From Candidatus Poribacteria bacterium (GTDB taxonomy: Bacteria > Poribacteria > WGA-4E > WGA-3G): DNA of 64,000 nucleotides. Every line of letters starts with the position of its first letter. Within the stretch, counting starts at the first letter, position 1. Of the stretch, positions 1 to 64,000 are shown one piece after another. Location of the stretch: positions 1,792,001 to 1,856,000 of the forward strand of contig OZ240248.1 in NCBI GenBank assembly GCA_965198235.1, read 5' to 3'. A program made the translations under genes and the position numbers. The notes under the pieces are model-generated. The model saw only the letters and a list, made by a program, of their open reading frames with translations. It ran no database searches and was not told the DNA's origin.

Positions 1-1
1 T

Positions 2-442
2 CCGGCTCAAGCGATGATTCGTCTCTTCTTGGCGCAGATGCGCTACGTCATGCCTGAGTATCAGATTGAACGGATTGCTAACGATCACTCAATTTACGAT
101 AACTTCTATGAAATGGGGGGTCCCCCTGTCGGATACGACATCTTCTGGTGGGGCACACGTCCACCGAAACGGAACTACCTTGAAGGTATCTCCGTCGGTG
201 AAAAGTTATCGGTTATCGTTGTCCGTCGTGACTACATGTGCGCAATGGAGTCTGTCAGTCTCCCGACGCGTAGTGTTCACTATTCACCCGGTGTGTATCG
301 TTTCATGACGAACGTTGTGGTGTATGCCTTGACACACGGTCAGATTTCTGATTATTCTGGTTATGTGCCTGAAGATACGTTAGCCAAGAAGGAACTTCCG
401 ACGAGCGCACCTGAAGCTGCGAAGGTCGGCGGTTTCGAGTAG
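2..442 (+). CDS. DUF4159-like domain protein, 5'-partial (frame open to the window edge)
   Basis: Motifs 'ERIANDHSIYDNFY..GGPP', 'LEGI', 'RRDYMCAME', 'FMTNVVVYALTH' resemble the DUF4159 C-terminal half. Confidence 0.6.
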   Translation, partial: PAQAMIRLFLAQMRYVMPEYQIERIANDHSIYDNFYEMGGPPVGYDIFWWGTRPPKRNYLEGISVGEKLSVIVVRRDYMCAMESVSLPTRSVHYSPGVYRFMTNVVVYALTHGQISDYSGYVPEDTLAKKELPTSAPEAAKVGGFE

Positions 443-485
443 AATTTTTGTATCTAAGCGCGGTTTTTAACCTCGCACTTTGTTT

Positions 486-524
486 GGGCTATTGAGTTAT
501 CCTCCAAGGGTAGCTGAATAGCCC
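486..524. repeat. Imperfect inverted repeat GGGCTATTGAGTTA...TAGCTGAATAGCCC; its arm is related to the AAAACYRAATAGCCC motif near 45630, 47017 and 53736
   Basis: 12/14 arm complementarity read directly from the sequence. Confidence 0.55.
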
Positions 525-790
525 TATATATTGCAATCAAACTCTCTTTCCAGTGATCTAAACACAACCCCTAATTTTCCCCAACAGCAATTACCTCCTA
601 TCGGACCCCATAAGTTTTTTAGAAGGATCTAATCAACTCACAACGATCTCAACCGATACGCTTTGCTGTGACCAACAACCCATCTCAATTTGGATGCGGA
701 TTTAATGAATCGTTAGTGGAATGTAATCTATACATCCAGCGCTGAAAATCCACGGCACAATTCCTAAAAAAATCCAGACTTTCGCACACT

Positions 791-1012
791 TTGTCCCGAT
801 GCCTCGTGTGGAAAGTTGGGCTGGATTGGAACGCATTTATTTATGTGTCAATCTTTCTCGCGCTGGGGCTGCTCATATCTTCCCGCGTGAGCAACTCGTC
901 AACAAGTCTTACGATACTCTTACTGATTTGGACGGTTTGGGTGGTCCTGCTGCCCTCTACGCTCGGAGCGACTACCAGTGGTCTACAGCCGACGATGACC
1001 AGTGACGAATGA
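791..1012 (+). pseudogene. Internal fragment of an ABC-2 type permease
   Basis: 'YVSIFLALGLLISSRVSNSSTSLTILLLIWTVWVVLLP' parallels 'YLSLFYLIGMLISAMTRRTSTALILSLFVWGFLVLVYP' of 2122..3627; N- and C-terminal parts are absent. Confidence 0.7.
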
Positions 1013-1265
1013 AGGATCAGAGTGGGGTCAGTGGAACGTCTACACGCGGCATAAAGACTGTGAGAAAATTAACTTGATAAAGCACTCTTTTTGATTGTAT
1101 ACTGTCTCACAATAGACTGCAAAGACAAAGGATTGGATAACGCAAGTTGTTAGTCAATTCTTTGTTAGGAGACATAATGTATTTGAGGCGCGCATAAGCC
1201 AACCGCCGGTAACCTCCTAATCGCGTTCGTTACTAACACACGCTATATGAAATTCAGTACCGCTT

Positions 1266-1454
1266 ATGAAATTCAGACAGCTCACTAAAATGATTGAAGA
1301 TGATGGATGGTATCACGACCGAACGAAAGGCAGTCATAGACAGTTTAAGCATCCTACAAAACCCGGAGTCGTCACAATTGCAGGAAAACCAAACGAAGAT
1401 GTCGACAAAGGAACACTCAATAGCATCCTGAAGCAAGCCGATCTCAAAAATTGA
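1266..1454 (+). CDS. hicA: HicA family type II toxin (mRNA interferase)
   Basis: 62 aa, 'DGWYHDRTKGSHRQFKHPTKPGVVTIAG...GTLNSILKQA' is a typical HicA pattern. Confidence 0.92.
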   Translation: MKFRQLTKMIEDDGWYHDRTKGSHRQFKHPTKPGVVTIAGKPNEDVDKGTLNSILKQADLKN

Positions 1455-1467
1455 GGAGGAAAACCTA

Positions 1468-1710
1468 ATGGAATATGTCGTTATTTTTGAAAAATTTGAA
1501 AACAATTACGGTGCGTATGTCCCCGATCTTCCAGGATGTGCTGTTGTAGGTGCGACACTCGATGAAGTGCGGAGACTGATCGCCGAAGCTATCGATTTTC
1601 ATATCGAAGGGCTGCAAGAAGCAGGTTATAATGTGCCACAGCCGTCATTGACATTACCTGTTCAAACCCCGCCAGGGCAGTCGTCCGAATTAATCGCGAC
1701 GCGGATCTAG
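1468..1710 (+). CDS. hicB: HicB family antitoxin
   Basis: 'YVVIFEK..NNYGAYVPDLPGCAVVGATLDEVRRLIAEAIDFHIEGL'; GAGGAG RBS; follows hicA. Confidence 0.92.
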   Translation: MEYVVIFEKFENNYGAYVPDLPGCAVVGATLDEVRRLIAEAIDFHIEGLQEAGYNVPQPSLTLPVQTPPGQSSELIATRI

Positions 1711-1724
1711 CTCGGATACAAACT

Positions 1725-2117
1725 TTGGAAGGCGAGACCTACACACTATCGGCGATGTCTGGAAAGATCGTTTTACTTGATGTTGGAGCGTCGTGGTGCG
1801 GTCCCTGTAACATGGCGATCCCGGAGGTCAAAACCATCTATAAGCACTTTAGCAAAACCGAGGATGTCGTCGTCTGGGGCATCAATGATGGGGAAACCCC
1901 TCAGAAAGTTCGGGAGTTTTTAGACGAATATCAGCCACCCTGGCCCGTTCTACTTGACCCACATCGGCAGGTGAGAAAGGCTTATCAGATTGAAAGGATC
2001 CCCTTTTTTATCTTGATTGACAAAAAGGGGAATTGGCAATACAGTTTTGAAAGTTCAAATCTCATAAGCGGTCAGCCCTTAATCTGGCTGATTGAAGCAC
2101 TCCTGTCAGATGCGTGA
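1725..2117 (+). CDS. TlpA/ResA-like redoxin domain (WCGPC), probably 5'-truncated
   Basis: 'GKIVLLDVGASWCGPC', cis-Pro loop 'RIPFFILIDKKG'; starts mid-domain right after the hicB stop, no RBS or signal peptide. Confidence 0.75.
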   Translation: MEGETYTLSAMSGKIVLLDVGASWCGPCNMAIPEVKTIYKHFSKTEDVVVWGINDGETPQKVREFLDEYQPPWPVLLDPHRQVRKAYQIERIPFFILIDKKGNWQYSFESSNLISGQPLIWLIEALLSDA

Positions 2118-2121
2118 TAAT

Positions 2122-3627
2122 ATGATGTTACTGATACTTATTCGACGAGAACTCCTGGACAATCTAATGACGTTCCGATTTGCGGCAGCTGTCGTGATTA
2201 TGCTGTTGCTCGTTGTTGCGAATACCGTTGTGCTCATCAAGGACTATGAACTGCGGTTGGCGGACTATAACACCGCTGTCAAAACCCATCGGCAGGAACT
2301 CCTGGAGATCAAAACCTATTCGGCAGGAAATATAACCTTTGACCGCCCGCCGAACCCGTTGAGCATTTTCAACACGGGTTTAGATAAGCGATTGGGAAAC
2401 GAAATTGAGGTTTCTCACATTTATATACCGACAATTTGGGATGCCAAAAAGCACGAAGCGGATAATCCATATTTCAACATCCTCACTTCAATCGACATTG
2501 TCCTTATTTTTCAGGGGGTCCTCAGCCTGTTGGCACTCACTTTCGCCTACGATGCCATCGCCGGAGAATACGAACGTGGCACCCTACGCTTGGTGCTCAC
2601 CCATCCAGTCGGGCGTGGGTACGTCCTGTTTGCCAAGTATACCGGTGCGATGGTATGCTTGTTTGTGCCATTGCTGATGAGCCTGCTCCTTATGCTGATT
2701 TTGCTGACGACATCCACTACGATTTCCCTGAACACCGATGATTTCCTGCGTATCGGTGGGATTGTTCTGACATCACTCGTTTATCTGTCGCTGTTCTACC
2801 TTATCGGCATGCTCATTTCTGCAATGACACGTCGAACCAGCACTGCGCTCATTCTGTCGCTATTCGTCTGGGGGTTTTTAGTGCTCGTCTACCCAAATCT
2901 GATTCTCACGGCAGTTGCAACTGACCCGCAAGCGGAAAAAGAAACCGCCGCTTACAATCGGATTAAACGGATGTGGGAAGAACTTGAGAGAAAGCAGAAC
3001 CAATTTCTCGTTAATGACCCTGTCCCAGGGGAAGATTGGGGGTTTGACTTTGATGGGGCAAGTTACATTTTTTGGTCGTTTGAAGACAAACCATCAAGAT
3101 TACTGTATTGGTACCACGCTGGGTCCCATCTTGAAACGATTGACGAGAAATTTGAACCACAGGTGCCACATGCTCAGAATTATTACCACTTCTTGGGAAC
3201 ACTGACCGTCAATACCGTAGAACGAACGTGGCGCCTCCGAAAGCCGGGACTCGATGCTATCTACGTCCAACCCGTAAATAGAGAGCGAATGTTATTAAAG
3301 TTTTCGCCCGCGGGTCTGTATGATGCAGCAACCGAAGCTTGGGCTGGCACTGACTTCAATGGCATCCAAGATTTTTTCACAGCGGCGCAACGCTACCGAC
3401 AAGCAGTCGTCAATTATTATTATGATGAAAAAATATTTGCGTCCCGGCAATGGTTTGCTGCCGATCAGGGTGCCGTTGATTGGAACACACTCCCGCAGTT
3501 CTCTTTTCAGAGAAGCGATATAGGCGTAAATGCAAAACGGGCATTGCCGGATTTATTCTTCCTGCTCACGATGAATGTCCTTCTCTTTATAGCGATATTT
3601 CTCGTTTTTATCAAAAGTGAAGTGTAG
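2122..3627 (+). CDS. ABC-2 family transporter permease subunit
   Basis: 'LIRRELLDNL', 'AYDAIAGEYERGTLRLVLTHPVGR..VLFAKY', multiple TM helices; start moved from 2092 to ATG 2122. Confidence 0.85.
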   Translation: MMLLILIRRELLDNLMTFRFAAAVVIMLLLVVANTVVLIKDYELRLADYNTAVKTHRQELLEIKTYSAGNITFDRPPNPLSIFNTGLDKRLGNEIEVSHIYIPTIWDAKKHEADNPYFNILTSIDIVLIFQGVLSLLALTFAYDAIAGEYERGTLRLVLTHPVGRGYVLFAKYTGAMVCLFVPLLMSLLLMLILLTTSTTISLNTDDFLRIGGIVLTSLVYLSLFYLIGMLISAMTRRTSTALILSLFVWGFLVLVYPNLILTAVATDPQAEKETAAYNRIKRMWEELERKQNQFLVNDPVPGEDWGFDFDGASYIFWSFEDKPSRLLYWYHAGSHLETIDEKFEPQVPHAQNYYHFLGTLTVNTVERTWRLRKPGLDAIYVQPVNRERMLLKFSPAGLYDAATEAWAGTDFNGIQDFFTAAQRYRQAVVNYYYDEKIFASRQWFAADQGAVDWNTLPQFSFQRSDIGVNAKRALPDLFFLLTMNVLLFIAIFLVFIKSEV

Positions 3628-3628
3628 A

Positions 3629-3830
3629 GTGGTTGTCAGCGATCAGCAGTCAGCAATCAGTTAATTCTTATGGCAGTTGCGTGTCCCTTGAATGTCGTAG
3701 AATTCTCATACTGAAAACTGAAAGGGTGCGCAGCACCCGTACTGACAACTGATGACTGTAAAACTGACAACTGAAAGGATTACGCAGTAATCCGTACTGA
3801 TAACTGACAACCAATAACTGACAACTGAAC
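3629..3830. repeat. Family A intergenic element: heptamer arms (TCAGCRR)n / (CTGAYRR)n with two nested GCA-triloop hairpins
   Basis: tcagcgatcagcagtcagcaatcag left arm; ctgacaa/ctgataa right arm; hairpins 3724-3738 and 3777-3793. Confidence 0.8.
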
Positions 3831-4029
3831 TCATGTTCGCGAATTAATTCCATGAATAGCATCTCCCTCCATATGAAGATTCTACTGCTTCAAAAGTAAG
3901 CAGTGAGAAATTATATCAACTTTGTCTCGTCGTAACTTCGCGTTAATTTTTACTCCTCAACCCTTTTCTTGTGTGTTAAACTGTACGGGACACCAAAATG
4001 GCATCTTCATATACCAATCAACGTTCACG

Positions 4030-4600
4030 ATAGGAATCGTAGTTTTGGTGATTCCCAACTTCAGTCCATTTTTAGCCGCCTATTTGCGACCTACATCCAC
4101 AGTGTATGAAGTCCATGAGAATATACGAAGATTGTCAATGGACATTCGGCAACAGAGCCGGGAGGCGGTGGAGGAGTTCATACACGAACACGGCGGCGAT
4201 CTAACAGCGTTGAGCGATGCGGAAAAACAAACTATAGACAAAATTCGTGCGAAAGCGGAGCGAAAACAGATGGACCTAAGTGTGGGAAAAGCAGCAGAAA
4301 TCCGACAAGATTTCATCAATAAGGTTGAAGCACAAGCCGATATGAACCTGTCCATATCCCTAATTTCGCCCTCAGCAGCATTTGTTTATTTAGCGACTGA
4401 TGTAGCGAATACCGGAATTCTCAGCGAATGGAATTTCCGTCGCTCTGTTATTCGATACCGTCGCCAATATGCCGAACACGTCAACAACTATATTGAAGAA
4501 ACAGGGACTATGAAATTCTACAACGTATTTTGAAAGCAGATCCGCCAGATTTTGTTCCACCGAGATTTTTTGTTTCAGACTTGATATTACACGCAACGTG
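4030..4600 (+). pseudogene. C-terminal fragment of an ABC permease, frameshifted near 4505
   Basis: 'VVLVIPNFSPFLAAYLRP...ISPSAAFVYLATDVANTG' is permease-like; after acagggactat the plausible coding continues in another frame (DYEILQRILKADPPDF); no proper N-terminus. Confidence 0.6.
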
Positions 4601-4752
4601 GAAACGACTTCGCGCGCGGCTGTAGCGATAGCGCGCTCCTCAAAGATTGAAGGGCGGCTCCGAACCGTTCTCGCTGAAAATCTGAATCGGCATCCAGTGC
4701 GGAAGGTTACCGTAGGGATCCGTTAGCTGACGATACTCATTCTCATCTCGTT

Positions 4753-6147
4753 TTGCATCCAGTGCCCGTAGGGATGGTTTTGCGCGATGCGATGCGTTTG
4801 GCGCAAGCGGTTAACCCAGAGGAAACACTGGACGAACAAATTCTTCAGGAGGCATCCAAATCGCAACCGGTCCCAGAAGAGTTACAACCAAAACTTGGAG
4901 AAGTCGGACAGGACTCAGGTTTAAAGCAGGACCAGAAAAATGTTGAAATCTGCACCCAAAATTTGGTTGCGATTGGCAAAGCAATCCAAGCCTACCAGAA
5001 GGAACACAACGATTTTCCAGAGTGGCTGTCGGAACTCCATCCGAAATACTTGCCAGATGCGAATAGCTTACTTTGTCCAGCAGATGAAGACGGTGGCAAG
5101 ACTTATTTTCTTATCAATAGGGATCCAAAAATGTCCATGAGTTACGACTACCAATTTCACCCTCAGTATCGAGCAACAAAAACTGAGGAACGCCTCATGT
5201 ATGGGGATGTTTTACCGCTTGTCCGTTGCCGACATCATAAGAATCGAGCGTTTGAATGTCTAAACTTGAATTTCGCTTTTAAGGTATTTTGGTCATCTGG
5301 TGTGTACACACCGGATCAGTTGTATGAAACCGTTGAGGGAGCCATTGAAGCATTGGAAAAAGGGCTTCAGCGACAAGCAGATAATGAACGGTTCTTTCAT
5401 GTCTATCGTACACTCGCGCATCTCTATATTGAAGTCGGACGCGAAAAAGATGCCGAGCACCTCATTAATCGTTTCAAATCGGTTATAAAACCTGATGACC
5501 TTCAGGCACATTTTATTCTCAGCAGGATGCTTGAAATGGCGAATCAGCATGAAGAAGTGCTTAAAGTTTTTGAGAATCTTGAGGAGTGGTATCCGGAGAA
5601 CTACCGCGTTCTTGAAGAACTTGCGAGGATTCATGAGGAACTGGGTAATTCCGATCTCGCCGCGGAATATCGGAGAAAGGCGGATCCAATGTCGGAGCTT
5701 GTAGGAAAAGTTGTGCATGGCTTTTCTGCGACAGACCTTGATGGTAAACCGATTTCGCTTCAGGACTATCGTGGGAAAGTTGTCTTGCTTGACTTTTGGG
5801 GAGTGTGGTGTGGTTTCTGCATTGACGAAATGCCGAATCTCAAAAAAGTCTACGCTACCTATAAGGATCAGGGATTTGACATCATCGGTGTTAGTCTTGA
5901 TGATGAGGAATCGGAACTGCGGGACTACATTAAGGAGAACGACATCCGGTGGCGGCAGATTTACAGCGGTGAAAGGTGGGAGGACGATCCACTCGCACAG
6001 CAGTATGAAATTATGGGTGTTCCGGAACAGTGGCTTATTGACAGAGGTGGCAAATTAATCACGCATAAAGCCAGAGGGTTGAAGTTGGAACAACTCGTAG
6101 TGGAAGCACTCAAGGACAAATCTGCAGATCAATCAATAATAGATTAA
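4753..6147 (+). CDS. Pseudopilin/DUF1559-like domain + TPR + TlpA-like redoxin (WCGFC); N-terminus uncertain
   Basis: 'CTQNLVAIGKAIQAYQKEHNDFPEWLSEL..YL....LLCPAD'; TPR helices; 'GKVVLLDFWGVWCGFC'; first ~20 codons fall in palindromic repeat-like DNA. Confidence 0.75.
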   Translation: MHPVPVGMVLRDAMRLAQAVNPEETLDEQILQEASKSQPVPEELQPKLGEVGQDSGLKQDQKNVEICTQNLVAIGKAIQAYQKEHNDFPEWLSELHPKYLPDANSLLCPADEDGGKTYFLINRDPKMSMSYDYQFHPQYRATKTEERLMYGDVLPLVRCRHHKNRAFECLNLNFAFKVFWSSGVYTPDQLYETVEGAIEALEKGLQRQADNERFFHVYRTLAHLYIEVGREKDAEHLINRFKSVIKPDDLQAHFILSRMLEMANQHEEVLKVFENLEEWYPENYRVLEELARIHEELGNSDLAAEYRRKADPMSELVGKVVHGFSATDLDGKPISLQDYRGKVVLLDFWGVWCGFCIDEMPNLKKVYATYKDQGFDIIGVSLDDEESELRDYIKENDIRWRQIYSGERWEDDPLAQQYEIMGVPEQWLIDRGGKLITHKARGLKLEQLVVEALKDKSADQSIID

Positions 6148-6259
6148 ACGAAAAAGCGCAGTTTCATATAATTCCTATTAACGTGGGTTTGATATAAAGA
6201 TTAGAGAAATCCGACACGATATATCACACCCATCCCAGGCTTGTGAGGGACAGATTCCC

Positions 6260-6332
6260 GCACTCCAGAGGAGTGCTATGTCTATAGAAATCCAATGCCC
6301 AAATTCTTGCACTCCAGAGGAGTGCTATGTCT
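6260..6332. repeat. Two exact 24-nt direct repeats GCACTCCAGAGGAGTGCTATGTCT, each containing a 7-bp hairpin
   Basis: Copies at 6260-6283 and 6309-6332; related hairpin+ATGTCTRTAGA at 24425-24451. Confidence 0.8.
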
Positions 6333-6345
6333 GGTAGATTTCATC

Positions 6346-6447
6346 GTAGGTTGGGTTGAACGGATAATGCCGAACGCTCGCAGTCTAAAAACTGCTGGCA
6401 CTTTTCCCACACATCTTCTTCATAGAGATAATGAGTGAAACCCAACG
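6346..6447 (+). repeat. GTAG-type REP-like element (GTAGGTTGGGTTGAACG ... GAAACCCAACG)
   Basis: Same 17-nt start at 8184-8200; inverted copy at 51312-51456; GTAG foot typical of RAYT-associated REPs. Confidence 0.7.
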
Positions 6448-6488
6448 CTTTTCTAAATCGTCCCAACAATAGGAGGCAAAATAAGATA

Positions 6489-8177
6489 GTGGTAGACTTT
6501 AGCAACACTCTTAGTAGGACAGCAAGTGTGCAGATAGAAGCACATTGGGATCCAATCGAGAATACAGCGAATAACTTACATCGGTCAACAGAAGAAAAGT
6601 TTAATCGAGCCAAGGCACAGTGGCGAGAGCCGGTGGATATGACGTGGGAACAGTGGTTGGAGGTGTTCAATCCCGGACCTGCACATCCGCTGAAGAATTA
6701 CAGCACGGCAGATTTTCAAATCTTTCTTCCACCGTCAACCGTCAATGTCGGGGGTGTCTGGGACTTGGACCCAGAGGGAATTCTCCCTTTTCTACGCCAG
6801 TTTCACCCAAGTGCAACAATGAAAATCCCACGTTATGGCTCCATTCCATCCGATCAGAAAGATGCAAAGGCGTGCTTACGGGCACTTTCGTCTGAATATG
6901 CTGACATCGTTTTCCGAATTCATCCGCGCTTTACACTGGACGCGTCCATTGATGCCTACTTTATGCCAGCGCAATTTGCCGGACATCTGGTAATCAATCG
7001 CGACAACGGAACGGTTTGTCAATGGACGCTATCGCTTCCGAGACGCAATAGTAATGTAGATATCGGTGCTTTTAGAACTCACGATTTGGGGTTCGTTCCT
7101 CGCATGGAGCTCTACAGTTTATCGGAGACGCAGCCAGAATCGATTGCTTGGGAGGTAGCTATCACTGAGGAAGAAGTCGATAAGAAGTTTCAGAAAGCAC
7201 TCTACAAGTTCGCTGAAATTGAATGGACCCCTATTGAAGATGCGGTCGAACTCGCAAAAGCATTGAATCGCCCGATTCATGCGGTACTTTTATTCGGTGT
7301 ACTCGACGATGAATCCTGCTGAGGGACAGGCAAAAGTTTGAGAGCGGGTCCGCTCTCCTCACCGAAAATTATCAATTTGCTCAACACGCACTTTGTGAAC
7401 GTCTGGGTTCTGCTGAGAGAGTTGCCCGAACTGCAGGCGGGTACCAAAGGGGCAGCAGCTGGTGCCTTGGCAACGAAACTTTGGCAGCATTACTCCGATT
7501 CTGTGGACATCCTAACACTGACCCCCGAATTGGAAGTGATTGAACATCTGCCCAGCAAAAGTTTATTGCATCTCGATTATCTACCTCGTAGTGAGCGAAT
7601 ACCCCGATATTTAGAATTGCTAAAGTCATCCGCGGGTGTGGAAGTTGCGGCACAAAAGCTGAGGAAACTTGAAGAGCAGTCCCCCGAAAAGCACAGTCTA
7701 CCCCGCAGATTTGCCAATATCTATGAAGAATTTGGAAACCCTGTGCCTGATTTTTCTGCGACAGATCTTGATGGAAAACCGATTTCGCTCCAGCAATATC
7801 ATGGGAAAGTCGTCCTACTCGATTTTTGGGCGGTCTGGAGTGGTTTCTGCATCGGAGATATACTGAAGGTCAAGAAGATTTACGATACCTATAAAGATCA
7901 GGGATTTGACATTATCGGGGTTAGCCTCGACACCGATGAAATGAAGCTGCGAAATTACCTTAAGAAAAATAACATCCCTTGGCGACAGATTTTCAGTGGG
8001 CAAGAACGGCAGAGTCCACTTGCACAACAGTATGACGTTCGCTCTATTCCAGCACGGTGGCTTATCGATAGAGATGGCAAGCTGATCGCTCAGGAAGCCC
8101 ATCACAAGTTGATCGCCCGTAAAGGCAGGACGGCAGATTTAGAGCAGCTTGTGGCAGCGGCAATCGAAAACTGGTAG
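6489..8177 (+). CDS. Selenoprotein N (SELENON)-like selenoprotein fused to a TlpA-like redoxin (SxxC); in-frame TGA 7320-7322 read as Sec
   Basis: ORFs 6435..7322 and 7338..8177 share one frame; joined sequence LLFGVLDDESC-U-GTGKSLRAGPLSSPKIINLLNTHFVNVW matches the human SELENON motif [19 protein letters not shown]; hairpin 7340-7357; AGGAGG at 6471 before GTG 6489. Confidence 0.88.
7320..7361 (+). promoter_or_regulatory. Putative bacterial SECIS element
   Basis: GAGAGCG-GGTC-CGCTCTC perfect 7-bp stem with G-containing apical loop 25 nt after the TGA; TGAGGG can also pair with TCCTCA (7356-7361). Confidence 0.7.
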
Positions 8178-8183
8178 CCTTCC

Positions 8184-8300
8184 GTAGGTTGGGTTGAACG
8201 AATCTGTGAGGTCTGATGCGGAGTCTCGTAAGTGCGTCAAGTCCAATACAGCCGCCTATACACTCATCTGACAACTGACAACTGATAACCGATAACCAAT
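8184..8300. repeat. GTAG REP start plus a Family A right arm (CTGACAA)n
   Basis: gtaggttgggttgaacg at 8184; ctgacaactgacaactgataaccgataacc at 8268-8298. Confidence 0.65.
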
Positions 8301-8375
8301 CAAAAGAGTGGATTTAGCATTCCGAGTTATGCTATCATAAAGAGCACAAATACTCTAACTGAGGTAATAAATAAA

Positions 8376-9200
8376 TTGAAACTCGGTGTATCCACTTATT
8401 CTTATTGGCATTTCAAACCTGAACGGGTGCCGATTGAGCACGTTATCGAGGAAGCCGCACAGCTCGAACTCGATGGCGTTGAAATCTTACATCAACAGAT
8501 GGCATCGGAAGCCAATCCGTATCTCCAGAAACTGAAAAGGCTCGCTTTCATACATGGACTTGATCTGTACGCGCTCTCCATCCATCAGGGCTTCGTTTCG
8601 CCAGACGAAGCAACACGTCAAAAAAATATCAATCACACCATCCACTGCATCCGATTAGCACACGAACTCGGCATCCCCGCAATTCGCCTCAACTCAGGAC
8701 GATGGGGCACTGTTCCTTCTTTTAATGAATTAATGAAAACCGAAGGGCAAGAACCGACACTCCCCGGACACACAGAAAACGAGGCGTTTGAGTGGGTAAT
8801 CGCAGCTATCGAAAAGTGTCTTCCAGACGCTGAAAAACATGGGGTTGTTCTTGGACTTGAAAACCATTGGGGACTAACATGCACGCCCGAAGGTGTCAAT
8901 CGCATCGTCTCCGCTATTGATTCAGAATGGTTGAAAGTGACAATGGATTGTGGCAATTTCCTTTCAGATCCATATCAAAAACTGGAACAGATTGCAGATG
9001 AAGCAGTGCTTGTCCATGCCAAAACCTATTACGGTGGTGGCGAATGGTATACATTAGATTTGGATTATGCTAAAATAGGTAATATTCTAAAAGATGTTGG
9101 ATTTCGGGGATACGTATCCATTGAATTTGAAGGGAAAGCCGAGGCACATGTCGGTGTCCCACAGAGTGTGGCGATGCTCCGCGATGCCATCCCTCAATAG
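8376..9200 (+). CDS. Sugar phosphate isomerase/epimerase (xylose isomerase-like TIM barrel)
   Basis: 'LDGVEI', 'LGLENHWG', 'MDCGNF', 'VHAK', 'GYVSIEFEG' metal-binding pattern; GAGG RBS before TTG. Confidence 0.88.
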   Translation: MKLGVSTYSYWHFKPERVPIEHVIEEAAQLELDGVEILHQQMASEANPYLQKLKRLAFIHGLDLYALSIHQGFVSPDEATRQKNINHTIHCIRLAHELGIPAIRLNSGRWGTVPSFNELMKTEGQEPTLPGHTENEAFEWVIAAIEKCLPDAEKHGVVLGLENHWGLTCTPEGVNRIVSAIDSEWLKVTMDCGNFLSDPYQKLEQIADEAVLVHAKTYYGGGEWYTLDLDYAKIGNILKDVGFRGYVSIEFEGKAEAHVGVPQSVAMLRDAIPQ

Positions 9201-9226
9201 CATGACACAATTTGGAGAAACTTCTA

Positions 9227-11923
9227 ATGCTCAGAAAAATCGCAGTATCAATTTTGGCTTTCGCGTTGCTCGGAATAGTAGGAGGGAATATGACAATGGC
9301 AGACACTGGAGAAATGGCGGGAGCAACGAACGCTTCGGAGGCTTGGCGCGCCTTACAACGCCTACAGACAACTGCTACCGTCTTACACACCGTCGCTCAT
9401 CCTGACGACGAAAACGGCGCGTTGTTGACGTGGCTCAGCCGTGCACGCGGTGTCAGAACGGGATTATACTCAACCACGCGTGGTGAGGGTGGTGCTAACC
9501 TTATCGGACCCGAATTATTTGACGCGCTGGGTATCGTACGAACCGAGGAGCATCTCGCTGCTGTGCGCTACTATAGTATCGACCTCTTTTTCAGCAGTGC
9601 TGTCGATTTCGGTTATTCCAAGCGACTCGACGAAACTCTGGAAAAATGGGACTATCAGATGCTTTTGGAGGATATGGTCCGCCTGATTCGTCAATATCGT
9701 CCCGATGTCGTCATCGCTCGATTTCAGGGTAATCGTCAAGACGGACACGGACACCATCAAGCATCCGGAGTCGTAACTTTAGAGGCATTCCGTGCCGCAG
9801 GCGATGTGAATCGGTTCCCAGAACACCTCGCAGCAGGACTACAGCCGTGGCAACCGAAGAAACTCTATATCGCGCGTTCCAGATGGCGACGCAGTAACAC
9901 CGAGACTCCCGATACACCCGTGCTAAAAATTGATACAGGTGAATACAATGCCTTGTTAGGACTCTCTTATGCTCAAATTGCACGCCAGGGGCTTAGTTTC
10001 CAACGTTCACAAGGTGCTGGTCAGACGCGCGCATCCAAGGGTTCCGCTGTTGCAGAGTTGCGATTAGTGGATACGACCCTTACCGAGCAGCGAAAACCCG
10101 AAGAGAGTCTCTTTGACGGGATTGACACGACAATTGCGGGGATGGCGAAGTTGGCAAATACATCTGCCTTAGACGCAGCGTTCATTCAACTTCAAGAAAG
10201 TGTCGATGCCGCAATACGCGATTATGATGCCCGCCACCCTTGGAGAGTCGTTCCGCATCTTGCAAGCGGGCTAAAAACGGCTCGCAGCTTAATCGAAAAC
10301 GTCCAGCGTATAGACCTTGATGACAACACTCGATCGCATCTTCTTTTCCTGCTTCGGAATAAAGAGCAGGAATTTATGACTGCCGCAAACGCTGCCCTCG
10401 GTTTGTCTTTAGAAGTGCTGGTTCAACCCACAGCGGAAACCCGTTCATCTGAAACCTTTGCCGTCGCAATTCCCGGGCAGAAGTTTTCAATTGGGATGCG
10501 AATGGTGAATCCCACTCCGATTGCAGCTGAACTCGTTAATGCCTCACTCCACACCCCCGAAGGCTGGAACGTGCATCCTATCCAGAAGGACTCGGATCAG
10601 GAAGGAATAATACCTATACAGACGAACGAACCAATCTCTATCGTGTTTGAGGTGCAGGTGGCACAGAACGCGGATTACACGCAGCCTTATTGGACTCGCG
10701 CGTCTGAGTACCACGATGCTGTCTATACACTGAAGCGTCCAGAATTTCGCTTCCTACCTTTCACATTACCTGAGGTCAATGGTGTTGTAACCTATCGTGT
10801 AGATGGGGTGGACTTTACGCTGACGCAGCCAGCACAAACAGTTTCAATTAATAGACCGTGGGGAGAAAGACGACGTTTGCTAACGGTTGCCCCTGCTATC
10901 AGTCTATCTGTTTCACCGCGTATTGGCGTTATTCCAATCTCTGAATCCAATGTCGCAAATGGGGAAGCGACATTTACTGCAACAGTGGAGATGCTAAATA
11001 ATGTAAAGGGTGAGGCAGAGGGGACCCTTTCGCTTAAGTTACCGGACGGATGGTATTCGTCACCTGAAAGCGCGCCTTTTGATTTTACGCACGAGGGTGC
11101 GAGCAAAACGTTTGCTTTTCAGGTAGCTGCCAAGAATGTCGAAGCCGACAAGGAGTACACAATTCAGGCAGTCGCTACATACGATGGCGAAGAATATACT
11201 ACTGGCTATCAGACGATTGATCATCCAGATCTTGAACCGCGCCACCTATATCACCCTGCCGTCATGACGCTTCGCAGTATTCCACTCAAAGTCCCATCGA
11301 ATTTGAGCGTCGGGTATATCATGGGGGTAGGCGACAGGGTACCCGAGGCTCTGCAACAGATCGGTATCAACGTGGAGATGCTTGATAGGGAGGAACTCCG
11401 CACCGGTGATCTGAATCGATTTGGGACAATCCTCGTTGGCATCCGAGCGTATGCCGTTCGGCGGGATCTCGTCTCCTATAACAGCAGACTCCTCGATTAC
11501 GTGCATAAGGGTGGCAACCTCATCATTCAATATCAGACCCCGGAATTTGATACGGCTCCTTTTGGTCCCTATCCTTATACGATGGGCAGACGACCAGAAG
11601 AAGTCTCCGAAGAGGATGCACAGGTAACTCTTTTGATGCCAGACAACCCCATCTTCCAGCATCCCAATCAAATTACAGAGGCTGATTTCGATGGATGGGT
11701 TGAGGAGCGCGGTTCTAAATTCCTTACTGAATGGGACGCAAACTATCAGGCACTCCTCACATGCAATGACCGCGGGCAGGAGCCGCAACACGGCGGATTC
11801 CTCTATGCGACGTACGGACAAGGTTCCTATACATACTCCGCTTACGCCTTTTATAGACAACTTCCGGCGGGTGTAGCGGGCGCGTACCGCCTTTTCGTCA
11901 ACATGCTAACCCTTGGTCAGTAA
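9227..11923 (+). CDS. Secreted PIG-L/LmbE family deacetylase with NEW3/Ig-like and C-terminal glutamine-amidotransferase-like domains
   Basis: 'AHPDDE', 'TRGEGGAN', 'DFGYSK', 'HGHHQASG'; signal peptide from ATG 9227. Confidence 0.88.
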   Translation: MLRKIAVSILAFALLGIVGGNMTMADTGEMAGATNASEAWRALQRLQTTATVLHTVAHPDDENGALLTWLSRARGVRTGLYSTTRGEGGANLIGPELFDALGIVRTEEHLAAVRYYSIDLFFSSAVDFGYSKRLDETLEKWDYQMLLEDMVRLIRQYRPDVVIARFQGNRQDGHGHHQASGVVTLEAFRAAGDVNRFPEHLAAGLQPWQPKKLYIARSRWRRSNTETPDTPVLKIDTGEYNALLGLSYAQIARQGLSFQRSQGAGQTRASKGSAVAELRLVDTTLTEQRKPEESLFDGIDTTIAGMAKLANTSALDAAFIQLQESVDAAIRDYDARHPWRVVPHLASGLKTARSLIENVQRIDLDDNTRSHLLFLLRNKEQEFMTAANAALGLSLEVLVQPTAETRSSETFAVAIPGQKFSIGMRMVNPTPIAAELVNASLHTPEGWNVHPIQKDSDQEGIIPIQTNEPISIVFEVQVAQNADYTQPYWTRASEYHDAVYTLKRPEFRFLPFTLPEVNGVVTYRVDGVDFTLTQPAQTVSINRPWGERRRLLTVAPAISLSVSPRIGVIPISESNVANGEATFTATVEMLNNVKGEAEGTLSLKLPDGWYSSPESAPFDFTHEGASKTFAFQVAAKNVEADKEYTIQAVATYDGEEYTTGYQTIDHPDLEPRHLYHPAVMTLRSIPLKVPSNLSVGYIMGVGDRVPEALQQIGINVEMLDREELRTGDLNRFGTILVGIRAYAVRRDLVSYNSRLLDYVHKGGNLIIQYQTPEFDTAPFGPYPYTMGRRPEEVSEEDAQVTLLMPDNPIFQHPNQITEADFDGWVEERGSKFLTEWDANYQALLTCNDRGQEPQHGGFLYATYGQGSYTYSAYAFYRQLPAGVAGAYRLFVNMLTLGQ

Positions 11924-11932
11924 TCTCTGACG

Positions 11933-13033
11933 CTAAGCATTTTCCCAGGGTGCTACATCGCCAACAGGCGGTGGTGCTGGGAAACGGCTCATAACATCGA
12001 TAGGTCTCCCTGCATCAGACGATTCGATGATCCGCTCACACACCTCTAATGCATGCCGTGCTTGCGCACCGTTACAGCGCGGGTTCCGGTCAGATCTGAT
12101 TGCGTCCGCGAAATCCGCGACTCCTTTGCCCCAATCTAATCCGGTAAAGGCTTTCGGCGGAGAGGGTTCATCTTGCCACCGGTCCTGCGGAGTGAACTTT
12201 TGGATACCACGTCCATCGTCGTGTGCTTGAAGCGAGAACCCACCTGCCGTGCCGTGGATTTCGTAGGGTGGAATCCCAGAAGAGACAGTAAAACTGTGAT
12301 AAATGAGTCCATGTGCTCCATTGTCGAATTCGAGTACAGCAAACCCGTGATCCTTCTCATGAACCTCAAATTCAGTCCCTTTCCGTGGACCCTGATGCAG
12401 CATCCGTTTTGGGACAGCAACTCGTGCAAAGCCATGCACCGTTTTGACCGGGGCGATCATCGTTGTCATCGCCGTTAGTGGGTAAGGTGCGACATCTCGG
12501 AAGGGACCGGCATGCATGATGAAAGCGTCTGCGTTCGGGTGCCAGTGTTCCAACGGACCGCCGAAGTTGCCGATCGCGGAAATCACATCACCGATCTCAC
12601 CCTCACGAATCCGTTGCCAAACGTTCTGTTGAACGTAGCCGAGAATTGCCGATGGCGCGCATGCCAGTTTTAACCCCATTGCTTCCGCCGTCTCTACCAG
12701 TTCGTTTGCCTCGTCGGTTCGGATAGAAATCGGTTTTTCAGAGTAGACATGTTTTCCTGCTTTGAGTGCTGCTAATGAAACCGGATAATGGGAGATGTGA
12801 ATGGTCAAATTCACAATCGCTTCTACGTTCGGATCGTTCAGAACTTCGTCAAGCGATTTGTAGACGTGTCCCCCGTTTCGTTCTGCCAATGCTGAGGCGC
12901 GTTCCTCATCTTGGTCATGGTAGCCAACCAGTTCAATACAATGAGGGTAAGCTTGGCAACGCGGCTGGTAGCCACCCGCGGCTATCATACCACATCCAAC
13001 AATCACCGTACGGAGTGGAGTCGTATTAGACAT
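11933..13033 (-). CDS. Gfo/Idh/MocA family oxidoreductase
   Basis: 'IVGCGMIA' Rossmann motif, 'AGKHVYSEKP'. Confidence 0.9.
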   Translation of the reverse strand: MSNTTPLRTVIVGCGMIAAGGYQPRCQAYPHCIELVGYHDQDEERASALAERNGGHVYKSLDEVLNDPNVEAIVNLTIHISHYPVSLAALKAGKHVYSEKPISIRTDEANELVETAEAMGLKLACAPSAILGYVQQNVWQRIREGEIGDVISAIGNFGGPLEHWHPNADAFIMHAGPFRDVAPYPLTAMTTMIAPVKTVHGFARVAVPKRMLHQGPRKGTEFEVHEKDHGFAVLEFDNGAHGLIYHSFTVSSGIPPYEIHGTAGGFSLQAHDDGRGIQKFTPQDRWQDEPSPPKAFTGLDWGKGVADFADAIRSDRNPRCNGAQARHALEVCERIIESSDAGRPIDVMSRFPAPPPVGDVAPWENA

Positions 13034-13055
13034 TCAATCTGCTCCTTCTTATGTA

Positions 13056-13757
13056 TTATAGCGACTCTAATTTTTTCATAATGTAGGACTTAACTTCTTC
13101 ATCTCCTGCTTTCTCTGCCAAATCTAATGCTGTCTGATAATCTCGCTTGGCATCATCAGCAAGACCTAATTCTCCTTTGGCATTACCGCGGTTGGTATAG
13201 GGCTTCGCATCGTTTGGGTTTAGCCGGATAGCCTCATCAAAGTCAGGGATAGCGGCTTCAGGATGCCCTAATTTAGCTTTGGTAATACCCCGATTGTTAT
13301 AGGCATTCACATTGTTTGGGTTTAGCCGGATAGCCTCATCATAATCTGAAAGAGCCTCAAAGTATTGTCCAATCTCGTCTTTCACAATACCTCGATTGTT
13401 GTAAGCCTCTGCATCGTTTGGGTTTAGCCGGATAGCCTCATAATAGTCAGGGATAGCGGCTTCAGGATGCCCTAATTTAGCTTTTGTAGTGCCCCGATTG
13501 TAGTAGGCATCCGCATCATCAGGATTTAGGCGAATAAACGTATCATAATCTGAAAGAGCTTCAAAGTATTGTCCGATCTTGTCTTTCGCATTACCTCGCT
13601 TAAAATAGGCAGCAGCAAGGTTAGGGTTTAGGGTAATCGTTTTATCATACACCGAAATGGCGGATTCATAATCTCCTTGATTATACAAGGCATTACCCTT
13701 ATCAAGGTAGTTTTGGGCAGATTTGACATTGCTATTTGCGTTGTTAATGTTTTCCAT
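13056..13757 (-). CDS. Tetratricopeptide repeat protein with an internal 204-nt duplication
   Basis: Repeated 'AYNNRG..K..LG..EAAI.DYDEAIRLNPN'. Confidence 0.9.
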   Translation of the reverse strand: MENINNANSNVKSAQNYLDKGNALYNQGDYESAISVYDKTITLNPNLAAAYFKRGNAKDKIGQYFEALSDYDTFIRLNPDDADAYYNRGTTKAKLGHPEAAIPDYYEAIRLNPNDAEAYNNRGIVKDEIGQYFEALSDYDEAIRLNPNNVNAYNNRGITKAKLGHPEAAIPDFDEAIRLNPNDAKPYTNRGNAKGELGLADDAKRDYQTALDLAEKAGDEEVKSYIMKKLESL

Positions 13758-14368
13758 TAAACTTTCTCTTTTGTGGCAGGCGAGTAGGATTTTAGGTATT
13801 CTGTCAACTCTTTTTCCCCATCAGGCAACTTTGACGACAAGGTTGGGGTGGGAGCGGGTTCGCGCTGTCTCACCTGTGTGAGGTTAGTGGAAGCAGGTTC
13901 GCTCTCATTATCCTGTGAAGTCTGGACAGGAGTTGCTTCGCTCTGGCTCACTTGTGCGGGATTTGTAGGAGTTGTTTCGCTTTGACCGACTTGGATAGAA
14001 GTAGTCTTGTTTTCACTGTTTTGTTTTATCCTATCGTAAACAGACAACAATAAAGGTCCAAAAATCCCCGCCAGAATTACATATTGCCAGTTAGATATCC
14101 CTTTTGTTCTTTCGTCAATTCTTGCGACCGTTGTTTTCAATTCTCCTACAGTTGTGTTCAGGGTCCCCACAGTTGTGTCCAGATTTTCGATCGTTTTAGT
14201 CAAGTCTTCCACCGTTTTAGTCAAATTTTCCACGTTTTCGTTCAGTTTCGCCACATCTATCTCTTTCGTAACCGTTATAATGTGTGAATCTGACGATTCT
14301 TGCCCAAAGGCAGCAGCAACGAAGATAACACAAAGGATCCCGAGTAGGATAGCCCGCCCATTTAGCAT
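13757..14368 (-). CDS. Hypothetical membrane protein: signal peptide, Thr-rich coiled coil, TM helix, Q/S/T/P low-complexity tail
   Basis: Heptads 'LTKTVEDLTKTIENLDTTVGTLNTTVGELKTTV'; TM 'WQYVILAGIFGPLLLSVY'; GGAGA RBS before ATG 14368. Confidence 0.7.
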   Translation of the reverse strand: MLNGRAILLGILCVIFVAAAFGQESSDSHIITVTKEIDVAKLNENVENLTKTVEDLTKTIENLDTTVGTLNTTVGELKTTVARIDERTKGISNWQYVILAGIFGPLLLSVYDRIKQNSENKTTSIQVGQSETTPTNPAQVSQSEATPVQTSQDNESEPASTNLTQVRQREPAPTPTLSSKLPDGEKELTEYLKSYSPATKEKV

Positions 14369-14619
14369 TGTAAATCTCCATGACTTCAATTTTACTACAT
14401 GAAAGTAACGTATATATCGCATTTTGGTTAATAGATTAAAATATTTTAGCATATTGTTCAAGAAAAAAGTAAAAAAATCAGCGGCATACAGTTATCGGTA
14501 AGCGAGGTATAAAACCTTGTCAGTAAGATAAAACGGGATAATCCTACAGTGAAGAGACCTCGAATAGAAGATCAAAACTACGGGAAAATTAAACGCCTTA
14601 TTACAAACCTAATTTTCTC

Positions 14620-14649
14620 TTGACGCAAAAGGTGGATACGGTGTAATAT
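14620..14649 (+). promoter_or_regulatory. Putative sigma70 promoter for the 14690-19182 operon
   Basis: TTGACG-N18-TAATAT. Confidence 0.5.
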
Positions 14650-14689
14650 ATACGGTGTGGCTTGCATACCAATATAACAAAATCTTGAG

Positions 14690-15094
14690 GTGATAAACGT
14701 GTTAAGATATAGTCAACTCGCGTCTATCGCTTTTCTTTTCTGCTTGGTTCTGTCCGGATGTGCTGGGTTGGGTGATGTTACGCGGACTGAGGCTTACAAT
14801 CGATTCGCAATCAGGGCAGCGCAAGCGCAGCTCTGGAATGAAGCCGTCTTCCGGTGGAAGCAGGTTATCAGTATCGATCCAGAGGACTCTAAAGCACATA
14901 ATAACCTCGGCGTTGCTTACGAGGCACTCGGAAACATGGAGGAGGCTATTGCCTCTTACCAGCGCGCGGCGGAATTAGAACCAAATAATAAATACTACAG
15001 ACTCAACTATCGGCGGTGCCGTATACACCTTCGGCGAAGTGGAGGGGACGATGAAGATGCACCGCAGTTAGAAGATCCACCACTTATGGAGTAG
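14690..15094 (+). CDS. TPR lipoprotein
   Basis: Lipobox 'LSGC'; TPR 'AHNNLGVAYEALG..EEAIASYQRAAELEP'. Confidence 0.85.
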   Translation: MINVLRYSQLASIAFLFCLVLSGCAGLGDVTRTEAYNRFAIRAAQAQLWNEAVFRWKQVISIDPEDSKAHNNLGVAYEALGNMEEAIASYQRAAELEPNNKYYRLNYRRCRIHLRRSGGDDEDAPQLEDPPLME

Positions 15095-15182
15095 CGGTCA
15101 GCAGTCGGTTTCCGTCAGCAAAGAGTTTCTTGCTGATGGCTGAAAGGGTTGCGTAGCAACCCGTGCTGATGGCTGATGACTA
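15093..15182. repeat. Family A intergenic element with a nested GTA-triloop hairpin
   Basis: gcggtcagcagtcgg...tcagcaaagagtttcttgctgatggctgaaa-GGGTTGC-GTA-GCAACCC-gtgctga. Confidence 0.75.
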
Positions 15183-15184
15183 AT

Positions 15185-15901
15185 ATGCAGATAGTGAAAA
15201 GAATGGGAATCCTACTGATAGCCTTAACGCTTTGCGGATGTGGCAGTGCTGTAACGCGCGTCTCTATTCCGGTGAAGGTTCAATCTGAAATCGACATCAC
15301 TCGCTATTCCAACTTCGCCGTTTTACCGTTTGTAAGTGAAAAACAGATAGAACGAAACGAAAAATTACCCCCAGAGATCGGCGAAGAGATCGCTTCAATA
15401 CTTCGGAGGGGTTTAGCACGCCAAAAGCATTTCGAGGTCGTCAGCACGCAGGAAACGGCGAGACTGCTCATTGGGGAAACCATCGGAGAAGATTGGCTTA
15501 CTGATACAAAACACTTGAGTCAGCTCGGTGAGTACTTTGAAGTAAAAGCAGTTATCATCGGAAGTTTTCGATTTTATTCCGATAGCCGCCCAAGACGTTA
15601 TTATGGGGAACGTTACTCCGTACGACGGCAACGCTACGTCTTGGATTATCAGGACTACATGCAGAAAACCTATCTGCTCTCACTCCGTGTAATGATCGTT
15701 GATGTTGAAACCGGACAGGTCGTCTGGGATGAGCCTTATCGGAGGAGCACTGCTGAGGCGCATACCATCGGATCGTTCATTTTTTCACAGGTTGGACCGC
15801 AAGCGAATACTATCAGGGAACTGGGTAGACGTGCCGTGTCAGAATTTACACGCCAAATCTCTCCACATTATGAGAACGAAGATAGATATTTAGTAAATTA
15901 G
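15185..15901 (+). CDS. Lipoprotein of CsgG/TolB-N/GNA1162-like fold
   Basis: Lipobox 'LCGC'; 'FAVLPF', 'VKAVIIGS', 'VMIVDVETGQVVW'. Confidence 0.7.
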   Translation: MQIVKRMGILLIALTLCGCGSAVTRVSIPVKVQSEIDITRYSNFAVLPFVSEKQIERNEKLPPEIGEEIASILRRGLARQKHFEVVSTQETARLLIGETIGEDWLTDTKHLSQLGEYFEVKAVIIGSFRFYSDSRPRRYYGERYSVRRQRYVLDYQDYMQKTYLLSLRVMIVDVETGQVVWDEPYRRSTAEAHTIGSFIFSQVGPQANTIRELGRRAVSEFTRQISPHYENEDRYLVN

Positions 15902-16016
15902 CAATCAGCGGTCAGGAAGAGACTGGAATGGAAAAGTGGAAGGATAGAAGAGTAGGTCCCACTCTTCCATCATTCCATTCAAGCACCGCCAGCCGACGGC
16001 TGATGGCTGAAAGCCA
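15899..16016. repeat. Family A element enclosing a GGAA/TTCC periodic palindrome
   Basis: gcaatcagcggtcag ... ggaatggaaaagtggaagg...cttccatcattccattc ... ccgacggctgatggctga. Confidence 0.65.
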
Positions 16017-16131
16017 TTAAAAGGTGAATAGTGTGAAGGAAGGTAAAAACAGAACCTTATTTGCAAAAGGTACGTGTAGAAACCGCGCCCGCGATGTGAT
16101 AGGGCAGTGGTTGGGTAGACATGTCCTGTTG

Positions 16132-19100
16132 ATGCTTGTCATCCTGACCTTGTTAGCACCTTGTATTGCGTGGTCGCAAAGTTTTGGGAAAAACAAGATT
16201 ACCGGACAACGCTTCGATTGGCACATTCACCGGACAGAGCATTTTGATATCCACTACTATCCAAGTGAAGCGAAACTCGTGCCTATTATGGCTGCTATTG
16301 CTGAGGAAGCTTACGAGAAGCACAGCGAAGATTTTGAGCATGAACTGCAAGACAGGACACCGCTCATCCTTTACAAATCCCACAAGGATTTTCAGGAAAC
16401 CAACATAATTCTCCAAGAACTTCACGAAGGCATTGGAGGTTTCGCGGAACTCTTTAAGCACCGTATCGTTATACCGTTTACCGGGTCCCTGGAAGCGTTT
16501 CGAGAGGTAATTTTTCACGAACTCATTCATATTTTCCAATACGATATTATCTATCAGAAACCGCATGCCCGCATTTATAGCGGTGAGTTCTTGTATTCCC
16601 CGCCAATCTGGTTTATAGAGGGAATGGCGGACTATTTTGCAGAAGACAATGATGCGATTGGAGAAATGGTAGTCCGAGATGCCAGCATAACTAACAATGT
16701 TGTGCCCCTACCGCAACTTCACAATTTCAACCGACTCAGCTCACCCTTCGTTGGGTATAAGTTAGGGCAATTAGCGGTGGCGTATCTCACAGAAACTTAT
16801 GGACGAGAGAAAATCGCTGAGATTTTGCAGGGGTTACGACAAAGCCGCACAAAGGACATTGACCGTGTTTTCAAAGAAGTGCTTGGGGTAGAACTCAAAG
16901 AATTTGATAAGGCATGGCGACAGACAGTCCGAAGACGCTACTGGCCCCTCATTGAGGACAGGGAATTGCCGGATCTGGTTGCAAAGAACCTTACCGAGGA
17001 ATCTCGATACTCGCATAACATTAAACCTGTCTGGTCTCCAAGCGGCGATATTATCGCTTACGTCACAGGAAATGAGGGGTTTCTGGAAATCGTCCTCATG
17101 TCCGCAAAAACGGGTGAACGCATCGAGCGGGTCACCAAGCGGTTTTTCCGTGAGAAATACGAGGAGATCCGGACCGATTTCGGTGGATTTGGTAGAAGCC
17201 TGACGTGGGCACCCGATGGTGACAGGATAGCATTCATCGCTAAACATCACGATGCGAATTATCTCCTTGAAGTCAATATTTTGACTGCGGAACTAACGCA
17301 GTACTTCGAGTTGGATTTTGATAACGTCACTTCACCGGACTACGATGGCAGCGGTGAACGGATAGTCTTTTCTGCGCTAAGAGAAGGGCAGACAGATCTC
17401 TATGTAATCGAATTGCTGACGGGTGAAGTGGACAGGTTCACCTTCGATCCATTTAACGATACGCATCCATCATGGCATCCCATAACTGGCGAAATCCTCT
17501 ACACCTCCGAGCGAGGAGCCAAAAATAGACTGGTACTGATAAACCTCAACCAAGGCACGGAACGCTTGCTGACCGATGGCACCTATAACGCTATCAGTCC
17601 AAGCTGGACACCAGATGGAAAATCAATCCTCTTCTGTTCGGATCGGCAGGGCATCTACGATATACACAAGCTTGAAATCGTGGAGAAGGACAGCCATCAG
17701 CGGAGTAGCGATCAGCCATCAGCCATCAGCAGTCAGCAGAATAGCAGTCAGCAGTCAGCAATCAGCCATCGGCAAGAGGGTGTCACTTCACCAGAAAACC
17801 TCTTAACCGATAGCCAACACGCCGACAGCCGCGCCAACGAAAAAGTCGTCTCGACTGGAAGTGGTAGCACGGAACCTGTGGGTTCTCGATCTGTAGAGGT
17901 TGAGTTGACGCGCCTTACCAATATGATGACAGGTTGTTTCAATCCGAGCTTGGCTCCGGACGGCAAACACCTGCTGTTTAGTGCCTACCAGAATGGAAAA
18001 TACGATGTCTGTATCATGGAGACTGCCAAAACGATTGAGGAAAAAATTGAGGTTTCAAGCGTGGCAGAACCCTTTGTAATTTTAACGGAGGAAGAACAAG
18101 AAAATTATAGGGTCGCCAAGCGAAAATACAGCACAAAATCCTCTTTTGCTTTAGATGCTATCTTCCCGGATTTTAGTTTCGGCGCGGATGGTATCCTGAG
18201 AAGTACGGTGCAAATCGTCGGCAGTGACATGTTAGGTAACCATCGTATCGGGGTTAGCGTGATGAACCAATCCAGCTACCTTACACCGGATTTTATCGCA
18301 CAATACGGTTTTTTGACACACCGAACTGATATTGGGGCAATGATTTACAACTATCATGAATACCATATTTTGGGTGGTATACAGAGAAGGCGGGGCATTC
18401 TACAACGGATTACCGGGCTTGGCGCGTATGTCAATTACCCATTTGACAGATACCATCGACTTGACTTTGAGTTCTCAATGTACTCGAAGCCGTTTTCCTT
18501 TAACTTCCAAACGCGCCAGCCTTTGGATCCATACGACGATAGAGGCTTGCTCACGATGGGTTCCATTGCGTTTGTTGGGGATACAACGATGTGGCGGGAG
18601 TGGGCACCTTATACAGGTTCGCGGTACCGCGTTGAACTTGAGCAATCCTTCCCGGCACTTGGTAGTGAATTGTCGCTAACAAATGTTATTTTTGATGCGC
18701 GACGCTATTTTGGTTTTGGCAGACGCTCTACCCTCGCAGCACGATTATTGCTCGGCGGTAGTTTCGGTGGTGATAGATCCTATTTTTATCTCGGTGGGAT
18801 TGATACACTACGCGGCTATAATTATGAAGAGTTGGTCGGGACACGCATCGGACTTCTCAACTTCGAGCTCCGTATTCCCTTCATAGATGTGCTTCACTTC
18901 GGGTGGCCCATCCAGTGGACGATCGGTGGGATACGCGGAATTGCCTTCGCAGATTTAGGAGGTGCCTGGTCGGATTGGCAATATGGACCGAAGAATCCTT
19001 TCAGGATATTTGTTCGCGATAAAAACCGTATTCGCCTTGACGATGTCAAGGCTGCAATCGGTGCTGGACTTCGTTTGCGACTCGGTGTGTTTTCTGTGGA

Positions 19101-19182
19101 CTTCGCCGCAGCGTGGCATACGGATCTGACGAGCGTGGAACCCGGTATGAAATACCATCTCGGACTCGGACAAGCTTTCTAA
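16132..19182 (+). CDS. Omp85/BamA-TamA family outer-membrane protein with N-terminal HExxH metallopeptidase (MA clan) and TolB-like PD40 propeller
   Basis: 'HELIH', 'WFIEGMADY'; PD40 'PVWSPSG', 'PSWTPDGK', 'PSLAPDGK'; 'LRGY' and terminal 'LGQAF' of Omp85 barrels; start uncertain (ORF track 16024). Confidence 0.85.
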   Translation: MLVILTLLAPCIAWSQSFGKNKITGQRFDWHIHRTEHFDIHYYPSEAKLVPIMAAIAEEAYEKHSEDFEHELQDRTPLILYKSHKDFQETNIILQELHEGIGGFAELFKHRIVIPFTGSLEAFREVIFHELIHIFQYDIIYQKPHARIYSGEFLYSPPIWFIEGMADYFAEDNDAIGEMVVRDASITNNVVPLPQLHNFNRLSSPFVGYKLGQLAVAYLTETYGREKIAEILQGLRQSRTKDIDRVFKEVLGVELKEFDKAWRQTVRRRYWPLIEDRELPDLVAKNLTEESRYSHNIKPVWSPSGDIIAYVTGNEGFLEIVLMSAKTGERIERVTKRFFREKYEEIRTDFGGFGRSLTWAPDGDRIAFIAKHHDANYLLEVNILTAELTQYFELDFDNVTSPDYDGSGERIVFSALREGQTDLYVIELLTGEVDRFTFDPFNDTHPSWHPITGEILYTSERGAKNRLVLINLNQGTERLLTDGTYNAISPSWTPDGKSILFCSDRQGIYDIHKLEIVEKDSHQRSSDQPSAISSQQNSSQQSAISHRQEGVTSPENLLTDSQHADSRANEKVVSTGSGSTEPVGSRSVEVELTRLTNMMTGCFNPSLAPDGKHLLFSAYQNGKYDVCIMETAKTIEEKIEVSSVAEPFVILTEEEQENYRVAKRKYSTKSSFALDAIFPDFSFGADGILRSTVQIVGSDMLGNHRIGVSVMNQSSYLTPDFIAQYGFLTHRTDIGAMIYNYHEYHILGGIQRRRGILQRITGLGAYVNYPFDRYHRLDFEFSMYSKPFSFNFQTRQPLDPYDDRGLLTMGSIAFVGDTTMWREWAPYTGSRYRVELEQSFPALGSELSLTNVIFDARRYFGFGRRSTLAARLLLGGSFGGDRSYFYLGGIDTLRGYNYEELVGTRIGLLNFELRIPFIDVLHFGWPIQWTIGGIRGIAFADLGGAWSDWQYGPKNPFRIFVRDKNRIRLDDVKAAIGAGLRLRLGVFSVDFAAAWHTDLTSVEPGMKYHLGLGQAF
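17691..17832. repeat. Family A element inserted in frame inside the Omp85/peptidase gene
   Basis: cagccatcagcagtcagcag...caagagggt....ttcaccagaaaacctctt...ccgatagcc...ccgacagcc matches the intergenic copy 22758-22866. Confidence 0.85.
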
Positions 19183-19540
19183 GTTATTAAAACCTGGGCA
19201 TCGTTCCACTGCGTTTCACGATGGTGTCTGGTGAATTCTGATGTGACTGGGGAGATGTACGGTTTCTAAGAGGGTGGGAGAACCCAAAACCTGCCCTACA
19301 ACAAAGTAGGCACAAGACCTACCTCTACAACCGCTTATAATTCAGAGGCGGTTAGACTTAACCGAAAACCACCGCGAAACGAAATTATGCCTTAAATGGC
19401 ATAATTTGTCTTTGCTTTACATTTGGAGCGGTTTAACCATCAACTCGACTCCGTTATAAATGTTAAAGCACGAGTGTTTTTGCTTGGGGTGTTTTTGCTT
19501 GGGTATTTCTGCGTATTGCTTGGGTGTTTCTGCGGATTTC
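19180..19540. repeat. Composite intergenic repeat cluster: Family B (19180-19226 minus; 19369-19430 plus) and GAAACACCCAAGCAA-type units (19474-19540 minus)
   Basis: aaattatgccttaaatggcataatttgtctttgctttacatttggagc shared with 30132-30213, 33716-33809, 59628-59718; cttgggtgtttc shared with 24302 and 32433. Confidence 0.8.
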
Positions 19541-19586
19541 TTCGATGGTTAACAGATTTAATCGTTTAAAAAGGATAGTTAAAAAT

Positions 19587-22500
19587 ATGGATTCACGAAC
19601 CAAACGCTTTGTTATCACTGTTGTCATACTTGCGGTTGTTGGAGGGCTGGGTGCAATCTGGGTTAACCTTTATCCCGACTTCCTATGGTTTAAGGTAGTG
19701 GACTATTTCAGCGTTTACACTAAAATTCTCACAACAAAAATACTCGTCGGTGCAATTGTTGGCGTTTGTTATTTGGCGATCCTTCTAACGAACCTTGCCC
19801 TAATCTATCGATTCACACCCGCGCATCTCAGTCCGGCTTTTATGGGGGGGGCGGATTTCATGGGTGGTGACGCAAACAACCCCGGTGATACGCGAAAACT
19901 AATTTACGGTGGACTCACACTTCTTGCGGTTCTTTTTAGTGTCATGATGGGTTACGCAGCCAGCGATCGGTGGGAGGTCTATCTACGCTACGTCAATGCT
20001 GAGAACCTCGCTTTCCGTGCCGCTGCCCCCATTATTGTAGAAGAAAGCCTCAATTCTGCCGAAATTCCTGTCTCGCAACTGGAACTCCAAGCGAAAAACA
20101 TAAGAGTCGGGGATCAGATAAGCGTCCGAGTAAATGGGGCAGATCAGGACGCGCGGGTTGAAGCTATTTTGGATAACGCCATCCGTTTGAATACGCCTGT
20201 TCAGATAGAACTGGGACAGAAAGCGTTCTTCACGTCTCCTGCACGCGATCCTATCTTTGATAAGGATGTCGCCTACTACGTTTTCAGGATGCCAGCGGAG
20301 CGTTATGTTTGTGGGACGCTTTTCGGTATCTTTATGTTAGTGACGATATTTGCAATCGTCATCTACTTTTTTCACGGGCTAATCACGGGAGATACCAACC
20401 AGTTTCGGTTCCGTCCACCTTTCAACGTGAAAGCACATTTGTTCACTCTTGTAGGTTTGACACTCCTATTCCGAGCATGGAACTACCGCTTTGCTATGTT
20501 TGATCTGCTCTACACAACAAACGATGTTGTCCGTGGTGGTGGTGGATACGCCGCGATGAAGGCACGACTCCCTATTTTGTATTTCTTGATTGGACTTACA
20601 ATTCTGTGTGCCATCATTTTCATCATTAGTATTTTCTTGAGACGCAACACCCTCGCTTTTGGCGGACTTGCCGTATTCCTGATTGCTGGATTCCTCGGAC
20701 AAGTCTATCCTATCGCTATACAAAGATGGCAAGTTGAACCCAGAAAACAGGTTTTAGAAGCAGATTATATCAACTACAACATCAAAGCAACGCTCCAAGC
20801 ATACGGCTTGGCTGAGAACACTGTGACGGAAGAAGAATATCCGCTGATAGAACAACTCAGTTATGATGACATAAGAAGTCCCGAAAACGCTTCTGTTTTC
20901 AATAGCATTCGTCTCTGGGATTGGCGTCCCTTGCGTAGAACTTTCCGACAACTTCAGGAATTGCGGACACAATATGATTTCAGCGATGTTGATATTGATC
21001 GCTATGTCGTTGATGATGAGATTCGACAGGTAATGCTCTCTGGACGGGAACTCAATATCAACGAACTCCCTGTCGAAATCAGAAGCGACTGGTATAAGCA
21101 GACTTATACCTACACGCACGGCTACGGCGCAGTTGTTAGTCCCGTTAACGAAATTGATAACGGCAAACCTAACATGTACATTCAAGGATTGCCCCCGATT
21201 GACTATGACGAGCAGTGGCAACATCGGTTCAGCGAAACACCGGGACCCCGTATCTATTATGGTGAGCGCACAGATCGCTACGTTATCGTACATCCAGAAC
21301 GGAGCCAAGGACTTGAGTTTGACTATCCGCAGGAAGGGCAACAATACGCCGAGTATGCATATCAAGGAAAGGGCGGCGTGCAACTGAACTCTTTCTGGCG
21401 CAAAATGGTATATATGCTTAAGTTCGATAACGAAATTAACTTCGTGCTCCCTGGTGAAATTTCACCGGCAAGCCGTATTCTCTATGAACGAAACATCAAA
21501 AGACGGATCCAAAAAATCGCACCCTTCTTACGGTACGATGGGGACCCTTACATCATTCTCTATAATGGCAGATTGGTTTGGATGATTGATGCCTATACCA
21601 TCACACACCGATATCCTTATTCCGTTTCAATGCAGGAGTTCGTCAGCGAGAGAAGACGACAGATTGCAAATGCACAGCGAGATGGTGAACCGTGGGGAAA
21701 CTACATCCGAAATTCTGTTAAAGTCATCGTTGATGCTTACGATGGCACTGTCGATTTTTACGTTATGGAGCGGGAACAGGATCCAATCGCGGAATGTTAT
21801 CGAAGAATCTTCCCAAATCTTTTCAAGTCGTTTGAGGAGATGCCGGATGAACTCAAGGCGCATATCCGATACCCGACATCCATGTTCCTTATCCAAGCTC
21901 GCGTCTATCAGGATTATCACATGAAAGACCCAGTGACCTTTTACGCAGGGGAAGATAAATGGGAGATCGGCAAGGAACTTTATGACAATACGGATGCCCA
22001 AACACGGCAAACCGCTCCTCCGCAGCCAAGGAGTCCTTTCGCACCGCAGCAGGTCCCCCAAAGTTCCGGTGCAAATGGACAACCCGTTGAACCCTATTAT
22101 GTCATCATCAGACTACCGGGGCAGGAGCAATCGGAATTTATGTTGATGTTGCCGTTCACACCGCTCAACAAACCGAATCTTACTGCATGGCTCGCTGCCC
22201 GATGCGACTTGCCACAATATGGGCAGCTCCTTGTTTACCGATTCCCAAAAGGGAAACAGGTCGCAGGACCGATGCAGGTGGAGAACTTTATTAGCCAAGA
22301 ACCGGAGATTTCACAGCAGATTAGCCTCTGGAATACGCAAGGGTCCCGCGTCTTACGCGGAAATCTGTTGATTCTGCCCATGAACAACTCGCTACTCTAT
22401 GTTGAGCCTATCTATATACAATCCGAAGATGAAAAAACCGCCATTCCCGAATTACGGCGGGTCGTTATCGGATATGGGAACGAAGTCGTATGGGGTGAAA

Positions 22501-22760
22501 GTCTTGAGGAAGCACTCGTCAATATGTTCGGACAGGGAACAGGGGTCCAGACCACCACTGCGACAATGACAACTGACGACATCGGCGCGGCTGATATCGG
22601 GGATATTCAGACCTCGTTGCAAGGGCGCATTGAACAAGCAAACCGTTATTTCAATCTGGGACAGGAGGCACTACGTACGGGTGATTGGACAGAATATGGA
22701 CGGTATCAGCGACTTTTAGAGGAAACTTTACGTCAACTTGAAGGAAATATACGGGAATAG
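19587..22760 (+). CDS. UPF0182 family membrane protein
   Basis: 'DFLWF', 'DPIF.KDVAYYVF', 'IRLWDWRP', 'YTHGYG', 'NYIRNSVKVIVDAYDG', 'GPMQVE', 'LLYVEPIY'. Confidence 0.92.
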   Translation: MDSRTKRFVITVVILAVVGGLGAIWVNLYPDFLWFKVVDYFSVYTKILTTKILVGAIVGVCYLAILLTNLALIYRFTPAHLSPAFMGGADFMGGDANNPGDTRKLIYGGLTLLAVLFSVMMGYAASDRWEVYLRYVNAENLAFRAAAPIIVEESLNSAEIPVSQLELQAKNIRVGDQISVRVNGADQDARVEAILDNAIRLNTPVQIELGQKAFFTSPARDPIFDKDVAYYVFRMPAERYVCGTLFGIFMLVTIFAIVIYFFHGLITGDTNQFRFRPPFNVKAHLFTLVGLTLLFRAWNYRFAMFDLLYTTNDVVRGGGGYAAMKARLPILYFLIGLTILCAIIFIISIFLRRNTLAFGGLAVFLIAGFLGQVYPIAIQRWQVEPRKQVLEADYINYNIKATLQAYGLAENTVTEEEYPLIEQLSYDDIRSPENASVFNSIRLWDWRPLRRTFRQLQELRTQYDFSDVDIDRYVVDDEIRQVMLSGRELNINELPVEIRSDWYKQTYTYTHGYGAVVSPVNEIDNGKPNMYIQGLPPIDYDEQWQHRFSETPGPRIYYGERTDRYVIVHPERSQGLEFDYPQEGQQYAEYAYQGKGGVQLNSFWRKMVYMLKFDNEINFVLPGEISPASRILYERNIKRRIQKIAPFLRYDGDPYIILYNGRLVWMIDAYTITHRYPYSVSMQEFVSERRRQIANAQRDGEPWGNYIRNSVKVIVDAYDGTVDFYVMEREQDPIAECYRRIFPNLFKSFEEMPDELKAHIRYPTSMFLIQARVYQDYHMKDPVTFYAGEDKWEIGKELYDNTDAQTRQTAPPQPRSPFAPQQVPQSSGANGQPVEPYYVIIRLPGQEQSEFMLMLPFTPLNKPNLTAWLAARCDLPQYGQLLVYRFPKGKQVAGPMQVENFISQEPEISQQISLWNTQGSRVLRGNLLILPMNNSLLYVEPIYIQSEDEKTAIPELRRVVIGYGNEVVWGESLEEALVNMFGQGTGVQTTTATMTTDDIGAADIGDIQTSLQGRIEQANRYFNLGQEALRTGDWTEYGRYQRLLEETLRQLEGNIRE

Positions 22761-22866
22761 CCGTCAGCAATCAGCGGTCAGCAGTCAGCAAGAGGGTATA
22801 ATTTCACCAGAAACCTCTTTACTGATGGCTGATAGCCGTCAGCCGATGGCCATTCCCTGACTGCTA
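22758..22866. repeat. Family A intergenic element (full form with AAGAGGGT...CCTCTT core)
   Basis: ccgtcagcaatcagcggtcagcagtcagcaagagggt...cctctttactgatggctgatagccgtcagccgatggc. Confidence 0.8.
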
Positions 22867-22887
22867 CTAAAAAAGGAGGTGAAACAG

Positions 22888-23133
22888 ATGGCTCTTGATT
22901 GGAAACCACGGCACCGGGACATGATTATTGGGGATATCCCATGGTTAGCCAGAATTGGTGATAAAGCCAGTGCAAAACTGCAGGGTATCCTCGGTGAATA
23001 TATCTACCCGTGACCGCAGGATAAGCTGTTCCTGGAGGAACACGAGATAAGTGCTGAGGCGTTCACTGAGATGGTGAAAAATAACCCCTCAGACGAGGAA
23101 ATGATTACCGCTATGAAGAAATTGGATAGTTAG
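22888..23133 (+). CDS. Small DUF5069-like selenoprotein candidate, 81 aa, Sec at residue 42 (TGA 23011-23013); absent from the ORF track
   Basis: AAGGAGGT RBS 7 nt before ATG; MALDWKPRHRDMIIGDIPWLARIGDKASAKLQGILGEYIYP-U-PQDKLFLEEHEISAEAFTEMVKNNPSDEEMITAMKKLDS; TGA falls at the Cys of the family's GEY.YPCP.D motif; hairpin 23027-23042. Confidence 0.8.
23011..23043 (+). promoter_or_regulatory. Putative bacterial SECIS element
   Basis: TGTTCC-TGGA-GGAACA 6-bp stem with loop Gs 21-22 nt after the TGA. Confidence 0.6.
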
Positions 23134-23139
23134 CTTAAT

Positions 23140-23194
23140 AGCGGTCAGCCGTCAGCGATCAGCAAGAAAACCTCTTTGCTGACGGCTGACCGCC
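23140..23194. repeat. Family A short palindromic element
   Basis: gcggtcagccgtcagc...gctgacggctgaccgc perfect 16-bp arms. Confidence 0.8.
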
Positions 23195-23215
23195 ATTAAC
23201 ACGGAGATCTATTTT

Positions 23216-24283
23216 TTGGATTTAACAAAGTACCGGAACCAGATTAACGAGATTGACGACCAAATTTTAGTACTGCTACAGAAACGGGCTGAGATTTCCA
23301 AGCAGGTCGGTGCGGTGAAAGCAGAAACAGGCGTTGCAGAAGTCTATGTTCCGCACCGGCAGAAGCAGATTATTGAACGTTTGAAGGAACGAAATTACGG
23401 CAAGTTCCCTGAAGCCGCACTTGAGGCGATCTGGACCGAGATTTTATCTGCGTCCCGCTCCTTGCAGGATCCGGAGCGGGTAGCCTTCCTCGGGCCGGTT
23501 GGCAGTTTCGGGCACTTGGCGGCTCTATCTCATTTCGGTACGTCAACTGAGTTTATCCCTGTCCGCCCACAGATTGACATTTTTACTGAGGTTGAATCTG
23601 GTAGAGCGGACTACGGTGTGGTGGCTATTGAAAATTCAGCACAAGGTGCTGTTCGTGATGTTTTGGAACGTTTCCAACGTACGCCGTTGTGGATTTGTGC
23701 AGAGACATTCCAACCGATAAAACAGCACCTTTTATCAAAGTCACCGCTCGCGGAAATTCGGTGTGTTTACTCGCATCCGCAACCTTTCGCGCAATGTAAG
23801 ACATGGTTAAGGCGACATCTCAGTGGTGCTGAGCAGATCGAGGTCATCAGTACGTCTGAAGCGGCGGAACGCGCCGCACAAGAGTCATCAGCAGCTGCCA
23901 TTGCAAGTGAACTCGCAAGCGAAATTTATCAGGTTCCAATCGTCGCAAACGCCATTATGGATGACCCTGATAACACAACCCGCTTCTTTGTGATCGGAAA
24001 GCGCGTCCCAGAGCCAAGCGGGCACGATCGGACTTCGCTGTTTTTCGCAATTCCGGACAAGGTTGGGGCACTACACCAAGCCTTGGGTATTTTAGAGCAA
24101 GCGCAATTGAATCTGAGTTATTTAGAATCTTTGCCGTCGCGAGCCAAACCGTGGGAATATATCTTCTTTACTGAGATGGAGGGTCATATTGCCGATGAAC
24201 GCGTCATCGTGGCACTTGAGCAGCTTGAAGAATTGTGTCGGCACGTCAACGTTCTCGGATCCTATCCGCGCGGGTCTTTTTAA
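23216..24283 (+). CDS. pheA: Bifunctional chorismate mutase/prephenate dehydratase
   Basis: N-terminal CM helix; 'VAFLGPVGS', 'IENS', 'YSHPQPFAQC', 'NTTRF', ACT domain 'ESLPS', 'LGSYP'. Confidence 0.95.
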   Translation: MDLTKYRNQINEIDDQILVLLQKRAEISKQVGAVKAETGVAEVYVPHRQKQIIERLKERNYGKFPEAALEAIWTEILSASRSLQDPERVAFLGPVGSFGHLAALSHFGTSTEFIPVRPQIDIFTEVESGRADYGVVAIENSAQGAVRDVLERFQRTPLWICAETFQPIKQHLLSKSPLAEIRCVYSHPQPFAQCKTWLRRHLSGAEQIEVISTSEAAERAAQESSAAAIASELASEIYQVPIVANAIMDDPDNTTRFFVIGKRVPEPSGHDRTSLFFAIPDKVGALHQALGILEQAQLNLSYLESLPSRAKPWEYIFFTEMEGHIADERVIVALEQLEELCRHVNVLGSYPRGSF

Positions 24284-24301
24284 CGATGGGCCTCTGAGCT
24301 A

Positions 24302-24488
24302 AGAAACACCCAAGCAATACGCAGGGAAATCCGCAGAAATGCCCTATCAAAAACCCCTATCAAAAACACCCCTCCACTGCGTTTCGGGCAGGTTTCTGAT
24401 TTATTCAGAGGTCTTCCTTTAAAAACCCCGTAGGGGTGAGATGTCTGTAGAGGAACGAGGACCAGAGTTAATAGTTAAAAAAACGATG
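24302..24488. repeat. Composite repeat cluster upstream of queG
   Basis: gaaacacccaagcaatacgcag (reverse complement of 19507-19530); ccctccactgcgtttcgggcaggtt (cf. 29572); ACCCC-GTA-GGGGT hairpin; ends ATAGTTAAAAAAACG-ATG. Confidence 0.7.
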
Positions 24489-25655
24489 CCCAGATTTAAT
24501 AGTCTAAAAAAGCAAATTCATGCGCGCGCAAACGAACTTGGCTTTGAACTCGTCGGAATTATACCCGCAGCCCACAGCGACACAATTGAACGGTACCGAC
24601 AGTGGATAGAAAACGGGTATGCTGGGGAGATGAACTATCTCGAAAAACATCTTCTCCTCAAGACAGATGTCCGCCAACTTCTGGCAGAGGCGAAATCGGT
24701 TATTAGCCTCGCGATGAACTATTATACACTCGACCCGCCGAATCCACTCGCGGAAGATCCCGGACGAGGACAGATTTCTCGCTATGCGTGGGGCGATGAT
24801 TATCACGAACTTATTCGTGAACGACTTTTAGAACTTGTCACTTTTATCAAACAGACCGCCGAAAGCGAATTGCGAACCCGCGTATGTGTTGATACCGCGC
24901 CTATTATTGAAAGGGAGTACGCACAGAGAGCAGGCATCGGGTGGATCGGTAAAAATACAAACTTGATTCATTGGCGTTCCGGTTCTTGGTATTTTCTCGC
25001 GGAGGTACTCGTCAGTGTCGCATTGGAATCTGACACGCCGGAGCTGCGCGGAAGTTGTGGCACTTGCACCCGCTGTATTGAAGCATGTCCGACAGACGCA
25101 ATTATTGAACCGAATCTCCTGGATTCCCGGCTCTGTATCTCTTATCTGACAATCGAGCTAAAGGAGAGCATACCAAAGGCACTTCGCCCCAAGATCGGAA
25201 ACTTAATTTTCGGCTGCGACATCTGCCAAGAGGTCTGTCCGTGGAACAGTAAAGCGGTGCCGACAACCGAACCGGCGTTCCAGCCACGCGACGGAAACTT
25301 CGTCCCGAAGTTACTCTCCCTTGTCGGTATGACGCAGCAGGAATTTAGCCGACGATTCAAGGGGAGTCCAGTCAAACGTGCTAAACGTCGCGGATTCTTG
25401 CGGAATGTCCTCGTTGCCATCGGTAATTGGGGGACGCAGCGTGCTGTCCCGGCACTCAAAGACGCATTAGCCGATGATGAATCTTTAGTTCGGGGTCATG
25501 CCGCTTGGGCATTGGGGAAAATTGGAGGCGAAACCGCCAAACGAGTATTGCAAACGCGACTCACCGTTGAAACTCATCAAGATGTTATCACTGAAATTCA
25601 GGACGCGCTCTTAGAGACAGAGCAATTATCAGGGAGAGACGAAAAAAATGCGTGA
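24486..25655 (+). CDS. queG: tRNA epoxyqueuosine reductase QueG with HEAT-like C-terminus
   Basis: 'ISRYAWGDDYH', 'VDTAP..ER', 'GWIGKN', 'CGTCTRCIEACPT', 'CISYLTIE', 'GCDICQEVCPWN'. Confidence 0.95.
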   Translation: MPRFNSLKKQIHARANELGFELVGIIPAAHSDTIERYRQWIENGYAGEMNYLEKHLLLKTDVRQLLAEAKSVISLAMNYYTLDPPNPLAEDPGRGQISRYAWGDDYHELIRERLLELVTFIKQTAESELRTRVCVDTAPIIEREYAQRAGIGWIGKNTNLIHWRSGSWYFLAEVLVSVALESDTPELRGSCGTCTRCIEACPTDAIIEPNLLDSRLCISYLTIELKESIPKALRPKIGNLIFGCDICQEVCPWNSKAVPTTEPAFQPRDGNFVPKLLSLVGMTQQEFSRRFKGSPVKRAKRRGFLRNVLVAIGNWGTQRAVPALKDALADDESLVRGHAAWALGKIGGETAKRVLQTRLTVETHQDVITEIQDALLETEQLSGRDEKNA

Positions 25656-26268
25656 AACAACAACTGGACACCAATTTTCAGCACCCGGTGCTGGCACAAA
25701 TGGACTCGCATGGCACGGAACATCACTCTGGAGTGTTGAAGGGGTTGGACCTATCCACAAAATCAATCCTGAAACCGGCGATGTTGAACTAACGCTTACG
25801 CCTTCCTACCCCGGCAGTTCTGGTATAGAATCGGACGGCGAGCATCTCTGGTATAACAGTATATGGCAGCAAACTTTCTACAAACTCACGATTCCGGAAT
25901 TGGAAGTCGTTACAACATTTTCATCGCCTGGGGAAGGACCACACGGGTTGGCATGGGATGGCGAGCATCTCTGGAGTGTTGACATGAACACGGGGCGGTT
26001 CATCAAACAGTGCCCTGAGACTGGCGAAATCCTTGCTGAACTTCAGACACCAGGCGGTCGTGCACATGGACTCGCATGGGACGGCGAGGCACTTTGGAAC
26101 GCCGACACGAATGACCATGTCATTTACCGAATCCATCCGGAATCTGGTGAGATTCTAAATTCCGTTTCATGTCCAAGTGAACCGCATGGACTAACTTGGG
26201 ATGGCACGGCGTTGTGGTACGGTGACGATTCCGCCAAGACCATCTGTAAACTTAGCATATCAGACTAA
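25648..26268 (+). CDS. Beta-propeller repeat protein (glutaminyl cyclase/YncE-like)
   Basis: Five repeats of 'GL.WDG..LW'. Confidence 0.7.
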   Translation: MRETTTGHQFSAPGAGTNGLAWHGTSLWSVEGVGPIHKINPETGDVELTLTPSYPGSSGIESDGEHLWYNSIWQQTFYKLTIPELEVVTTFSSPGEGPHGLAWDGEHLWSVDMNTGRFIKQCPETGEILAELQTPGGRAHGLAWDGEALWNADTNDHVIYRIHPESGEILNSVSCPSEPHGLTWDGTALWYGDDSAKTICKLSISD

Positions 26269-26591
26269 CGTTGACCGGCAGTCCTGTTCAATAAATGAAC
26301 AGCACGTCGCAAATTCTGTTGACCACAGGTTGAAATCTGTCAATTTCGTGCGAATTTACGGGTGGCATACAATTTGCTAACTGTATGCAAGACATCTCCA
26401 GTGGGATGCCTCTGCAAACGCGTCAAACAGGAGACCTTTGCGAACGTACCTGTAATAATGGCACTTACATCATGCCATCCGTAAGTGGGCTTTGGAATCC
26501 CTTGGCATAGGGGATCCTTATACAAACTGATGTTTATGAGATAGGTTCTAATTTTTCAGATTAAAACTCAGATTTTTATGATTTTTCTGAA

Positions 26592-26631
26592 ATTATGCAC
26601 CCTTTTCGTCTACAAATTGTGTCACTAATTA
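26592..26631 (+). promoter_or_regulatory. Putative ECF-sigma promoter (ATTATGCAC-N17-TGTGTC-N2-TAATTA)
   Basis: Same motif and spacing as 37728-37767 upstream of the ECF sigma gene. Confidence 0.5.
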
Positions 26632-26759
26632 AGTGAAGAAAGGCTCATTACGACAGAATTCAAGGAAAAACGTTACCAATCAAAACAGTTTACCTTAACT
26701 CACACCTGTTTTTGTCAGTTCAGTACATCAGGTAATATTCAATAGCGAGGAGAAGAGAA

Positions 26760-29537
26760 TTGAGAAAATTACAGATAACCATACTCATCTTATTTTTCAG
26801 TATCGGGTCGGTCATGCAAAGCAGTGCCGACCGAGTGCAACTCAACACGAGTGCTGCTGTCCTCCAGGACAATCTCGGTGAGAGTGTTGGTATCAGTGGT
26901 GATTATGCAGTGGTAGGTGTTCCAAATGATGATACCGACTTCGGCAGAGACACGGGCTCGCTTCAGGTCTTTCTGCGCACCGAAACCGGGTGGGTTCAAC
27001 ATCAAAAACTGTTCGCCAGCGATGCCGAGGCGGGAGACCGATTCGGAACGGCACTCGCGATGAGTGGCGATTACGTCGTCGCTGGTGCACCGAGGAACGA
27101 TGGAGCTGGAAGGAACTCAGGTGCCGCTTATGTTTTTAGGCGACAGGGTACTGAATGGGTAGAGCAAGCCAAGCTCGTCGCATCTGACGAAACGCGTAGC
27201 GACTATTTCGGTATCTCGGTAGCGATGGATGGAGATACCGCCCTCGTTGGTGCACACCGTACGAACGAACCTTTGGCAGATTGCGGTACCGTCTACGTTT
27301 TTGAGAGGAACGGAGAGATTTGGAATCAGACAGCCAAACTCTCTGCTCCAGATCCCGACAGTTTCGCATACTTCGGCTTTTCCGTCGGGCTTGATGCAGA
27401 TACCGCCATTGTGGGTGCGACTCGGGACGATGAAGCTGGACATGATGCCGGTGCTGCTTATATTTTCGTCCGAAACCAATTCGGATGGGCACCTCAGGCG
27501 AAACTTATCGGAAACAATACCGAAGCGGAAGATAACTTTGGATACGCAGTCGATGTTGATGGGGATTTTGCCATTGCGACCTCACCTAAAAACAGAGGGA
27601 GTGGTTCTGCTTACATCTATAGGCGCGAAGGGATCGAGTGGAAGCAAAAAAGAAACCGCATTCGTATTCGTATGATTCCGATTGACCCTGATGGCGCGTC
27701 CTCTTTTGGTGTTTCTGTTGACATCCGTGGAGCAACCGCTGTCATTGGTGCAACGGGGGGCAATGTTGGTGAAGCGGTCGTCGGTGCCGCTTATGTCTTT
27801 ACGCAAAATGAGCCTCCATTTTGGAACCAACACACAAAGTTGGTCGCAGGCGATAGAGAAGGCGGTGACCAGCTCGGATTCGCTGTCGCGATCGGTGAAA
27901 ACGAAGTGATCGCCGGGGCACCAAAGCATAACGCGGGGGGATTATCCTCGGGTGCCGCTTATATCTTTGAACAACGGGAAGATGGCTCCTGGGTAGAGAG
28001 TGGCAAGTTGAGTGATGGCGAAACCGCTTCAGAGGATCAGTTCGGCGTATCTGTTGCTATAAGCGGCAACTTCGCTATCTCCGGCGCACAACAAGATGAT
28101 GACATCGCACCTAACGCGGGTGCTGCCTACATCTTTGAGCGTAGTGGGCTCCTCTGGCTGCAGCGCACGAAACTCACCGCTGACGACGCAAAGGCTGGGG
28201 ATCTGTTTGGGAATGCCATTGCAATGGATGACGAAACGGTCCTTGTTGGTGCCCCCGGCGTTGATGATGCAGGACCAGAATCCGGCGCAGCTTATGTTTT
28301 CGTACAGGTCGGCGACGAATGGATTCAACAGGCGAGATTCATCGGAGACGACATCGGAATCTTTGATCGGTTCGGATCAGCCGTTGCAGTACATGAAAAT
28401 ACTGCTATCATCGGTGCACACGGGAAAGACGAAATCGGCACGGATTCCGGTGCTGCTTATGTCTTTGTCCGAAACGGTGCTTCTTGGACACAACAGGCGA
28501 AACTGACGCACCAAGGGGCTGTACCGGGGGACCTGTTCGGCTTTGCTGTTTCTGTCTATGGCGATAACGCCGTTGTCGGTGCCCATCAGAGCGACGCGGC
28601 AGGACCTGATTCAGGCGCGGCCTATTTCTTTACACGCAATGGAGGCAGATGGACACAAGACATTCTGCTTGTTCCAAATGATATTAGCATCGGTGACGCA
28701 TTCGGTTACGCTGTCAATCTAACCAAGGGTGCCGCTATCATTGGTGCACCTAAAGAAGATCGACATCTTGATAACGTAGGAGCCGCTTATGTTTTTGTGG
28801 AGACCCGAAACGCTTGGGTACAACAGGCGAAGTTAGGGGCAAGCGATGCCGACACCGGAGATGAATTCGGTTCAGCAGTCGCAATCTATGAAGATACTGT
28901 GATCGTCGGGGCGTGGAAAGATAATCACGCCTTAGTTGACCCCCATGAAAATCCGGCACTGCAACTCGACAAAGGTTCAGCTTACTCCTTTCTGCGTGAC
29001 GGGCTATCTTGGGTAGAGAAAAGGCGGATCGAGGCCGCCTACACGAGACAGGCGGACCTATTCGGGGCATCTGTTGCAATCAAAGGCGCGTTTGCTATCG
29101 TCGGTGCCTCAGGTAGCGACAATGCCGGGGATAACTCAGGATCCGCGTTTATCTTTAACCCAATTGATCTCGGGTTCCGCTCTGCGGATATCCCTTTCTC
29201 TGTGGATCCGGCATCGCATGCACTCTCGACGCTCGGATATATTAAACAGACGACGATTCTCCAGAATTATCCGAATCCCTTTAACCCAGAAACATGGTTC
29301 CCTTACGATCTGGCAGAGAAGGCAGAAGTCATCTTGAAAATTTACGATGTCCGTGGGGCACTTGTACGTCAATTGAATATTGGGCAACAGGAACCGGGCA
29401 GTTATCGGAGCCAAGAAAAAGCCGCGTACTGGGATGGAAAAGACCAATATGGAACGAAGGTCGCAAGCGGTATGTATTTCTACACGTTTTCTGCTGGCGA
29501 TTTCCAACGCACCCGTCGAATGGTAATTCTGAAATAG
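26760..29537 (+). CDS. Secreted FG-GAP (integrin-like) repeat protein with C-terminal FlgD-Ig/T9SS-like sorting domain
   Basis: About 14 repeats 'FG.SVAI.GD..VVGA...D.AG..SGAAYVF'; 'QNYPNPFNP...WDGKD...ASGMYFY...RRMVILK'. Confidence 0.9.
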   Translation: MRKLQITILILFFSIGSVMQSSADRVQLNTSAAVLQDNLGESVGISGDYAVVGVPNDDTDFGRDTGSLQVFLRTETGWVQHQKLFASDAEAGDRFGTALAMSGDYVVAGAPRNDGAGRNSGAAYVFRRQGTEWVEQAKLVASDETRSDYFGISVAMDGDTALVGAHRTNEPLADCGTVYVFERNGEIWNQTAKLSAPDPDSFAYFGFSVGLDADTAIVGATRDDEAGHDAGAAYIFVRNQFGWAPQAKLIGNNTEAEDNFGYAVDVDGDFAIATSPKNRGSGSAYIYRREGIEWKQKRNRIRIRMIPIDPDGASSFGVSVDIRGATAVIGATGGNVGEAVVGAAYVFTQNEPPFWNQHTKLVAGDREGGDQLGFAVAIGENEVIAGAPKHNAGGLSSGAAYIFEQREDGSWVESGKLSDGETASEDQFGVSVAISGNFAISGAQQDDDIAPNAGAAYIFERSGLLWLQRTKLTADDAKAGDLFGNAIAMDDETVLVGAPGVDDAGPESGAAYVFVQVGDEWIQQARFIGDDIGIFDRFGSAVAVHENTAIIGAHGKDEIGTDSGAAYVFVRNGASWTQQAKLTHQGAVPGDLFGFAVSVYGDNAVVGAHQSDAAGPDSGAAYFFTRNGGRWTQDILLVPNDISIGDAFGYAVNLTKGAAIIGAPKEDRHLDNVGAAYVFVETRNAWVQQAKLGASDADTGDEFGSAVAIYEDTVIVGAWKDNHALVDPHENPALQLDKGSAYSFLRDGLSWVEKRRIEAAYTRQADLFGASVAIKGAFAIVGASGSDNAGDNSGSAFIFNPIDLGFRSADIPFSVDPASHALSTLGYIKQTTILQNYPNPFNPETWFPYDLAEKAEVILKIYDVRGALVRQLNIGQQEPGSYRSQEKAAYWDGKDQYGTKVASGMYFYTFSAGDFQRTRRMVILK

Positions 29538-29571
29538 CATTTCCTTTTTTAAACAATTGGCCTTCGCGCTG

Positions 29572-29720
29572 CCCTCCATTACATTTCGGGCAGGTTCTTG
29601 ACTTATTTCAACGTGGACTGAACTATGGGAGGAGTTTCTAACTCCGATTGCTTTCAAATAAATCAGAAACCATCGTGAAACGAAGCGGAACGATGCGCGA
29701 TGGGCCATAGCTTAAAATGT
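29572..29720. repeat. Repeat cluster including the short form of Family B (ACCATCGTGAAACG-AAGC-GGAACGATGC...ATAGCTTAAAA)
   Basis: 29669-29696 matches the reverse complement of 19198-19226. Confidence 0.7.
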
Positions 29721-29735
29721 GGAGACAAGCACTAT

Positions 29736-30134
29736 ATGAGCCAACATACTGGCTATGACGATTTACAAACCCATATCCGTCAACTGAAAACACCTGCAAT
29801 TGAGACATGGGAAAATCAGTATAGCCACCGAGATTACACAATCGAGATTACCAACTTAGAGTTTACTGCCGTATGTCCTAAAACAGGACTACCGGATTTC
29901 GCAACCCTCTGTATCACTTACGTGCCAGACCTGCATTGTGTCGAACTGAAATCGTTGAAGGAATACTTCCTTTTCTACCGAGATGTCGGTATCTTTCATG
30001 AACACGTCGTGAATAAGGTGTTAGAGGACTTTGTTGCAGCCTGTCAACCGCGGAAGGCAGAAGTCGTCGGAGATTTTAACATCCGCGGCGGCATCAAAAC
30101 GGTCGTGCGTGCAAGCTATCAAAAGCCTTTTTAA
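29736..30134 (+). CDS. queF: NADPH-dependent 7-cyano-7-deazaguanine reductase QueF (unimodular)
   Basis: 'EFTAVCPKTGLPDFA', QueF motif 'VELKSLKEY', 'FHE', 'RGGI'. Confidence 0.95.
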   Translation: MSQHTGYDDLQTHIRQLKTPAIETWENQYSHRDYTIEITNLEFTAVCPKTGLPDFATLCITYVPDLHCVELKSLKEYFLFYRDVGIFHEHVVNKVLEDFVAACQPRKAEVVGDFNIRGGIKTVVRASYQKPF

Positions 30135-30320
30135 GTAATTGAATCTGCGCGTCGTTCCAAATGTAAAGCAAAGACAAATTATGCCATTTAAGTCATAATT
30201 TCATTTCACGATGGGTTCCGTCTGAGTAGAGACCCTACGTTAGGTGATGAAAGGTTGCTAACTTTACTGGAAACCATTGCGTAATGTAATGGAGCAATGC
30301 TCGGAGGCAATCGTTTAAAA
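30132..30320. repeat. Two divergent Family B elements between convergent genes
   Basis: 30132-30213 (minus, with the central palindrome) and 30271-30320 (plus); both end at the TTAA that holds the stop codon of the flanking gene. Confidence 0.7.
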
Positions 30321-31343
30321 AATCGGAACGGAACGACCTATCCTCGCAGATTCGTAAAGCGCATCGAAGATTTTCGCAACGTTCAACACCTCTTCAGCAG
30401 GAACAGGAGACGACAATCCGTCTCGAATAGCCGTGTGGAACGATTCAAATTCACTCGGTAACCCTGTAAGAAGTTTCGGCGTGTAGTTCACCATCTCATC
30501 TTTTTTGTCGAGGTAAATCTGAAGCGGTTCATAAGTCGCACCGGCTAAGTCCCCCATGAAAAACGTCCCGCCGATGTTTTCAATATGTGATGCCCAGGCC
30601 GTTTCCAAGGTCACCGTCAGATCCCCCTCAAAGCGGATAGTCCCCATCGCGAAGTCTTCCACCTCAAATTCTTCAGGATTCCATTTGCCCCACGGATTGA
30701 TGACATTCTCTCTATGTCCAAACTTCGTTGCCGTCATCCCGAAAGCCTCGATAGGTTTCGGAGAACCGATCATCCAGAGCAGCACATCAAGGATATGCAC
30801 GCCGATGTCAATCAACGGTCCGCCACCTGCAATGGCTTTACTGATAAAAGATGGTGAGGCAGGTACCCCACGCCGCCGCATCGACATTGCACGGGCATAG
30901 TAGATGTCTCCAAAGAAACCTTCATCATAGAGTTTGCGTAGGGTGCGCGCCTCAGCACGGAACCGAGATTGTAACCCGATCTGTAGAACTTTACCACTCG
31001 CTTTCTGCGCATCCACCATCGCTTGCCCGTCAATAGCATTGCCAGCGATCGGCTTTTCAGAGATGACGTGTTTTCCGGCGTTCAACGCTGCAATCGTTGG
31101 ACCGGCATGGAAGTTATTCGGCGTGCAAACGCTCACCGCATCCAATTCATCCATGGCAGCTAATTCCTCATAATCACTGAAAACGTGTGGAATGCCGTGT
31201 TGTTTGGCGAACGCTTTCGCGCGGGCCTCGTCGATGTCACACGCGGCGACAATCGAAACACCCTTGACACCTTTATGGCCCGGTAGGTGTTTACCGCCAG
31301 CAATACCACCACACCCAACAATACCTACCTTAATGTCCTTCAT
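30315..31343 (-). CDS. Gfo/Idh/MocA family oxidoreductase
   Basis: 'VGIVGCGGIA', 'AGKHVISEKP', 'GGGPLIDIGVH'. Confidence 0.92.
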   Translation of the reverse strand: MKDIKVGIVGCGGIAGGKHLPGHKGVKGVSIVAACDIDEARAKAFAKQHGIPHVFSDYEELAAMDELDAVSVCTPNNFHAGPTIAALNAGKHVISEKPIAGNAIDGQAMVDAQKASGKVLQIGLQSRFRAEARTLRKLYDEGFFGDIYYARAMSMRRRGVPASPSFISKAIAGGGPLIDIGVHILDVLLWMIGSPKPIEAFGMTATKFGHRENVINPWGKWNPEEFEVEDFAMGTIRFEGDLTVTLETAWASHIENIGGTFFMGDLAGATYEPLQIYLDKKDEMVNYTPKLLTGLPSEFESFHTAIRDGLSSPVPAEEVLNVAKIFDALYESARIGRSVPIF

Positions 31344-31362
31344 TTTTTCCCTTTCTCTCTTA

Positions 31363-32211
31363 TTAAATCGCGACGATCTGTGGGGCTTGTTCCAAGTTCA
31401 GATTATGCGTCGCTGCCCATTCTGAACCAGCCCAGTGTACGCCGTTCGGATCGCGCCTGCCTTGTGTGTCTATGGATGCCCCGAGAAACTGTCTGCCGAG
31501 ATCATCCAGGTTTTCCACCAGTGTTTCAGCCGGTTGCAGACTGTCATTGTAATAGCGCAAATAATAATCCGGCTTAATCCAGCGGTAATGGTACCCGTAG
31601 ATGACGACCTTAGAGATATTCTCTGTGAAGTTCAGCCCCGCCGCATGATAGATACGGCTTTCAAACAGGAACGCGTCTCCTGCACGGAGGAGCGGTTCGT
31701 CGTACGCAAGCGGATCGACTTGACCTTCGGGAATACTCAACGGTTTACTCAGTTTATGGCTCTTTCGGATAAACCATGTCGCACCTGAGTCCGGTACGCT
31801 GAAATCCGTTAAGCAGTAGCCTACCTTCAAGCCGACGCGCGGACACCCTGCGTACCCAACGTCCAAATGCACACCGACATCTCGATGCCAATTGCGGTTG
31901 TCAGGTTTTTCAGGTGCCTGTGGGTGTTTGTGGATAAGTGCTGTGTTCGTAATATGGATATTTGTACCGAGCAGTTGAAGAATCAACGGCACTGCCTTTG
32001 ACTGCGTCGCGAGGTCAGCGAATGCAGGTTCTTGCACCAACCCGTCCCGCCGATGTGCGTAATAGTTGTGGTACTCAAACGATTCCATGAGCCGTTCGCC
32101 TGCCTCGGTCAGACGTTGAATCATCTCATTGTCAATTGCTGAGCGCACAATGAGGTAACCGTTCTCCTCAAATTCTTGGTGTTGTGTCTCCGTCAACTGA
32201 ACAAATTTCAT
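31363..32211 (-). CDS. Phytanoyl-CoA dioxygenase (PhyH) family protein
   Basis: 'LTE.Q..EFEENGYLIV', 'WHRD', 'GDAFLF....YHAA'. Confidence 0.9.
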   Translation of the reverse strand: MKFVQLTETQHQEFEENGYLIVRSAIDNEMIQRLTEAGERLMESFEYHNYYAHRRDGLVQEPAFADLATQSKAVPLILQLLGTNIHITNTALIHKHPQAPEKPDNRNWHRDVGVHLDVGYAGCPRVGLKVGYCLTDFSVPDSGATWFIRKSHKLSKPLSIPEGQVDPLAYDEPLLRAGDAFLFESRIYHAAGLNFTENISKVVIYGYHYRWIKPDYYLRYYNDSLQPAETLVENLDDLGRQFLGASIDTQGRRDPNGVHWAGSEWAATHNLNLEQAPQIVAI

Positions 32212-32274
32212 CAGTTTTCTCCTTTATCTTCTGACTTTCGTAGATGGGCTTGCAAACTGCGCCCTGATAGAGAG

Positions 32275-32303
32275 TTGATAGACACGTGAAAATATGCTAT
32301 CAT
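32275..32303 (+). promoter_or_regulatory. Putative sigma70 promoter
   Basis: TTGATA-N17-TATCAT with extended -10 TG. Confidence 0.5.
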
Positions 32304-32486
32304 AAATGCAAAACGGTGTCTACTAATAAACAGGGTTGTTCAGAGATATAAGGAAAACCAAAAAGCGAAGCCCAAGCATCGCGCTGGTTCTCACTGCGAA
32401 GCATCTACGGAAAGGAACATCAAAGTCATGGGGAAACACCCAAGCAAAAACACCCAGTTCACTGAACCGCAAGGAAAATGAAAAAA

Positions 32487-33629
32487 ATGAAAACGAAGTT
32501 TCTCTGCCTTTCTTTACTAATTTTCCTATCGGTGGCGTATCTTGCACCGGCAGAGCAGGGCAAACCGGACGAGGCAACGCTCGCCTACGAGGTAGGTCTG
32601 CAAGCACTTGATCGGAAAGAGGATCACAGTGCTTTTGCAGCGTTTCAACGGGCAGTAGAACTGGATCCGACCCTCGCCGAGGCGCACTATCAACTCGGGG
32701 TGCTTTACGGCAAACAATCGCAATGGAAACCAGCGATTGATGCGCTCCAGACTGCGATTAACCTCACACCCGATTTTGCTGATGCACACGTTCGCCTCGG
32801 CGAAGCTTATCTTATCGGCATGGCAAGCGCTAAAGATGCGATTGAACCGTTGCGACGCGCGCTGCAATTGCGACCCGATCTCTCACGCGCGCGAAGGCTT
32901 TTAGGTGATGCCTATCTCCGTCAGAACCGAATCGAAGATGCGGTTCATCACCTTGAACAAGCGATGCAGGATAGTGAAGCACGTTACCTTCTCGGTCTTG
33001 CTTACTTTCAAAAAGAAAACTTCACACAAGCAATACTGCATTTTGAAGCAGTTATTAAACGCCAAAATCGACACGCGAAAGCGCATTTCAATCTTGGGAA
33101 TTGTTATCTCCGCACGGGGAAAGTCGCTGAAGGACGCACTGCACTCCGCACATTTGAGAAACTCACGCGCGAAGAGGAACAATTGGCATCACTGCAGCGT
33201 TTGGTCCACAACCATCCGCAACGCCTTCAGCCTCGTTATGAGCTTGCAGAACTACGTGTAAAAAGAACGGAATGGGAACTTGCTACGGCAGAGCTTAAAG
33301 CATGTCTCACCATCGCGCCGCACGATGAGAAAGCATCTGAACTGCTCGGTTACATCTACCTGCAAATAGAGGCTTATCCAGAGGCACTTGAAGTCTATGG
33401 GGGTCTCGTTGAAGCACACCCAGAGAGCGCAATATACCGGAATAGTCTCGGCATTGTCTATATGATGCTAAAAAAACCTCGGCAGGCGATCGCGCAGTTT
33501 GAAACGGCGACACGCCTTGGCACAATGAATCCACAACTTTACCGAAACTTGGCGAATGCCTATCGGCAAATCGGCGAGCGGGCGAAAGCAGAACAGGCGT
33601 ACCAACGTTACCGCTCACTGACGAAATGA
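32487..33629 (+). CDS. Secreted TPR protein
   Basis: Signal peptide then many TPRs ('AEAHYQLGVLY', 'AHFNLGNCY'); start 32478 or 32487. Confidence 0.88.
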   Translation: MKTKFLCLSLLIFLSVAYLAPAEQGKPDEATLAYEVGLQALDRKEDHSAFAAFQRAVELDPTLAEAHYQLGVLYGKQSQWKPAIDALQTAINLTPDFADAHVRLGEAYLIGMASAKDAIEPLRRALQLRPDLSRARRLLGDAYLRQNRIEDAVHHLEQAMQDSEARYLLGLAYFQKENFTQAILHFEAVIKRQNRHAKAHFNLGNCYLRTGKVAEGRTALRTFEKLTREEEQLASLQRLVHNHPQRLQPRYELAELRVKRTEWELATAELKACLTIAPHDEKASELLGYIYLQIEAYPEALEVYGGLVEAHPESAIYRNSLGIVYMMLKKPRQAIAQFETATRLGTMNPQLYRNLANAYRQIGERAKAEQAYQRYRSLTK

Positions 33630-33715
33630 AATTCCGTTTTTCTCATCAGGCTTAGTGTTTTGGATGCGGTTGTTTTGGACGAATCTACTGTAAAAAATGG
33701 CTATGAGAAGATCGG

Positions 33716-33809
33716 AAACCTGTGCGAAACGAAATTATGCCTTAACTGGCATAATTTGTCTTTGCTTTACATTTGGAGCACAGTCCAGGCGGCTATAATT
33801 AAAAATATG
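33716..33809 (+). repeat. Family B element ending at the GMC start codon
   Basis: gaaacgaaattatgccttaactggcataatttgtctttgctttacatttggagc...ATAATTAAAAATATG. Confidence 0.8.
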
Positions 33810-35360
33810 AACAAATCACAATCTCGACTTTCAGGTGTTACCAATATCTCATCCTCATGGCTGAGGAAAAAGAGTTTACAGCGGCAAAAGCATGCCGATG
33901 TCTGCGTTATCGGTTCCGGTGCAGGGGGCGCGGTCGTCGCAAAGGAACTCGCTGAAGCCGGGCTATCGGTAATTATTTTAGAGGCAGGGGAAAATCACGA
34001 TCCAAGTACCTTCAGCAGTTACGAACCGGAAATGCTCCGTCGCCTTTTCTGGGATAGCGGTTTACGGTGCACACGGGACAATGCGATCGTCATTTCGCAG
34101 GGAAAAGGCGTTGGCGGTTCAACGGTGCACAACCTCTGTTATGCGGTCCGTCCACCCCAAGCACTGTTATACAAGTGGCGGGTTCCAGAGATTTGGCCCC
34201 ACTTCAATCAGGTGGAGCAGACGCTCGGCGTTACGCAGATGCGAGAAACAGACGTAAATCTATTAAATGCTGTTATCCGCCGTGGGTGCGAGGCGATGCG
34301 GTGGCGCGGTGGATTGCAAAGGCACAATCGTGGTGCATGCCCGACATGTGGAGCTCAGTGTCTTTTTGGATGTCCTGTTTCCAAAGTAGCGCAAGGCACT
34401 TCGAGAGGAACAGGAAAACAAAGCATGGCGGTTACGTATATCCCTTTGGCACTTGCCGCAGGTGCGAAACTTTACAGCGACTGTATGGCTGAGGAAATTC
34501 ACGTGAAAAAAGGGCGAGTCGTTGGTGTTTCCGCACGGGTGCCATCGGGCACACTGCGTGTTCAAAGCGATATAGTGGTACTCGCCGCTGGGGCAATCAA
34601 CTCACCACAACTTTGGTTAAAAAGCCGACTTCCCAATACAAACCAGCGGGTCGGGAAAAATCTTCATCTGCATCCCGCTGCTTTCGTCGGCGGTGTCTTT
34701 AACGAAACTATCAACGGGCATCTCGGCATCCCGCAAAGTTACTATATTGATCACTTTCTGGATTTGAGACGCACGCCGGACAGCGGTTATCTGCTCATGC
34801 CGGCTTTCGGTTCACAGATGGTAGTTGCGGCGAGTTTGCCAGGGTTCGGTGAAGATCATCGAGAATTGATGGAACGCTATCACCACATCGCCGCGCTCCT
34901 CATTCTTTTGCATGACAGAACAACTGGACGCGTATCGGTAAATTATAAAGGCTCTCCGAACATTGCATACCGACTACGCCGTTCGGATAGAAAGGTATTG
35001 GTGGAAGGGATAATCAACGCCGCTCGACTCCTTTTCGCCGCAGGAGCAACAGAAATTCTGATGCCTTACACACAGCACCTTCCTATCAAAACAGAGGCTG
35101 ACCTTGATATTATCCGCCAACGTGGCATCGTGCCAAACGACATCATGTTGGCTTCCAGTCATCCACAGGGCACACTTCAGATGGGCGAAAATCCGAACAG
35201 CAGCGTCGTTAATCTTTCAGGGGAATCCCACGCCGTGAAAGGTTTATTTGTTGCCGATGCAAGTCTTTTCCCAACTTCTGTCGGTATACCACCGACATTG
35301 ACGATCGCCGCGCTCGCTACGCATGTTGCCCATCGGATAACAGAGAGCGGTATCGTGTAG
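33807..35360 (+). CDS. GMC family oxidoreductase (long-chain alcohol oxidase-like)
   Basis: 'VIGSGAGG', 'GVGGSTVHN', 'LAAGAINSP', 'NLHLHP', 'SHPQGT', 'VADASLFPT'; the ORF-track N-terminus is repeat DNA. Confidence 0.9.
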   Translation: MNKSQSRLSGVTNISSSWLRKKSLQRQKHADVCVIGSGAGGAVVAKELAEAGLSVIILEAGENHDPSTFSSYEPEMLRRLFWDSGLRCTRDNAIVISQGKGVGGSTVHNLCYAVRPPQALLYKWRVPEIWPHFNQVEQTLGVTQMRETDVNLLNAVIRRGCEAMRWRGGLQRHNRGACPTCGAQCLFGCPVSKVAQGTSRGTGKQSMAVTYIPLALAAGAKLYSDCMAEEIHVKKGRVVGVSARVPSGTLRVQSDIVVLAAGAINSPQLWLKSRLPNTNQRVGKNLHLHPAAFVGGVFNETINGHLGIPQSYYIDHFLDLRRTPDSGYLLMPAFGSQMVVAASLPGFGEDHRELMERYHHIAALLILLHDRTTGRVSVNYKGSPNIAYRLRRSDRKVLVEGIINAARLLFAAGATEILMPYTQHLPIKTEADLDIIRQRGIVPNDIMLASSHPQGTLQMGENPNSSVVNLSGESHAVKGLFVADASLFPTSVGIPPTLTIAALATHVAHRITESGIV

Positions 35361-35417
35361 GAGTGACAAGTTGCTTCCCACAATCCCCGGACTTCAGCGC
35401 AAAAGCGGGTTAACAAG

Positions 35418-36437
35418 ATGATTGAATCAATCCCACACCTTTCACTCGGAAGCTTCCCAACACCGGTGGAACGTCTCTCAAACCTTGAACGCGCCCTCGG
35501 CTTCAAGTCGCTCTGGATAAAACGAGACGATCTCAGTGGTCCGTTAGGCGGCGGCAACAAGGTACGTAAATTAGAGTACATGTTTGCGGCGGCGCAAGCA
35601 TTCCCCGATGGAGACGAGAAAAAAACGCTTTTTACAATCGGTCCAACAGGCTCTAATCACGTCCGAGCGACAGCCGTTTATGGGAAAGCATCGGGGTTTC
35701 GCGTGGAATGCTTGCTCTTTAAACAACCTCCGACTGAGTATTCTGAAGCAAACTATCGCGAAATTTATGAAAATGCCTACCGAGTCTACGAAGTGAAACG
35801 TATGCATACGATGTTCGCTCGTTACGCCTATGAACAGACTAAGACGGTTCTTGGGATTGGAGAGGAACGCTACTTCATTCCAGCGGGTGGTTCTTCACCA
35901 CTCGGTTCTGTCGGTTATGTGAAAGCGGTTTCAGAACTGAAGTCCCAGATTGAGGCGGACATCTTGCCAGAACCGCGATTTATCTTTGTTCCCGTAGGAA
36001 CCTGCGGAACGATAGCAGGCTTGATCGTTGGCGTGCGACTCGCCGGGTTGCGAACCCAAATTGTGGGTGTACGCGTCGCTGACTCGGTGGTGGCAAATTC
36101 GTGGGCAATCTCCCGTATGGTACGCCATATCCTACGTCTCATCGGCGCAGTAGACGCTCACGACATCAACCCACGCCGTATTGAACTCTGGCACGGCGAT
36201 TTTGGAAAAGGGTATGCCATTCCAACGGAAGCCGGCACGCGTGCAGTCGCAATGATGGCTGAACATGAAGGTATTACGCTCGAAAATACATACACCGGCA
36301 AAACGTTGGCAGGGATGGCTCACTACATAAAAGATCACGGATGTGAAGGCGAACACGTCCTGTTCTGGAACACGTATGGCACAACGTTAGTTCCGACGCT
36401 GGCGAGGTTTCCAACCTCGCCCACACAAAAAACTTGA
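35418..36437 (+). CDS. PLP-dependent D-cysteine desulfhydrase/ACC deaminase family protein
   Basis: 'PTPVE', 'WIKRDD..GGNKVRKLE', 'SNH', 'GTCGTIAG', 'YTGK'. Confidence 0.88.
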   Translation: MIESIPHLSLGSFPTPVERLSNLERALGFKSLWIKRDDLSGPLGGGNKVRKLEYMFAAAQAFPDGDEKKTLFTIGPTGSNHVRATAVYGKASGFRVECLLFKQPPTEYSEANYREIYENAYRVYEVKRMHTMFARYAYEQTKTVLGIGEERYFIPAGGSSPLGSVGYVKAVSELKSQIEADILPEPRFIFVPVGTCGTIAGLIVGVRLAGLRTQIVGVRVADSVVANSWAISRMVRHILRLIGAVDAHDINPRRIELWHGDFGKGYAIPTEAGTRAVAMMAEHEGITLENTYTGKTLAGMAHYIKDHGCEGEHVLFWNTYGTTLVPTLARFPTSPTQKT

Positions 36438-36489
36438 TAAACTCAACAAAGTGGCGTATAATTCAATCCTAAATGCAAAAGGAAAATGT

Positions 36490-37575
36490 ATGGAAACAGA
36501 GAAGAGTAAACCCAATTTCGTTCAAGCTGGCATGTCCATAATCGACTGCGACCTCCACAATCGGCTTCCCTCACATCGGGTGCTCTACCCGTACCTACCC
36601 GATTACTGGTGCGATTATTGCGAGGAATCCGGCTTTCCCGGACCGGACGCGGACGACTATCCAGACGGTGTCCCGACTTCAACCCGACCGGAAATCACGT
36701 ACTCCTCAGAAGACCGTCCCGCATCGGATTTAGCACTCCTACGTGAACACGCCCTCGATTACTGGGAAGTCGAATACGGTGTCCTCACCTGTGGCTATCG
36801 GGTCCAGAGCGTACACAACGAAGACTTAGCAGCGGCACTCGCTTCGGCGGTCAACGATTGGCAGATTGAACACTGGCTGGATCCTGAACCCCGCTTACGC
36901 GGTTCGCTGATTGTGCCGAGCCAAAACCCGGAACTCGCGGCAAGGGAAATTGAACGTTTAGGTGGGCATCCGGGGTTTGTACAGGTAATGCTACCTGCCC
37001 GATCACAAGCACCTTACGGCAATAGACGCTATCATCCGATCTACGCTGCAGCTGTGCGTCACCAACTCGTAATCGGTATCCATTACGGTGGTGCTCCTGG
37101 ACTACCACCGACTTCTGTTGGATGGCCCTCGACTTATTTAGAAGGGTATGTTGGTATGTCGCAGGTATTTCAGGCGCAGGTGCTGAGTCTCGTGTCAGAA
37201 GGAGTCTTTGAACTGTTTCCCGACTTACGTGTTGCGCTCATAGAGACCGGTGTCACCTGGATGCCATCCCTCATGTGGCGGTTCGATAAGGAATGGCGCG
37301 GCTTACGAAGTCTGACCCCCTGGGTTAAGCAGCTGCCGTCAGCATATATCCGCCAACATATCCGTATGACGCTCCAGCCGATTGATGCGCCGCCAACCGC
37401 AGCAGAACTCCTTCAGATTGTCGGTCAACTCGATTCAGAAGACATGTTGATGTTCTCAAGCGACTATCCCCACTGGCACTTTGACTCTCCCGCCGAAGCC
37501 TTTCCTGCGCAACTGCCCCAATCGTTAGCACGCAAAATCTTGTCCGAAAATGCGAGGGAATTCTATCGCTTTTGA
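36490..37575 (+). CDS. Amidohydrolase 2 family protein
   Basis: 'IIDCDLH', 'IGIH', 'IETG', 'SSDYPHWHFD'; paralogue of 48720..49799. Confidence 0.9.
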   Translation: METEKSKPNFVQAGMSIIDCDLHNRLPSHRVLYPYLPDYWCDYCEESGFPGPDADDYPDGVPTSTRPEITYSSEDRPASDLALLREHALDYWEVEYGVLTCGYRVQSVHNEDLAAALASAVNDWQIEHWLDPEPRLRGSLIVPSQNPELAAREIERLGGHPGFVQVMLPARSQAPYGNRRYHPIYAAAVRHQLVIGIHYGGAPGLPPTSVGWPSTYLEGYVGMSQVFQAQVLSLVSEGVFELFPDLRVALIETGVTWMPSLMWRFDKEWRGLRSLTPWVKQLPSAYIRQHIRMTLQPIDAPPTAAELLQIVGQLDSEDMLMFSSDYPHWHFDSPAEAFPAQLPQSLARKILSENAREFYRF

Positions 37576-37727
37576 GTGTGTGCTTAGTGCTGTCCACTAA
37601 AATGCATTTCCGATACAGCCCTCACCCCAGTGTATTCCTCACAATTGTATTCCTCACAATTGGCGATTTAGCGAGTTTCTCCAACCCAATTCCCGCAGCA
37701 TACCTTTCTCATTCATTTTTTTTTCAG

Positions 37728-37767
37728 ATTATGCACGTTTTCTATCCCAAAGACGTATCTTTAATTA
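37728..37767 (+). promoter_or_regulatory. Putative ECF-sigma (autoregulatory) promoter ATTATGCAC-N17-CGTATC-N2-TAATTA
   Basis: Upstream of the ECF gene; twin at 26592-26631. Confidence 0.5.
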
Positions 37768-37850
37768 TAAAGTGCTAACACAATGTGTAAGTGTCTTGGT
37801 ATTGGAAGACGCGGTCTATTCAATCTATTCATTAATCATGGAGTATCCTG

Positions 37851-40772
37851 ATGGAAAGAGAAGACGATATTCAACTCATCCGTAGAATCTTATCAGGCGA
37901 CGATACGGCATTTGAAACCTTAGTTCAAAAATACCAAGGGAGTATTCATGCACTTGCGTGGCGGAAGATTGGTGATTTTCACATTGCTGAAGAGATTACC
38001 CAAGACACTTTCCTCCAAGTATACAAGAACCTCTCACAGTTAAGGAATCCAAATCAACTCTTAGGATGGATGTATGTCATTGCCAATCGACTCTGCCTTA
38101 AATGGCTCGAAAAGAATAAGTCTGTCATGCAATCACTGGAGGACACACCTGTGGAAGAAATCGAGAGAGCCTCTTATACACATCACGTAGCGGAACAGCG
38201 AGAAACAGAGCGCACTGAGCGGCACCATGAACTCGTCAAAAAACTGCTCGCAAAACTCCCAGAGAGCGAACGCACCGTCGTGACGCTCTATTATCTCGGT
38301 AAGATGACGACCAAAGAAATTAGTAAATTCTTAGGCGTGTCTGTGAACACAATTACAAGCCGGCTCCAGCGGGCGCGAAAGCGTTTACAAGAACAGCAGG
38401 AAGTGTTAATTCAGGAAGTTCTCGGCGGCGTACAAATACCGGCAAGTGTAAGCGAGAACATTATGCGACAAGTCCCTAACATAAAACCCACACCCTCTCC
38501 GGCTTCTAAACCCTTCCTCCCATGGATGGCTTTGGGGACGGCTGCAGTTCTGATTGCCTTGCTGCTCGGCGCAAGCGACCGATACCTCACCCGTTTCCAG
38601 AAGCCGTATAGTTTTGAAGCACAATCTGAACCGACGATTGAAATTGTCGACGCGCCTGTCATCCTTGATATAACAGCGAAACCCGCTGTGCGAAATCAGG
38701 TCGGACGGGATACCAGTCTCGGTAAAGCCAACCGTGTCGGCACGCAAAGGTCTGATGTAACCTCAACATCTCCTACAGCAGAGAATTTCACCAAGTTCTC
38801 TACCGCACAGTGGTCGCAGGGAAACGGACCGCCAGGGGGTCCTGTAAACAATATTTTTGCTACATCTGACGGAACCGCCTATGCTGTCATACAAACAGGG
38901 GTATACAAATTAACAGCAGATGCAACCGCATGGGCAAACGTCAACGCGAGTGTCCCGATTGGCGAGGGGTTCATGCCAATGGCAGCGTATGAAGGAATGC
39001 TTTATATTGTTGCTGCCGATGAGATGTTTGCTTCAGAGAACAGGGGTGAGACGTGGAATACACTGGGTCCCCGACCCAAGGGAGATGCCGTTGAATTCGT
39101 CATTACAGATGCCGAACAAGCGTCCAGTTCACAAGTGCCTTTTACGATGTATCTCGCACTTAGAGATGAAGGGATCTTCCGATCCACAGATGGTGGGACG
39201 CACTGGAGTCCTCTGAACGACGGGTTGACGGTTTCCGAAAAAATCTCCGCAATGACTGCTATTGGAAAAACAGTGTTTGCGGGTACGGAGAACGGTCTCT
39301 ACCGTCTCGATTCAGATATTTGGAAAAAATTGCCACTGGATACATCAGGAGCCGTCTGTTCCTTGGCGGTATCTGGGAATGATCTTTATGCTGGGATAGG
39401 GCATGAGCTGTTGGTGAAATTAACGCGAATGGAGTTACAGCAGATAGATCAAGGAGATTTACATTTTTCCAAGAAGATATTCCATTCAACTGACGTGGGA
39501 GCGTCGTGGATTGAAATAAGGCTTGGACGTAAACATCTTCGCAAAGTTTCAACCGCAGGTATAACGGTTTTAGCAACAGGTAAAACACTCTTGGCATTGG
39601 GTTACGCGCAATCTCGTTCAACAGATGGCGGACAAACATGGACAGAACTTGAAAATGACCAGAATTTTTTGGGCAGGAGTCGCCTTCCAGCTGTGATGGT
39701 CAACGAGAGAACGTATTACAAAGCGAATGTATGGGGCATTCATCGCACGACGGATGGTGGTGAGTCATGGCATATATTTATGAATGGGGTGATGGGAACT
39801 ATCGTAATCGATCTCGTCGCGTTTAACAATAGGTTATACGCACATACTGGCTATGAAGTTTATCAATCAACGGATGGGGGTGTGTCTTGGAAAAAACTTT
39901 GGAATCATGGGCAGGAAGCTGTACTCAACATCCCTACTACAAGGTTGAGTTTTGAGTCAAAACTGATACCCGTTGGCAACATTCTTTATTCTCTTTCAAG
40001 TGTAGGGGACAATTTGAGTATTTTCCGTTTATCTACTGATGGCGATATGCTAATTCCAGTTCAAGGTGTTCCTGTTTTCGATCGTAGAAAACGCGCCCGT
40101 GAAAAATATTATAAGTCAAAAGATCGAGAGGATCTTTGGGCAGGTCGTCTAAAAACTGAGACTGCTGCTGCGAGTCGTGATGTATTTTATGTAGAGTGCT
40201 TGGGAGAACTCTTCAAATGGAAACTTGGTGATTCGGAATGGATAAGCACTGGATTAGTAGATGATAGTCATCTACCTTATGACAATTTCAGAAAGGGATT
40301 CAAATTAGCAGTTTTAGGGGAAACTGTCTATGTAGGGAAGCGAGATGGTAAGTTGTTTCAGTCGCTTGATGAAGGGAATAGTTGGAGAGATGTCACACCA
40401 AGTCTACCGCTCCGCTTCACTCGATTCAACGATATAGTCTTTGTAGGCTCAACCTGTTATGTTGCAACAGATAATGGAGTCACGGTTTCCCAAACTGGGG
40501 AACAGTGGCTTGTGCTCACCGATAGCAGAGGAGAGCGTCCCATCATAAATAGGTTTGCTGTAGATGATGACAAGGTTTATGGTATCGGCGATGCTGGAGG
40601 CTATCGTTTGGATACGGATATGCAATGGGAACAGATTTCTTCAGAAGTACCAAATGAAATCAGTGCTTTCGCCATTGCTAATGATAAGTTCTATAGTGCT
40701 ACCGATCAGGTCTATAGTGCTAAAGAGAACGGACTGTTTTACATCTTGCTTGAAGAGAATGAAGAAAAATAA
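37851..40772 (+). CDS. ECF sigma-70 factor fused through a TM helix to an extracytoplasmic BNR/Asp-box beta-propeller
   Basis: Region 2 'AEEITQDTFLQVY', region 4 'LPESERTVVTLYY...EISKFLGVSVNTITSRLQRAR'; TM 'WMALGTAAVLIALLLGA'; 'S.DGG.TW' repeats. Confidence 0.9.
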   Translation: MEREDDIQLIRRILSGDDTAFETLVQKYQGSIHALAWRKIGDFHIAEEITQDTFLQVYKNLSQLRNPNQLLGWMYVIANRLCLKWLEKNKSVMQSLEDTPVEEIERASYTHHVAEQRETERTERHHELVKKLLAKLPESERTVVTLYYLGKMTTKEISKFLGVSVNTITSRLQRARKRLQEQQEVLIQEVLGGVQIPASVSENIMRQVPNIKPTPSPASKPFLPWMALGTAAVLIALLLGASDRYLTRFQKPYSFEAQSEPTIEIVDAPVILDITAKPAVRNQVGRDTSLGKANRVGTQRSDVTSTSPTAENFTKFSTAQWSQGNGPPGGPVNNIFATSDGTAYAVIQTGVYKLTADATAWANVNASVPIGEGFMPMAAYEGMLYIVAADEMFASENRGETWNTLGPRPKGDAVEFVITDAEQASSSQVPFTMYLALRDEGIFRSTDGGTHWSPLNDGLTVSEKISAMTAIGKTVFAGTENGLYRLDSDIWKKLPLDTSGAVCSLAVSGNDLYAGIGHELLVKLTRMELQQIDQGDLHFSKKIFHSTDVGASWIEIRLGRKHLRKVSTAGITVLATGKTLLALGYAQSRSTDGGQTWTELENDQNFLGRSRLPAVMVNERTYYKANVWGIHRTTDGGESWHIFMNGVMGTIVIDLVAFNNRLYAHTGYEVYQSTDGGVSWKKLWNHGQEAVLNIPTTRLSFESKLIPVGNILYSLSSVGDNLSIFRLSTDGDMLIPVQGVPVFDRRKRAREKYYKSKDREDLWAGRLKTETAAASRDVFYVECLGELFKWKLGDSEWISTGLVDDSHLPYDNFRKGFKLAVLGETVYVGKRDGKLFQSLDEGNSWRDVTPSLPLRFTRFNDIVFVGSTCYVATDNGVTVSQTGEQWLVLTDSRGERPIINRFAVDDDKVYGIGDAGGYRLDTDMQWEQISSEVPNEISAFAIANDKFYSATDQVYSAKENGLFYILLEENEEK

Positions 40773-40955
40773 ATGACATCTGGTGGGTAAAAATGGTGCC
40801 AAGACTGGCATCCCGCTTGCAGTCAAACAAGAGTATCCATCAAGCACGCAGTAACGGATATGAAATCATTTTTTTGGGCGAAGGTATTGCTTTTTGCTGC
40901 CGATTTTGATCGCCCAGAGATTATTTTTGCTCAAAAAACAGGAGAGGTCAGATCA

Positions 40956-42065
40956 ATGTCAAGCTTGTTCAATTCTAAAAGAACCCTCGTTATGGGGGTC
41001 GTTGTTTTCAGCCTCTTGCTTCTGCAAATAGAGGCTTTTGCGGGGGAGGCGTGGGAACCCATCACGCGGCTCCCCACTGAGAGAAGGGGGTTCGCCACAG
41101 CTGTCGTGGATAATAAGGTGTATCTCATCGGGGGCAGCCTGATTGAAGACGTGAAGCGAGGGATAAGAGATCCAGGGCCCTTTGGAATTTCAACCGTTGA
41201 GGAGTATGATCCGCAAACCAATAGGTGGAGGCCCCGCGCAGACATGCCAACGCCACGCGAGTATCCTAAAGTTGCAGTCGTTGATGGGATCATCTATGTC
41301 TTCGGGGGGTCGAGTGGGAAAGATAACAAAATTGGGAATATGAAATTCCCGGTTCGCGTAGAGGCATACAATCCGAAGAATAATAGATGGATCCGGAAAA
41401 AAGATATGCCGGTTTCTCGTATCAACTTTGGATTGGGTGTGGTTGCTGGAAGAGTCTATCTCATCGGCGGTGCGACAGGCTTCGGTGGGGGACATAAACA
41501 ACGGATGGACCGAGTTGATGTCTATAATCCATCGACGGATCTGTGGGGGACAGCTCCGAACATGCCGACCCGGCGGGGTCCAGGAGGTGTGGCTGTCGTC
41601 AACAATCGTCTTTATGTTATGGGGGGGGCTGGATGGCCCCCTGCGGGTGCTGGGCCTCATCTGAAGGTCATTGAGGAATATGACCCGATAAGTCGTCAAT
41701 GGCGGCAGAAGCCGGATATGTTAGACCTCATATCGAGGTTCTCGACAGTTGTTGTAAGAGATGAGATTTATCTCATTGGAGGTTTTCGTCCTCTCATCCG
41801 CCCGCGTGAGTATTTAGGGAGAGTGGATGTGTATCATCCGCGAACAGAGGCGTGGGACACTATTCTAGAACTGCCGAGTCCCCTGAGCCCTGTTGATGCA
41901 GCGGTGGTCAACGGCAAGATTTATGTTTTCGGGGGTTATGGAGAAGGTATAATATTTGTTCGAGACGTTCTCGTATATGATACGGGCTTTCGTGCGGTTG
42001 AGGCAACAGGTAAAATGCTGACACACTGGGGAAAACTCAAAGTAGAACACCAAAACCAACCTTGA
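40956..42065 (+). CDS. Secreted Kelch-repeat protein with C-terminal 'AVEATGKMLTHWGKLK' tail
   Basis: Six Kelch repeats 'VYLIGG...EYDP..N.W...MPT.R'; GGAG RBS before ATG 40956. Confidence 0.9.
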   Translation: MSSLFNSKRTLVMGVVVFSLLLLQIEAFAGEAWEPITRLPTERRGFATAVVDNKVYLIGGSLIEDVKRGIRDPGPFGISTVEEYDPQTNRWRPRADMPTPREYPKVAVVDGIIYVFGGSSGKDNKIGNMKFPVRVEAYNPKNNRWIRKKDMPVSRINFGLGVVAGRVYLIGGATGFGGGHKQRMDRVDVYNPSTDLWGTAPNMPTRRGPGGVAVVNNRLYVMGGAGWPPAGAGPHLKVIEEYDPISRQWRQKPDMLDLISRFSTVVVRDEIYLIGGFRPLIRPREYLGRVDVYHPRTEAWDTILELPSPLSPVDAAVVNGKIYVFGGYGEGIIFVRDVLVYDTGFRAVEATGKMLTHWGKLKVEHQNQP

Positions 42066-42107
42066 AGCTCACAGGTTTTTCTTTTCTCACGAAAAAGGAG
42101 ATACAAA

Positions 42108-42307
42108 ATGGGACACCGACACATCCTTACATGCCTCTTTTTGATCGCACTAATTCCGCTAAGTGCTAAAGCGTTGCCACTGCTGTTGACATCTATCCGG
42201 ACAAAGCGGTAGATCAGAAAAGTTTCTTTGACGAGGTCGTTGGTGCCCTTGCTATTGATCCCGTCGGAAAATTGGCAACGACTTGGGGAGATATTAAACG
42301 CGAATAG
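42108..42307 (+). pseudogene. Internally deleted secreted protein: signal peptide joined out of frame to a C-terminal 'AIDPVGKLATTWGDIKRE' tail
   Basis: AAGGAG RBS, MGHRHILTCLFLIALIPLSAKA, then a different frame gives VATAVDIYPDKAVDQKSFFDEVVGALAIDPVGKLATTWGDIKRE*. Confidence 0.7.
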
Positions 42308-42379
42308 AACACGCCACAGTTTCTATGGGTGTGTTTTCTAACCCTACCCTTAAACACCTCTGCATTAACTCCTTTTTTC

Positions 42380-42407
42380 TTGACATCTGAACAGAATTTT
42401 ATATAAT
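42380..42407 (+). promoter_or_regulatory. Consensus sigma70 promoter
   Basis: TTGACA-N16-TATAAT. Confidence 0.65.
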
Positions 42408-42445
42408 GGGGAAGTTAAGATCAATCATGCCGAAGACTATCAGAA

Positions 42446-43345
42446 ATGCCGCCACTCCCTACTTTTCATGACAACTTTGAATACTTCAAATTCATTGGAA
42501 CGCTCCTCTTAGTCCTATTTTGCATCCAATCGACAAGCATCGCGCAAGACAATACTTCTACAAATCCGCGACCGGTGCTGACAGCGGCGAAACTAACTGG
42601 CACACCGCCCCAAATTGACGGCAAACTTGACGAAGACACGTGGAAACAGGCACCCGTTGCAACCGGTTTCGTGCAGCTCCTACCAGACGAGGGAAAACCA
42701 GCGACTGAGCGTTCCGAGGTCCGTGTTCTATACGGTGACGACGCACTCTATGTCGGGTTCCGTGCTTATGATACAGATTCAAGTGCAATCGAAGGGCAAC
42801 TGACACGCCGCGACAGGGAGTCCTTCTCCGATTGGGTGCATGTCGCAATCGACTCATACAGCGACAAACGCACCGCGTTCCAGTTCGGTGTGAATCCGAG
42901 AGGTGTCAAGCAAGATACATACCGCTATGACGACACCCGACGAGATCCGGATTGGGATGCCGTCTGGGACGTTGCAACCAGTCTTGATCAACACGGTTGG
43001 ACGGCGGAGTTCCGCATCCCCTATACCCAACTCCGTTTTCCTCATGCTGAAGAGATGATCTGGGGTATCCAGTTCACACGTGATATCGCGCGTAAGAAAG
43101 AACTCGTTTATTGGGCACCGCTCTCCAGCCAAGAAAGCGGCACCGTCTCCAAGTACGGAACGCTTCACGGGTTAAAAGGCATTAAGTCACAATGGCGGCT
43201 TGAGGTTGCTCCCTATTCGCTGGGACGACTTCAACGAGCAATCGGCGATCCTGATGACCCATTCTTCAAGGAGAACGATCCGTTTGCAACGCTCGGCATG
43301 GATCTCAAGTATGGGCTGACCGGCAATTTTACCGAGAGGAGATGA
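42446..43345 (+). pseudogene. CBM9-like/DUF5916 protein, apparently C-terminally truncated
   Basis: 'PQIDGKLDE..W', 'FGVNPRGV..D', 'GWTAEFRIP..QLRF'; stops at 'DLKYGLTGNF', where homologues usually continue into a long barrel domain. Confidence 0.7.
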
Positions 43346-44709
43346 CTATGACGACTCACGGGACACTTGAAGCAAAAGTCGATCAACTGTTTGCAGAATG
43401 GAACCAATCAGATTCCCCAGGTGCCGCCTTAGCAGTTGTCAAAGACGGTGAAATTATCTATGAACAGGGATACGGGACCGCGAATCTGGAATATGACATC
43501 CCAATCACGACGAGGACTATTTTCGATATCGCTTCAGTGTCTAAGCAATTTGCGGGGTTCGCTATCGCCACGTTATCATACGAAGGGAAGCTTTCGTTGG
43601 ATGACGATATCCGGATGTACCTGCCCGATGTCCCGGATTTCGGAAACACAATCACAATTCGACATCTCTTGCATCACACCAGTGGACTGCGGGATTGGGT
43701 GCAATCCCTTGTTATCGCGGGTGACGTAATGGAGGATGTAATTTCCTTTAAACATATCTTGAAGATGGTCCGGCATCAGAAAGCACTCAATTTTGAGCCT
43801 GGAGCGGAGTTTTTATACAGCAATACGGGATACAATCTACTGGCAGAAATCGTCGAGACAGTAACAGGAGATTCATTCAGGGAGTGGACGGACGCTAACA
43901 TCTTCAAGCCCCTTGCCATGACGAATACCCATTTTCACGATGACCATCAAATGATTCTGAAGAACCGAGCATATTCATATCAAGTTGATGAAAACGAGCG
44001 GTTTAAACACGCCGTTAACAATACAACCGCCCTCGGTTCAAGTTCTCTCTATTCAACGGTGGAAGATCTGGCGAAGTGGATTCTGAATTTTGACGACGCA
44101 CGTATCGGTGGGCAGACAGTAATTGAACAGATGCACCAGCGTGGCGTGCTTAATGACGGAGAGCAAATTGACTACGCCTTCGGGTTGAACATCGGTGAAT
44201 ACAGGGCACTAAGAACGGTCGGACACAGCGGATCATGGCGGGGATTTCGGAGTCATTTGATGCGTTTTCCGGATCAGAAATTTGGCGTAGTCATTCTGTG
44301 CAATCTCGACACCTTTAATCCACTCAGTTTAGCAGAAAAGGTCGCGGACCTCTATCTTGCTGATGTCCTTGCTACTATGGAAGCATCCGAACCAGAGAAA
44401 GCAACGGAACCTGATGAGGGTATTGAATCTGAACCTCTGCCGCCAGAACAGTTGACAGAATTCGAGGGAGATTATTATACTGAAGAACTTGATACAACCT
44501 ACACCATCGGTGTGTGCGGGGATGGACTTGTGGCGCAACACAGACGGCACGATGACATAGTGCTAACCTACGCCGACGGTCATTTCCTTGGGGACGCGTG
44601 GTTTTTTCCAGAGATTCACTTTATCCGAGACGATACCGGACGCATTACAGGGTTTAGGTTGACAGGAAACAGGGTTAGAAATCTACATTTTGAGAAAAAA
44701 GCGCATTAA
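43342..44709 (+). CDS. Serine hydrolase, beta-lactamase class C-like
   Basis: 'IASVSKQF' (SxxK), 'LLHHTSGL', 'YSNTGY', 'GHSGS'. Confidence 0.9.
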   Translation: MTMTTHGTLEAKVDQLFAEWNQSDSPGAALAVVKDGEIIYEQGYGTANLEYDIPITTRTIFDIASVSKQFAGFAIATLSYEGKLSLDDDIRMYLPDVPDFGNTITIRHLLHHTSGLRDWVQSLVIAGDVMEDVISFKHILKMVRHQKALNFEPGAEFLYSNTGYNLLAEIVETVTGDSFREWTDANIFKPLAMTNTHFHDDHQMILKNRAYSYQVDENERFKHAVNNTTALGSSSLYSTVEDLAKWILNFDDARIGGQTVIEQMHQRGVLNDGEQIDYAFGLNIGEYRALRTVGHSGSWRGFRSHLMRFPDQKFGVVILCNLDTFNPLSLAEKVADLYLADVLATMEASEPEKATEPDEGIESEPLPPEQLTEFEGDYYTEELDTTYTIGVCGDGLVAQHRRHDDIVLTYADGHFLGDAWFFPEIHFIRDDTGRITGFRLTGNRVRNLHFEKKAH

Positions 44710-44726
44710 TCTTCTTACAGGCCCTA

Positions 44727-45591
44727 GGTTGTGTTTACATTTTGTGAGTGGTTACGAGTATTGCTGCGAAATAGATGAATCCGAGATACCAAACACTTAA
44801 TTTATCGTAGCGCGTCGCGACCCGACGATACTGTTTCAACCATCGAAAGAAACGCTCTATCAAGTTCCGGCGTTTATACAACGTTTCGTCATACGCACGG
44901 GGCTCCGTCCGCCCTTCGCGAGGCGGTATGACCGCAATCGCATCCTGTGACGTGATCTCGGCTATAAACGCATCCGAGTCGTAAGCTTTATCGCCTATGA
45001 CATACTCATAACAATAGCCTTCAATCAGCGCAGGGGCTTGTGTAATATCATTGCGGTGTCCCGCTATGAAAATAAAACGCAACGGGATACAGGCATCGCT
45101 GAGAGACAGATTCAGTTTCGTCGTAAATCCACCTCGAGTTCGTCCGAGTGCCTGTGCCTCTTGTCCTCCTTTTTTTTCGGGGCACCCGCTGCCGAGGCAT
45201 GTGCCCGCAGGATCGTGGAATCAATGAGGATACCTGAGATGTCGCCAGCATCATGAAAATGTTCATGGAGTGCCTGAAAAACACCCGCATCGCACCATCG
45301 ACTGAATCGACGGTAGATCGCATTCCAATTGCCATAGACTTTCGGTAAAGCGCGCCACGTCGCGCCTTCTTTAGCGATCCAAAGCACACCAGAGAGAAAG
45401 TGCCTGCACTTTTCTGGGTTTCCAACATAGACGTTTCGGCAGTCTCTGAGGAACGGTAAGATGCTATTCCAGGCAGCATCACTTAGCTGCTTTGGCAGGT
45501 CTTGAGAGTCAACTGTGTTTTGAGTTTCCATAAAGAGAGAATACTAAAATCTCTATGAAATGTCAATACCTTTTCAAATGTAAACACTACC
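44727..45591 (-). mobile_element. IS5 family (IS427-like) insertion sequence, 865 bp, two ORFs joined by a -1 frameshift
   Basis: 16-bp TIRs GGTTGTGTTTACATTT / GGTAGTGTTTACATTT (15/16), flanked by TA within CTAG at both ends. Confidence 0.9.
44735..45531 (-). CDS. IS5 transposase (orfA 45112..45531 + orfB 44735..), frameshift at the A8G tract 45169-45177
   Basis: orfA 'WRALP..YGNW..IYRRF.RW', 'IDST'; -1 frame gives 'QALGRTRGGFTTK', 'GDKAYDSD', 'YKRRNLIERFF..LKQYRRVATRYDK'. Confidence 0.9.
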
Positions 45592-45663
45592 TAGGGGGTC
45601 ATTCAATCGCAAAACAGCGAAAAAGCCGAAAACCAAATAGCCCTACCGAAACAGAAATTGGGT

Positions 45664-45692
45664 TTGACAACTCTCAGACAATCTGTTATACT
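45664..45692 (+). promoter_or_regulatory. Strong sigma70 promoter ~230 nt upstream of the HEPN gene
   Basis: TTGACA-N17-TATACT with extended -10 TG. Confidence 0.65.
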
Positions 45693-45919
45693 TGCTTAAA
45701 ATATTGCGAATTCAACCTGAAGGTACACTCACCTATATTACGCCGAGCAGATAAGACACTTACCAGCAGTAGTACACACGGATTAAAGATGAAAGGACGC
45801 GGGCAATCATTAGGGGAGATTGAAGCCGATTGAACCTGCCAAATCTATTGGATGCAGGTGACTTTTGATTTTCCGTTTAAACCAACCTATGCCCTGTTTC
45901 AATTTAGGAGACATTTAAA

Positions 45920-46732
45920 ATGAATCAGAAGTTTGAGAAAAGTCAAAAACTGGGAAAGTGGCTCAGATGGATGGAGACGATTCACGACGAGATTCTAATA
46001 CTTGTTCAAGACGCAAACATGTTCTGGGAAGTCCAAGGCATCATCCGTGGAAATCCACGGATCCAAAAGCCTAATGCTTTCTATGGTTATCTTGCAAGGA
46101 CTTATCTTTCTCATGCATTAGTAGGACTCCGTCGGCAAATTAAATTGCAGAAGGATAGCATATCTTTTGTCGGATTGCTTGATGAGATTGCTAAAAACCC
46201 TGAAGAGTTATCCCGCAACTACTTCGATTCCCGCTGTTCTTGTTCTGATGGGCCCGACTTGTGTCAAGTGGTAGGCAAGACAGGTCTTGAGGAAGTAGGG
46301 ATCGCTGACTCTTCCCAATTGAAGGCAAGGATAAAGATGAATGACTTCGCTCCGTACGCAGATGCGAGTGGCGCGCATGTTTGTCCAGAGATGGTAGAAG
46401 ATGATCGGGCACGGCTTGAATCCGCAGTAAAAACACATGAAGAGTTTGCTGATAAGCGGATTGCCCATTCGGACAAACACGCGCCGACAATTATACCCAC
46501 CTTTGAGGAGTTAGATGCCTGCATTAAATTGCTGGATCGGACGTATGTGAAGTACCATTTTCTGTTTCATGCTGAATCAATGGATACCTTGATGCCGACC
46601 TATCAATACGAGTGGAAGAGCATTTTCTGTGAGCCTTGGTTAAAGGTTGGCTTTGGGAGTGCCAAAGGACTTATTCACGTCAGTGAAGATTTTGAGGATG
46701 AACTCCCAGATTTCAGAAAGTATACAGAATGA
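45920..46732 (+). CDS. AbiU2-like HEPN domain protein with a C-terminal DUF2281-like antitoxin tail
   Basis: Helical HEPN-like body with 'DSISF..LL' and 'FADKRIAHSD'; tail 'GFGSAKGLIHVSEDFEDELPDFRKY'; AGGAG RBS. Confidence 0.65.
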   Translation: MNQKFEKSQKLGKWLRWMETIHDEILILVQDANMFWEVQGIIRGNPRIQKPNAFYGYLARTYLSHALVGLRRQIKLQKDSISFVGLLDEIAKNPEELSRNYFDSRCSCSDGPDLCQVVGKTGLEEVGIADSSQLKARIKMNDFAPYADASGAHVCPEMVEDDRARLESAVKTHEEFADKRIAHSDKHAPTIIPTFEELDACIKLLDRTYVKYHFLFHAESMDTLMPTYQYEWKSIFCEPWLKVGFGSAKGLIHVSEDFEDELPDFRKYTE

Positions 46733-46992
46733 AATATTTGCTTGATACACATACGCTGCTTTAGTTTCTTCAGGGTGACAAAAAACTCAGTGACAAAGCA
46801 CGACGGTTAATCGACGATCCACGCAACCCAAAGTCCCTCAGCATCGTCAGCCTTTGGGAAATAGCCATTAAGCTGAGTTTAGGGAAACTCGTTTTAGATA
46901 AATCGTTTGAGAGATTGTTTCCAGAGCAACTCCATTTCAATCGTATTGAAGTATTGGATATTACAGTTGATAGCCTGATAAGAGGGATTTAG
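46729..46992 (+). pseudogene. vapC: VapC/PIN toxin pseudogene (premature TAG 46762-46764, C-terminus lost)
   Basis: MKYLLDTHTLL*FLQGDKKLSDKARRLIDD...SIVSLWEIAIKLSLGKL; ATGA overlap with the upstream gene; lacks the 'HRDPFDR' segment. Confidence 0.85.
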
Positions 46993-47053
46993 GGGGTTTT
47001 TCCTTGTAGAAATGCTAAAACTAAATAGCCCTGTTTTCTAACGCCTTTTTTTC

Positions 47054-47081
47054 TTGACATTTGGGTAAAATTTGATATAAT
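47054..47081 (+). promoter_or_regulatory. Consensus sigma70 promoter
   Basis: TTGACA-N16-TATAAT with extended -10 TG. Confidence 0.65.
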
Positions 47082-47194
47082 TGGAATATCAAACGCAATC
47101 GAGATTGAGTTGTTAATCGTATTGAAGACTGAATTAGCCATTTCGCTTTGAGGCAAGTTTTGGTTTGTCCGGCGCACTTTAGCGATTCTTCGCT

Positions 47195-47260
47195 CGTATC
47201 ATCTCTGCTCGCAAAGCGACACGTAAAAAAGTTAGACAATACGAGGAATTTAACCTATGA
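47195..47260 (+). pseudogene. 3' remnant of a BrnT toxin gene
   Basis: RIISARKATRKKVRQYEEFNL* is the typical BrnT C-terminus; ATGA overlap with the antitoxin. Confidence 0.7.
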
Positions 47261-47457
47261 AAGCAGAATATGACTTTTCAAAAGCGGAACGTGGTAAGTT
47301 CTACCAGCCAAAAGCTGTTTTTAATCTTCCCATCTATTTAGAGAAGGACATTGATGAATTCATGCGTAAACTCGCTGATGAGAAAGGTAAAGATGTTGAG
47401 GAAATGGTCAATGAATGGCTTCGCAGCGGTATGCAATTGATTCAAAGCGTTCAATGA
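47257..47457 (+). CDS. BrnA/CopG-like antitoxin (orphaned)
   Basis: 'MKAEYDFSKAERGKFY' N-terminus and RHH-like 'PIYLEKDI...VNEWLR'. Confidence 0.75.
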   Translation: MKAEYDFSKAERGKFYQPKAVFNLPIYLEKDIDEFMRKLADEKGKDVEEMVNEWLRSGMQLIQSVQ

Positions 47458-47564
47458 ATGCCCCAACTGATTCCTTTACTTTGAGGCAAACCTTGGGTTG
47501 TGGAAGCGTTTTTAGTAAACCCACGCCGAAACCCAATTTTTTGAAAGGAATGACTTGTTAAGCA

Positions 47565-48650
47565 ATGACACTTAAGGAACACATTGACGAGATAGGCACG
47601 GGTTTAGAAACAGGTCAATATGGAAATGAAGCAGCAGTTTCGCAAGGTATCGTGCTGAGGCTGCTTGATGCCTTGACCTGGCCAAGGTTCAATACTCAGG
47701 TTATCATCCCTGAATACTCGGTAGGCGGGCGGAGAGTAGATTTTGCTTTATGTCATCCTTCATCAAAGCCGATCATCTTCATTGAAGTCAAACAAGTTGG
47801 AAACATTGACGGAGCGGAGCAACAACTGTTTGAATACGCCTTTCATGAAGGCGTACCAATCGCTATTCTCACTGATGGCCGGGAATGGCGATTTTTTCAC
47901 CCAACCGCACAAGGAGATTATCGAGAACGTAAGGTATGTGAACTGAACTTGAGCGAAGGTAATAGTGAAGAAAATACTAAACGCCTTAAGAGATACTTGA
48001 ACTATGAATCAATACGCACAGGTGAAGCTGTTGAAGCAATCAAGGAGGATTATGAGAAGGTCGTTCAGCAAAGACAGGTTGCGACACGGTTACCAGAGGC
48101 GTGGAACAAATTGGTAAAGGAAGCAGATGAGTTTTTACTACATGCCGTAGCGGAGAAAACCGAAAGTTTGTGCGGGTATAGACCTACAGATAAACAAGTA
48201 TTAAGTTTTTTGAAAAGCCTAAAAAGAGAAACTGAGTTGAACAGGAAAGTATCTCCATCTCCTTTAGTTCAACAAGATCCGGCAAGAGGCGTTAGTACGA
48301 GAGGACAGACAACTTGGAAGCGTTCTCGACAACGGAGAGCAAAAACACCGTCACCACGTTTTATCGTTACCATGCCCGATGGTGAAGCAATAGAACGTCC
48401 TACCAAGCTAGATACTTTCGTTGAGGTCCTTCTGAAACTGATAGAAATGCTAGGAGAGGAACAGGTGATCGGTGCGGATGAAGAAGGTTCATGCGTATCA
48501 ACCGCTCCACTCCGCCCCGGGGTTCAGGGCCGCCGGTACGGCAACTATTTCATATCAACAAACCACGGTACAGAGGCGAAAAAAAGACTGCTTGATGGAA
48601 TTGCCTCAAATCTTGGTGTTCGACTGAAAATAGAAATAACTGATAAATAA
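47565..48650 (+). CDS. HsdR_N-like PD-(D/E)xK nuclease domain protein with C-terminal extension
   Basis: 'NEA..', 'PEY', 'RVDFAL', 'FIEVK', 'QLFEYA', 'ILTDGREWRFF'; no helicase, HsdM or HsdS nearby. Confidence 0.8.
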   Translation: MTLKEHIDEIGTGLETGQYGNEAAVSQGIVLRLLDALTWPRFNTQVIIPEYSVGGRRVDFALCHPSSKPIIFIEVKQVGNIDGAEQQLFEYAFHEGVPIAILTDGREWRFFHPTAQGDYRERKVCELNLSEGNSEENTKRLKRYLNYESIRTGEAVEAIKEDYEKVVQQRQVATRLPEAWNKLVKEADEFLLHAVAEKTESLCGYRPTDKQVLSFLKSLKRETELNRKVSPSPLVQQDPARGVSTRGQTTWKRSRQRRAKTPSPRFIVTMPDGEAIERPTKLDTFVEVLLKLIEMLGEEQVIGADEEGSCVSTAPLRPGVQGRRYGNYFISTNHGTEAKKRLLDGIASNLGVRLKIEITDK

Positions 48651-48719
48651 ATCGTGAGATTGGCAGAAATGTTATCCGTGTGTATTTACTAAATTTATCC
48701 TATCTGCGAGGATATAACG

Positions 48720-49799
48720 ATGAAGAAGACAAAAATACCCGAACAACGGCAAAGACCATCAGTGATCGACTGTGATGTGCATAACACCCTCGCTTCCGAG
48801 ATGGTGTTGTACCCCTATCTCTCCGAACGGTGGCGGAAACATCACGGTATGGTCGGTACAACCGATCGCGTCGGTGCATACATCCCACGCGCCCACCCCT
48901 TCGGTGCCAGATACGACGCGTGGACACCCTCCGGACACCGTCCCGGATCCGATCTTGATTTCCTACGTGAGCAGCTACTGGACGCATTCAACATCGAATA
49001 CGGCATCCTTAACTGCTTGACCCCGGTCTGTGAGATGCCCAATCTCGCGTTCGCCGCGGCATGGGCAAGTGCCGTGAACGACTGGCAGATCGAAGAGTGG
49101 CTTGAAAAAGAACCGAGACTCCGCGCCTCAATCATCGTCGCGTGCGACGACGCAGAGTTCACCACTGCGGAAATTGATCGGTTAGCAGACCATCCCGGAT
49201 TTGTGCAAATATTGCTGCTCGCTCGTACGATGGAACCTTTAGGAAGGCGTAAGTACTGGAAGATGTATGAAGCGGCAGTCCAGCATGACCTCCCTATTGG
49301 CATCCACTTCACCGGTGTCGGCGCGGGACCGATTACCGCTGTCGGTAGACCCTCACACTACATCGAAGACCACGCAGGAATGACACAGGCGTTTCAGACA
49401 CAGGTAACCAGTCTCGTTTGCGAAGGGGTCTTTGAACAATTCCCGACACTCAAGGTAATTCTAATTGAGGGCGGTTTCGCTTGGCTACCCCCGTTGATGT
49501 GGCGACTTGACCGGGCATGGAAAAAGCTACACGCTGAGGTACCTGAGCTGAAACGGTTGCCTTCTGAGTACATCCGGGAACACTTCTGGATTACAACGCA
49601 GCCGATTGAAGAACCCCCTAAACAGGAATACTTTGATCAACTCCTCGTACATCTAAACTTAGATGATAAGCTGATGTTCGCAACCGATTATCCGCACTGG
49701 GACTTCGATTCTCCCGAACAGGCACTTCCGAAGAACCTCGTACCGACTCTCAAACGTAAAATCATGGCAGAAAACGCTCGCGCCCTCTATCGGTTTTAA
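48720..49799 (+). CDS. Amidohydrolase 2 family protein
   Basis: 'VIDCDVH', 'IGIH', 'IEGG', 'ATDYPHWDFD'. Confidence 0.9.
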   Translation: MKKTKIPEQRQRPSVIDCDVHNTLASEMVLYPYLSERWRKHHGMVGTTDRVGAYIPRAHPFGARYDAWTPSGHRPGSDLDFLREQLLDAFNIEYGILNCLTPVCEMPNLAFAAAWASAVNDWQIEEWLEKEPRLRASIIVACDDAEFTTAEIDRLADHPGFVQILLLARTMEPLGRRKYWKMYEAAVQHDLPIGIHFTGVGAGPITAVGRPSHYIEDHAGMTQAFQTQVTSLVCEGVFEQFPTLKVILIEGGFAWLPPLMWRLDRAWKKLHAEVPELKRLPSEYIREHFWITTQPIEEPPKQEYFDQLLVHLNLDDKLMFATDYPHWDFDSPEQALPKNLVPTLKRKIMAENARALYRF

Positions 49800-49813
49800 A
49801 ACGCAGAAGGTTA

Positions 49814-50629
49814 TCAGATTGTAACGACGTGTGGGACTTCCTCAAACTGCAGATTATGCGCTGCTGCCCACTGCACCGCTGCACCCCCGCCGCCACCGAG
49901 GAACTGCGTGCCAAGGTCATCAAGGTTCTTCACCACCTTCTCTTCAGGTTGCAGTTTGTCGTTGTAATACAGCAGATAATTCTCCGGCTTGAGCCATGCG
50001 TAGTGGTATCCGTAGATAACGACTTTAGCGATATTCTCCGTAAAGTTGGCACCGGCGGTATGATAGATACGGTTTTCAAAGAAAAACGCATCGCCTGCAC
50101 GCAAGACAGGTTCATCATAAGGTTCAATCGGATCAATTTTGCCTTCAGGGATACCCAACGGTTCACCTGATACATGGCTTTTTGGAACAAACAGCGTCCC
50201 ACCGGAGTTCTGCACAGTGAAATCCGTCAAGCAGTACCCTACCTTCAAACCGACGCGTGGACAATTCTTGTGTCCGAGGTCTAAGAACAAGCCAGCATCT
50301 CGATGCCACCCACGGCTTTCTGGCTCCTCAGGGGGTTGCGGATGTTTGTAGATGAGCGCGGTATTCGTGATATGGATATTTGTGCCAAGCAGTTGGATGA
50401 CCAAGGGAATCGCTTTTGTCTGTGATGTTAACTCCGCGAAGACAGGCTCCTGCACTAAACCGTCTCGTTTGTGCGCATAGTAGCCGTTATACTCAAACGA
50501 TGCCATAAGCTGGTCTCCTGCCTCAGTCAAACGATCTATCATGTCGCTGTCAAGTACCGACCGCACGATGAAGTATCCGTTCTCCTCAAATTCCTCACGT
50601 TGTGCATCTGTCAACTGGACGAATTCCAT
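49814..50629 (-). CDS. Phytanoyl-CoA dioxygenase (PhyH) family protein, close paralogue of 31363..32211
   Basis: 'WHRD', 'PRVGLKVGYCLTDF', 'IYHTAG'. Confidence 0.9.
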   Translation of the reverse strand: MEFVQLTDAQREEFEENGYFIVRSVLDSDMIDRLTEAGDQLMASFEYNGYYAHKRDGLVQEPVFAELTSQTKAIPLVIQLLGTNIHITNTALIYKHPQPPEEPESRGWHRDAGLFLDLGHKNCPRVGLKVGYCLTDFTVQNSGGTLFVPKSHVSGEPLGIPEGKIDPIEPYDEPVLRAGDAFFFENRIYHTAGANFTENIAKVVIYGYHYAWLKPENYLLYYNDKLQPEEKVVKNLDDLGTQFLGGGGGAAVQWAAAHNLQFEEVPHVVTI

Positions 50630-50699
50630 GCGTATGCTCCTTTGTCACCTTAAAAAATCGGGGTGAATAGGAATGTCTGAATATGGTAACATAAATTGA

Positions 50700-50800
50700 A
50701 ACTGCTGTCTACTGATACCCTTCTACTGTAGGAGGGATCTCCGAATCCCGGCGCTTTCTAATAACTGATAACTAACCACTGACTGCTGATTGCTGACAGC
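50700..50800. repeat. Family A right arm plus a GTAG-footed hairpin
   Basis: gtaggagggatctccgaatccc; ctgataactaaccactgactgctgattgctgacagc. Confidence 0.55.
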
Positions 50801-50826
50801 TACACTTTCAAGGACAAACAAAAAAC

Positions 50827-51291
50827 ATGATTCACGTTTCACATCTCACGAAAAAATACGGAGCGACCCCGGCAGTGGACGACATCAGCTTCGACATTCA
50901 ACAGGGTGAAATCGTCGGCTATCTCGGTCCCAATGGAGCAGGAAAAAGTACAACCCTTAAAATGCTCGTTGGTTTGTTGCAACCGACATCTGGCGAAATC
51001 TCAGTAGCGGGATACAATGCCGCAACCGAGCTGCTTGAACTCAAGCAGCACATCGGATACGTTCCAGAAGAAGCGCAACTCTACGAACACCTCACTTTGG
51101 TGGAACACCTACAATTAATGGGCAGACTCTATCACGTAGAAGAAGGGTTAATCACGCAGAAAATAAAAGATCTGACGAGACTGTTCGATATGGAAGCACA
51201 GGCAAACCAAAGGATAAGCGGCTTCTCACAAGGTATGCGCCAAAAGGGTCTCATTATGTCTGCCCTGCTGCACAACCCCGATGTCCTCTAA
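50827..51291 (+). pseudogene. ABC transporter ATP-binding protein truncated before Walker B
   Basis: Walker A 'GPNGAGKST', signature 'FSQGMRQK'; ends at 'LLHNPDVL*' with no LDEP or H-loop. Confidence 0.85.
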
Positions 51292-51311
51292 ACGCGTCTC
51301 CAAAAGATGAC

Positions 51312-51456
51312 GAGTGAAACCCAACGTATTCTCATAACCCTAGCGTCTAAGTCGTTGGGTTTCGCTATCTCTATCTACACAAAATAGATCATCGAAAATC
51401 GGGCTTCCCCCTACAAACTGGCGCGTTCTGAGTCTTTATCGCTCTACCCAACCTAC
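51312..51456 (-). repeat. GTAG REP-like element between two truncated genes
   Basis: gagtgaaacccaacg...cgttgggtttcgct...ctctacccaacctac. Confidence 0.7.
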
Positions 51457-51490
51457 GGCCACCTGTGCATTTTTATTACCGAACTCACGT

Positions 51491-52294
51491 TACATAGATG
51501 CGTTCGCCGGTACTGGGTACCGCGAATTGATACACGATGGGAATGCAGATGAGTTGTTGCTTCCTGAACTCGTTTCTCAAGAGGTAGCGAACTTCCGGTA
51601 CGGTTCAGCACGTAAGGCTTTAGAAGTAGAACCGCCGTTTGGGAAATACGTTTTCATAGAGAAAAACGCGAATAGGTATGCAGAGCTAAAGAAACTCAAA
51701 GAAAAGTTTTTGCTCAAGGACGGGTTTTCAGATGATATGATTGAGTGCGTAAATAGGGACGCGAACGAACATCTGAAAGATTTATGTGGAAAGAACTGTC
51801 ACTCCCATCGGGCTTTGGTGTTTTTTGATCCTTATGGAATGCAAGTAGGGTGGGCAACTATTGAGTCTATCGCTCAAACCCAAGCTATTGACTTGTGGAT
51901 TTTATTCCCACTTGGTACTGTAAACCGATTGCTGAAAAGGAATGGAGAAATTCGACCTTCTCTACGAGAGAGACTTGACCTGTTTTTTGGTGAACCTGAC
52001 TGGTACGACGTGTTCTATCAATTAGCTGAGCAAATCTCATTCTTTGATGAAGAACAATGGCAAAAAACGGGAAATATTTTTACGGCGATTGAGCGATATT
52101 TCGTTGAGCGGCTACAAGGAATATTTAAAGGCGTGGCTACTAATCCGCTTCCTTTGCGTAATTCAAAAAATGTTCCGTTGTATCTCCTATGCTTCGCTGC
52201 AGGAAACCAAAGAGGTGCCCCGGTAGCAGTCAAGATTGCCCAAGAAATCTTAGAAGGGATGCGAAACCCGTCACAACTGACGCTCTTAGGTTAA
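51491..52294 (+). pseudogene. tcmP: Three-Cys-motif partner protein (TcmP, methyltransferase-like), 5'-truncated
   Basis: In-frame 'YIDAFAGTG' at 51491 upstream of the ORF-track start; 'GSARKAL', 'FFDPYG', 'IDLWILFP', 'PLYLLCFA'; no start codon for the missing N-terminus. Confidence 0.75.
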
Positions 52295-52305
52295 GAGGTG
52301 AACCA

Positions 52306-53046
52306 ATGGCAACCCAATCCTCAAAAATCGAGTGGACAGAATCTACGTGGAATCCTGTGCGCGGTTGCACCCGTGTATCAGAGGGCTGTCGATTCTGTTA
52401 CGCAGAGCGGATAGCGGCACGATTTTCGGGCAAAGGTATGGCTTATGAAGGCTTGGCTGAGAATACTAAAGCAGGACCGCGGTGGACACAACAAGTACTC
52501 CCTGTTCCGGAACTGCTTAATGAACCGCTAAAGTGGAAAAAGTCTCGTCGAATCTTCGTCAACTCCATGAGCGATCTGTTCCATGAAAAGATCGAATTGG
52601 CTTATATTCAAAAGGTCTTTTCTGTGATGGAAAGGGCGCATTGGCACGAATTCCAGGTCTTGACGAAACGGGCGGAGCGACTACTGAAATGCAGTCCGAA
52701 GTTGCCATGGCCATCAAATGTCTGGATGGGAGTCAGCGTTGAAGACCATCGCGTGACGCATCGAATTGATGCGCTCAGACAAACCGGCGCGCAGATCAAA
52801 TTTCTCTCACTGGAACCGCTACTTGGTGCCCTCCCAAATTTGGCGTTGGAGGGAATAGACTGGGTCATTGTGGGAGGCGAGTCCGGTCCCGGCGCACGCG
52901 AAATGCAGAAGAAGTGGGTTATCGACATCCGAGACCAATGTGCGGATGCCAAAGTGCCATTTTTCTTTAAACAGTGGGGAGGTAAACGCAAATCAAAAAC
53001 TGGGCGGGAGTTGGACGGGCAGACTTACGACGAGATGCCGGTCTGA
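52306..53046 (+). CDS. DUF5131 / phage Gp37Gp68 family radical-SAM-like protein
   Basis: 'IEWTESTWNPVRGCTRVSEGCRFCYAE', 'FVNSMSDLFH', 'LTKR', 'WVIVGGESG', 'FFFKQWGG'; GAGG RBS before ATG 52306. Confidence 0.92.
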   Translation: MATQSSKIEWTESTWNPVRGCTRVSEGCRFCYAERIAARFSGKGMAYEGLAENTKAGPRWTQQVLPVPELLNEPLKWKKSRRIFVNSMSDLFHEKIELAYIQKVFSVMERAHWHEFQVLTKRAERLLKCSPKLPWPSNVWMGVSVEDHRVTHRIDALRQTGAQIKFLSLEPLLGALPNLALEGIDWVIVGGESGPGAREMQKKWVIDIRDQCADAKVPFFFKQWGGKRKSKTGRELDGQTYDEMPV

Positions 53047-53082
53047 ATCTCTCGTCAAATCCGGCATCTTGAAACTTTAACC

Positions 53083-53547
53083 TCAAACTCTTGGTAAATC
53101 GTCTGCGAGCAAAGCCTCAGAAACAGATTTCTTCGCCGCCTCGCGTTCCGGGCGTTCAATATGAAAATGACGGAACCATTCTTTAAAATCTTCATCAAGA
53201 AAATTGCCGTCATATTCTTCCTTGAACTGATCGTGGCACTCTTCCATATAGACACGTAGATAGCCATTGGCGCGTTCAAGTGCTTTCCAATCAAAGATAT
53301 TTGAGGGCATCTCAACAGTCCCACCCTCGAGCATATTACTTCGCATCTTCAGGTAGTAAGAATACCGAGTGCTCATCATAAGATTAATGAGTTTGTCTAA
53401 GATTTTTGAAGGAATCTGTACCACTTTACCTTTCGATAAGCTATGCCGAATGCCGATTTCCTTTTCCAAGTCTCGATTAAGCATAAATCCAACGATAACA
53501 TCAAAGATTTTATCTAACATTTTTGTGAGTCCTTTATCGTGTAGCAA
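53083..53547 (-). CDS. Hypothetical helical protein
   Basis: Clean 145-154 aa ORF filling the gap; no motif recognised. Confidence 0.55.
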   Translation of the reverse strand: MLHDKGLTKMLDKIFDVIVGFMLNRDLEKEIGIRHSLSKGKVVQIPSKILDKLINLMMSTRYSYYLKMRSNMLEGGTVEMPSNIFDWKALERANGYLRVYMEECHDQFKEEYDGNFLDEDFKEWFRHFHIERPEREAAKKSVSEALLADDLPRV

Positions 53548-53761
53548 ATTATAAATATAACACCCACTCGGGTTTGGTTTGTGCTAATTCGTATGTAGCG
53601 GAAAAAATTCTAACATTAATGTGCAAACGCGTCAAGGGAAAAAATTAAATCCGTCCAGCAATCTGAAATCGGAGTATTCCGCTGTAGTAACAATATCCAA
53701 ATCACGACCCATCATTTAGGACCACTTGAAAACCTAAAACCGAATAGCCATGGAATTTAGA

Positions 53762-53790
53762 TTGCATTACAATCCAAATTCTGTTATAGT
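53762..53790 (+). promoter_or_regulatory. Sigma70 promoter placing +1 at the ZIP start codon (leaderless)
   Basis: TTGCAT-N17-TATAGT with TG; ATG begins 7 nt after the -10. Confidence 0.55.
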
Positions 53791-53796
53791 TATACT

Positions 53797-54543
53797 ATGC
53801 TTATATTCTATCTGGCAATTGCGGTGGCGACGGTCCCACTCGGAGCGGGAATCGCTTTTGTTTCGCGGGGGCAGCAAAAACATTTCGGGCTCATTTTTGG
53901 ATTGACGGCGGGCGCAGTACTCGGCATCGTTTTGATTATGATGATGCATCTTTACGCCGAGGTAGGTTACACCACAATTCTTGTGGTGTGGTGTGGGTTT
54001 CTTCTAATTTCAGCGGTAGAGCGTTTCACAACACATCAAAACGGGGACACTGAGAAGCACACGAACAATAAAAACAAAAGATGGGGCATCAACTTAACTG
54101 TTCTCGGACTATCGCTTCACTCGTTGGCAGATGGGCTGAATTTGGTTATCGCCGCGAAAGAGGAGATGCTCGGTGGAGCACTTGCGTTCGGCATATTGAT
54201 CCATCGCCTACCAGTTGGGACGCTTATCACCGTTGCGCTCCTCCGGAATCAAACTTTTGGTAAGGCACTGATTCGGCTGACACCGCTGATACTTGGACCG
54301 GTTATTGGAGCAGCACTGGGGGAGCAGCTACTCCGCGGGGCTTTCAGTGAATTGACAGACTACCTCACAGCATTCGCTGTCGGTACGCTTTTGCACGTCG
54401 TGATGGATGGGTTTCGTGGTAACTATACCGTCGAGAAAACAGGCTTGAGTCATTTTGCCAAAGTGCTTTTTGTCATCGGATTCGTCTTGACCTTTTGCGT
54501 TATCTATTTCTTTCAGGGATATGAGGGTGAACATCTTCATTAA
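53797..54543 (+). CDS. ZIP family metal transporter-like protein
   Basis: About 8 TM helices; 'GLSLHSLADG', 'ILIHRLP', 'GTLLHV'. Confidence 0.8.
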   Translation: MLIFYLAIAVATVPLGAGIAFVSRGQQKHFGLIFGLTAGAVLGIVLIMMMHLYAEVGYTTILVVWCGFLLISAVERFTTHQNGDTEKHTNNKNKRWGINLTVLGLSLHSLADGLNLVIAAKEEMLGGALAFGILIHRLPVGTLITVALLRNQTFGKALIRLTPLILGPVIGAALGEQLLRGAFSELTDYLTAFAVGTLLHVVMDGFRGNYTVEKTGLSHFAKVLFVIGFVLTFCVIYFFQGYEGEHLH

Positions 54544-54545
54544 AT

Positions 54546-54733
54546 GGCTATCGGCGGGAATAGCGGCCAGCGGTCAGCAGTCAGCTGTCCGGAAAACAGC
54601 GGTCAGCAGCCAGCAAAATAACCATCAGCAGTCAGCAGTCGGCTTTCAGTGGGTGCCCCTTTGGTTTTCTGAAACTCTCAAACTAAACAGGGAACTGACG
54701 GTCTTTAGAAAAGCCTCTTTGCTGATGGCTATC
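54546..54733. repeat. Family A intergenic element
   Basis: cagcggtcagcagtcagc...catcagcagtcagcagtcggc...cctctttgctgatggct. Confidence 0.75.
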
Positions 54734-57187
54734 TTCTGCCTTGTAGTGTTCGTCCTGCCAGCGAGGAGTAATCAAATTCCGATTGCGGTATCCGGTAAAC
54801 CGAGAGCAACACTTCAGGTTGGCGCAAACGTCTCGGAACAGGAGCAGTTCGCAGCCGCCGAAATCCAATCCTTTATCCAACAATTCACAGGTGCCAAACT
54901 CGACATCCGTACCAATCGTCAACAAACGGAAACACAAACGGTGATTGTGCTTGGCACCCCAAGGTCGAATCCAACGATTGCAGGATTACAGGCGAACGTA
55001 GAACTGAGATTGGCAAAAGAACTTGGAGACGAAGGCTATCGTATCAAAACAGTAGAGGTCGGCACAGAGATCGTCATTATTGTGACGGCGCACACCGAGA
55101 GGGGCGTGGTTTATGGCGCGTATGCCTTCATTGAAAACTGTATTACGGCGTTGACGGGTCTGAAACCCGTACATCCAGAGTTACCAGTTGCCAAAGCACA
55201 AGCGCTGCTCGTGCCGTTCATGAACGAAACCTCATCACCTTTTTATCCCGTGCGTGCTGTGTTGGAGATAGAAGATCCCGACTGGCTCTCACGACACCGT
55301 ATCAACATGAGTGGCGGCGAAGGCGTTTGGACAGGCACGGGTATTGAAGATGGGTTCGGAACGGCGTTTAAATATGTCGACACGCCTGCGTTTGAAGCCC
55401 TGCAGGATGAGCCGGTGAGACAGCGGCGAGAACGCGTCGCAACGCTACAAAATCGGTTTAATGCGCTCGAACGGCGCGGCATTGATGCTTATCTTTTCAT
55501 GTACGTGACTGGCGAACCGACAGAGGCATTGATTCAACAGCGTCCCGATGTCCTTGGACCGGCGGTGCTTTACGGGGCATCTCGGAATGAAGTATCTTAT
55601 CGACCCTTCTGTTGGTCTAAACCCGCGTTTCATACGCTCGCAAAGGATTTGACACAAACGATCGTCCGTACCTACCCTGCACTTGCCGGTTTTCATCTAC
55701 GCTCTTGGGGGCATGAGACGCGCGCCTGCGATTGTCCTGACTGTGGTGATAGGACGGAACAGGGACAAGCAAAACTTTGGCAAGTCTACTTTACAATTAT
55801 CAACGCCGCGCGGGAGGTGCGTCCGGACTTCAAATTTTATATCTCTGGGTATGACAGCAGTTGGCTCAAGGATGCAGCAGGCGTTTATGCCCAGCAGCTG
55901 CCGAAAGGAACTATTTTCTCGCGAAAATGGGGCGCAGATGGCGAACCCGTCGTGAGTGCAGGCGTGCCTATCCCACAAGTCAGAGCACTCGGAGAAATCG
56001 GGCATCGCTTTATAGTCCTTTCGCATGAAGTAGAGGAGGTCATGCCGTTCTGGATGATCGAGAGCGATCTGTTCGTGCAAGGTGTTCGGCAACTTGCCAA
56101 TAACCCTGAAGTCGTCGGTCTCGGTGGCTTTACTGTCCAAGGCGCAACACAAGGGTTGGGATACCTCGATCGGCTTGTCAGTGCAAGCCTCAATTGGGAT
56201 ATCAACCTTGACCATTATCAACTCCTTCAAAACGAGTTGATAGCCCGATACGGTGCCGAAGCCGCACCACATATTCTAAACGCCTTGCGGGTAAACGGAT
56301 GGAACATGGCAAGTTATTTCACAGATTACGCTGGATCCTTGACCGTAGGCGGTACATACGGCAGCGGATCCGCAGGACTCGCAACGCGATTCTGGACCTT
56401 GATTGGACCGCGGGCTGTTGAAGATACGTTGGCTATCCCGGAACTGGACATCGCGAAACTCGCCGTGAACCGGTTCACCGCACTTTTGGCACCACAACAG
56501 CAGGCTGCCAACGAGATACGGGTAGCAAGTGAGATCGCAGAGCCATTTGATCTGGAAGCAACCGAAGATTTACGCGATGCCATTTACTTGATGGAACTGT
56601 GGGTACTGCTCTTTGAAAGTCGAGCCAAATTGGTAGAGGCGATAGCACTCGGCTACGAGCCAGGTACGGAAGAGGCAATCCGTGCGAAGTTAACGAGCGC
56701 GATAGAATTTTCAAAGTCCATACAACCACATATCAAAGGGATTGAGGAATTTATCCCACTCTTCGGATATTCGCATCGGACGATTGAAGCGGAGTTGTTG
56801 AGTGCCTTAAACGCAGAAGTCGCTTGGTTAACGAGTTTCGATTATAAAATGCTCCAGAAACACGACGAGGGCTTCTCACCAGAGGAAACTCCTTTCCGAA
56901 TCTGGGATGTTCACAACTACCCGAATCCTCTGAAACAAGAAACAACATTTACCTATCATTTATCGTTGGATGCAGATGAAGTCTCTATTACAATTTACGC
57001 CACATCCGGACGGGTAGTCAACGTCTTGAAAGGGGCTTCGGGAAACGAAGGCTACAACGAGTTTATGTGGGATGCACGAGACGCTGACGGTATACTGCTT
57101 GCCAATGGTGTCTATTTTTTCAGAATACGCGCTGTCGCTGGAGACCAGACAGCACAGACATTCGGACGCTTGGCAGTGTTACGGTGA
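54725..57187 (+). CDS. Secreted glycoside-hydrolase-like protein (GH20/67/115-type N-terminal domain) with C-terminal FlgD-Ig/T9SS-like domain
   Basis: 'FAAAEIQSFIQQFTGAKL', 'LGDEGYRI', 'RGVVYGAY', 'CDCPDC'; 'NYPNP...WDARD...LANGVYFFRI'; ORF-track N-terminus is repeat DNA. Confidence 0.7.
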   Translation: MAIFCLVVFVLPARSNQIPIAVSGKPRATLQVGANVSEQEQFAAAEIQSFIQQFTGAKLDIRTNRQQTETQTVIVLGTPRSNPTIAGLQANVELRLAKELGDEGYRIKTVEVGTEIVIIVTAHTERGVVYGAYAFIENCITALTGLKPVHPELPVAKAQALLVPFMNETSSPFYPVRAVLEIEDPDWLSRHRINMSGGEGVWTGTGIEDGFGTAFKYVDTPAFEALQDEPVRQRRERVATLQNRFNALERRGIDAYLFMYVTGEPTEALIQQRPDVLGPAVLYGASRNEVSYRPFCWSKPAFHTLAKDLTQTIVRTYPALAGFHLRSWGHETRACDCPDCGDRTEQGQAKLWQVYFTIINAAREVRPDFKFYISGYDSSWLKDAAGVYAQQLPKGTIFSRKWGADGEPVVSAGVPIPQVRALGEIGHRFIVLSHEVEEVMPFWMIESDLFVQGVRQLANNPEVVGLGGFTVQGATQGLGYLDRLVSASLNWDINLDHYQLLQNELIARYGAEAAPHILNALRVNGWNMASYFTDYAGSLTVGGTYGSGSAGLATRFWTLIGPRAVEDTLAIPELDIAKLAVNRFTALLAPQQQAANEIRVASEIAEPFDLEATEDLRDAIYLMELWVLLFESRAKLVEAIALGYEPGTEEAIRAKLTSAIEFSKSIQPHIKGIEEFIPLFGYSHRTIEAELLSALNAEVAWLTSFDYKMLQKHDEGFSPEETPFRIWDVHNYPNPLKQETTFTYHLSLDADEVSITIYATSGRVVNVLKGASGNEGYNEFMWDARDADGILLANGVYFFRIRAVAGDQTAQTFGRLAVLR

Positions 57188-57206
57188 AACGAAAAGGAGG
57201 GTAAAG

Positions 57207-58310
57207 ATGCTTCGTATATGTACATGTCTGACGCTCTTACTTTCAGTGATGAGTTGTAAATCGCAAACTTTGCAGGAACATCTTTTAGAACCGCCACCAC
57301 CGCTCATCAATTTCGCACTGAGCCGAAATGGGGCAATCACGGATGCGTCACAATCCGTTCCAAACCATCGCGCCGAAGAGATAATCGATGGTGATACCAA
57401 CTCCGAGACGTGGGATGAAGGCAGTGGATGGGGGAGCAGTTTAGAACATCTCCGCACCTCGGATTTGAACAAGCGCCCTTATGTATCCGTGACGCTCGCT
57501 AAACCGGTCGATATTCGTAAAATTGTTATGTGGACGATCGACTCCGAAAAATATCCAGCACCGCAATTCGGGTTGAAGGACTATCGGATTGAGTATTGGC
57601 ACGGCACCGGTTGGGGGCTTATTCCATCTGGGGATACGAAAGATAAACAGTATACAGCGCGAGATAACACCAAAGGTAGACGGGTTCATGAAGTCCGCCA
57701 ACGCCTAATAGCGAGCAAAGTCCGGCTCGTTCCAGTTTCTTCAAATGATACAGTGCGCAATTACCAGCACATGGCAGGGAGGCGACCTGTGTATGAAGTG
57801 GACGGCATTGCGCGAGTTATGGAATTGGAGGTTTGGGGGTATACCGCCCCGGAAGTCCATACACTCAAGCAGATTGCACAAGGAATCCCGCCGGAATCAG
57901 TGGCACATCCTGTAACAACAGAGACACAGAATGGTAAACATCAGACCGAACCGACGATCAAAGAGATTATTCAGAGCGTCTTAAACCGATATGAACTCGG
58001 ATACGACATGGCAGACCTAACGAAGGTTATGTCCTGTTTTTCGGAAGCGTATCTCTCCAACGGACGCACATATCAAGACGTTCAGACAAAGGCAGCGCAT
58101 TTCTTTGAAGTCTATCATCAGATTGACATGACGCTGACTGACATTGACATCCATCCGAACATAGTTGACGATACAGCGATTGTAAAGGGTGGCTACACGT
58201 TGCAATATGCCCCGAAGGCGAATGGTCAGGTTGAACAGACATCTGGCAAATTGACATTGGTTTTCGCGAATGAAGCCGAAACATGGCGTATTATCCGGGC
58301 AGATTTTTAA
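57207..58310 (+). CDS. Lipoprotein with discoidin (F5/8 type C)-like and SnoaL/NTF2-like domains
   Basis: AGGAGG RBS; lipobox 'VMSC'; 'IIDGDT..W', 'ELEVWG'; 'LTLVF....WRII'. Confidence 0.75.
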   Translation: MLRICTCLTLLLSVMSCKSQTLQEHLLEPPPPLINFALSRNGAITDASQSVPNHRAEEIIDGDTNSETWDEGSGWGSSLEHLRTSDLNKRPYVSVTLAKPVDIRKIVMWTIDSEKYPAPQFGLKDYRIEYWHGTGWGLIPSGDTKDKQYTARDNTKGRRVHEVRQRLIASKVRLVPVSSNDTVRNYQHMAGRRPVYEVDGIARVMELEVWGYTAPEVHTLKQIAQGIPPESVAHPVTTETQNGKHQTEPTIKEIIQSVLNRYELGYDMADLTKVMSCFSEAYLSNGRTYQDVQTKAAHFFEVYHQIDMTLTDIDIHPNIVDDTAIVKGGYTLQYAPKANGQVEQTSGKLTLVFANEAETWRIIRADF

Positions 58311-58511
58311 TTGATGGCCTCTGGGCACCGCTCCAAAAAGAATCGAAGTGACACCTTCCGGCGTATCTTTGTGAGCCACTATTGTTCAACAGCATCGTGG
58401 TTAGGTTGGAAGGGACAGCGAAATTACCGTGGTGTTATCACCGTCGCGGGCGAAGATCCCTACACTGATGAAGGGTATGTCACACCGAACGTCTGGGCGC
58501 GATGGGAGTAG
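58311..58511 (+). pseudogene. C-terminal fragment of a PhyH-like dioxygenase
   Basis: 'HRSKKNRSDTFRRIFVSHYC' matches the distal His/Arg region of PhyH enzymes. Confidence 0.6.
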
Positions 58512-58530
58512 TATGAACAACTCGTAGCAG

Positions 58531-58681
58531 AAACGCATCTGACCGAACCGCGAGGAGGAAAGGATTCGTGCATTCTTTGTAGAGAGTCTGTAGTCCGTAA
58601 TGAAATGGAGGACGGATATACGGGAACGCACTGCGTAATCTAAACGCACCTGACCGAACCGCAAGGAGAATTAAAAAAATG
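58531..58681 (+). repeat. Duplicated AAACGCAYCTGACCGAACCGCRAGGAG unit ending at the PhyH start codon
   Basis: Copies at 58531-58557 and 58642-58668; 3' end matches 32464-32489. Confidence 0.7.
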
Positions 58682-59494
58682 AAACTGACAGAACATCAGG
58701 TGAATTTCTTCAATACTTTCGGCTATCTCGCAATACCGGGCATGTTTTCGCCAAGCGAGATGGAATGGATTACCGAAGAATTTGAGATATCGATTCAAGA
58801 ATTTGGGGGCGGCAAGGATCATGATGGAACACGCCGCACAATGTTCGGCGGTCCGATTGAGCATCGCTCTCGACTCTGTACTTTACTCGATGATGAACGA
58901 GTTAAGGGACTCATCGGTGGTGTGCTCGGTGAAGACTTCAACTACGCTGGGGGCGACGGGAACTATTACAGCGGCGATACGGGTTGGCATCCTGATGGAG
59001 GCTGGGGACGACTCTTCGCTTGTAAGGTGGCGTTTTATCTCGACCCGTTAACAAGAGACACCGGATGCTTGCGCATCATTCCGGGCAGTCAGAACCCTGC
59101 ACACTTTGTCAGAGCTGGAAAAATTGATCCGAATCAATCAGAGGCATTATACGGTATCCCGCCTCGGGACTTTCCAACCAGCGTCGCATTGGAAAGCAAA
59201 CCCGGTGATATCGCTATTTTTAATCACGATACTTATCACGCAGCGTTTGGCGGTGGGACCCGGCGGCGGATGTTTACCATGAATTGCACACAGCATTGCA
59301 CGACCGAGCCGGATTTAGAGACATTGCATCAGTACTTGAGCGTCCATTCAGCAGGAGGATATAAAATTGAGACGGGCGCAGGTATGTATTTTCCACCGAT
59401 GGTTGACACCGCCGACGTAAAACGGCAAATTCATCTCCAGCAGTGTAGCGACATTCATGACGAATTGTTTCCGCAATATGCTCGGCGTTCTTAG
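58679..59494 (+). CDS. Phytanoyl-CoA dioxygenase (PhyH) family protein
   Basis: 'LTEHQVNFFNTFGYL', 'WHPD', 'GCLRIIPGS', 'PGDIAIFN..YHA'. Confidence 0.9.
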   Translation: MKLTEHQVNFFNTFGYLAIPGMFSPSEMEWITEEFEISIQEFGGGKDHDGTRRTMFGGPIEHRSRLCTLLDDERVKGLIGGVLGEDFNYAGGDGNYYSGDTGWHPDGGWGRLFACKVAFYLDPLTRDTGCLRIIPGSQNPAHFVRAGKIDPNQSEALYGIPPRDFPTSVALESKPGDIAIFNHDTYHAAFGGGTRRRMFTMNCTQHCTTEPDLETLHQYLSVHSAGGYKIETGAGMYFPPMVDTADVKRQIHLQQCSDIHDELFPQYARRS

Positions 59495-59627
59495 GTTTTA
59501 GCATTTCCATTGCAATCCCTGCGCTTTTGTGGTATTCTATAGTATAGGTTCATGCTGCAAGTAGGCGCAATCTCCAAAAAGGAAAGAGAACTTGACTGTG
59601 ATGAACCCAGTTGGCATTAACCAGAGA

Positions 59628-59718
59628 CCATCGTGAAATGAAATTATGCCTTAAATGGCATAATTTGCCCTTGCTTTACATTTGGAACGATGCCCAGGTG
59701 CCAATAGTTAAAAAAATG
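59628..59718 (+). repeat. Family B element ending at the sppA start codon
   Basis: accatcgtgaaatgaaattatgccttaaatggcataattt...ggaacgatgcccaggtgccaATAGTTAAAAAAATG. Confidence 0.8.
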
Positions 59719-62184
59719 AAAAGCGTATTTAGGGTTCCATCTTCATTGAGTGAGCGTTTAGGGCGCATTGGCAAAAATGTTATTTCCGCAGCATTCATCT
59801 GTGGGATAAGCACATTTTGTGCTGCTGCACCGCCAAAGGTGCGTACCCACTTGCCCTCAAGTTCCATCGCGATGAGCGATGATGCCCTTGCCACCTTCTT
59901 TAATCCATCCGGACTTGCCGCAGGACACGATCTAAACCTATACTACCTCCGAACATATCAAAGCGATTGGGCAGGCGATGACGCTTTCTTCCTTGCTGTG
60001 CCTGGCGCAGGTTTCGGTATAGAATTCGGCACCGCCGATGCTGATACTGACTTCACGCGCTATACGTTTTCGGGTGGATATCATCTCGGAAACGCACTTT
60101 ACTGGGGGACAAGTTACAGTTGGATGAATTCGGACGATGAGGGATATGACAGATTCCGTTCACTCTCCATGGGCTTAATGTATCGACGACGTTATTTCTC
60201 AATTGGCGCAACGGCACGCGATCTCAATCGCCCTAAATTGCTTGGAGAAAAACTCGGACGCACCTATGATTTAGGGTTAGCACTCCGTCCGGGGACGTGG
60301 CGCACAACACTCTCAATTGATATGCAGAAAACTCAAGGGATCGAGGGGGTAGAACTCCGTTATGCTCTGGAGGTCCGCCCTATTCGCGAATTCATGCTCC
60401 GCGGCACCGTAAATAACGATCTGAGTTTTGATGTCCGTTTCGGTGTGAATATCGGAAATTGGGGATTTGGAACGGGCAACGCCTTTGACAATAATCGAGA
60501 AGCATGGTCGGGGGTCGGCTATTTTCATTTTTCCAACGCACCGAAAACCAAACCGCTGCCCCGCCGTAGGACGTTCCTTGACCTACCGATGCGCTCCGTC
60601 AAACAGGTCCTACCTATCGCAAAATGGGATGACGATGTCGCTGGGATTCTTGTCCGTATTGACGGGAGCGGTTACGGTATCGCACAGCTTCAAGAGATGT
60701 CAGATGCCATTTTGGATTTTAGGGAATCGGGACGTGTTGTTTTCTGCTACCTCTCTAATTGTTCCACTGGCGATTATATTGTCGCGTCTGCATGCGAGGG
60801 TATCCTGATCCATCCGTCTGCTGAGGTCCGGTTAATTGGCATACGCACAGAGCATTCCTTCTACAAGGGAGCGTTAGATATGCTCGGCATTCGGGCGGAT
60901 CTTGAGCATCTTGGTAAGTACAAATCCGCATCCGAGGCATTCACTCGGCACGAGATGTCCGAAGCACACCGCGAGATCCAAAACATTATTTTGGATGACT
61001 TGTATGAACAACTCGTAGAGGCAATCGCAGACGGGCGTGGGTGGACGCGCGAAAGCGTCAAAAAACGTATTGACGAGGGACCTTACACAGCACGTCAAGC
61101 CTTTGCCGTTGAACTGGTCGACAGACTCGTCTATGAAGATGAATTGCATGATGTTGTGACCGAACTCACTAATGTCAGAACCGATTTGGTGCCACTTCGT
61201 GAATACGTGAGAAGTGGACTGTACACACAAAATTGGCAGGTGCCAGAGCCGAAGATTGCAATCATTAAGGCTGAAGGATTGATGTTGACGGGCGATAGTT
61301 TCGTCGATCCGTTTATGGGCACTCAGGTGATGGGAGCGGACACAATCACACGTATTGTTAAGGAGGTAAAAGACGACGATTCTATAAAAGCAGTTGTGTT
61401 GCGAATTGACAGCGGTGGTGGGCTCGTTGTTGCCGCTGACACTATATGGCGTGAATTAGTGCGACTCAAAGAGGCTAAACCGATCGTGGTGTCAATGGGT
61501 GATGTGGCGGCATCAGGAGGCTATTACATCGCGGCTCCCGCAGATGCAATCGTTGCTGAACCCGGAACGATTACGGGTTCTATCGGCGTTGTTGGCGGTA
61601 AGTATAGTTTCAAGGGGCTTTATGAGAAACTCGGCATCCATAAAGAGATTCTTAAACGGGGTGAGCACGCTGATTTTTACACCGATTACGGGGACTATCC
61701 GCTTACTGAAAAAGCAATTGTACAGAAACAGATTAAAGAGATTTATGACGATTTCATTGAAAAAGTTGCTCTCGGGCGAACCGAGCTAACAGTCGAGGAT
61801 GTAGATAGACTTGGACGCGGGCGCATCTGGTCAGGCAGACAGGCAAAGGAAAATGGGCTCGTAGATGAGTTAGGCGGTTTAAGTCTCGCAATCGCAATCG
61901 CGCGAGAACACGCAGGATTGGGAGAAAAGTCAGTTGGGATAGTCGAATTTCCGAAAAAAACATGGATGTCACAACTACTCGACAACCTCGGACTTCCATT
62001 AGTCTCGTTGGTTCGTAGTAGATTTGAGAACAGCGATATGGAGGACACGGGTGTGGGAACTGAGTCTCGGCTGCAGTTTATTACACAGTACAGTGGCTTG
62101 AGCACCACCGCGAGACTCTTAAACACAGTCAGAAAACATCGGTTCTTTCTTCTCATGCCTTATCATATAAGTGTAGGGAACTAA
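59716..62184 (+). CDS. sppA: Signal peptide peptidase SppA (S49, 67K type) with an N-terminal beta-barrel-like domain
   Basis: 'GKYKSASE', 'VLRIDSGGG', 'VSMGDVAASGGYY', 'TGSIGV', 'GRIWSG..A...GLVDELGG'; N-domain with 'FFNPSGL' and alternating beta strands. Confidence 0.88.
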   Translation: MKSVFRVPSSLSERLGRIGKNVISAAFICGISTFCAAAPPKVRTHLPSSSIAMSDDALATFFNPSGLAAGHDLNLYYLRTYQSDWAGDDAFFLAVPGAGFGIEFGTADADTDFTRYTFSGGYHLGNALYWGTSYSWMNSDDEGYDRFRSLSMGLMYRRRYFSIGATARDLNRPKLLGEKLGRTYDLGLALRPGTWRTTLSIDMQKTQGIEGVELRYALEVRPIREFMLRGTVNNDLSFDVRFGVNIGNWGFGTGNAFDNNREAWSGVGYFHFSNAPKTKPLPRRRTFLDLPMRSVKQVLPIAKWDDDVAGILVRIDGSGYGIAQLQEMSDAILDFRESGRVVFCYLSNCSTGDYIVASACEGILIHPSAEVRLIGIRTEHSFYKGALDMLGIRADLEHLGKYKSASEAFTRHEMSEAHREIQNIILDDLYEQLVEAIADGRGWTRESVKKRIDEGPYTARQAFAVELVDRLVYEDELHDVVTELTNVRTDLVPLREYVRSGLYTQNWQVPEPKIAIIKAEGLMLTGDSFVDPFMGTQVMGADTITRIVKEVKDDDSIKAVVLRIDSGGGLVVAADTIWRELVRLKEAKPIVVSMGDVAASGGYYIAAPADAIVAEPGTITGSIGVVGGKYSFKGLYEKLGIHKEILKRGEHADFYTDYGDYPLTEKAIVQKQIKEIYDDFIEKVALGRTELTVEDVDRLGRGRIWSGRQAKENGLVDELGGLSLAIAIAREHAGLGEKSVGIVEFPKKTWMSQLLDNLGLPLVSLVRSRFENSDMEDTGVGTESRLQFITQYSGLSTTARLLNTVRKHRFFLLMPYHISVGN

Positions 62185-62243
62185 CAACACAGTGAAATCA
62201 GAATTAAAATCGCAGAAATTGATGCTTCGGAGTTACGTTAAAA

Positions 62244-62906
62244 ATGCTGTTCGCCAAGAACTACACGACACTACGTCGCAAAATGGTTCGGAACCAGATT
62301 GAAGCGCGTGGTATCCACAATCCGCAAGTGCTTGCTGTTATGCGAAAAGTGGAGCGGCACCTGTTTGTAAAACCGCAGTACCTCAATGTGGCGTATCAGG
62401 ATGGAGCGTTACCAATTGATTGTGACCAAACGATCTCGCAACCGTATATCGTCGCATTGATGACGGACTTGCTGGAGCTCACCTCAACTTCAAAAGTCCT
62501 TGAGATCGGAACGGGTTGTGGCTATCAAACAGCGGTCCTGGCAGAATTGGCGAGAGATGTGTATTCTGTTGAGATTATACCCGGACTTGTCAAAAGTGCG
62601 AAGGCGCGATTAGAGGCACTCAGCTATCGAAACATTCATCTCAAGAAAGGAGATGGGTATTACGGTTGGCGAGAACACGCGCCTTATGATGCCGTGCTTG
62701 TCGCGGCAGCACCTACAGACGTGCCGGAGCGGCTCATTCAGCAACTCAAGCCAGGCGGTCGGATGGTGATTCCTGTCGGGGGTTCTGAACAAAATCTCCT
62801 TTTAATTCGAAAAGGACTTCAAGCCGATGAGAATTCGATACAGTCTCTCGAAACCACTGAGATTATCCCTGTCCGTTTTGTACCAATGACAAGTGGACTG
62901 AATTAA
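62244..62906 (+). CDS. pcm: Protein-L-isoaspartate O-methyltransferase
   Basis: 'QTISQPYIVA', 'VLEIGTGCGYQTA', 'APYDA', 'GGRMVIPVG', 'VRFVPM'. Confidence 0.95.
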   Translation: MLFAKNYTTLRRKMVRNQIEARGIHNPQVLAVMRKVERHLFVKPQYLNVAYQDGALPIDCDQTISQPYIVALMTDLLELTSTSKVLEIGTGCGYQTAVLAELARDVYSVEIIPGLVKSAKARLEALSYRNIHLKKGDGYYGWREHAPYDAVLVAAAPTDVPERLIQQLKPGGRMVIPVGGSEQNLLLIRKGLQADENSIQSLETTEIIPVRFVPMTSGLN

Positions 62907-62954
62907 ATCCGTTATCAAGATGCTGGTGCACTTACAAAAACAAGGAAACAAAGA

Positions 62955-63905
62955 TTGAAACGTATATTCCGTCTAATTCTACTCATCGTGTTGCTTTTTC
63001 CTGCTGTCGCCGCTGCTACATTTAATAACATTGGTGTTGGCGCGAGGCCGTTAGGTTTAGGTGGAGCGTTCGTCGCGCTCGCCGATGATAGCAACGCCGC
63101 AGATTACAACGCCGCAGGATTAGGTTACATTGGTGAAATCCATCTCGGTGCTACGCACGCCCAACGCTTTAGTGGGCTCATTACCTATAATGCCCTCAGT
63201 GGCATTGTTCCACTCGGAAGAATAGGGTCAATTGGGGCGGGTTTCGGGGACTTGGCAGAAGACTCCGAAGTTTACCATGAACAGACGTTGCGCCTCTCTT
63301 ACGGAAATGCCCTTTTTAAACAATTCGCAATCGGTGCAAATCTGAAACTCTTCCGTACCTCTTTTGACGAGGCAAACGAATTCGTCGCAGAGAATCCATA
63401 TTTCGTCAAAACATCCAGTTCAGCCGTTTCTTTTGATCTCGGCATGATTGCAAAACCTTTCCAGAGTCTGAGTCTTGGCGCATCGGTAGAGAACCTGCTC
63501 CCCGCAGATATGAGCATATCTGACACGCAAACAGATTCCGTGCCGTTAAACATTCGTGCTGGTTTGGCATACAGGCTTGCGTCTATCGCGGAGATGAGCG
63601 CGCAAGGTGCGGCAGTCAGCAACTTGTTGAAAGGCAGTCTTGGGAGCTTGGAGATTGCGTCTCGCAATGGCGAAATTTATATACGCACAGGAATGGAAAT
63701 CTGGTTGAATAAATCCATTGCTGTTCGCGGCGGTTATGGCGTGAAAAATGGAGGAAGTTCGGCAACGACCCTGAGTTTCGGTGGTAGTGCTAAACTTCCA
63801 TTCAGTGCAAACACCTACCTCCAACTCGACTATGGGTTTCAACTGCTAAGTGGGGATTTTCGAGACAATATAACACAGCGGTTCTCCCTCAATCTGCTGC
63901 TCTAA
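62955..63905 (+). CDS. PorV/PorQ (UPF0164, FadL-like) outer-membrane beta-barrel protein
   Basis: Signal peptide; 'GARPLGLGGAFVALADD..A..YNAAGL'; alternating strands; 'QRFSLNLLL' terminus. Confidence 0.85.
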   Translation: MKRIFRLILLIVLLFPAVAAATFNNIGVGARPLGLGGAFVALADDSNAADYNAAGLGYIGEIHLGATHAQRFSGLITYNALSGIVPLGRIGSIGAGFGDLAEDSEVYHEQTLRLSYGNALFKQFAIGANLKLFRTSFDEANEFVAENPYFVKTSSSAVSFDLGMIAKPFQSLSLGASVENLLPADMSISDTQTDSVPLNIRAGLAYRLASIAEMSAQGAAVSNLLKGSLGSLEIASRNGEIYIRTGMEIWLNKSIAVRGGYGVKNGGSSATTLSFGGSAKLPFSANTYLQLDYGFQLLSGDFRDNITQRFSLNLLL

Positions 63906-64000
63906 AGAAAGGTTTTTAATTTATCGAATCTGGACGTTGTTCCGCTTCGTTCCGCACAGGTTCTTACCAAGACTGAACAGTTCCTTTACCGAGCTGCACC

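Follow-up and report, generated by a model that had tools for sequence, protein, structure and literature searches.

A selenoprotein N-like gene in Candidatus Poribacteria with a putative selenocysteine codon and a conserved downstream hairpin

A gene related to animal selenoprotein N (SELENON) was identified in a 64,000-nucleotide stretch of a Candidatus Poribacteria contig (the window, whose numbering is used throughout). Taken as a whole, the explanation that we consider highly probable is that of a single gene that encodes a bacterial SELENON-family protein of 562 residues and in which a UGA codon would be decoded as selenocysteine (Sec) by means of a hairpin in the message, giving a Cys-Sec redox centre. 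The protein is a real bacterial variant of the known SELENON family, from which its biochemical function can be proposed by inference. The features referred to below are as follows.

4753..6147, + strand: upstream neighbour, a TPR and redoxin protein whose WCGFC is intact, paralogous to the C-terminal module encoded by the putative selenoprotein gene
6472..6477, + strand: Shine-Dalgarno-like AGGAGG, read from the sequence, 11 nt 5' of the GTG start at 6489
6489..8177, + strand: whole putative selenoprotein gene, ending with TAG at 8175-8177 and encoding a SelN domain, a linker and a redoxin domain; orthologues share this arrangement and have one TGA
6525..7118, + strand: aa 13-210, the beta-rich subdomain in the N-terminal part of the SelN domain; AF2 model, pLDDT mostly 75-96
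7194..7643, + strand: aa 236-385, the thioredoxin-like part of the SelN domain, which contains S276-C277-U278-G279
7320..7322, + strand: UGA probably read as selenocysteine (U278), from decoding machinery, TGA conservation and Cys homologues
7340..7357, + strand: conserved bSECIS-like hairpin in the reading frame, with a stem of 7 bp (GAGAGCG/CGCUCUC) and the loop GGUC
7728..8108, + strand: TlpA/ResA-like redoxin domain (aa 414-540); Pfam Redoxin and AhpC-TSA, ResA structure 4nmu_A
7836..7850, + strand: degenerate active site W450-S-G-F-C454, WSGFC where TlpA/ResA have WCxxC

When TGA was translated as U, positions 6489..8177 formed one open frame of 562 codons, whose sole internal stop was the TGA at 7320-7322. 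The open reading frames listed for this region, 6435..7322 and 7338..8177, share that forward frame, and the recoded codon is U278, in the context ...HAVLLFGVLDDESC-U-GTGKSLRAGPLSSPKIINLLNTHFVNVW.... Orthologues start at an equivalent V/M-IDFSN..., the same place as the GTG at 6489. An earlier sequence-only reading had proposed a selenoprotein of about 562 residues, split by the ORF caller at its Sec codon and lacking the animal transmembrane segment and EF-hand, and in each respect this was borne out: the frame resumes past ...LDDESC-TGA with the text as then written, the read-through translation has 562 residues with one recoded codon, SELENON homology lies on either side of the TGA, and the protein begins only about 12 residues before the conserved domain. 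No EF-hand family was matched in it at E<=1, whereas all 10 eukaryote-like rows had EF-hand matches at E<=0.01.

Kinship with SELENON was established by BLASTP of the read-through protein, which aligned with the coelacanth Selenoprotein N at 4e-41 (30% identity over 337 columns, the Sec site included) and with that of carp at 4e-40, confirming the homology on both sides of the TGA that the sequence-only reading had predicted. The collinear blocks, FRIH among them, align with these coelacanth and carp proteins, named Selenoprotein N by their sources, and identity to vertebrate SELENON was 27-30%. The part preceding the TGA, used alone as a profile against 5.8 billion sequences, matched a frog SELENON orthologue at 3e-25, and the nearest Atlas cluster of the bacterial Cys homologue P0007 was "Selenoprotein N" (0.93). 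Pfam and NCBIfam had no model covering aa 1-400; all matches of the PDB sequence search were redoxins related to the C-terminal domain, and neither this search nor the PDB fold searches matched a SELENON chain. The beta-rich subdomain carries conserved blocks, including RN(S/T)NVD and PRMEL, with invariant alignment columns. A fold search with the AF2 model predicted a thioredoxin/UAS-like fold around the SCUG motif of SELENON, which is present here as S276-C277-U278-G279 with Sec encoded by the TGA; the U278 site, which we take to be the position of the redox-active residue of SELENON, falls in the model between strand 263-268 and helix 282-286. Thioredoxins carry their CxxC at that strand-helix position.

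The same genome contains all four components of Sec decoding to which the sequence-only reading had pointed, namely selA (592 bits), selB (348 bits), selD (360 bits, with an in-frame TGA of its own) and a tRNA-Sec gene (78 bits) that adjoins selB and whose TCA anticodon was confirmed with ARAGORN; selA was found in 163 of 176 genomes of the phylum. Among 150 matches listed from these 176 genomes, 147 span residue 278, and 146 of them have TGA there; 142 of the 147 have one TGA and no other stop, four have several stops and one has none. The site was likewise TGA in 68 of 69 aligned homologues, the remaining one (L085) having TGG, neither TGA nor TGC, and in all five copies within the genome, and the rest of the frame was intact across three paralogue groups. 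Natural Cys forms (P0003, P0007, P0059, P0079 and P0124) read ...ESC-C-G(T/S)GK; four Cys forms occur among the 150 best cluster representatives, and one Sec/Cys pair, P0003 (Cys) and P0004 (ORF ending ...ESC), is 87% identical. Elsewhere TGA is an ordinary stop, terminating 488 of 2293 frames of at least 300 aa. From these observations we infer that Sec is inserted at the UGA in vivo. Contigs of two RNA libraries labelled sponge metagenome cover the gene in parts, a coverage that proves neither transcription nor decoding; a 215-nt piece (7133-7347) contains the TGA and extends 25 nt past it, and under the bridging rule of 31 nt none of the contigs bridges the codon. Among the differences listed for these contigs, to which 85 more are to be added, none fell at 7320-7322.

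Bacterial Sec decoding requires an in-frame hairpin, as opposed to the eukaryotic SECIS in the 3' UTR. The perfect hairpin noticed earlier after the TGA (GAGAGCG/GGTC/CGCTCTC) was found again in the sequence, begins 17 nt past the UGA and proved to be conserved among homologues; its spacing and the G in its loop are, we assume, as expected of a bSECIS. It was kept in 69 of 69 aligned homologues, with 98.9% of cells paired. Compensatory changes were seen at three of the seven pairs, and the covariation score was reached by none of 500 shuffles; the covariation is modest because the hairpin hardly varies. Across 30 orthologues, 9 of 72 four-fold sites were invariant, among them all five consecutive ones within the hairpin (codons +8 to +12), and codons +8 to +10 were invariant also in two paralogue groups. 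Folding energy was unexceptional (z = -0.35 for the 86 nt after the TGA, with 73 of 200 shuffles folding as well), and the significance of the hairpin therefore rests on its conservation and not on its folding energy. Judged from this pattern of conservation, the RNA hairpin is under selection. An Rfam scan of 7250-7450 found no matching family, the lone match being a chance snoRNA at E 1.2.

Two readings that dispense with Sec were weighed against this evidence. Were the TGA a true stop, there would be two genes, one for an N-terminal protein of 277 or 295 aa and one for a 279-aa TlpA-like protein starting from TTG 7338; ORF callers give exactly such a split, and MRAGPLSSPK... is the start of about 110 database entries (311-513 aa), some of them named TlpA family protein by NCBI. 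However, such a stop would cut the thioredoxin-like subdomain between its strand and helix, homology with both SELENON and the Cys forms continues through the TGA, the same frame is found in 142 of the 147 listed matches, and the 3' ORF would start inside the conserved GKxLRAGPL block. The two-gene reading is contradicted and is considered extremely improbable. Equally hard to credit is that the UGA specifies a standard residue such as Cys or Trp, or that the gene is a decaying pseudogene, with no Sec inserted. The TGG of L085 and the several stops in four of the 147 listed copies from other genomes could be cited in its favour, but the Sec machinery of the genome is complete, the RNA hairpin is selected, TGA is a normal stop elsewhere and the frame is otherwise intact across the three paralogue groups.

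The C-terminal ~150 residues form a TlpA/ResA-like redoxin domain that is fused to the SelN domain and lies outside it. This domain matched Pfam Redoxin at 1e-20 (74.4 bits, cut-off 26.6) and AhpC-TSA at 4.6e-20 (72.2 bits, cut-off 26), and the ResA structure 4nmu_A at 5.2e-17; it missed the NCBIfam equivalog cut-offs for ResA (79.5 against 170 bits) and TlpA (47.8 against 230 bits). Its active-site motif in 30 orthologues was WNGFC (16), WNSFC (9), WSGFC (3), WHSFC (1) or WCGFC (1), the first Cys of the CxxC thus being missing in 29, and it was modelled poorly by AF2 (pLDDT 30-50). A separate CxxC paralogue, here the upstream neighbour, lies within 1.5 kb at 23 of the 30 orthologous loci. Inspection of the read-through sequence by eye revealed no export signal or membrane anchor. 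The redoxin fusion, the adjacent CxxC paralogue and the bacterial breadth of the family were all absent from the sequence-only reading.

That reading had described the family as otherwise characteristic of animals, which is incorrect: algae are listed with SELENON in the available part of one source (PMC7539508), and the SelN-like family, which is large in bacteria, comprises 1184 clusters at 50% identity, mostly ending at the TGA, with 114 of the 150 best cluster representatives stopping at the Cys that precedes it. The family occurs in Candidatus Poribacteria and Planctomycetota, as judged by a 10-row alignment search and two peptide patterns that favour the DDESC type and may have missed other phyla, and the poribacterial protein is 40-47% identical to Planctomycetota-type proteins. 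Within the phylum the gene family was present in 131 of 176 genomes, with a maximum of at least 14 copies per genome. Some close relatives of the same clade have a different architecture: in P0003, P0004 and P0122 the SelN domain is joined by way of one transmembrane segment to an ECF sigma-70 factor (Sigma70_r2, Sigma70_r4, ECF), and P0124, for which the precomputed annotation has Sigma70_r2 and r4_2 matches only, likewise fuses SelN to a sigma factor. The sequence-only reading had also suggested that a poribacterial SelN might have been mentioned before; a full-text literature search found no paper on bacterial SelN, and the bacterial selenoprotein surveys searched do not name the family in their main texts, although JGI/IMG already calls one bacterial-type member "selenoprotein N".

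In the phylogeny, 14 eukaryote rows, which include clusters named for octopus, spider and coral, formed one group (SH-aLRT 100) containing none of the 16 poribacterial-clade rows, which themselves formed one group with a support of 99. A tree constrained to unite the poribacterial and eukaryote rows was, contrary to expectation, not rejected (p-AU 0.555) and scored 4.3 log-likelihood units better; against that constraint, the free quick tree joined Poribacteria to the DDESC bacterial group at 95.6. As the eukaryotic and poribacterial sequences are separate with good support, recent transfer from the host, one of two origins raised by the sequence-only reading, is unsupported. Uptake of the gene from a sponge or other animal would accord with several observations, in that relatives come from Candidatus Poribacteria MAGs, the stretch occurs in contigs of the sponge metagenome RNA libraries, a sponge SelN is listed in the part of a source available (PMC3473315) and the tree with poribacterial and eukaryote rows together was not rejected. 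It is nevertheless very unlikely as a recent event, given the lower identity to vertebrate SELENON than to Planctomycetota-type proteins, the two distinct groups in the tree, the use of a bacterial in-frame SECIS, the missing transmembrane segment and EF-hand, and the presence of the gene, with many paralogues, in most genomes of the phylum. A bolder scenario, which we put forward as doubtful, is that SELENON arose in bacteria as a selenocysteine oxidoreductase and passed to eukaryotes a single time, with the poribacterial clade nearest, a paralogue network arising thereafter. If this were true, the clade of these sponge symbionts would be the closest living relative of eukaryotic SELENON, and Poribacteria would have expanded the family to a dozen or more Sec paralogues per genome, tied to monothiol redoxins, CxxC partners and ECF sigma factors in a selenium-based redox sensing and repair network without described counterpart.

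For the single-gene selenoprotein favoured here, the following mechanism may be envisaged. SelB with Sec-tRNA(Sec) would be recruited by the hairpin at 7340-7357, and the UGA at 7320 would be read as selenocysteine. The SelN domain (aa 1-385) would have two halves, the N-terminal one rich in beta structure and the other thioredoxin-like; Cys277-Sec278 (SCUG) is predicted to lie after the first strand of the thioredoxin-like half and before its first helix. The vicinal pair would cycle between selenolate/thiol and selenenylsulfide, in the manner of the thioredoxin reductase GCUG centre, and could reduce oxidised cysteines of client proteins, the activity proposed for animal SELENON. As the protein has neither a membrane anchor nor an EF-hand and shows no signal peptide, it probably acts in the cytoplasm, a location suggested solely by the lack of a visible signal peptide. 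The monothiol redoxin domain and the neighbouring CxxC paralogue may pass electrons to the Cys-Sec centre or resolve it, but such a relay is speculation because the redoxin domain is without the nucleophilic Cys and is poorly modelled. It could instead be supposed that the SelN domain serves mainly for redox sensing or regulation, with a Cys-Sec switch that reports oxidative or thiol stress to a partner. The same-clade fusions to ECF sigma-70 factors through one transmembrane segment (P0003/P0004/P0122, with P0124) have a signal-sensing layout, the many paralogues per genome would suit diversified sensors, and animal SELENON is described, in the review text available, as sensing calcium and coupling this to the redox control of SERCA (PMC12839072). 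The poribacterial copy, however, is without a DNA-binding, sigma or signalling domain and its partners are redoxin domains, which better fit electron transfer, and a sensory role is regarded as rather unlikely.

Mutations in SELENON lead to congenital myopathies. Bacterial relatives could make this poorly understood enzyme easier to study, as a family with the same SCUG centre may provide soluble, single-domain material for structure and enzymology, for example the naturally Cys-containing P0007 (435 aa, with a signal peptide) and P0002 (405 aa). The bacterial selenoproteome would gain a large family, mostly unannotated and systematically cut by ORF callers, and the finding bears on the source of an "animal" selenoprotein. 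In the part seen of a 2026 review, SELENON catalysis is known only as a motif-based idea (PMC12839072).

Compared with animal SELENON (SEPN1), the poribacterial protein is collinear over some 340 residues across the Sec, has the same SC-U-G and is predicted to share the thioredoxin/UAS-like fold; unlike it, the bacterial protein is without an N-terminal transmembrane anchor, EF-hand or visible signal peptide, has an in-frame bacterial SECIS in place of one in the 3' UTR, and carries a fused C-terminal redoxin domain. Animal SELENON is ER-luminal, whereas the poribacterial protein is probably cytoplasmic; the review cited, as far as its text was available, gives ER localisation and redox action on SERCA for the animal protein, and likens the SELENON motif to the GCUG centre of thioredoxin reductase (PMC12839072). 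With the latter enzyme the protein would share adjacent Cys and Sec residues, between which a selenenylsulfide is expected to form, but GCUG lies on the flexible C-terminal tail of a flavoenzyme, whereas the poribacterial SCUG is placed within a predicted thioredoxin-like fold and the protein has no flavin domain; the analogy would extend to chemistry only. The DsbH, DsbD-gamma, AGR2-AGR3-ERp19 and UAS-type thioredoxin folds are 11-19% identical to the protein and have neither a Cys-Sec pair nor the N-terminal beta-rich subdomain. The C-terminal domain resembles TlpA/ResA/DsbE oxidoreductases in matching Redoxin, AhpC-TSA and ResA structures, and differs from them in its WSGFC instead of WCxxC, its scores far under the NCBIfam equivalog cut-offs and the absence of a visible anchor. 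The SelN-like proteins of Planctomycetota and metagenomes likewise contain the SelN domain with the ...DD(E/Q)SC-U motif, and their ORFs, too, are cut short at the TGA; most of them have a signal peptide or lipobox-like N-terminus and end after the SelN domain, whereas the poribacterial protein has no such leader and continues beyond that domain.

Open reading frames 6435..7322 and 7338..8177 were found to share one forward frame. With the TGA translated as selenocysteine, the frame encodes 562 residues from the GTG at 6489, and U278 (7320-7322), in the context ...HAVLLFGVLDDESC-U-GTGKSLRAGPLSSPKIINLLNTHFVNVW..., is the only recoded codon in 6489-8177. AGGAGG lies 11 nt 5' of this GTG, and orthologues in other genomes start at the equivalent V/M-IDFSN. 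The proposal of the sequence-only reading that one gene had been split at its Sec codon was borne out.

Pfam and NCBIfam models recognised only a C-terminal Redoxin/AhpC-TSA/ResA-like domain (aa 414-540, 1e-20), and none matched in aa 1-400. A profile built from the N-terminal halves of six bacterial proteins, with matches considered among proteins longer than 485 aa, gave six matches in all, of which one was a frog protein (3e-25) and the other five were bacterial. The nearest relatives of the frog protein (best 120 of 346) carry the names Selenoprotein N or SELN and come from birds, reptiles, mammals and fish. Similarity to SELENON on both sides of the TGA, as had been proposed, was recovered by BLASTP of the read-through protein against coelacanth Selenoprotein N (4e-41; 337 columns at 30% identity, query residues 102-396), carp (4e-40) and the frog protein (8e-27), whose gene model omits the Sec exon; each comparison gave a single alignment spanning the Sec site. 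Blocks common to the vertebrate and read-through proteins were FRIH, PAQF(A/T)GH, D(L/I)G(F/Y)(V/L)P(R/Q)MEL and H(A/S)(V/I)LL(F/W)G(V/A)LDD(E/Q)SC. As a lead only, the nearest language-model Atlas cluster of P0007, a natural Cys homologue, was 'Selenoprotein N' (0.93). Window 6489-8177 is a genuine selenoprotein gene, whose product is a variant SELENON of bacterial type with a fused monothiol redoxin domain.

Matches to the N-terminal half alone (E up to 1e-20) occurred in 131 of the phylum's 176 genomes, amounting to 789 in all and at least 14 in the richest genomes. The matching genomes were restricted to three families within a single order (109/111, 10/11 and 11/29); at this threshold none of the 24 genomes in the other eight families matched. 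The source genome (G000; 5.17 Mb, 2 contigs) holds five SelN copies. The four besides the gene studied, among them loci L093 and L094, all carry a C-terminal domain of ~130 aa (...DYTxVEIDTTxFExGGxL...) without a Pfam match; two have SCUA instead of SCUG, and two lie ~6 kb apart.

SelN paralogues and selenocysteine genes of the source genome, and paralogue types of the phylum
G000:C1:5037526-5039064, + strand, SelN paralogue with TGA and downstream hairpin
G000:C1:1265796-1267349, - strand, SelN paralogue with TGA and downstream hairpin
G000:C1:5044163, + strand, SelN paralogue with TGA and downstream hairpin
G000:C1:2836980, + strand, SelN paralogue with TGA and downstream hairpin
G000:C1:3115227-3116150, - strand, selD (locus L012), 360 bits, one in-frame TGA
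G000:C1:3673008-3673097, - strand, tRNA-Sec (locus pair L015/L004), anticodon TCA
G000:C1:3673267-3675162, - strand, selB (locus pair L015/L004), 348 bits
Group A, SelN plus redoxin, with or without a TPR insert (orthologues of the gene studied)
Group B, SelN alone, ~390 aa
Group C, SCUA motif plus a C-terminal domain of ~130 aa without known family
Sigma-fused forms, SelN plus ECF sigma factor, the fourth type

Among 1.84 billion cluster representatives, a profile search matched 1184 with E no higher than 0.001; 571 of them stayed within 1e-10 and 242 within 1e-30. Of the best 150 SelN representatives, 106 have ...SC or ...TC as their last residues, and another 8 stop at ...(A/G/N)C in the equivalent place. 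All of these are ORFs truncated by the TGA, and only 4 of the 150 have Cys at the Sec site. Two peptide patterns, searched in one genome per species, located 46 loci, titled Candidatus Poribacteria (28), Planctomycetota (16, including Fimbriiglobus and Pirellulaceae) or 'uncultured bacterium' (2). The gene belongs to a large bacterial SelN family mis-called by ORF prediction, and the earlier view of a family otherwise characteristic of animals was not upheld.

The Sec machinery, proposed earlier as a check, was present in full in the source genome, with selA (592 bits), selB, selD and a tRNA-Sec (78 bits), to which ARAGORN assigned anticodon TCA and which follows selB after ~170 nt in the same orientation. 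As selD has an in-frame TGA of its own, selenophosphate synthetase is, in this genome, a probable selenoprotein too. Across the phylum selA was found in 163/176 genomes. Elsewhere in the source genome TGA is an ordinary stop, terminating 488 of 2293 frames of at least 300 aa. When the read-through protein was searched against the 176 genomes, 147 of the 150 matches listed covered residue 278; among these, 142 had exactly one TGA, 4 had several stops, probably as decayed copies, and 1 had no stop. The last, the group C homologue L085 (G025:C1:2214956-2216050), has the Trp codon TGG at the Sec position and an intact hairpin; the gene may recently have lost its function, the codon may be an error, or the substitution may be tolerated. 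Two to three TGA plus TAA stops were seen in G156:C1:1008896-1010089, G090:C37:60159-61352 and G108:C1:756944-758137, probably decaying paralogues. The Cys forms P0003, P0007, P0059, P0079 and P0124 read ESC-C-G(T/S)GK, and P0003 is 87% identical to P0004, whose ORF stops at ...ESC.

The perfect hairpin noticed after the TGA (GAGAGCG-GGTC-CGCTCTC, 7340-7357) begins 17 nt 3' of the UGA and was kept at constant distance in 69/69 homologues (30 group A orthologues, 14 group B, 22 plus 2 group C and 1 sigma-fused), aligned without gaps. Folding, proposed earlier as a check, was unremarkable in its energy (86-nt stretch, z = -0.35), whereas pairing across the homologues was informative: 98.9% of cells in the 7-bp stem were paired, as against 34-70% in slid controls. 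Both-sided changes occurred at three stem pairs, namely G-C to C-G (3 rows, by way of Leu-to-Phe and Ser-to-Cys substitutions in the protein), A-U to G-C (1 row, with 25 G-U intermediates) and G-C to A-U (1 row), and the covariation score was matched by 0/500 shuffles. Only 9/72 four-fold degenerate sites at conserved residues were invariant in the 30 orthologues; codons +8 to +12, in the hairpin, supplied five consecutive four-fold sites, all invariant, and +8 to +10 were also invariant in group B (14 rows) and group C (24 rows). Two further source-genome paralogues have hairpins of other sequence at the equivalent place. Judged by sequence, 7340-7357 shows the conservation expected of an RNA element that serves SelB, and Sec insertion at 7320 would be SelB-dependent.

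For phylogeny, an HMM of the N-terminal half matched 172 of 175 sequences, and the 142 covering at least 180 positions were retained. FastTree separated 27 from 115 rows by a branch of 0.83 (support 100). The 27-row side includes vertebrates, and a crude motif screen flagged an EF-hand in most of it (5 not); in ten eukaryote-like rows EF-hand matches at E up to 0.01 were found in all, only one above the Pfam cut-off. Of five eukaryote-like representatives, three belong to clusters that bear the name Selenoprotein N, from spider, octopus and coral; the clusters of the other two are nameless. All poribacterial groups and the sigma-fused forms made a clade of 23 (support 100), nested in a group of 74 of the DDESC type, bacterial SelN-like proteins with this motif before Sec (support 99). 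In a quick IQ-TREE tree of 68 chosen rows, the 14 eukaryote rows again came together (support 100), as did the 16 rows of the poribacterial clade (support 99), and Poribacteria grouped with DDESC bacteria (95.6). An AU test did not reject a tree joining Poribacteria and eukaryotes (p 0.555), which was 4.3 log-likelihood units better. Since the eukaryote and poribacterial groups are separate, these trees argue, for the lineages sampled, against a recent transfer from host to symbiont, one of the two possibilities raised earlier.

An AF2 model on a 38-row alignment (mean pLDDT 72) placed residues 1-385 mostly at pLDDT 80-97 and the redoxin domain, where alignment coverage was thin, at 30-50. The first half of the SelN domain was modelled as beta-rich (strands from 13 to 210) and the second (236-385) as alpha/beta, where C277-U278 follow strand 263-268 and precede helix 282-286, a thioredoxin-like setting for the Cys-Sec pair. 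The C-terminal domain matched ResA structures (4nmu_A, 5.2e-17) and has the motif W-S-G-F-C; among the 30 orthologues (WNGFC 16, WNSFC 9, WSGFC 3, WHSFC 1, WCGFC 1) the second Cys is present in all and the first almost always lost. The sole WCGFC, in L042 (G068), may be the ancestral state preceding that loss. Directly upstream of the gene lies a paralogue of this module:

4753-6147, TPR-plus-redoxin protein with intact WCGFC

A separate CxxC paralogue occurs within the 1.5-kb flanks at 23/30 orthologous loci. Downstream, a xylose-isomerase-like TIM-barrel protein (8376-9200, +) and a 903-aa PIG-L deacetylase-domain protein (9212-11923, +) have no evident selenoprotein link. Direct repeats of the 17-nt motif GTAGGTTGGGTTGAACG border the gene on both sides (6346-6362 and 8184-8200, +); the motif recurs at 51440-51456 (-) and has 73 exact copies in the source genome. 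In four sequencing runs contig depth was several-fold higher over these flanks and many contigs ended or joined there. The motif has the look of a dispersed intergenic repeat.

A poribacterial SelenoN has reportedly been mentioned at an unpublished or book level, and the sequence-only reading, too, refers to an earlier mention. A database precedent exists, since the bacterial-type member P0258 bears the JGI/IMG name 'selenoprotein N', so that automated annotation had already made the link; no paper on a bacterial selenoprotein N was found in full-text searches (bacteria, Poribacteria, Planctomycetes, horizontal transfer), and sequence and fold searches found no poribacterial SelenoN structure in the PDB. 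Term searches of the main texts of BSepDB (PMC13326102), the 2026 prokaryotic selenoproteome review (PMC13188914), the GOS survey (PMC2398784) and deep-Sep (PMC12013277), and of excerpts of the 2026 SelN review (PMC12839072), found no mention of a bacterial selenoprotein N. The string 'selenoprotein n' in the main texts of PMC13326102 and PMC13188914 belonged to 'selenoprotein name' or 'selenoprotein neighborhoods'. According to extracts of the sources, algal selenoproteins include SELENON (PMC7539508) and a sponge selenoprotein list includes SelN (PMC3473315).

As no leader is visible, the 562-aa protein would be cytoplasmic, in contrast to Planctomycetota-type relatives, which have signal-peptide or lipobox-like N-termini. 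A serious rival to a catalytic role is that the SelN domain acts as a sensor: within the same clade, in P0003, P0004, P0122, P0124 and locus L089, a single protein joins an ECF sigma-70 factor to a SelN domain through one TM segment, in both Sec and Cys versions, a fusion which suggests that the domain can serve as an extracytoplasmic sensor. For the catalytic role, which we infer, the monothiol redoxin domain and its CxxC neighbour may, speculatively, relay to or from the Cys-Sec centre. Cys277-Sec278 itself would cycle between selenenylsulfide and selenolate and so act on protein thiols that have been oxidised, a mechanism proposed from its likeness to SCUG in animal SELENON and GCUG in thioredoxin reductase, as given in excerpts of PMC12839072.

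Follow-up and report, generated by a model that had tools for sequence, protein, structure and literature searches.

A probable selenocysteine-containing short form of DUF5069 in Candidatus Poribacteria

The window analysed here is a 64,000-nucleotide stretch of DNA (GCA_965198235.1 OZ240248.1:1792001-1856000) from a sponge-associated Candidatus Poribacteria MAG (5.17 Mb in 2 contigs, 96.3% complete, 5.3% contamination). It contains a small plus-strand gene in which an in-frame TGA separates two halves of similar length (Table 1). A sequence-only reading had described a perfect ribosome-binding site, 41 codons leading to an in-frame TGA at 23011, and 39 more codons leading to a TAG at 23131. 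Each of these elements is present: AAGGAGGT lies at 22873-22880, and the frame opened by the ATG at 22888 runs through 41 sense codons, the TGA (23011-23013) and 39 further sense codons before it reaches the TAG (23131-23133). The gene was also said to be missing from the ORF track, and the table 11 listing around 22888-23133 indeed holds only a 44-aa ORF that begins with GTG, spans 22879-23013 and stops at the TGA. The first in-frame start codon beyond that TGA is Met62. With the TGA translated as U, the 81-residue product lacks cysteine, and U42 is its sole residue of the Cys/Sec type. A hairpin reported after the TGA, TGTTCC-TGGA-GGAACA, is found at 23027-23042, with 13 nt separating the TGA from the stem. 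Scanning 22600-23350 for promoters and terminators returned 0 promoter-like sites and 1 terminator-like site, the latter on the minus strand and at chance level.

Table 1. Features of the DUF5069 locus (positions counted from the first letter of the window).
Feature	Position	Strand	Remarks
Shine-Dalgarno AAGGAGGT	22873-22880	+	7 nt before ATG 22888; read from sequence
Short-form DUF5069 CDS, predicted selenoprotein, 81 residues	22888-23133	+	ATG 22888, Sec codon 42, TAG 23131-23133
In-frame TGA, probable Sec, residue 42, motif Y-P-[C/U]-P-x-D	23011-23013	+	
SECIS-like hairpin	23027-23042	+	within codons 47-52 (L-F-L-E-E-H)
Hairpin outer U-A pair	23027 with 23042	+	
Hairpin core stem GUUCC/GGAAC	23028-23032 paired with 23037-23041	+	RNAalifold picks helix
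Hairpin loop UGGA	23033-23036	+	starts 20 nt after UGA
pheA (chorismate mutase/prephenate dehydratase/ACT)	23216-24283	+	Pfam CM_2, PDT, ACT

The pheA gene comes next downstream, in the same orientation, in 75 of 80 close loci. At class level this holds for 9 of 10 loci, among them all 7 Cys-form loci tested; the tenth is a short stretch of 1,838 bases. Four Poribacteria-like loci from metagenomes are also followed by pheA. In a second Sec clade of metagenomic origin (L185-L200), pheA is not adjacent; there the gene stands alone between oppositely oriented genes, flanked by SBP_bac_5 or an RsmD-like methyltransferase and by a response-regulator/HDOD gene. Because the adjacency is absent from this clade, we claim no functional link to PheA and regard pheA as a neighbour specific to certain lineages rather than as a partner. 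Upstream, the window encodes a 1052-aa protein with Peptidase_MA_2, PD40 and Omp85 domains (16024-19182) and a 1078-aa UPF0182 membrane protein (19524-22760); UPF0182 is upstream in 79 of 80 close loci.

The gene is bordered on both sides by (A/G)TCAGCN heptad repeats that form inverted-repeat hairpins (22760-22850 and 23140-23195). Further heptad sites occur at 3636-3654, 15132-15176, 15999-16010, 17712-17766, 50785-50796 and 54574-54636, and the cluster at 17712-17766 lies inside the ORF at 16024-19182. The pattern TCAGCNRTCAGC is found 19 times in the window against 0.05 expected, and contigs assembled from RNA libraries break repeatedly at these repeats, which look like a REP-like dispersed intergenic element.

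In public databases the locus is recorded incorrectly. NCBI, JGI and ENA records give a 41-aa product on up to 118 contigs, called "hypothetical protein" in one of them, and six full-length ENA proteins as well as P0014 carry W at the Sec site. The wrong forms, either full-length with Trp or reduced to a 41-aa fragment, comprise P0002-P0007, P0014 and P0142-P0146. The W-containing proteins come from short contigs, and P0007 in addition overshoots its true TGA stop and continues into unrelated residues. The W at this site is best explained as an artefact of gene calling under code 4 on short contigs.

Contigs assembled from four metatranscriptomic runs of one sponge study bridge the TGA, though DNA carry-over into these libraries is possible. 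Record 3 of run X1 spans 22887-23150 with 0 differences and record 29 of X4 spans 22887-23149 with 8 differences; record 13 of X2 and record 21 of X3 each span 22887-23056. No variant letter is listed at 23011-23013 in the 4 RNA-library runs. These contigs show neither strand nor level: their depth is higher over the gene than over its neighbours, a quantity by which genes cannot be ranked.

The read-through protein belongs to DUF5069, as had been proposed. It matches the Pfam family (PF16798) with an E value of 4.9e-13 and 49.8 bits, above the gathering cut-off of 27, and the match covers residues 7-77, thus spanning both sides of the TGA. A six-frame search of the genome with DUF5069 gave 44.3 bits with one TGA inside the match, and NCBIfam release 20.0 returned 0 families at E <= 1. 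The match takes in positions 4-74 of the 133 in the PF16798 profile, short of the full domain; the protein stops at residue 81. This short form, equivalent to the N-terminal half of DUF5069, is common to many Cys-containing representatives of 77-124 aa. To our knowledge, no function is known for the family.

A search of 1.84 billion cluster representatives yielded 132 proteins. Four that were already in the set (three fragments ending in "...YIYP" and one of 46 aa) were omitted, leaving 128. An alignment of 120 sequences has the consensus PR..LGG..WL.R..DKARA..AGT.GEY.YPCP.D, in agreement with the family motif that the sequence-only reading had given. Within it, R22, D25, K26, G33, C42 and D45 are at least 90% conserved, and our protein keeps them all, with Sec predicted at 42. 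The reading had put the TGA exactly on the family Cys, and this is where it falls: among the 118 non-query representatives that cover the site, the residue is Cys in 102, Ser in 10, and W, P, T, H, A and N in one each, the W being that of P0014. The other 10 of the 128 stop short of the site, 8 of them exactly one residue before it, as expected of gene calls truncated by a TGA.

A profile built from orthologs (n = 22) retrieved one solved structure, 3omd_A (E 1.2e-15), whose Cys is aligned opposite Sec42 in the pairwise alignment. This "uncharacterized protein" from Leptospirillum rubarum provides a crystal structure of DUF5069 that has been available since 2010; a search for literature on 3omd found only unrelated abbreviations. 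An AF2 model based on the 120-sequence alignment (mean pLDDT 84.9) has helices at 20-32, 43-51, 56-65 and 69-80 and places residue 42 immediately before the helix at 43-51. Foldseek superimposed the model on 3omd_A with a query-normalised TM of 0.85 and an rmsd of 1.0 A over 73 columns at 37% identity, so that fold and motif are common to the two proteins over the first ~75 residues. No other PDB entry matched at E <= 0.001, and this comparison offered no functional lead. For a natural Cys ortholog, the ESM Atlas held no usable named cluster. While 3omd and other PF16798 proteins have Cys, the short Poribacteria protein would have Sec and is without the C-terminal half of the domain.

Other members of the family are also encoded in these genomes. 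The genome that holds the window encodes a 427-aa protein built of three DUF5069 domains in tandem (G000:C1:834782-836029; locus L025 1483-2766), which is without the family Cys and carries a G-E/D-S/D-S-G stretch instead. Proteins of 428-450 aa akin to it occur in most relatives, and it would be a Cys-less branch of DUF5069. Single-domain paralogs of 139 aa in family f4 keep the Cys.

The in-frame TGA is conserved across the phylum. In the same order, 60 of 61 genomes contain an ortholog with exactly one TGA, at 99-62% identity; the one exception, G005, is 81% complete. The TGA is codon 42 in 50 of 50 extracted ortholog loci, and both halves of the protein are conserved. A scan of the phylum matched 169 of 176 Poribacteria genomes at E <= 1e-6, and all 150 among the matches listed carry a single TGA. 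Once the remaining genomes had been checked, 168 of 176 had an ortholog, 160 of them with TGA and 8 with a Cys form, and 8 were without the short form. The last group consists of G005 and G152 (each 81% complete, with only paralog hits) and six genomes of families f5, f10 and f11.

The 8 Cys forms are those of the sister family f8, in which all 8 genomes have TGC or TGT at the Sec codon and each ortholog is one ORF of 84-86 aa without interruption. Metagenomes, scanned with P0014 as the seed, added 40 loci, of which 21 have TGA, 11 TGC and 8 TGT; since the peptide patterns of the scan contained parts of the motif, this is a biased sample. One clade among these loci, L185-L200, is ~70-100% identical to P0014 and combines the TGA with the same hairpin core. 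The alternation of TGA and TGY that the sequence-only reading had named as a check is therefore present, both in Poribacteria (160 genomes with TGA against 8 of 8 f8 genomes with TGC/TGT) and in metagenomes (21 against 19). That reading would have been undermined by homologues with Trp, Arg or a stop, or by a TGA confined to one genome; the homologues carry Cys, and we counted 134 distinct TGA loci.

Some orthologs (L057-L064 of family f2, and L070) themselves terminate in TGA, which implies that TGA is an ordinary stop in these organisms. The f2 orthologs L057-L064, together with L073, have an extra C-terminal tail of 12-17 residues rich in Lys, Ser and Arg; judging by its composition, this basic tail may bind a polyanion such as nucleic acid.

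The sequence beyond the TGA evolves like coding sequence. On either side of the TGA, variation falls mostly at third positions of one and the same frame: the minor-base shares at the three codon positions are 0.09/0.07/0.33 upstream of the TGA and 0.10/0.06/0.27 downstream. Averaged over sequence pairs, pN/pS comes to 0.150 in codons 2-41 and to 0.223 in codons 43-80. A downstream half without conservation would have counted against the sequence-only reading, and a pN/pS of 0.22 is not what such a half would give. From this pattern of substitution, the downstream half clearly appears to be translated in frame.

The genome also encodes a complete apparatus for decoding UGA as Sec. We found selA (592 bits), selB (348 bits), selD (360 bits) and, adjoining selB, tRNA-Sec (78 bits), all with scores exceeding their cut-offs. 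The selD gene (G000:C1:3115227-3116150, minus strand; locus L012) has an in-frame TGA of its own within a C-A-G-U-A-S motif. It is followed by a hairpin, GCUC-CGGGU-GAGC, whose loop begins 17 nt past the selD UGA; this hairpin was read directly off the sequence, and an MFE fold of the segment gave another structure.

Bacterial SECIS elements of the fdhF/selD type are hairpins directly 3' of the UGA, with a G in the apical loop and the loop roughly 16-37 nt downstream. The hairpin in the DUF5069 gene likewise lies inside the coding sequence, with GG in its loop and the loop starting 20 nt past the UGA (23 nt where an ortholog has one codon inserted). It also resembles the hairpin of the genome's own selD, which is short, has a G in the loop and places that loop 17 nt past its UGA. 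Unlike fdhF/selD-type elements, it is very small, with 5 invariant pairs and a 4-nt loop, and it is nearly identical in sequence over the whole phylum and in a second metagenomic clade. Small size and near-identity together suggest that the hairpin is in effect a fixed 14-nt signature, one that holds four amino acids constant as well.

The constraint on these codons is severe. RNAalifold, given 47 sequences, selected exactly the 5-bp GUUCC/GGAAC helix. Codons 48-51 (TTC CTG GAG GAA) are identical in 199 of 200 cases, and pS is 0.017 there against ~0.66 across the remaining gene. Leu49 is encoded by CTG in 50 of 50 sequences, while the major codon accounts for a share of 0.49-0.66 at other invariant Leu columns. 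Fixation of the F-L-E-E peptide in all Sec forms would follow from the hairpin's position within codons 47-52; part of this conservation could reflect selection at the protein level.

The hairpin is tied to the TGA. Its exact 14-nt core, which is found once in the 5.17-Mb genome, is present in 126 of 134 distinct TGA loci and in 0 of 26 Cys loci, and a hairpin of some form accompanies all 134 TGA loci. The TGA loci that depart from the exact core have U-G wobbles (L056, L116, L125, L193), a G-U pair (L072), or a G-C stem pair changed to A-U with the helix kept (L083, L084); in L216 an entirely different 7-bp stem, with UGGAU as its loop, occupies this position. Where TGC or TGT replaces TGA, the exact core is absent. 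In the f8 Cys forms the hairpin codons drift, for example to TTT CTC GAA CGC or TGG CTT CAA AAA, while L167 and L198 retain part of the core. Under a permissive rule, 12 of the 26 Cys loci show some hairpin of at least 5 bp, some of them at the same position. At the SECIS position, four Cys forms in the clade around L216 (L211, L214, L219 and L223) carry hairpins of 6-8 bp whose loops read, for instance, UCGC or GGC; these hairpins may be SECIS precursors or relics.

Evidence for the hairpin comes from comparison. The core alone folds at -5.9 kcal/mol, and a single-sequence fold of 23005-23075 has no excess stability over shuffles (z = 0.05), so that the significance of the hairpin derives only from the comparative data. 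When 118 distinct TGA-form sequences are compared, pairing holds in 90.9% of cells, and the covariation score was reached by 0 of 500 shuffles. The signal was weak in the first 47 sequences and became clear only at 118. Pair 20-35 is UA in 80 sequences, AU in 15, GU in 2, GC in 1 and unpaired in 20; pair 21-34 is GC in 115, AU in 1 and GU in 1. Because the five core pairs are almost invariant, the covariation rests on two outer pairs and a handful of sequences. Slid registers score below the true one, with +2 coming close (0.084 versus 0.097). An Rfam scan of 22700-23300 returned only sub-threshold chance matches and no family.

We built a tree with the site itself masked. The 184 sequences collected were thinned at 90% identity within each state to 64, and the tree uses 76 columns. 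A good many of its forks are unresolved, and the bootstrap had not fully converged. At least 3 Sec/Cys changes are required by this tree. A clade of 46 rows (100/100 support) contains every form with the shared hairpin, the Cys forms of f8 and L198 are nested within it, and L216 (Sec) is sister to L213 (Cys) with 96/84. We infer from this topology a probable single gain of Sec together with the shared hairpin, at least 2 reversions to Cys, and a separate gain in L216. We considered whether f8 has Cys because the Sec trait was lost, and rejected this, since selB is present in 5 of 5 Cys-form f8 genomes tested.

Given these comparisons, we consider it very probable that 22888-23133(+) is a real, expressed-type gene in which UGA-42 is decoded as Sec. 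We weighed other ways of reading it. A near-cognate or suppressor tRNA (Trp, Cys or Arg) might read through the UGA, with the Sec machinery uninvolved and the hairpin merely slowing termination. Clear in-frame translation of the downstream half would be consistent with this; sequence alone cannot tell which residue is inserted, and the hairpin is small and unremarkable in a single-sequence fold. Against it, 102 of 118 representatives and every f8 ortholog have Cys at the site, as is classic for Sec/Cys pairs; the genome has the complete Sec machinery; and the hairpin, which is like that of the genome's own selD in its position and G-containing loop, is lost exactly where TGC or TGT replaces the TGA. 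We think this suppressor mechanism highly unlikely.

It is also very doubtful that the TGA is a true stop giving a 41-residue product, with the downstream sequence conserved for another reason, such as a peptide with a start of its own or an RNA element. The 41-aa calls in NCBI, JGI and ENA would fit such a stop, as would the other calls that end at the TGA, yet the TGA interrupts neither the Pfam match nor the 3omd alignment nor the predicted fold, the Cys orthologs are uninterrupted ORFs of 84-86 aa, and the downstream variation keeps to third positions of the same frame with a pN/pS of 0.22. A separate peptide would also find no in-frame start after the TGA until Met62. We see almost no chance that the gene is a pseudogene or an assembly error, or that TGA means Trp or Gly (code 4 or 25). 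Full-length ENA calls with W on short contigs are what a reassigned codon would produce, but L057-L064 and L070 use TGA as their terminator, P0007 overruns a true TGA stop, the neighbouring genes are intact under table 11, and the homologous column holds Cys, neither Trp nor Gly. Decay or misassembly is at odds with a TGA in 134 distinct loci from independent assemblies and with purifying selection on both sides of it.

If UGA-42 is decoded as Sec, the comparative evidence suggests how this would occur. The SelA, SelB, SelD and tRNA-Sec of the bacterium would insert Sec at UGA-42, with SelB recruited by a minimal in-frame SECIS consisting of the 5-bp GUUCC/GGAAC stem, the UGGA loop and 1-2 variable outer pairs. 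Sec would thereby take the place of the family's one nearly invariant cysteine (YPCPxD). Cells pay a high price for using Sec, which nearly always marks a catalytic residue. In DUF5069 it would mark a catalytic redox or metal site, as had been suggested from the sequence alone.

The combination of a near-invariant nucleophile, its place at the start of a helix and the lack of a second Cys leads us to propose that Sec42 is a single-selenol centre that would react with an external partner. Such a centre could join a thiol substrate or protein in a selenenyl-sulfide, or it could carry an S or Se atom. We judge the chances about even that Sec42 acts as a single-selenol centre of this kind, on an external thiol or in carrying a chalcogen atom. 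The predicted selenoprotein is without a UxxC or CxxU motif and without a second Cys, and a role as a CxxC-type dithiol oxidoreductase is unlikely. Sulfur carriers of the TusA/SirA type have a Cys-Pro-x-Pro motif at the start of a helix. Our protein resembles them by functional analogy, being small, with one reactive Cys or Sec followed by Pro at the N-terminus of a predicted helix, and one DUF5069 representative is fused to DUF2249. Unlike a true relative of TusA/SirA, it has no sequence or fold relationship to them that Pfam or Foldseek could find.

We also looked for a function among the fusion partners of longer DUF5069 proteins. Cupin_2 occurs in 3 proteins, and a methyltransferase domain, DUF2249, DLH, CO_deh_flav_C and an amino-acid-kinase fragment in one protein each. 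These partners are too diverse, and we rejected them as a guide; fused domains, neighbours and fold matches alike gave no function.

DUF5069 appears to be new as a selenoprotein family. The sequence-only reading did not know it as one, and this agrees with the searchable main texts of the literature, in which DUF5069 was found neither as the subject of any paper nor as a mention. A 2026 review tabulates 119 prokaryotic selenoprotein families with their domain IDs (PMC13188914); PF16798 and the strings YPU and PUP are absent from its main text, the part that the search covered. The nine new selenoprotein families reported with deep-Sep do not include DUF5069 as far as the main text goes (PMC12013277), and BSepDB builds on previously reported families, with no "DUF" term in the main-text passages searched (PMC13326102). 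By title or abstract, none of the papers found on Poribacteria and selenocysteine is about this gene.

Selenoproteins are recognised by a conserved in-frame TGA in Sec users, Cys homologues and a downstream SECIS-like hairpin (PMC12013277). The evidence for DUF5069 is of the same kind as that for the predicted single-Sec DUF selenoproteins DUF523, DUF1858, DUF3179, DUF166 and DUF1573 (PMC13188914, Table 1), and what we describe looks like a new selenoprotein family and a previously mis-annotated gene. We lean slightly towards the broader proposal that this is an unlisted selenoprotein family, found almost throughout Poribacteria and also in one or more further marine lineages, with a tiny fixed SECIS and with the YPCPxD Cys as the reactive centre of all DUF5069 proteins. 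That centre would be a lone selenol or thiol working on an external partner, in redox chemistry or in the transfer of sulfur or selenium.

The finding would correct the annotation of well over a hundred Poribacteria genomes, which record a 41-residue peptide or a Trp mis-translation, and would add a candidate family to the prokaryotic selenoproteome. The 14-nt signature, kept with TGA and decaying with TGC or TGT, would constitute a natural experiment and a probe for further copies. For a prominent phylum of sponge symbionts it would point to the use of selenium, and for DUF5069, Sec at the single conserved Cys would be the first functional handle on a widespread family.
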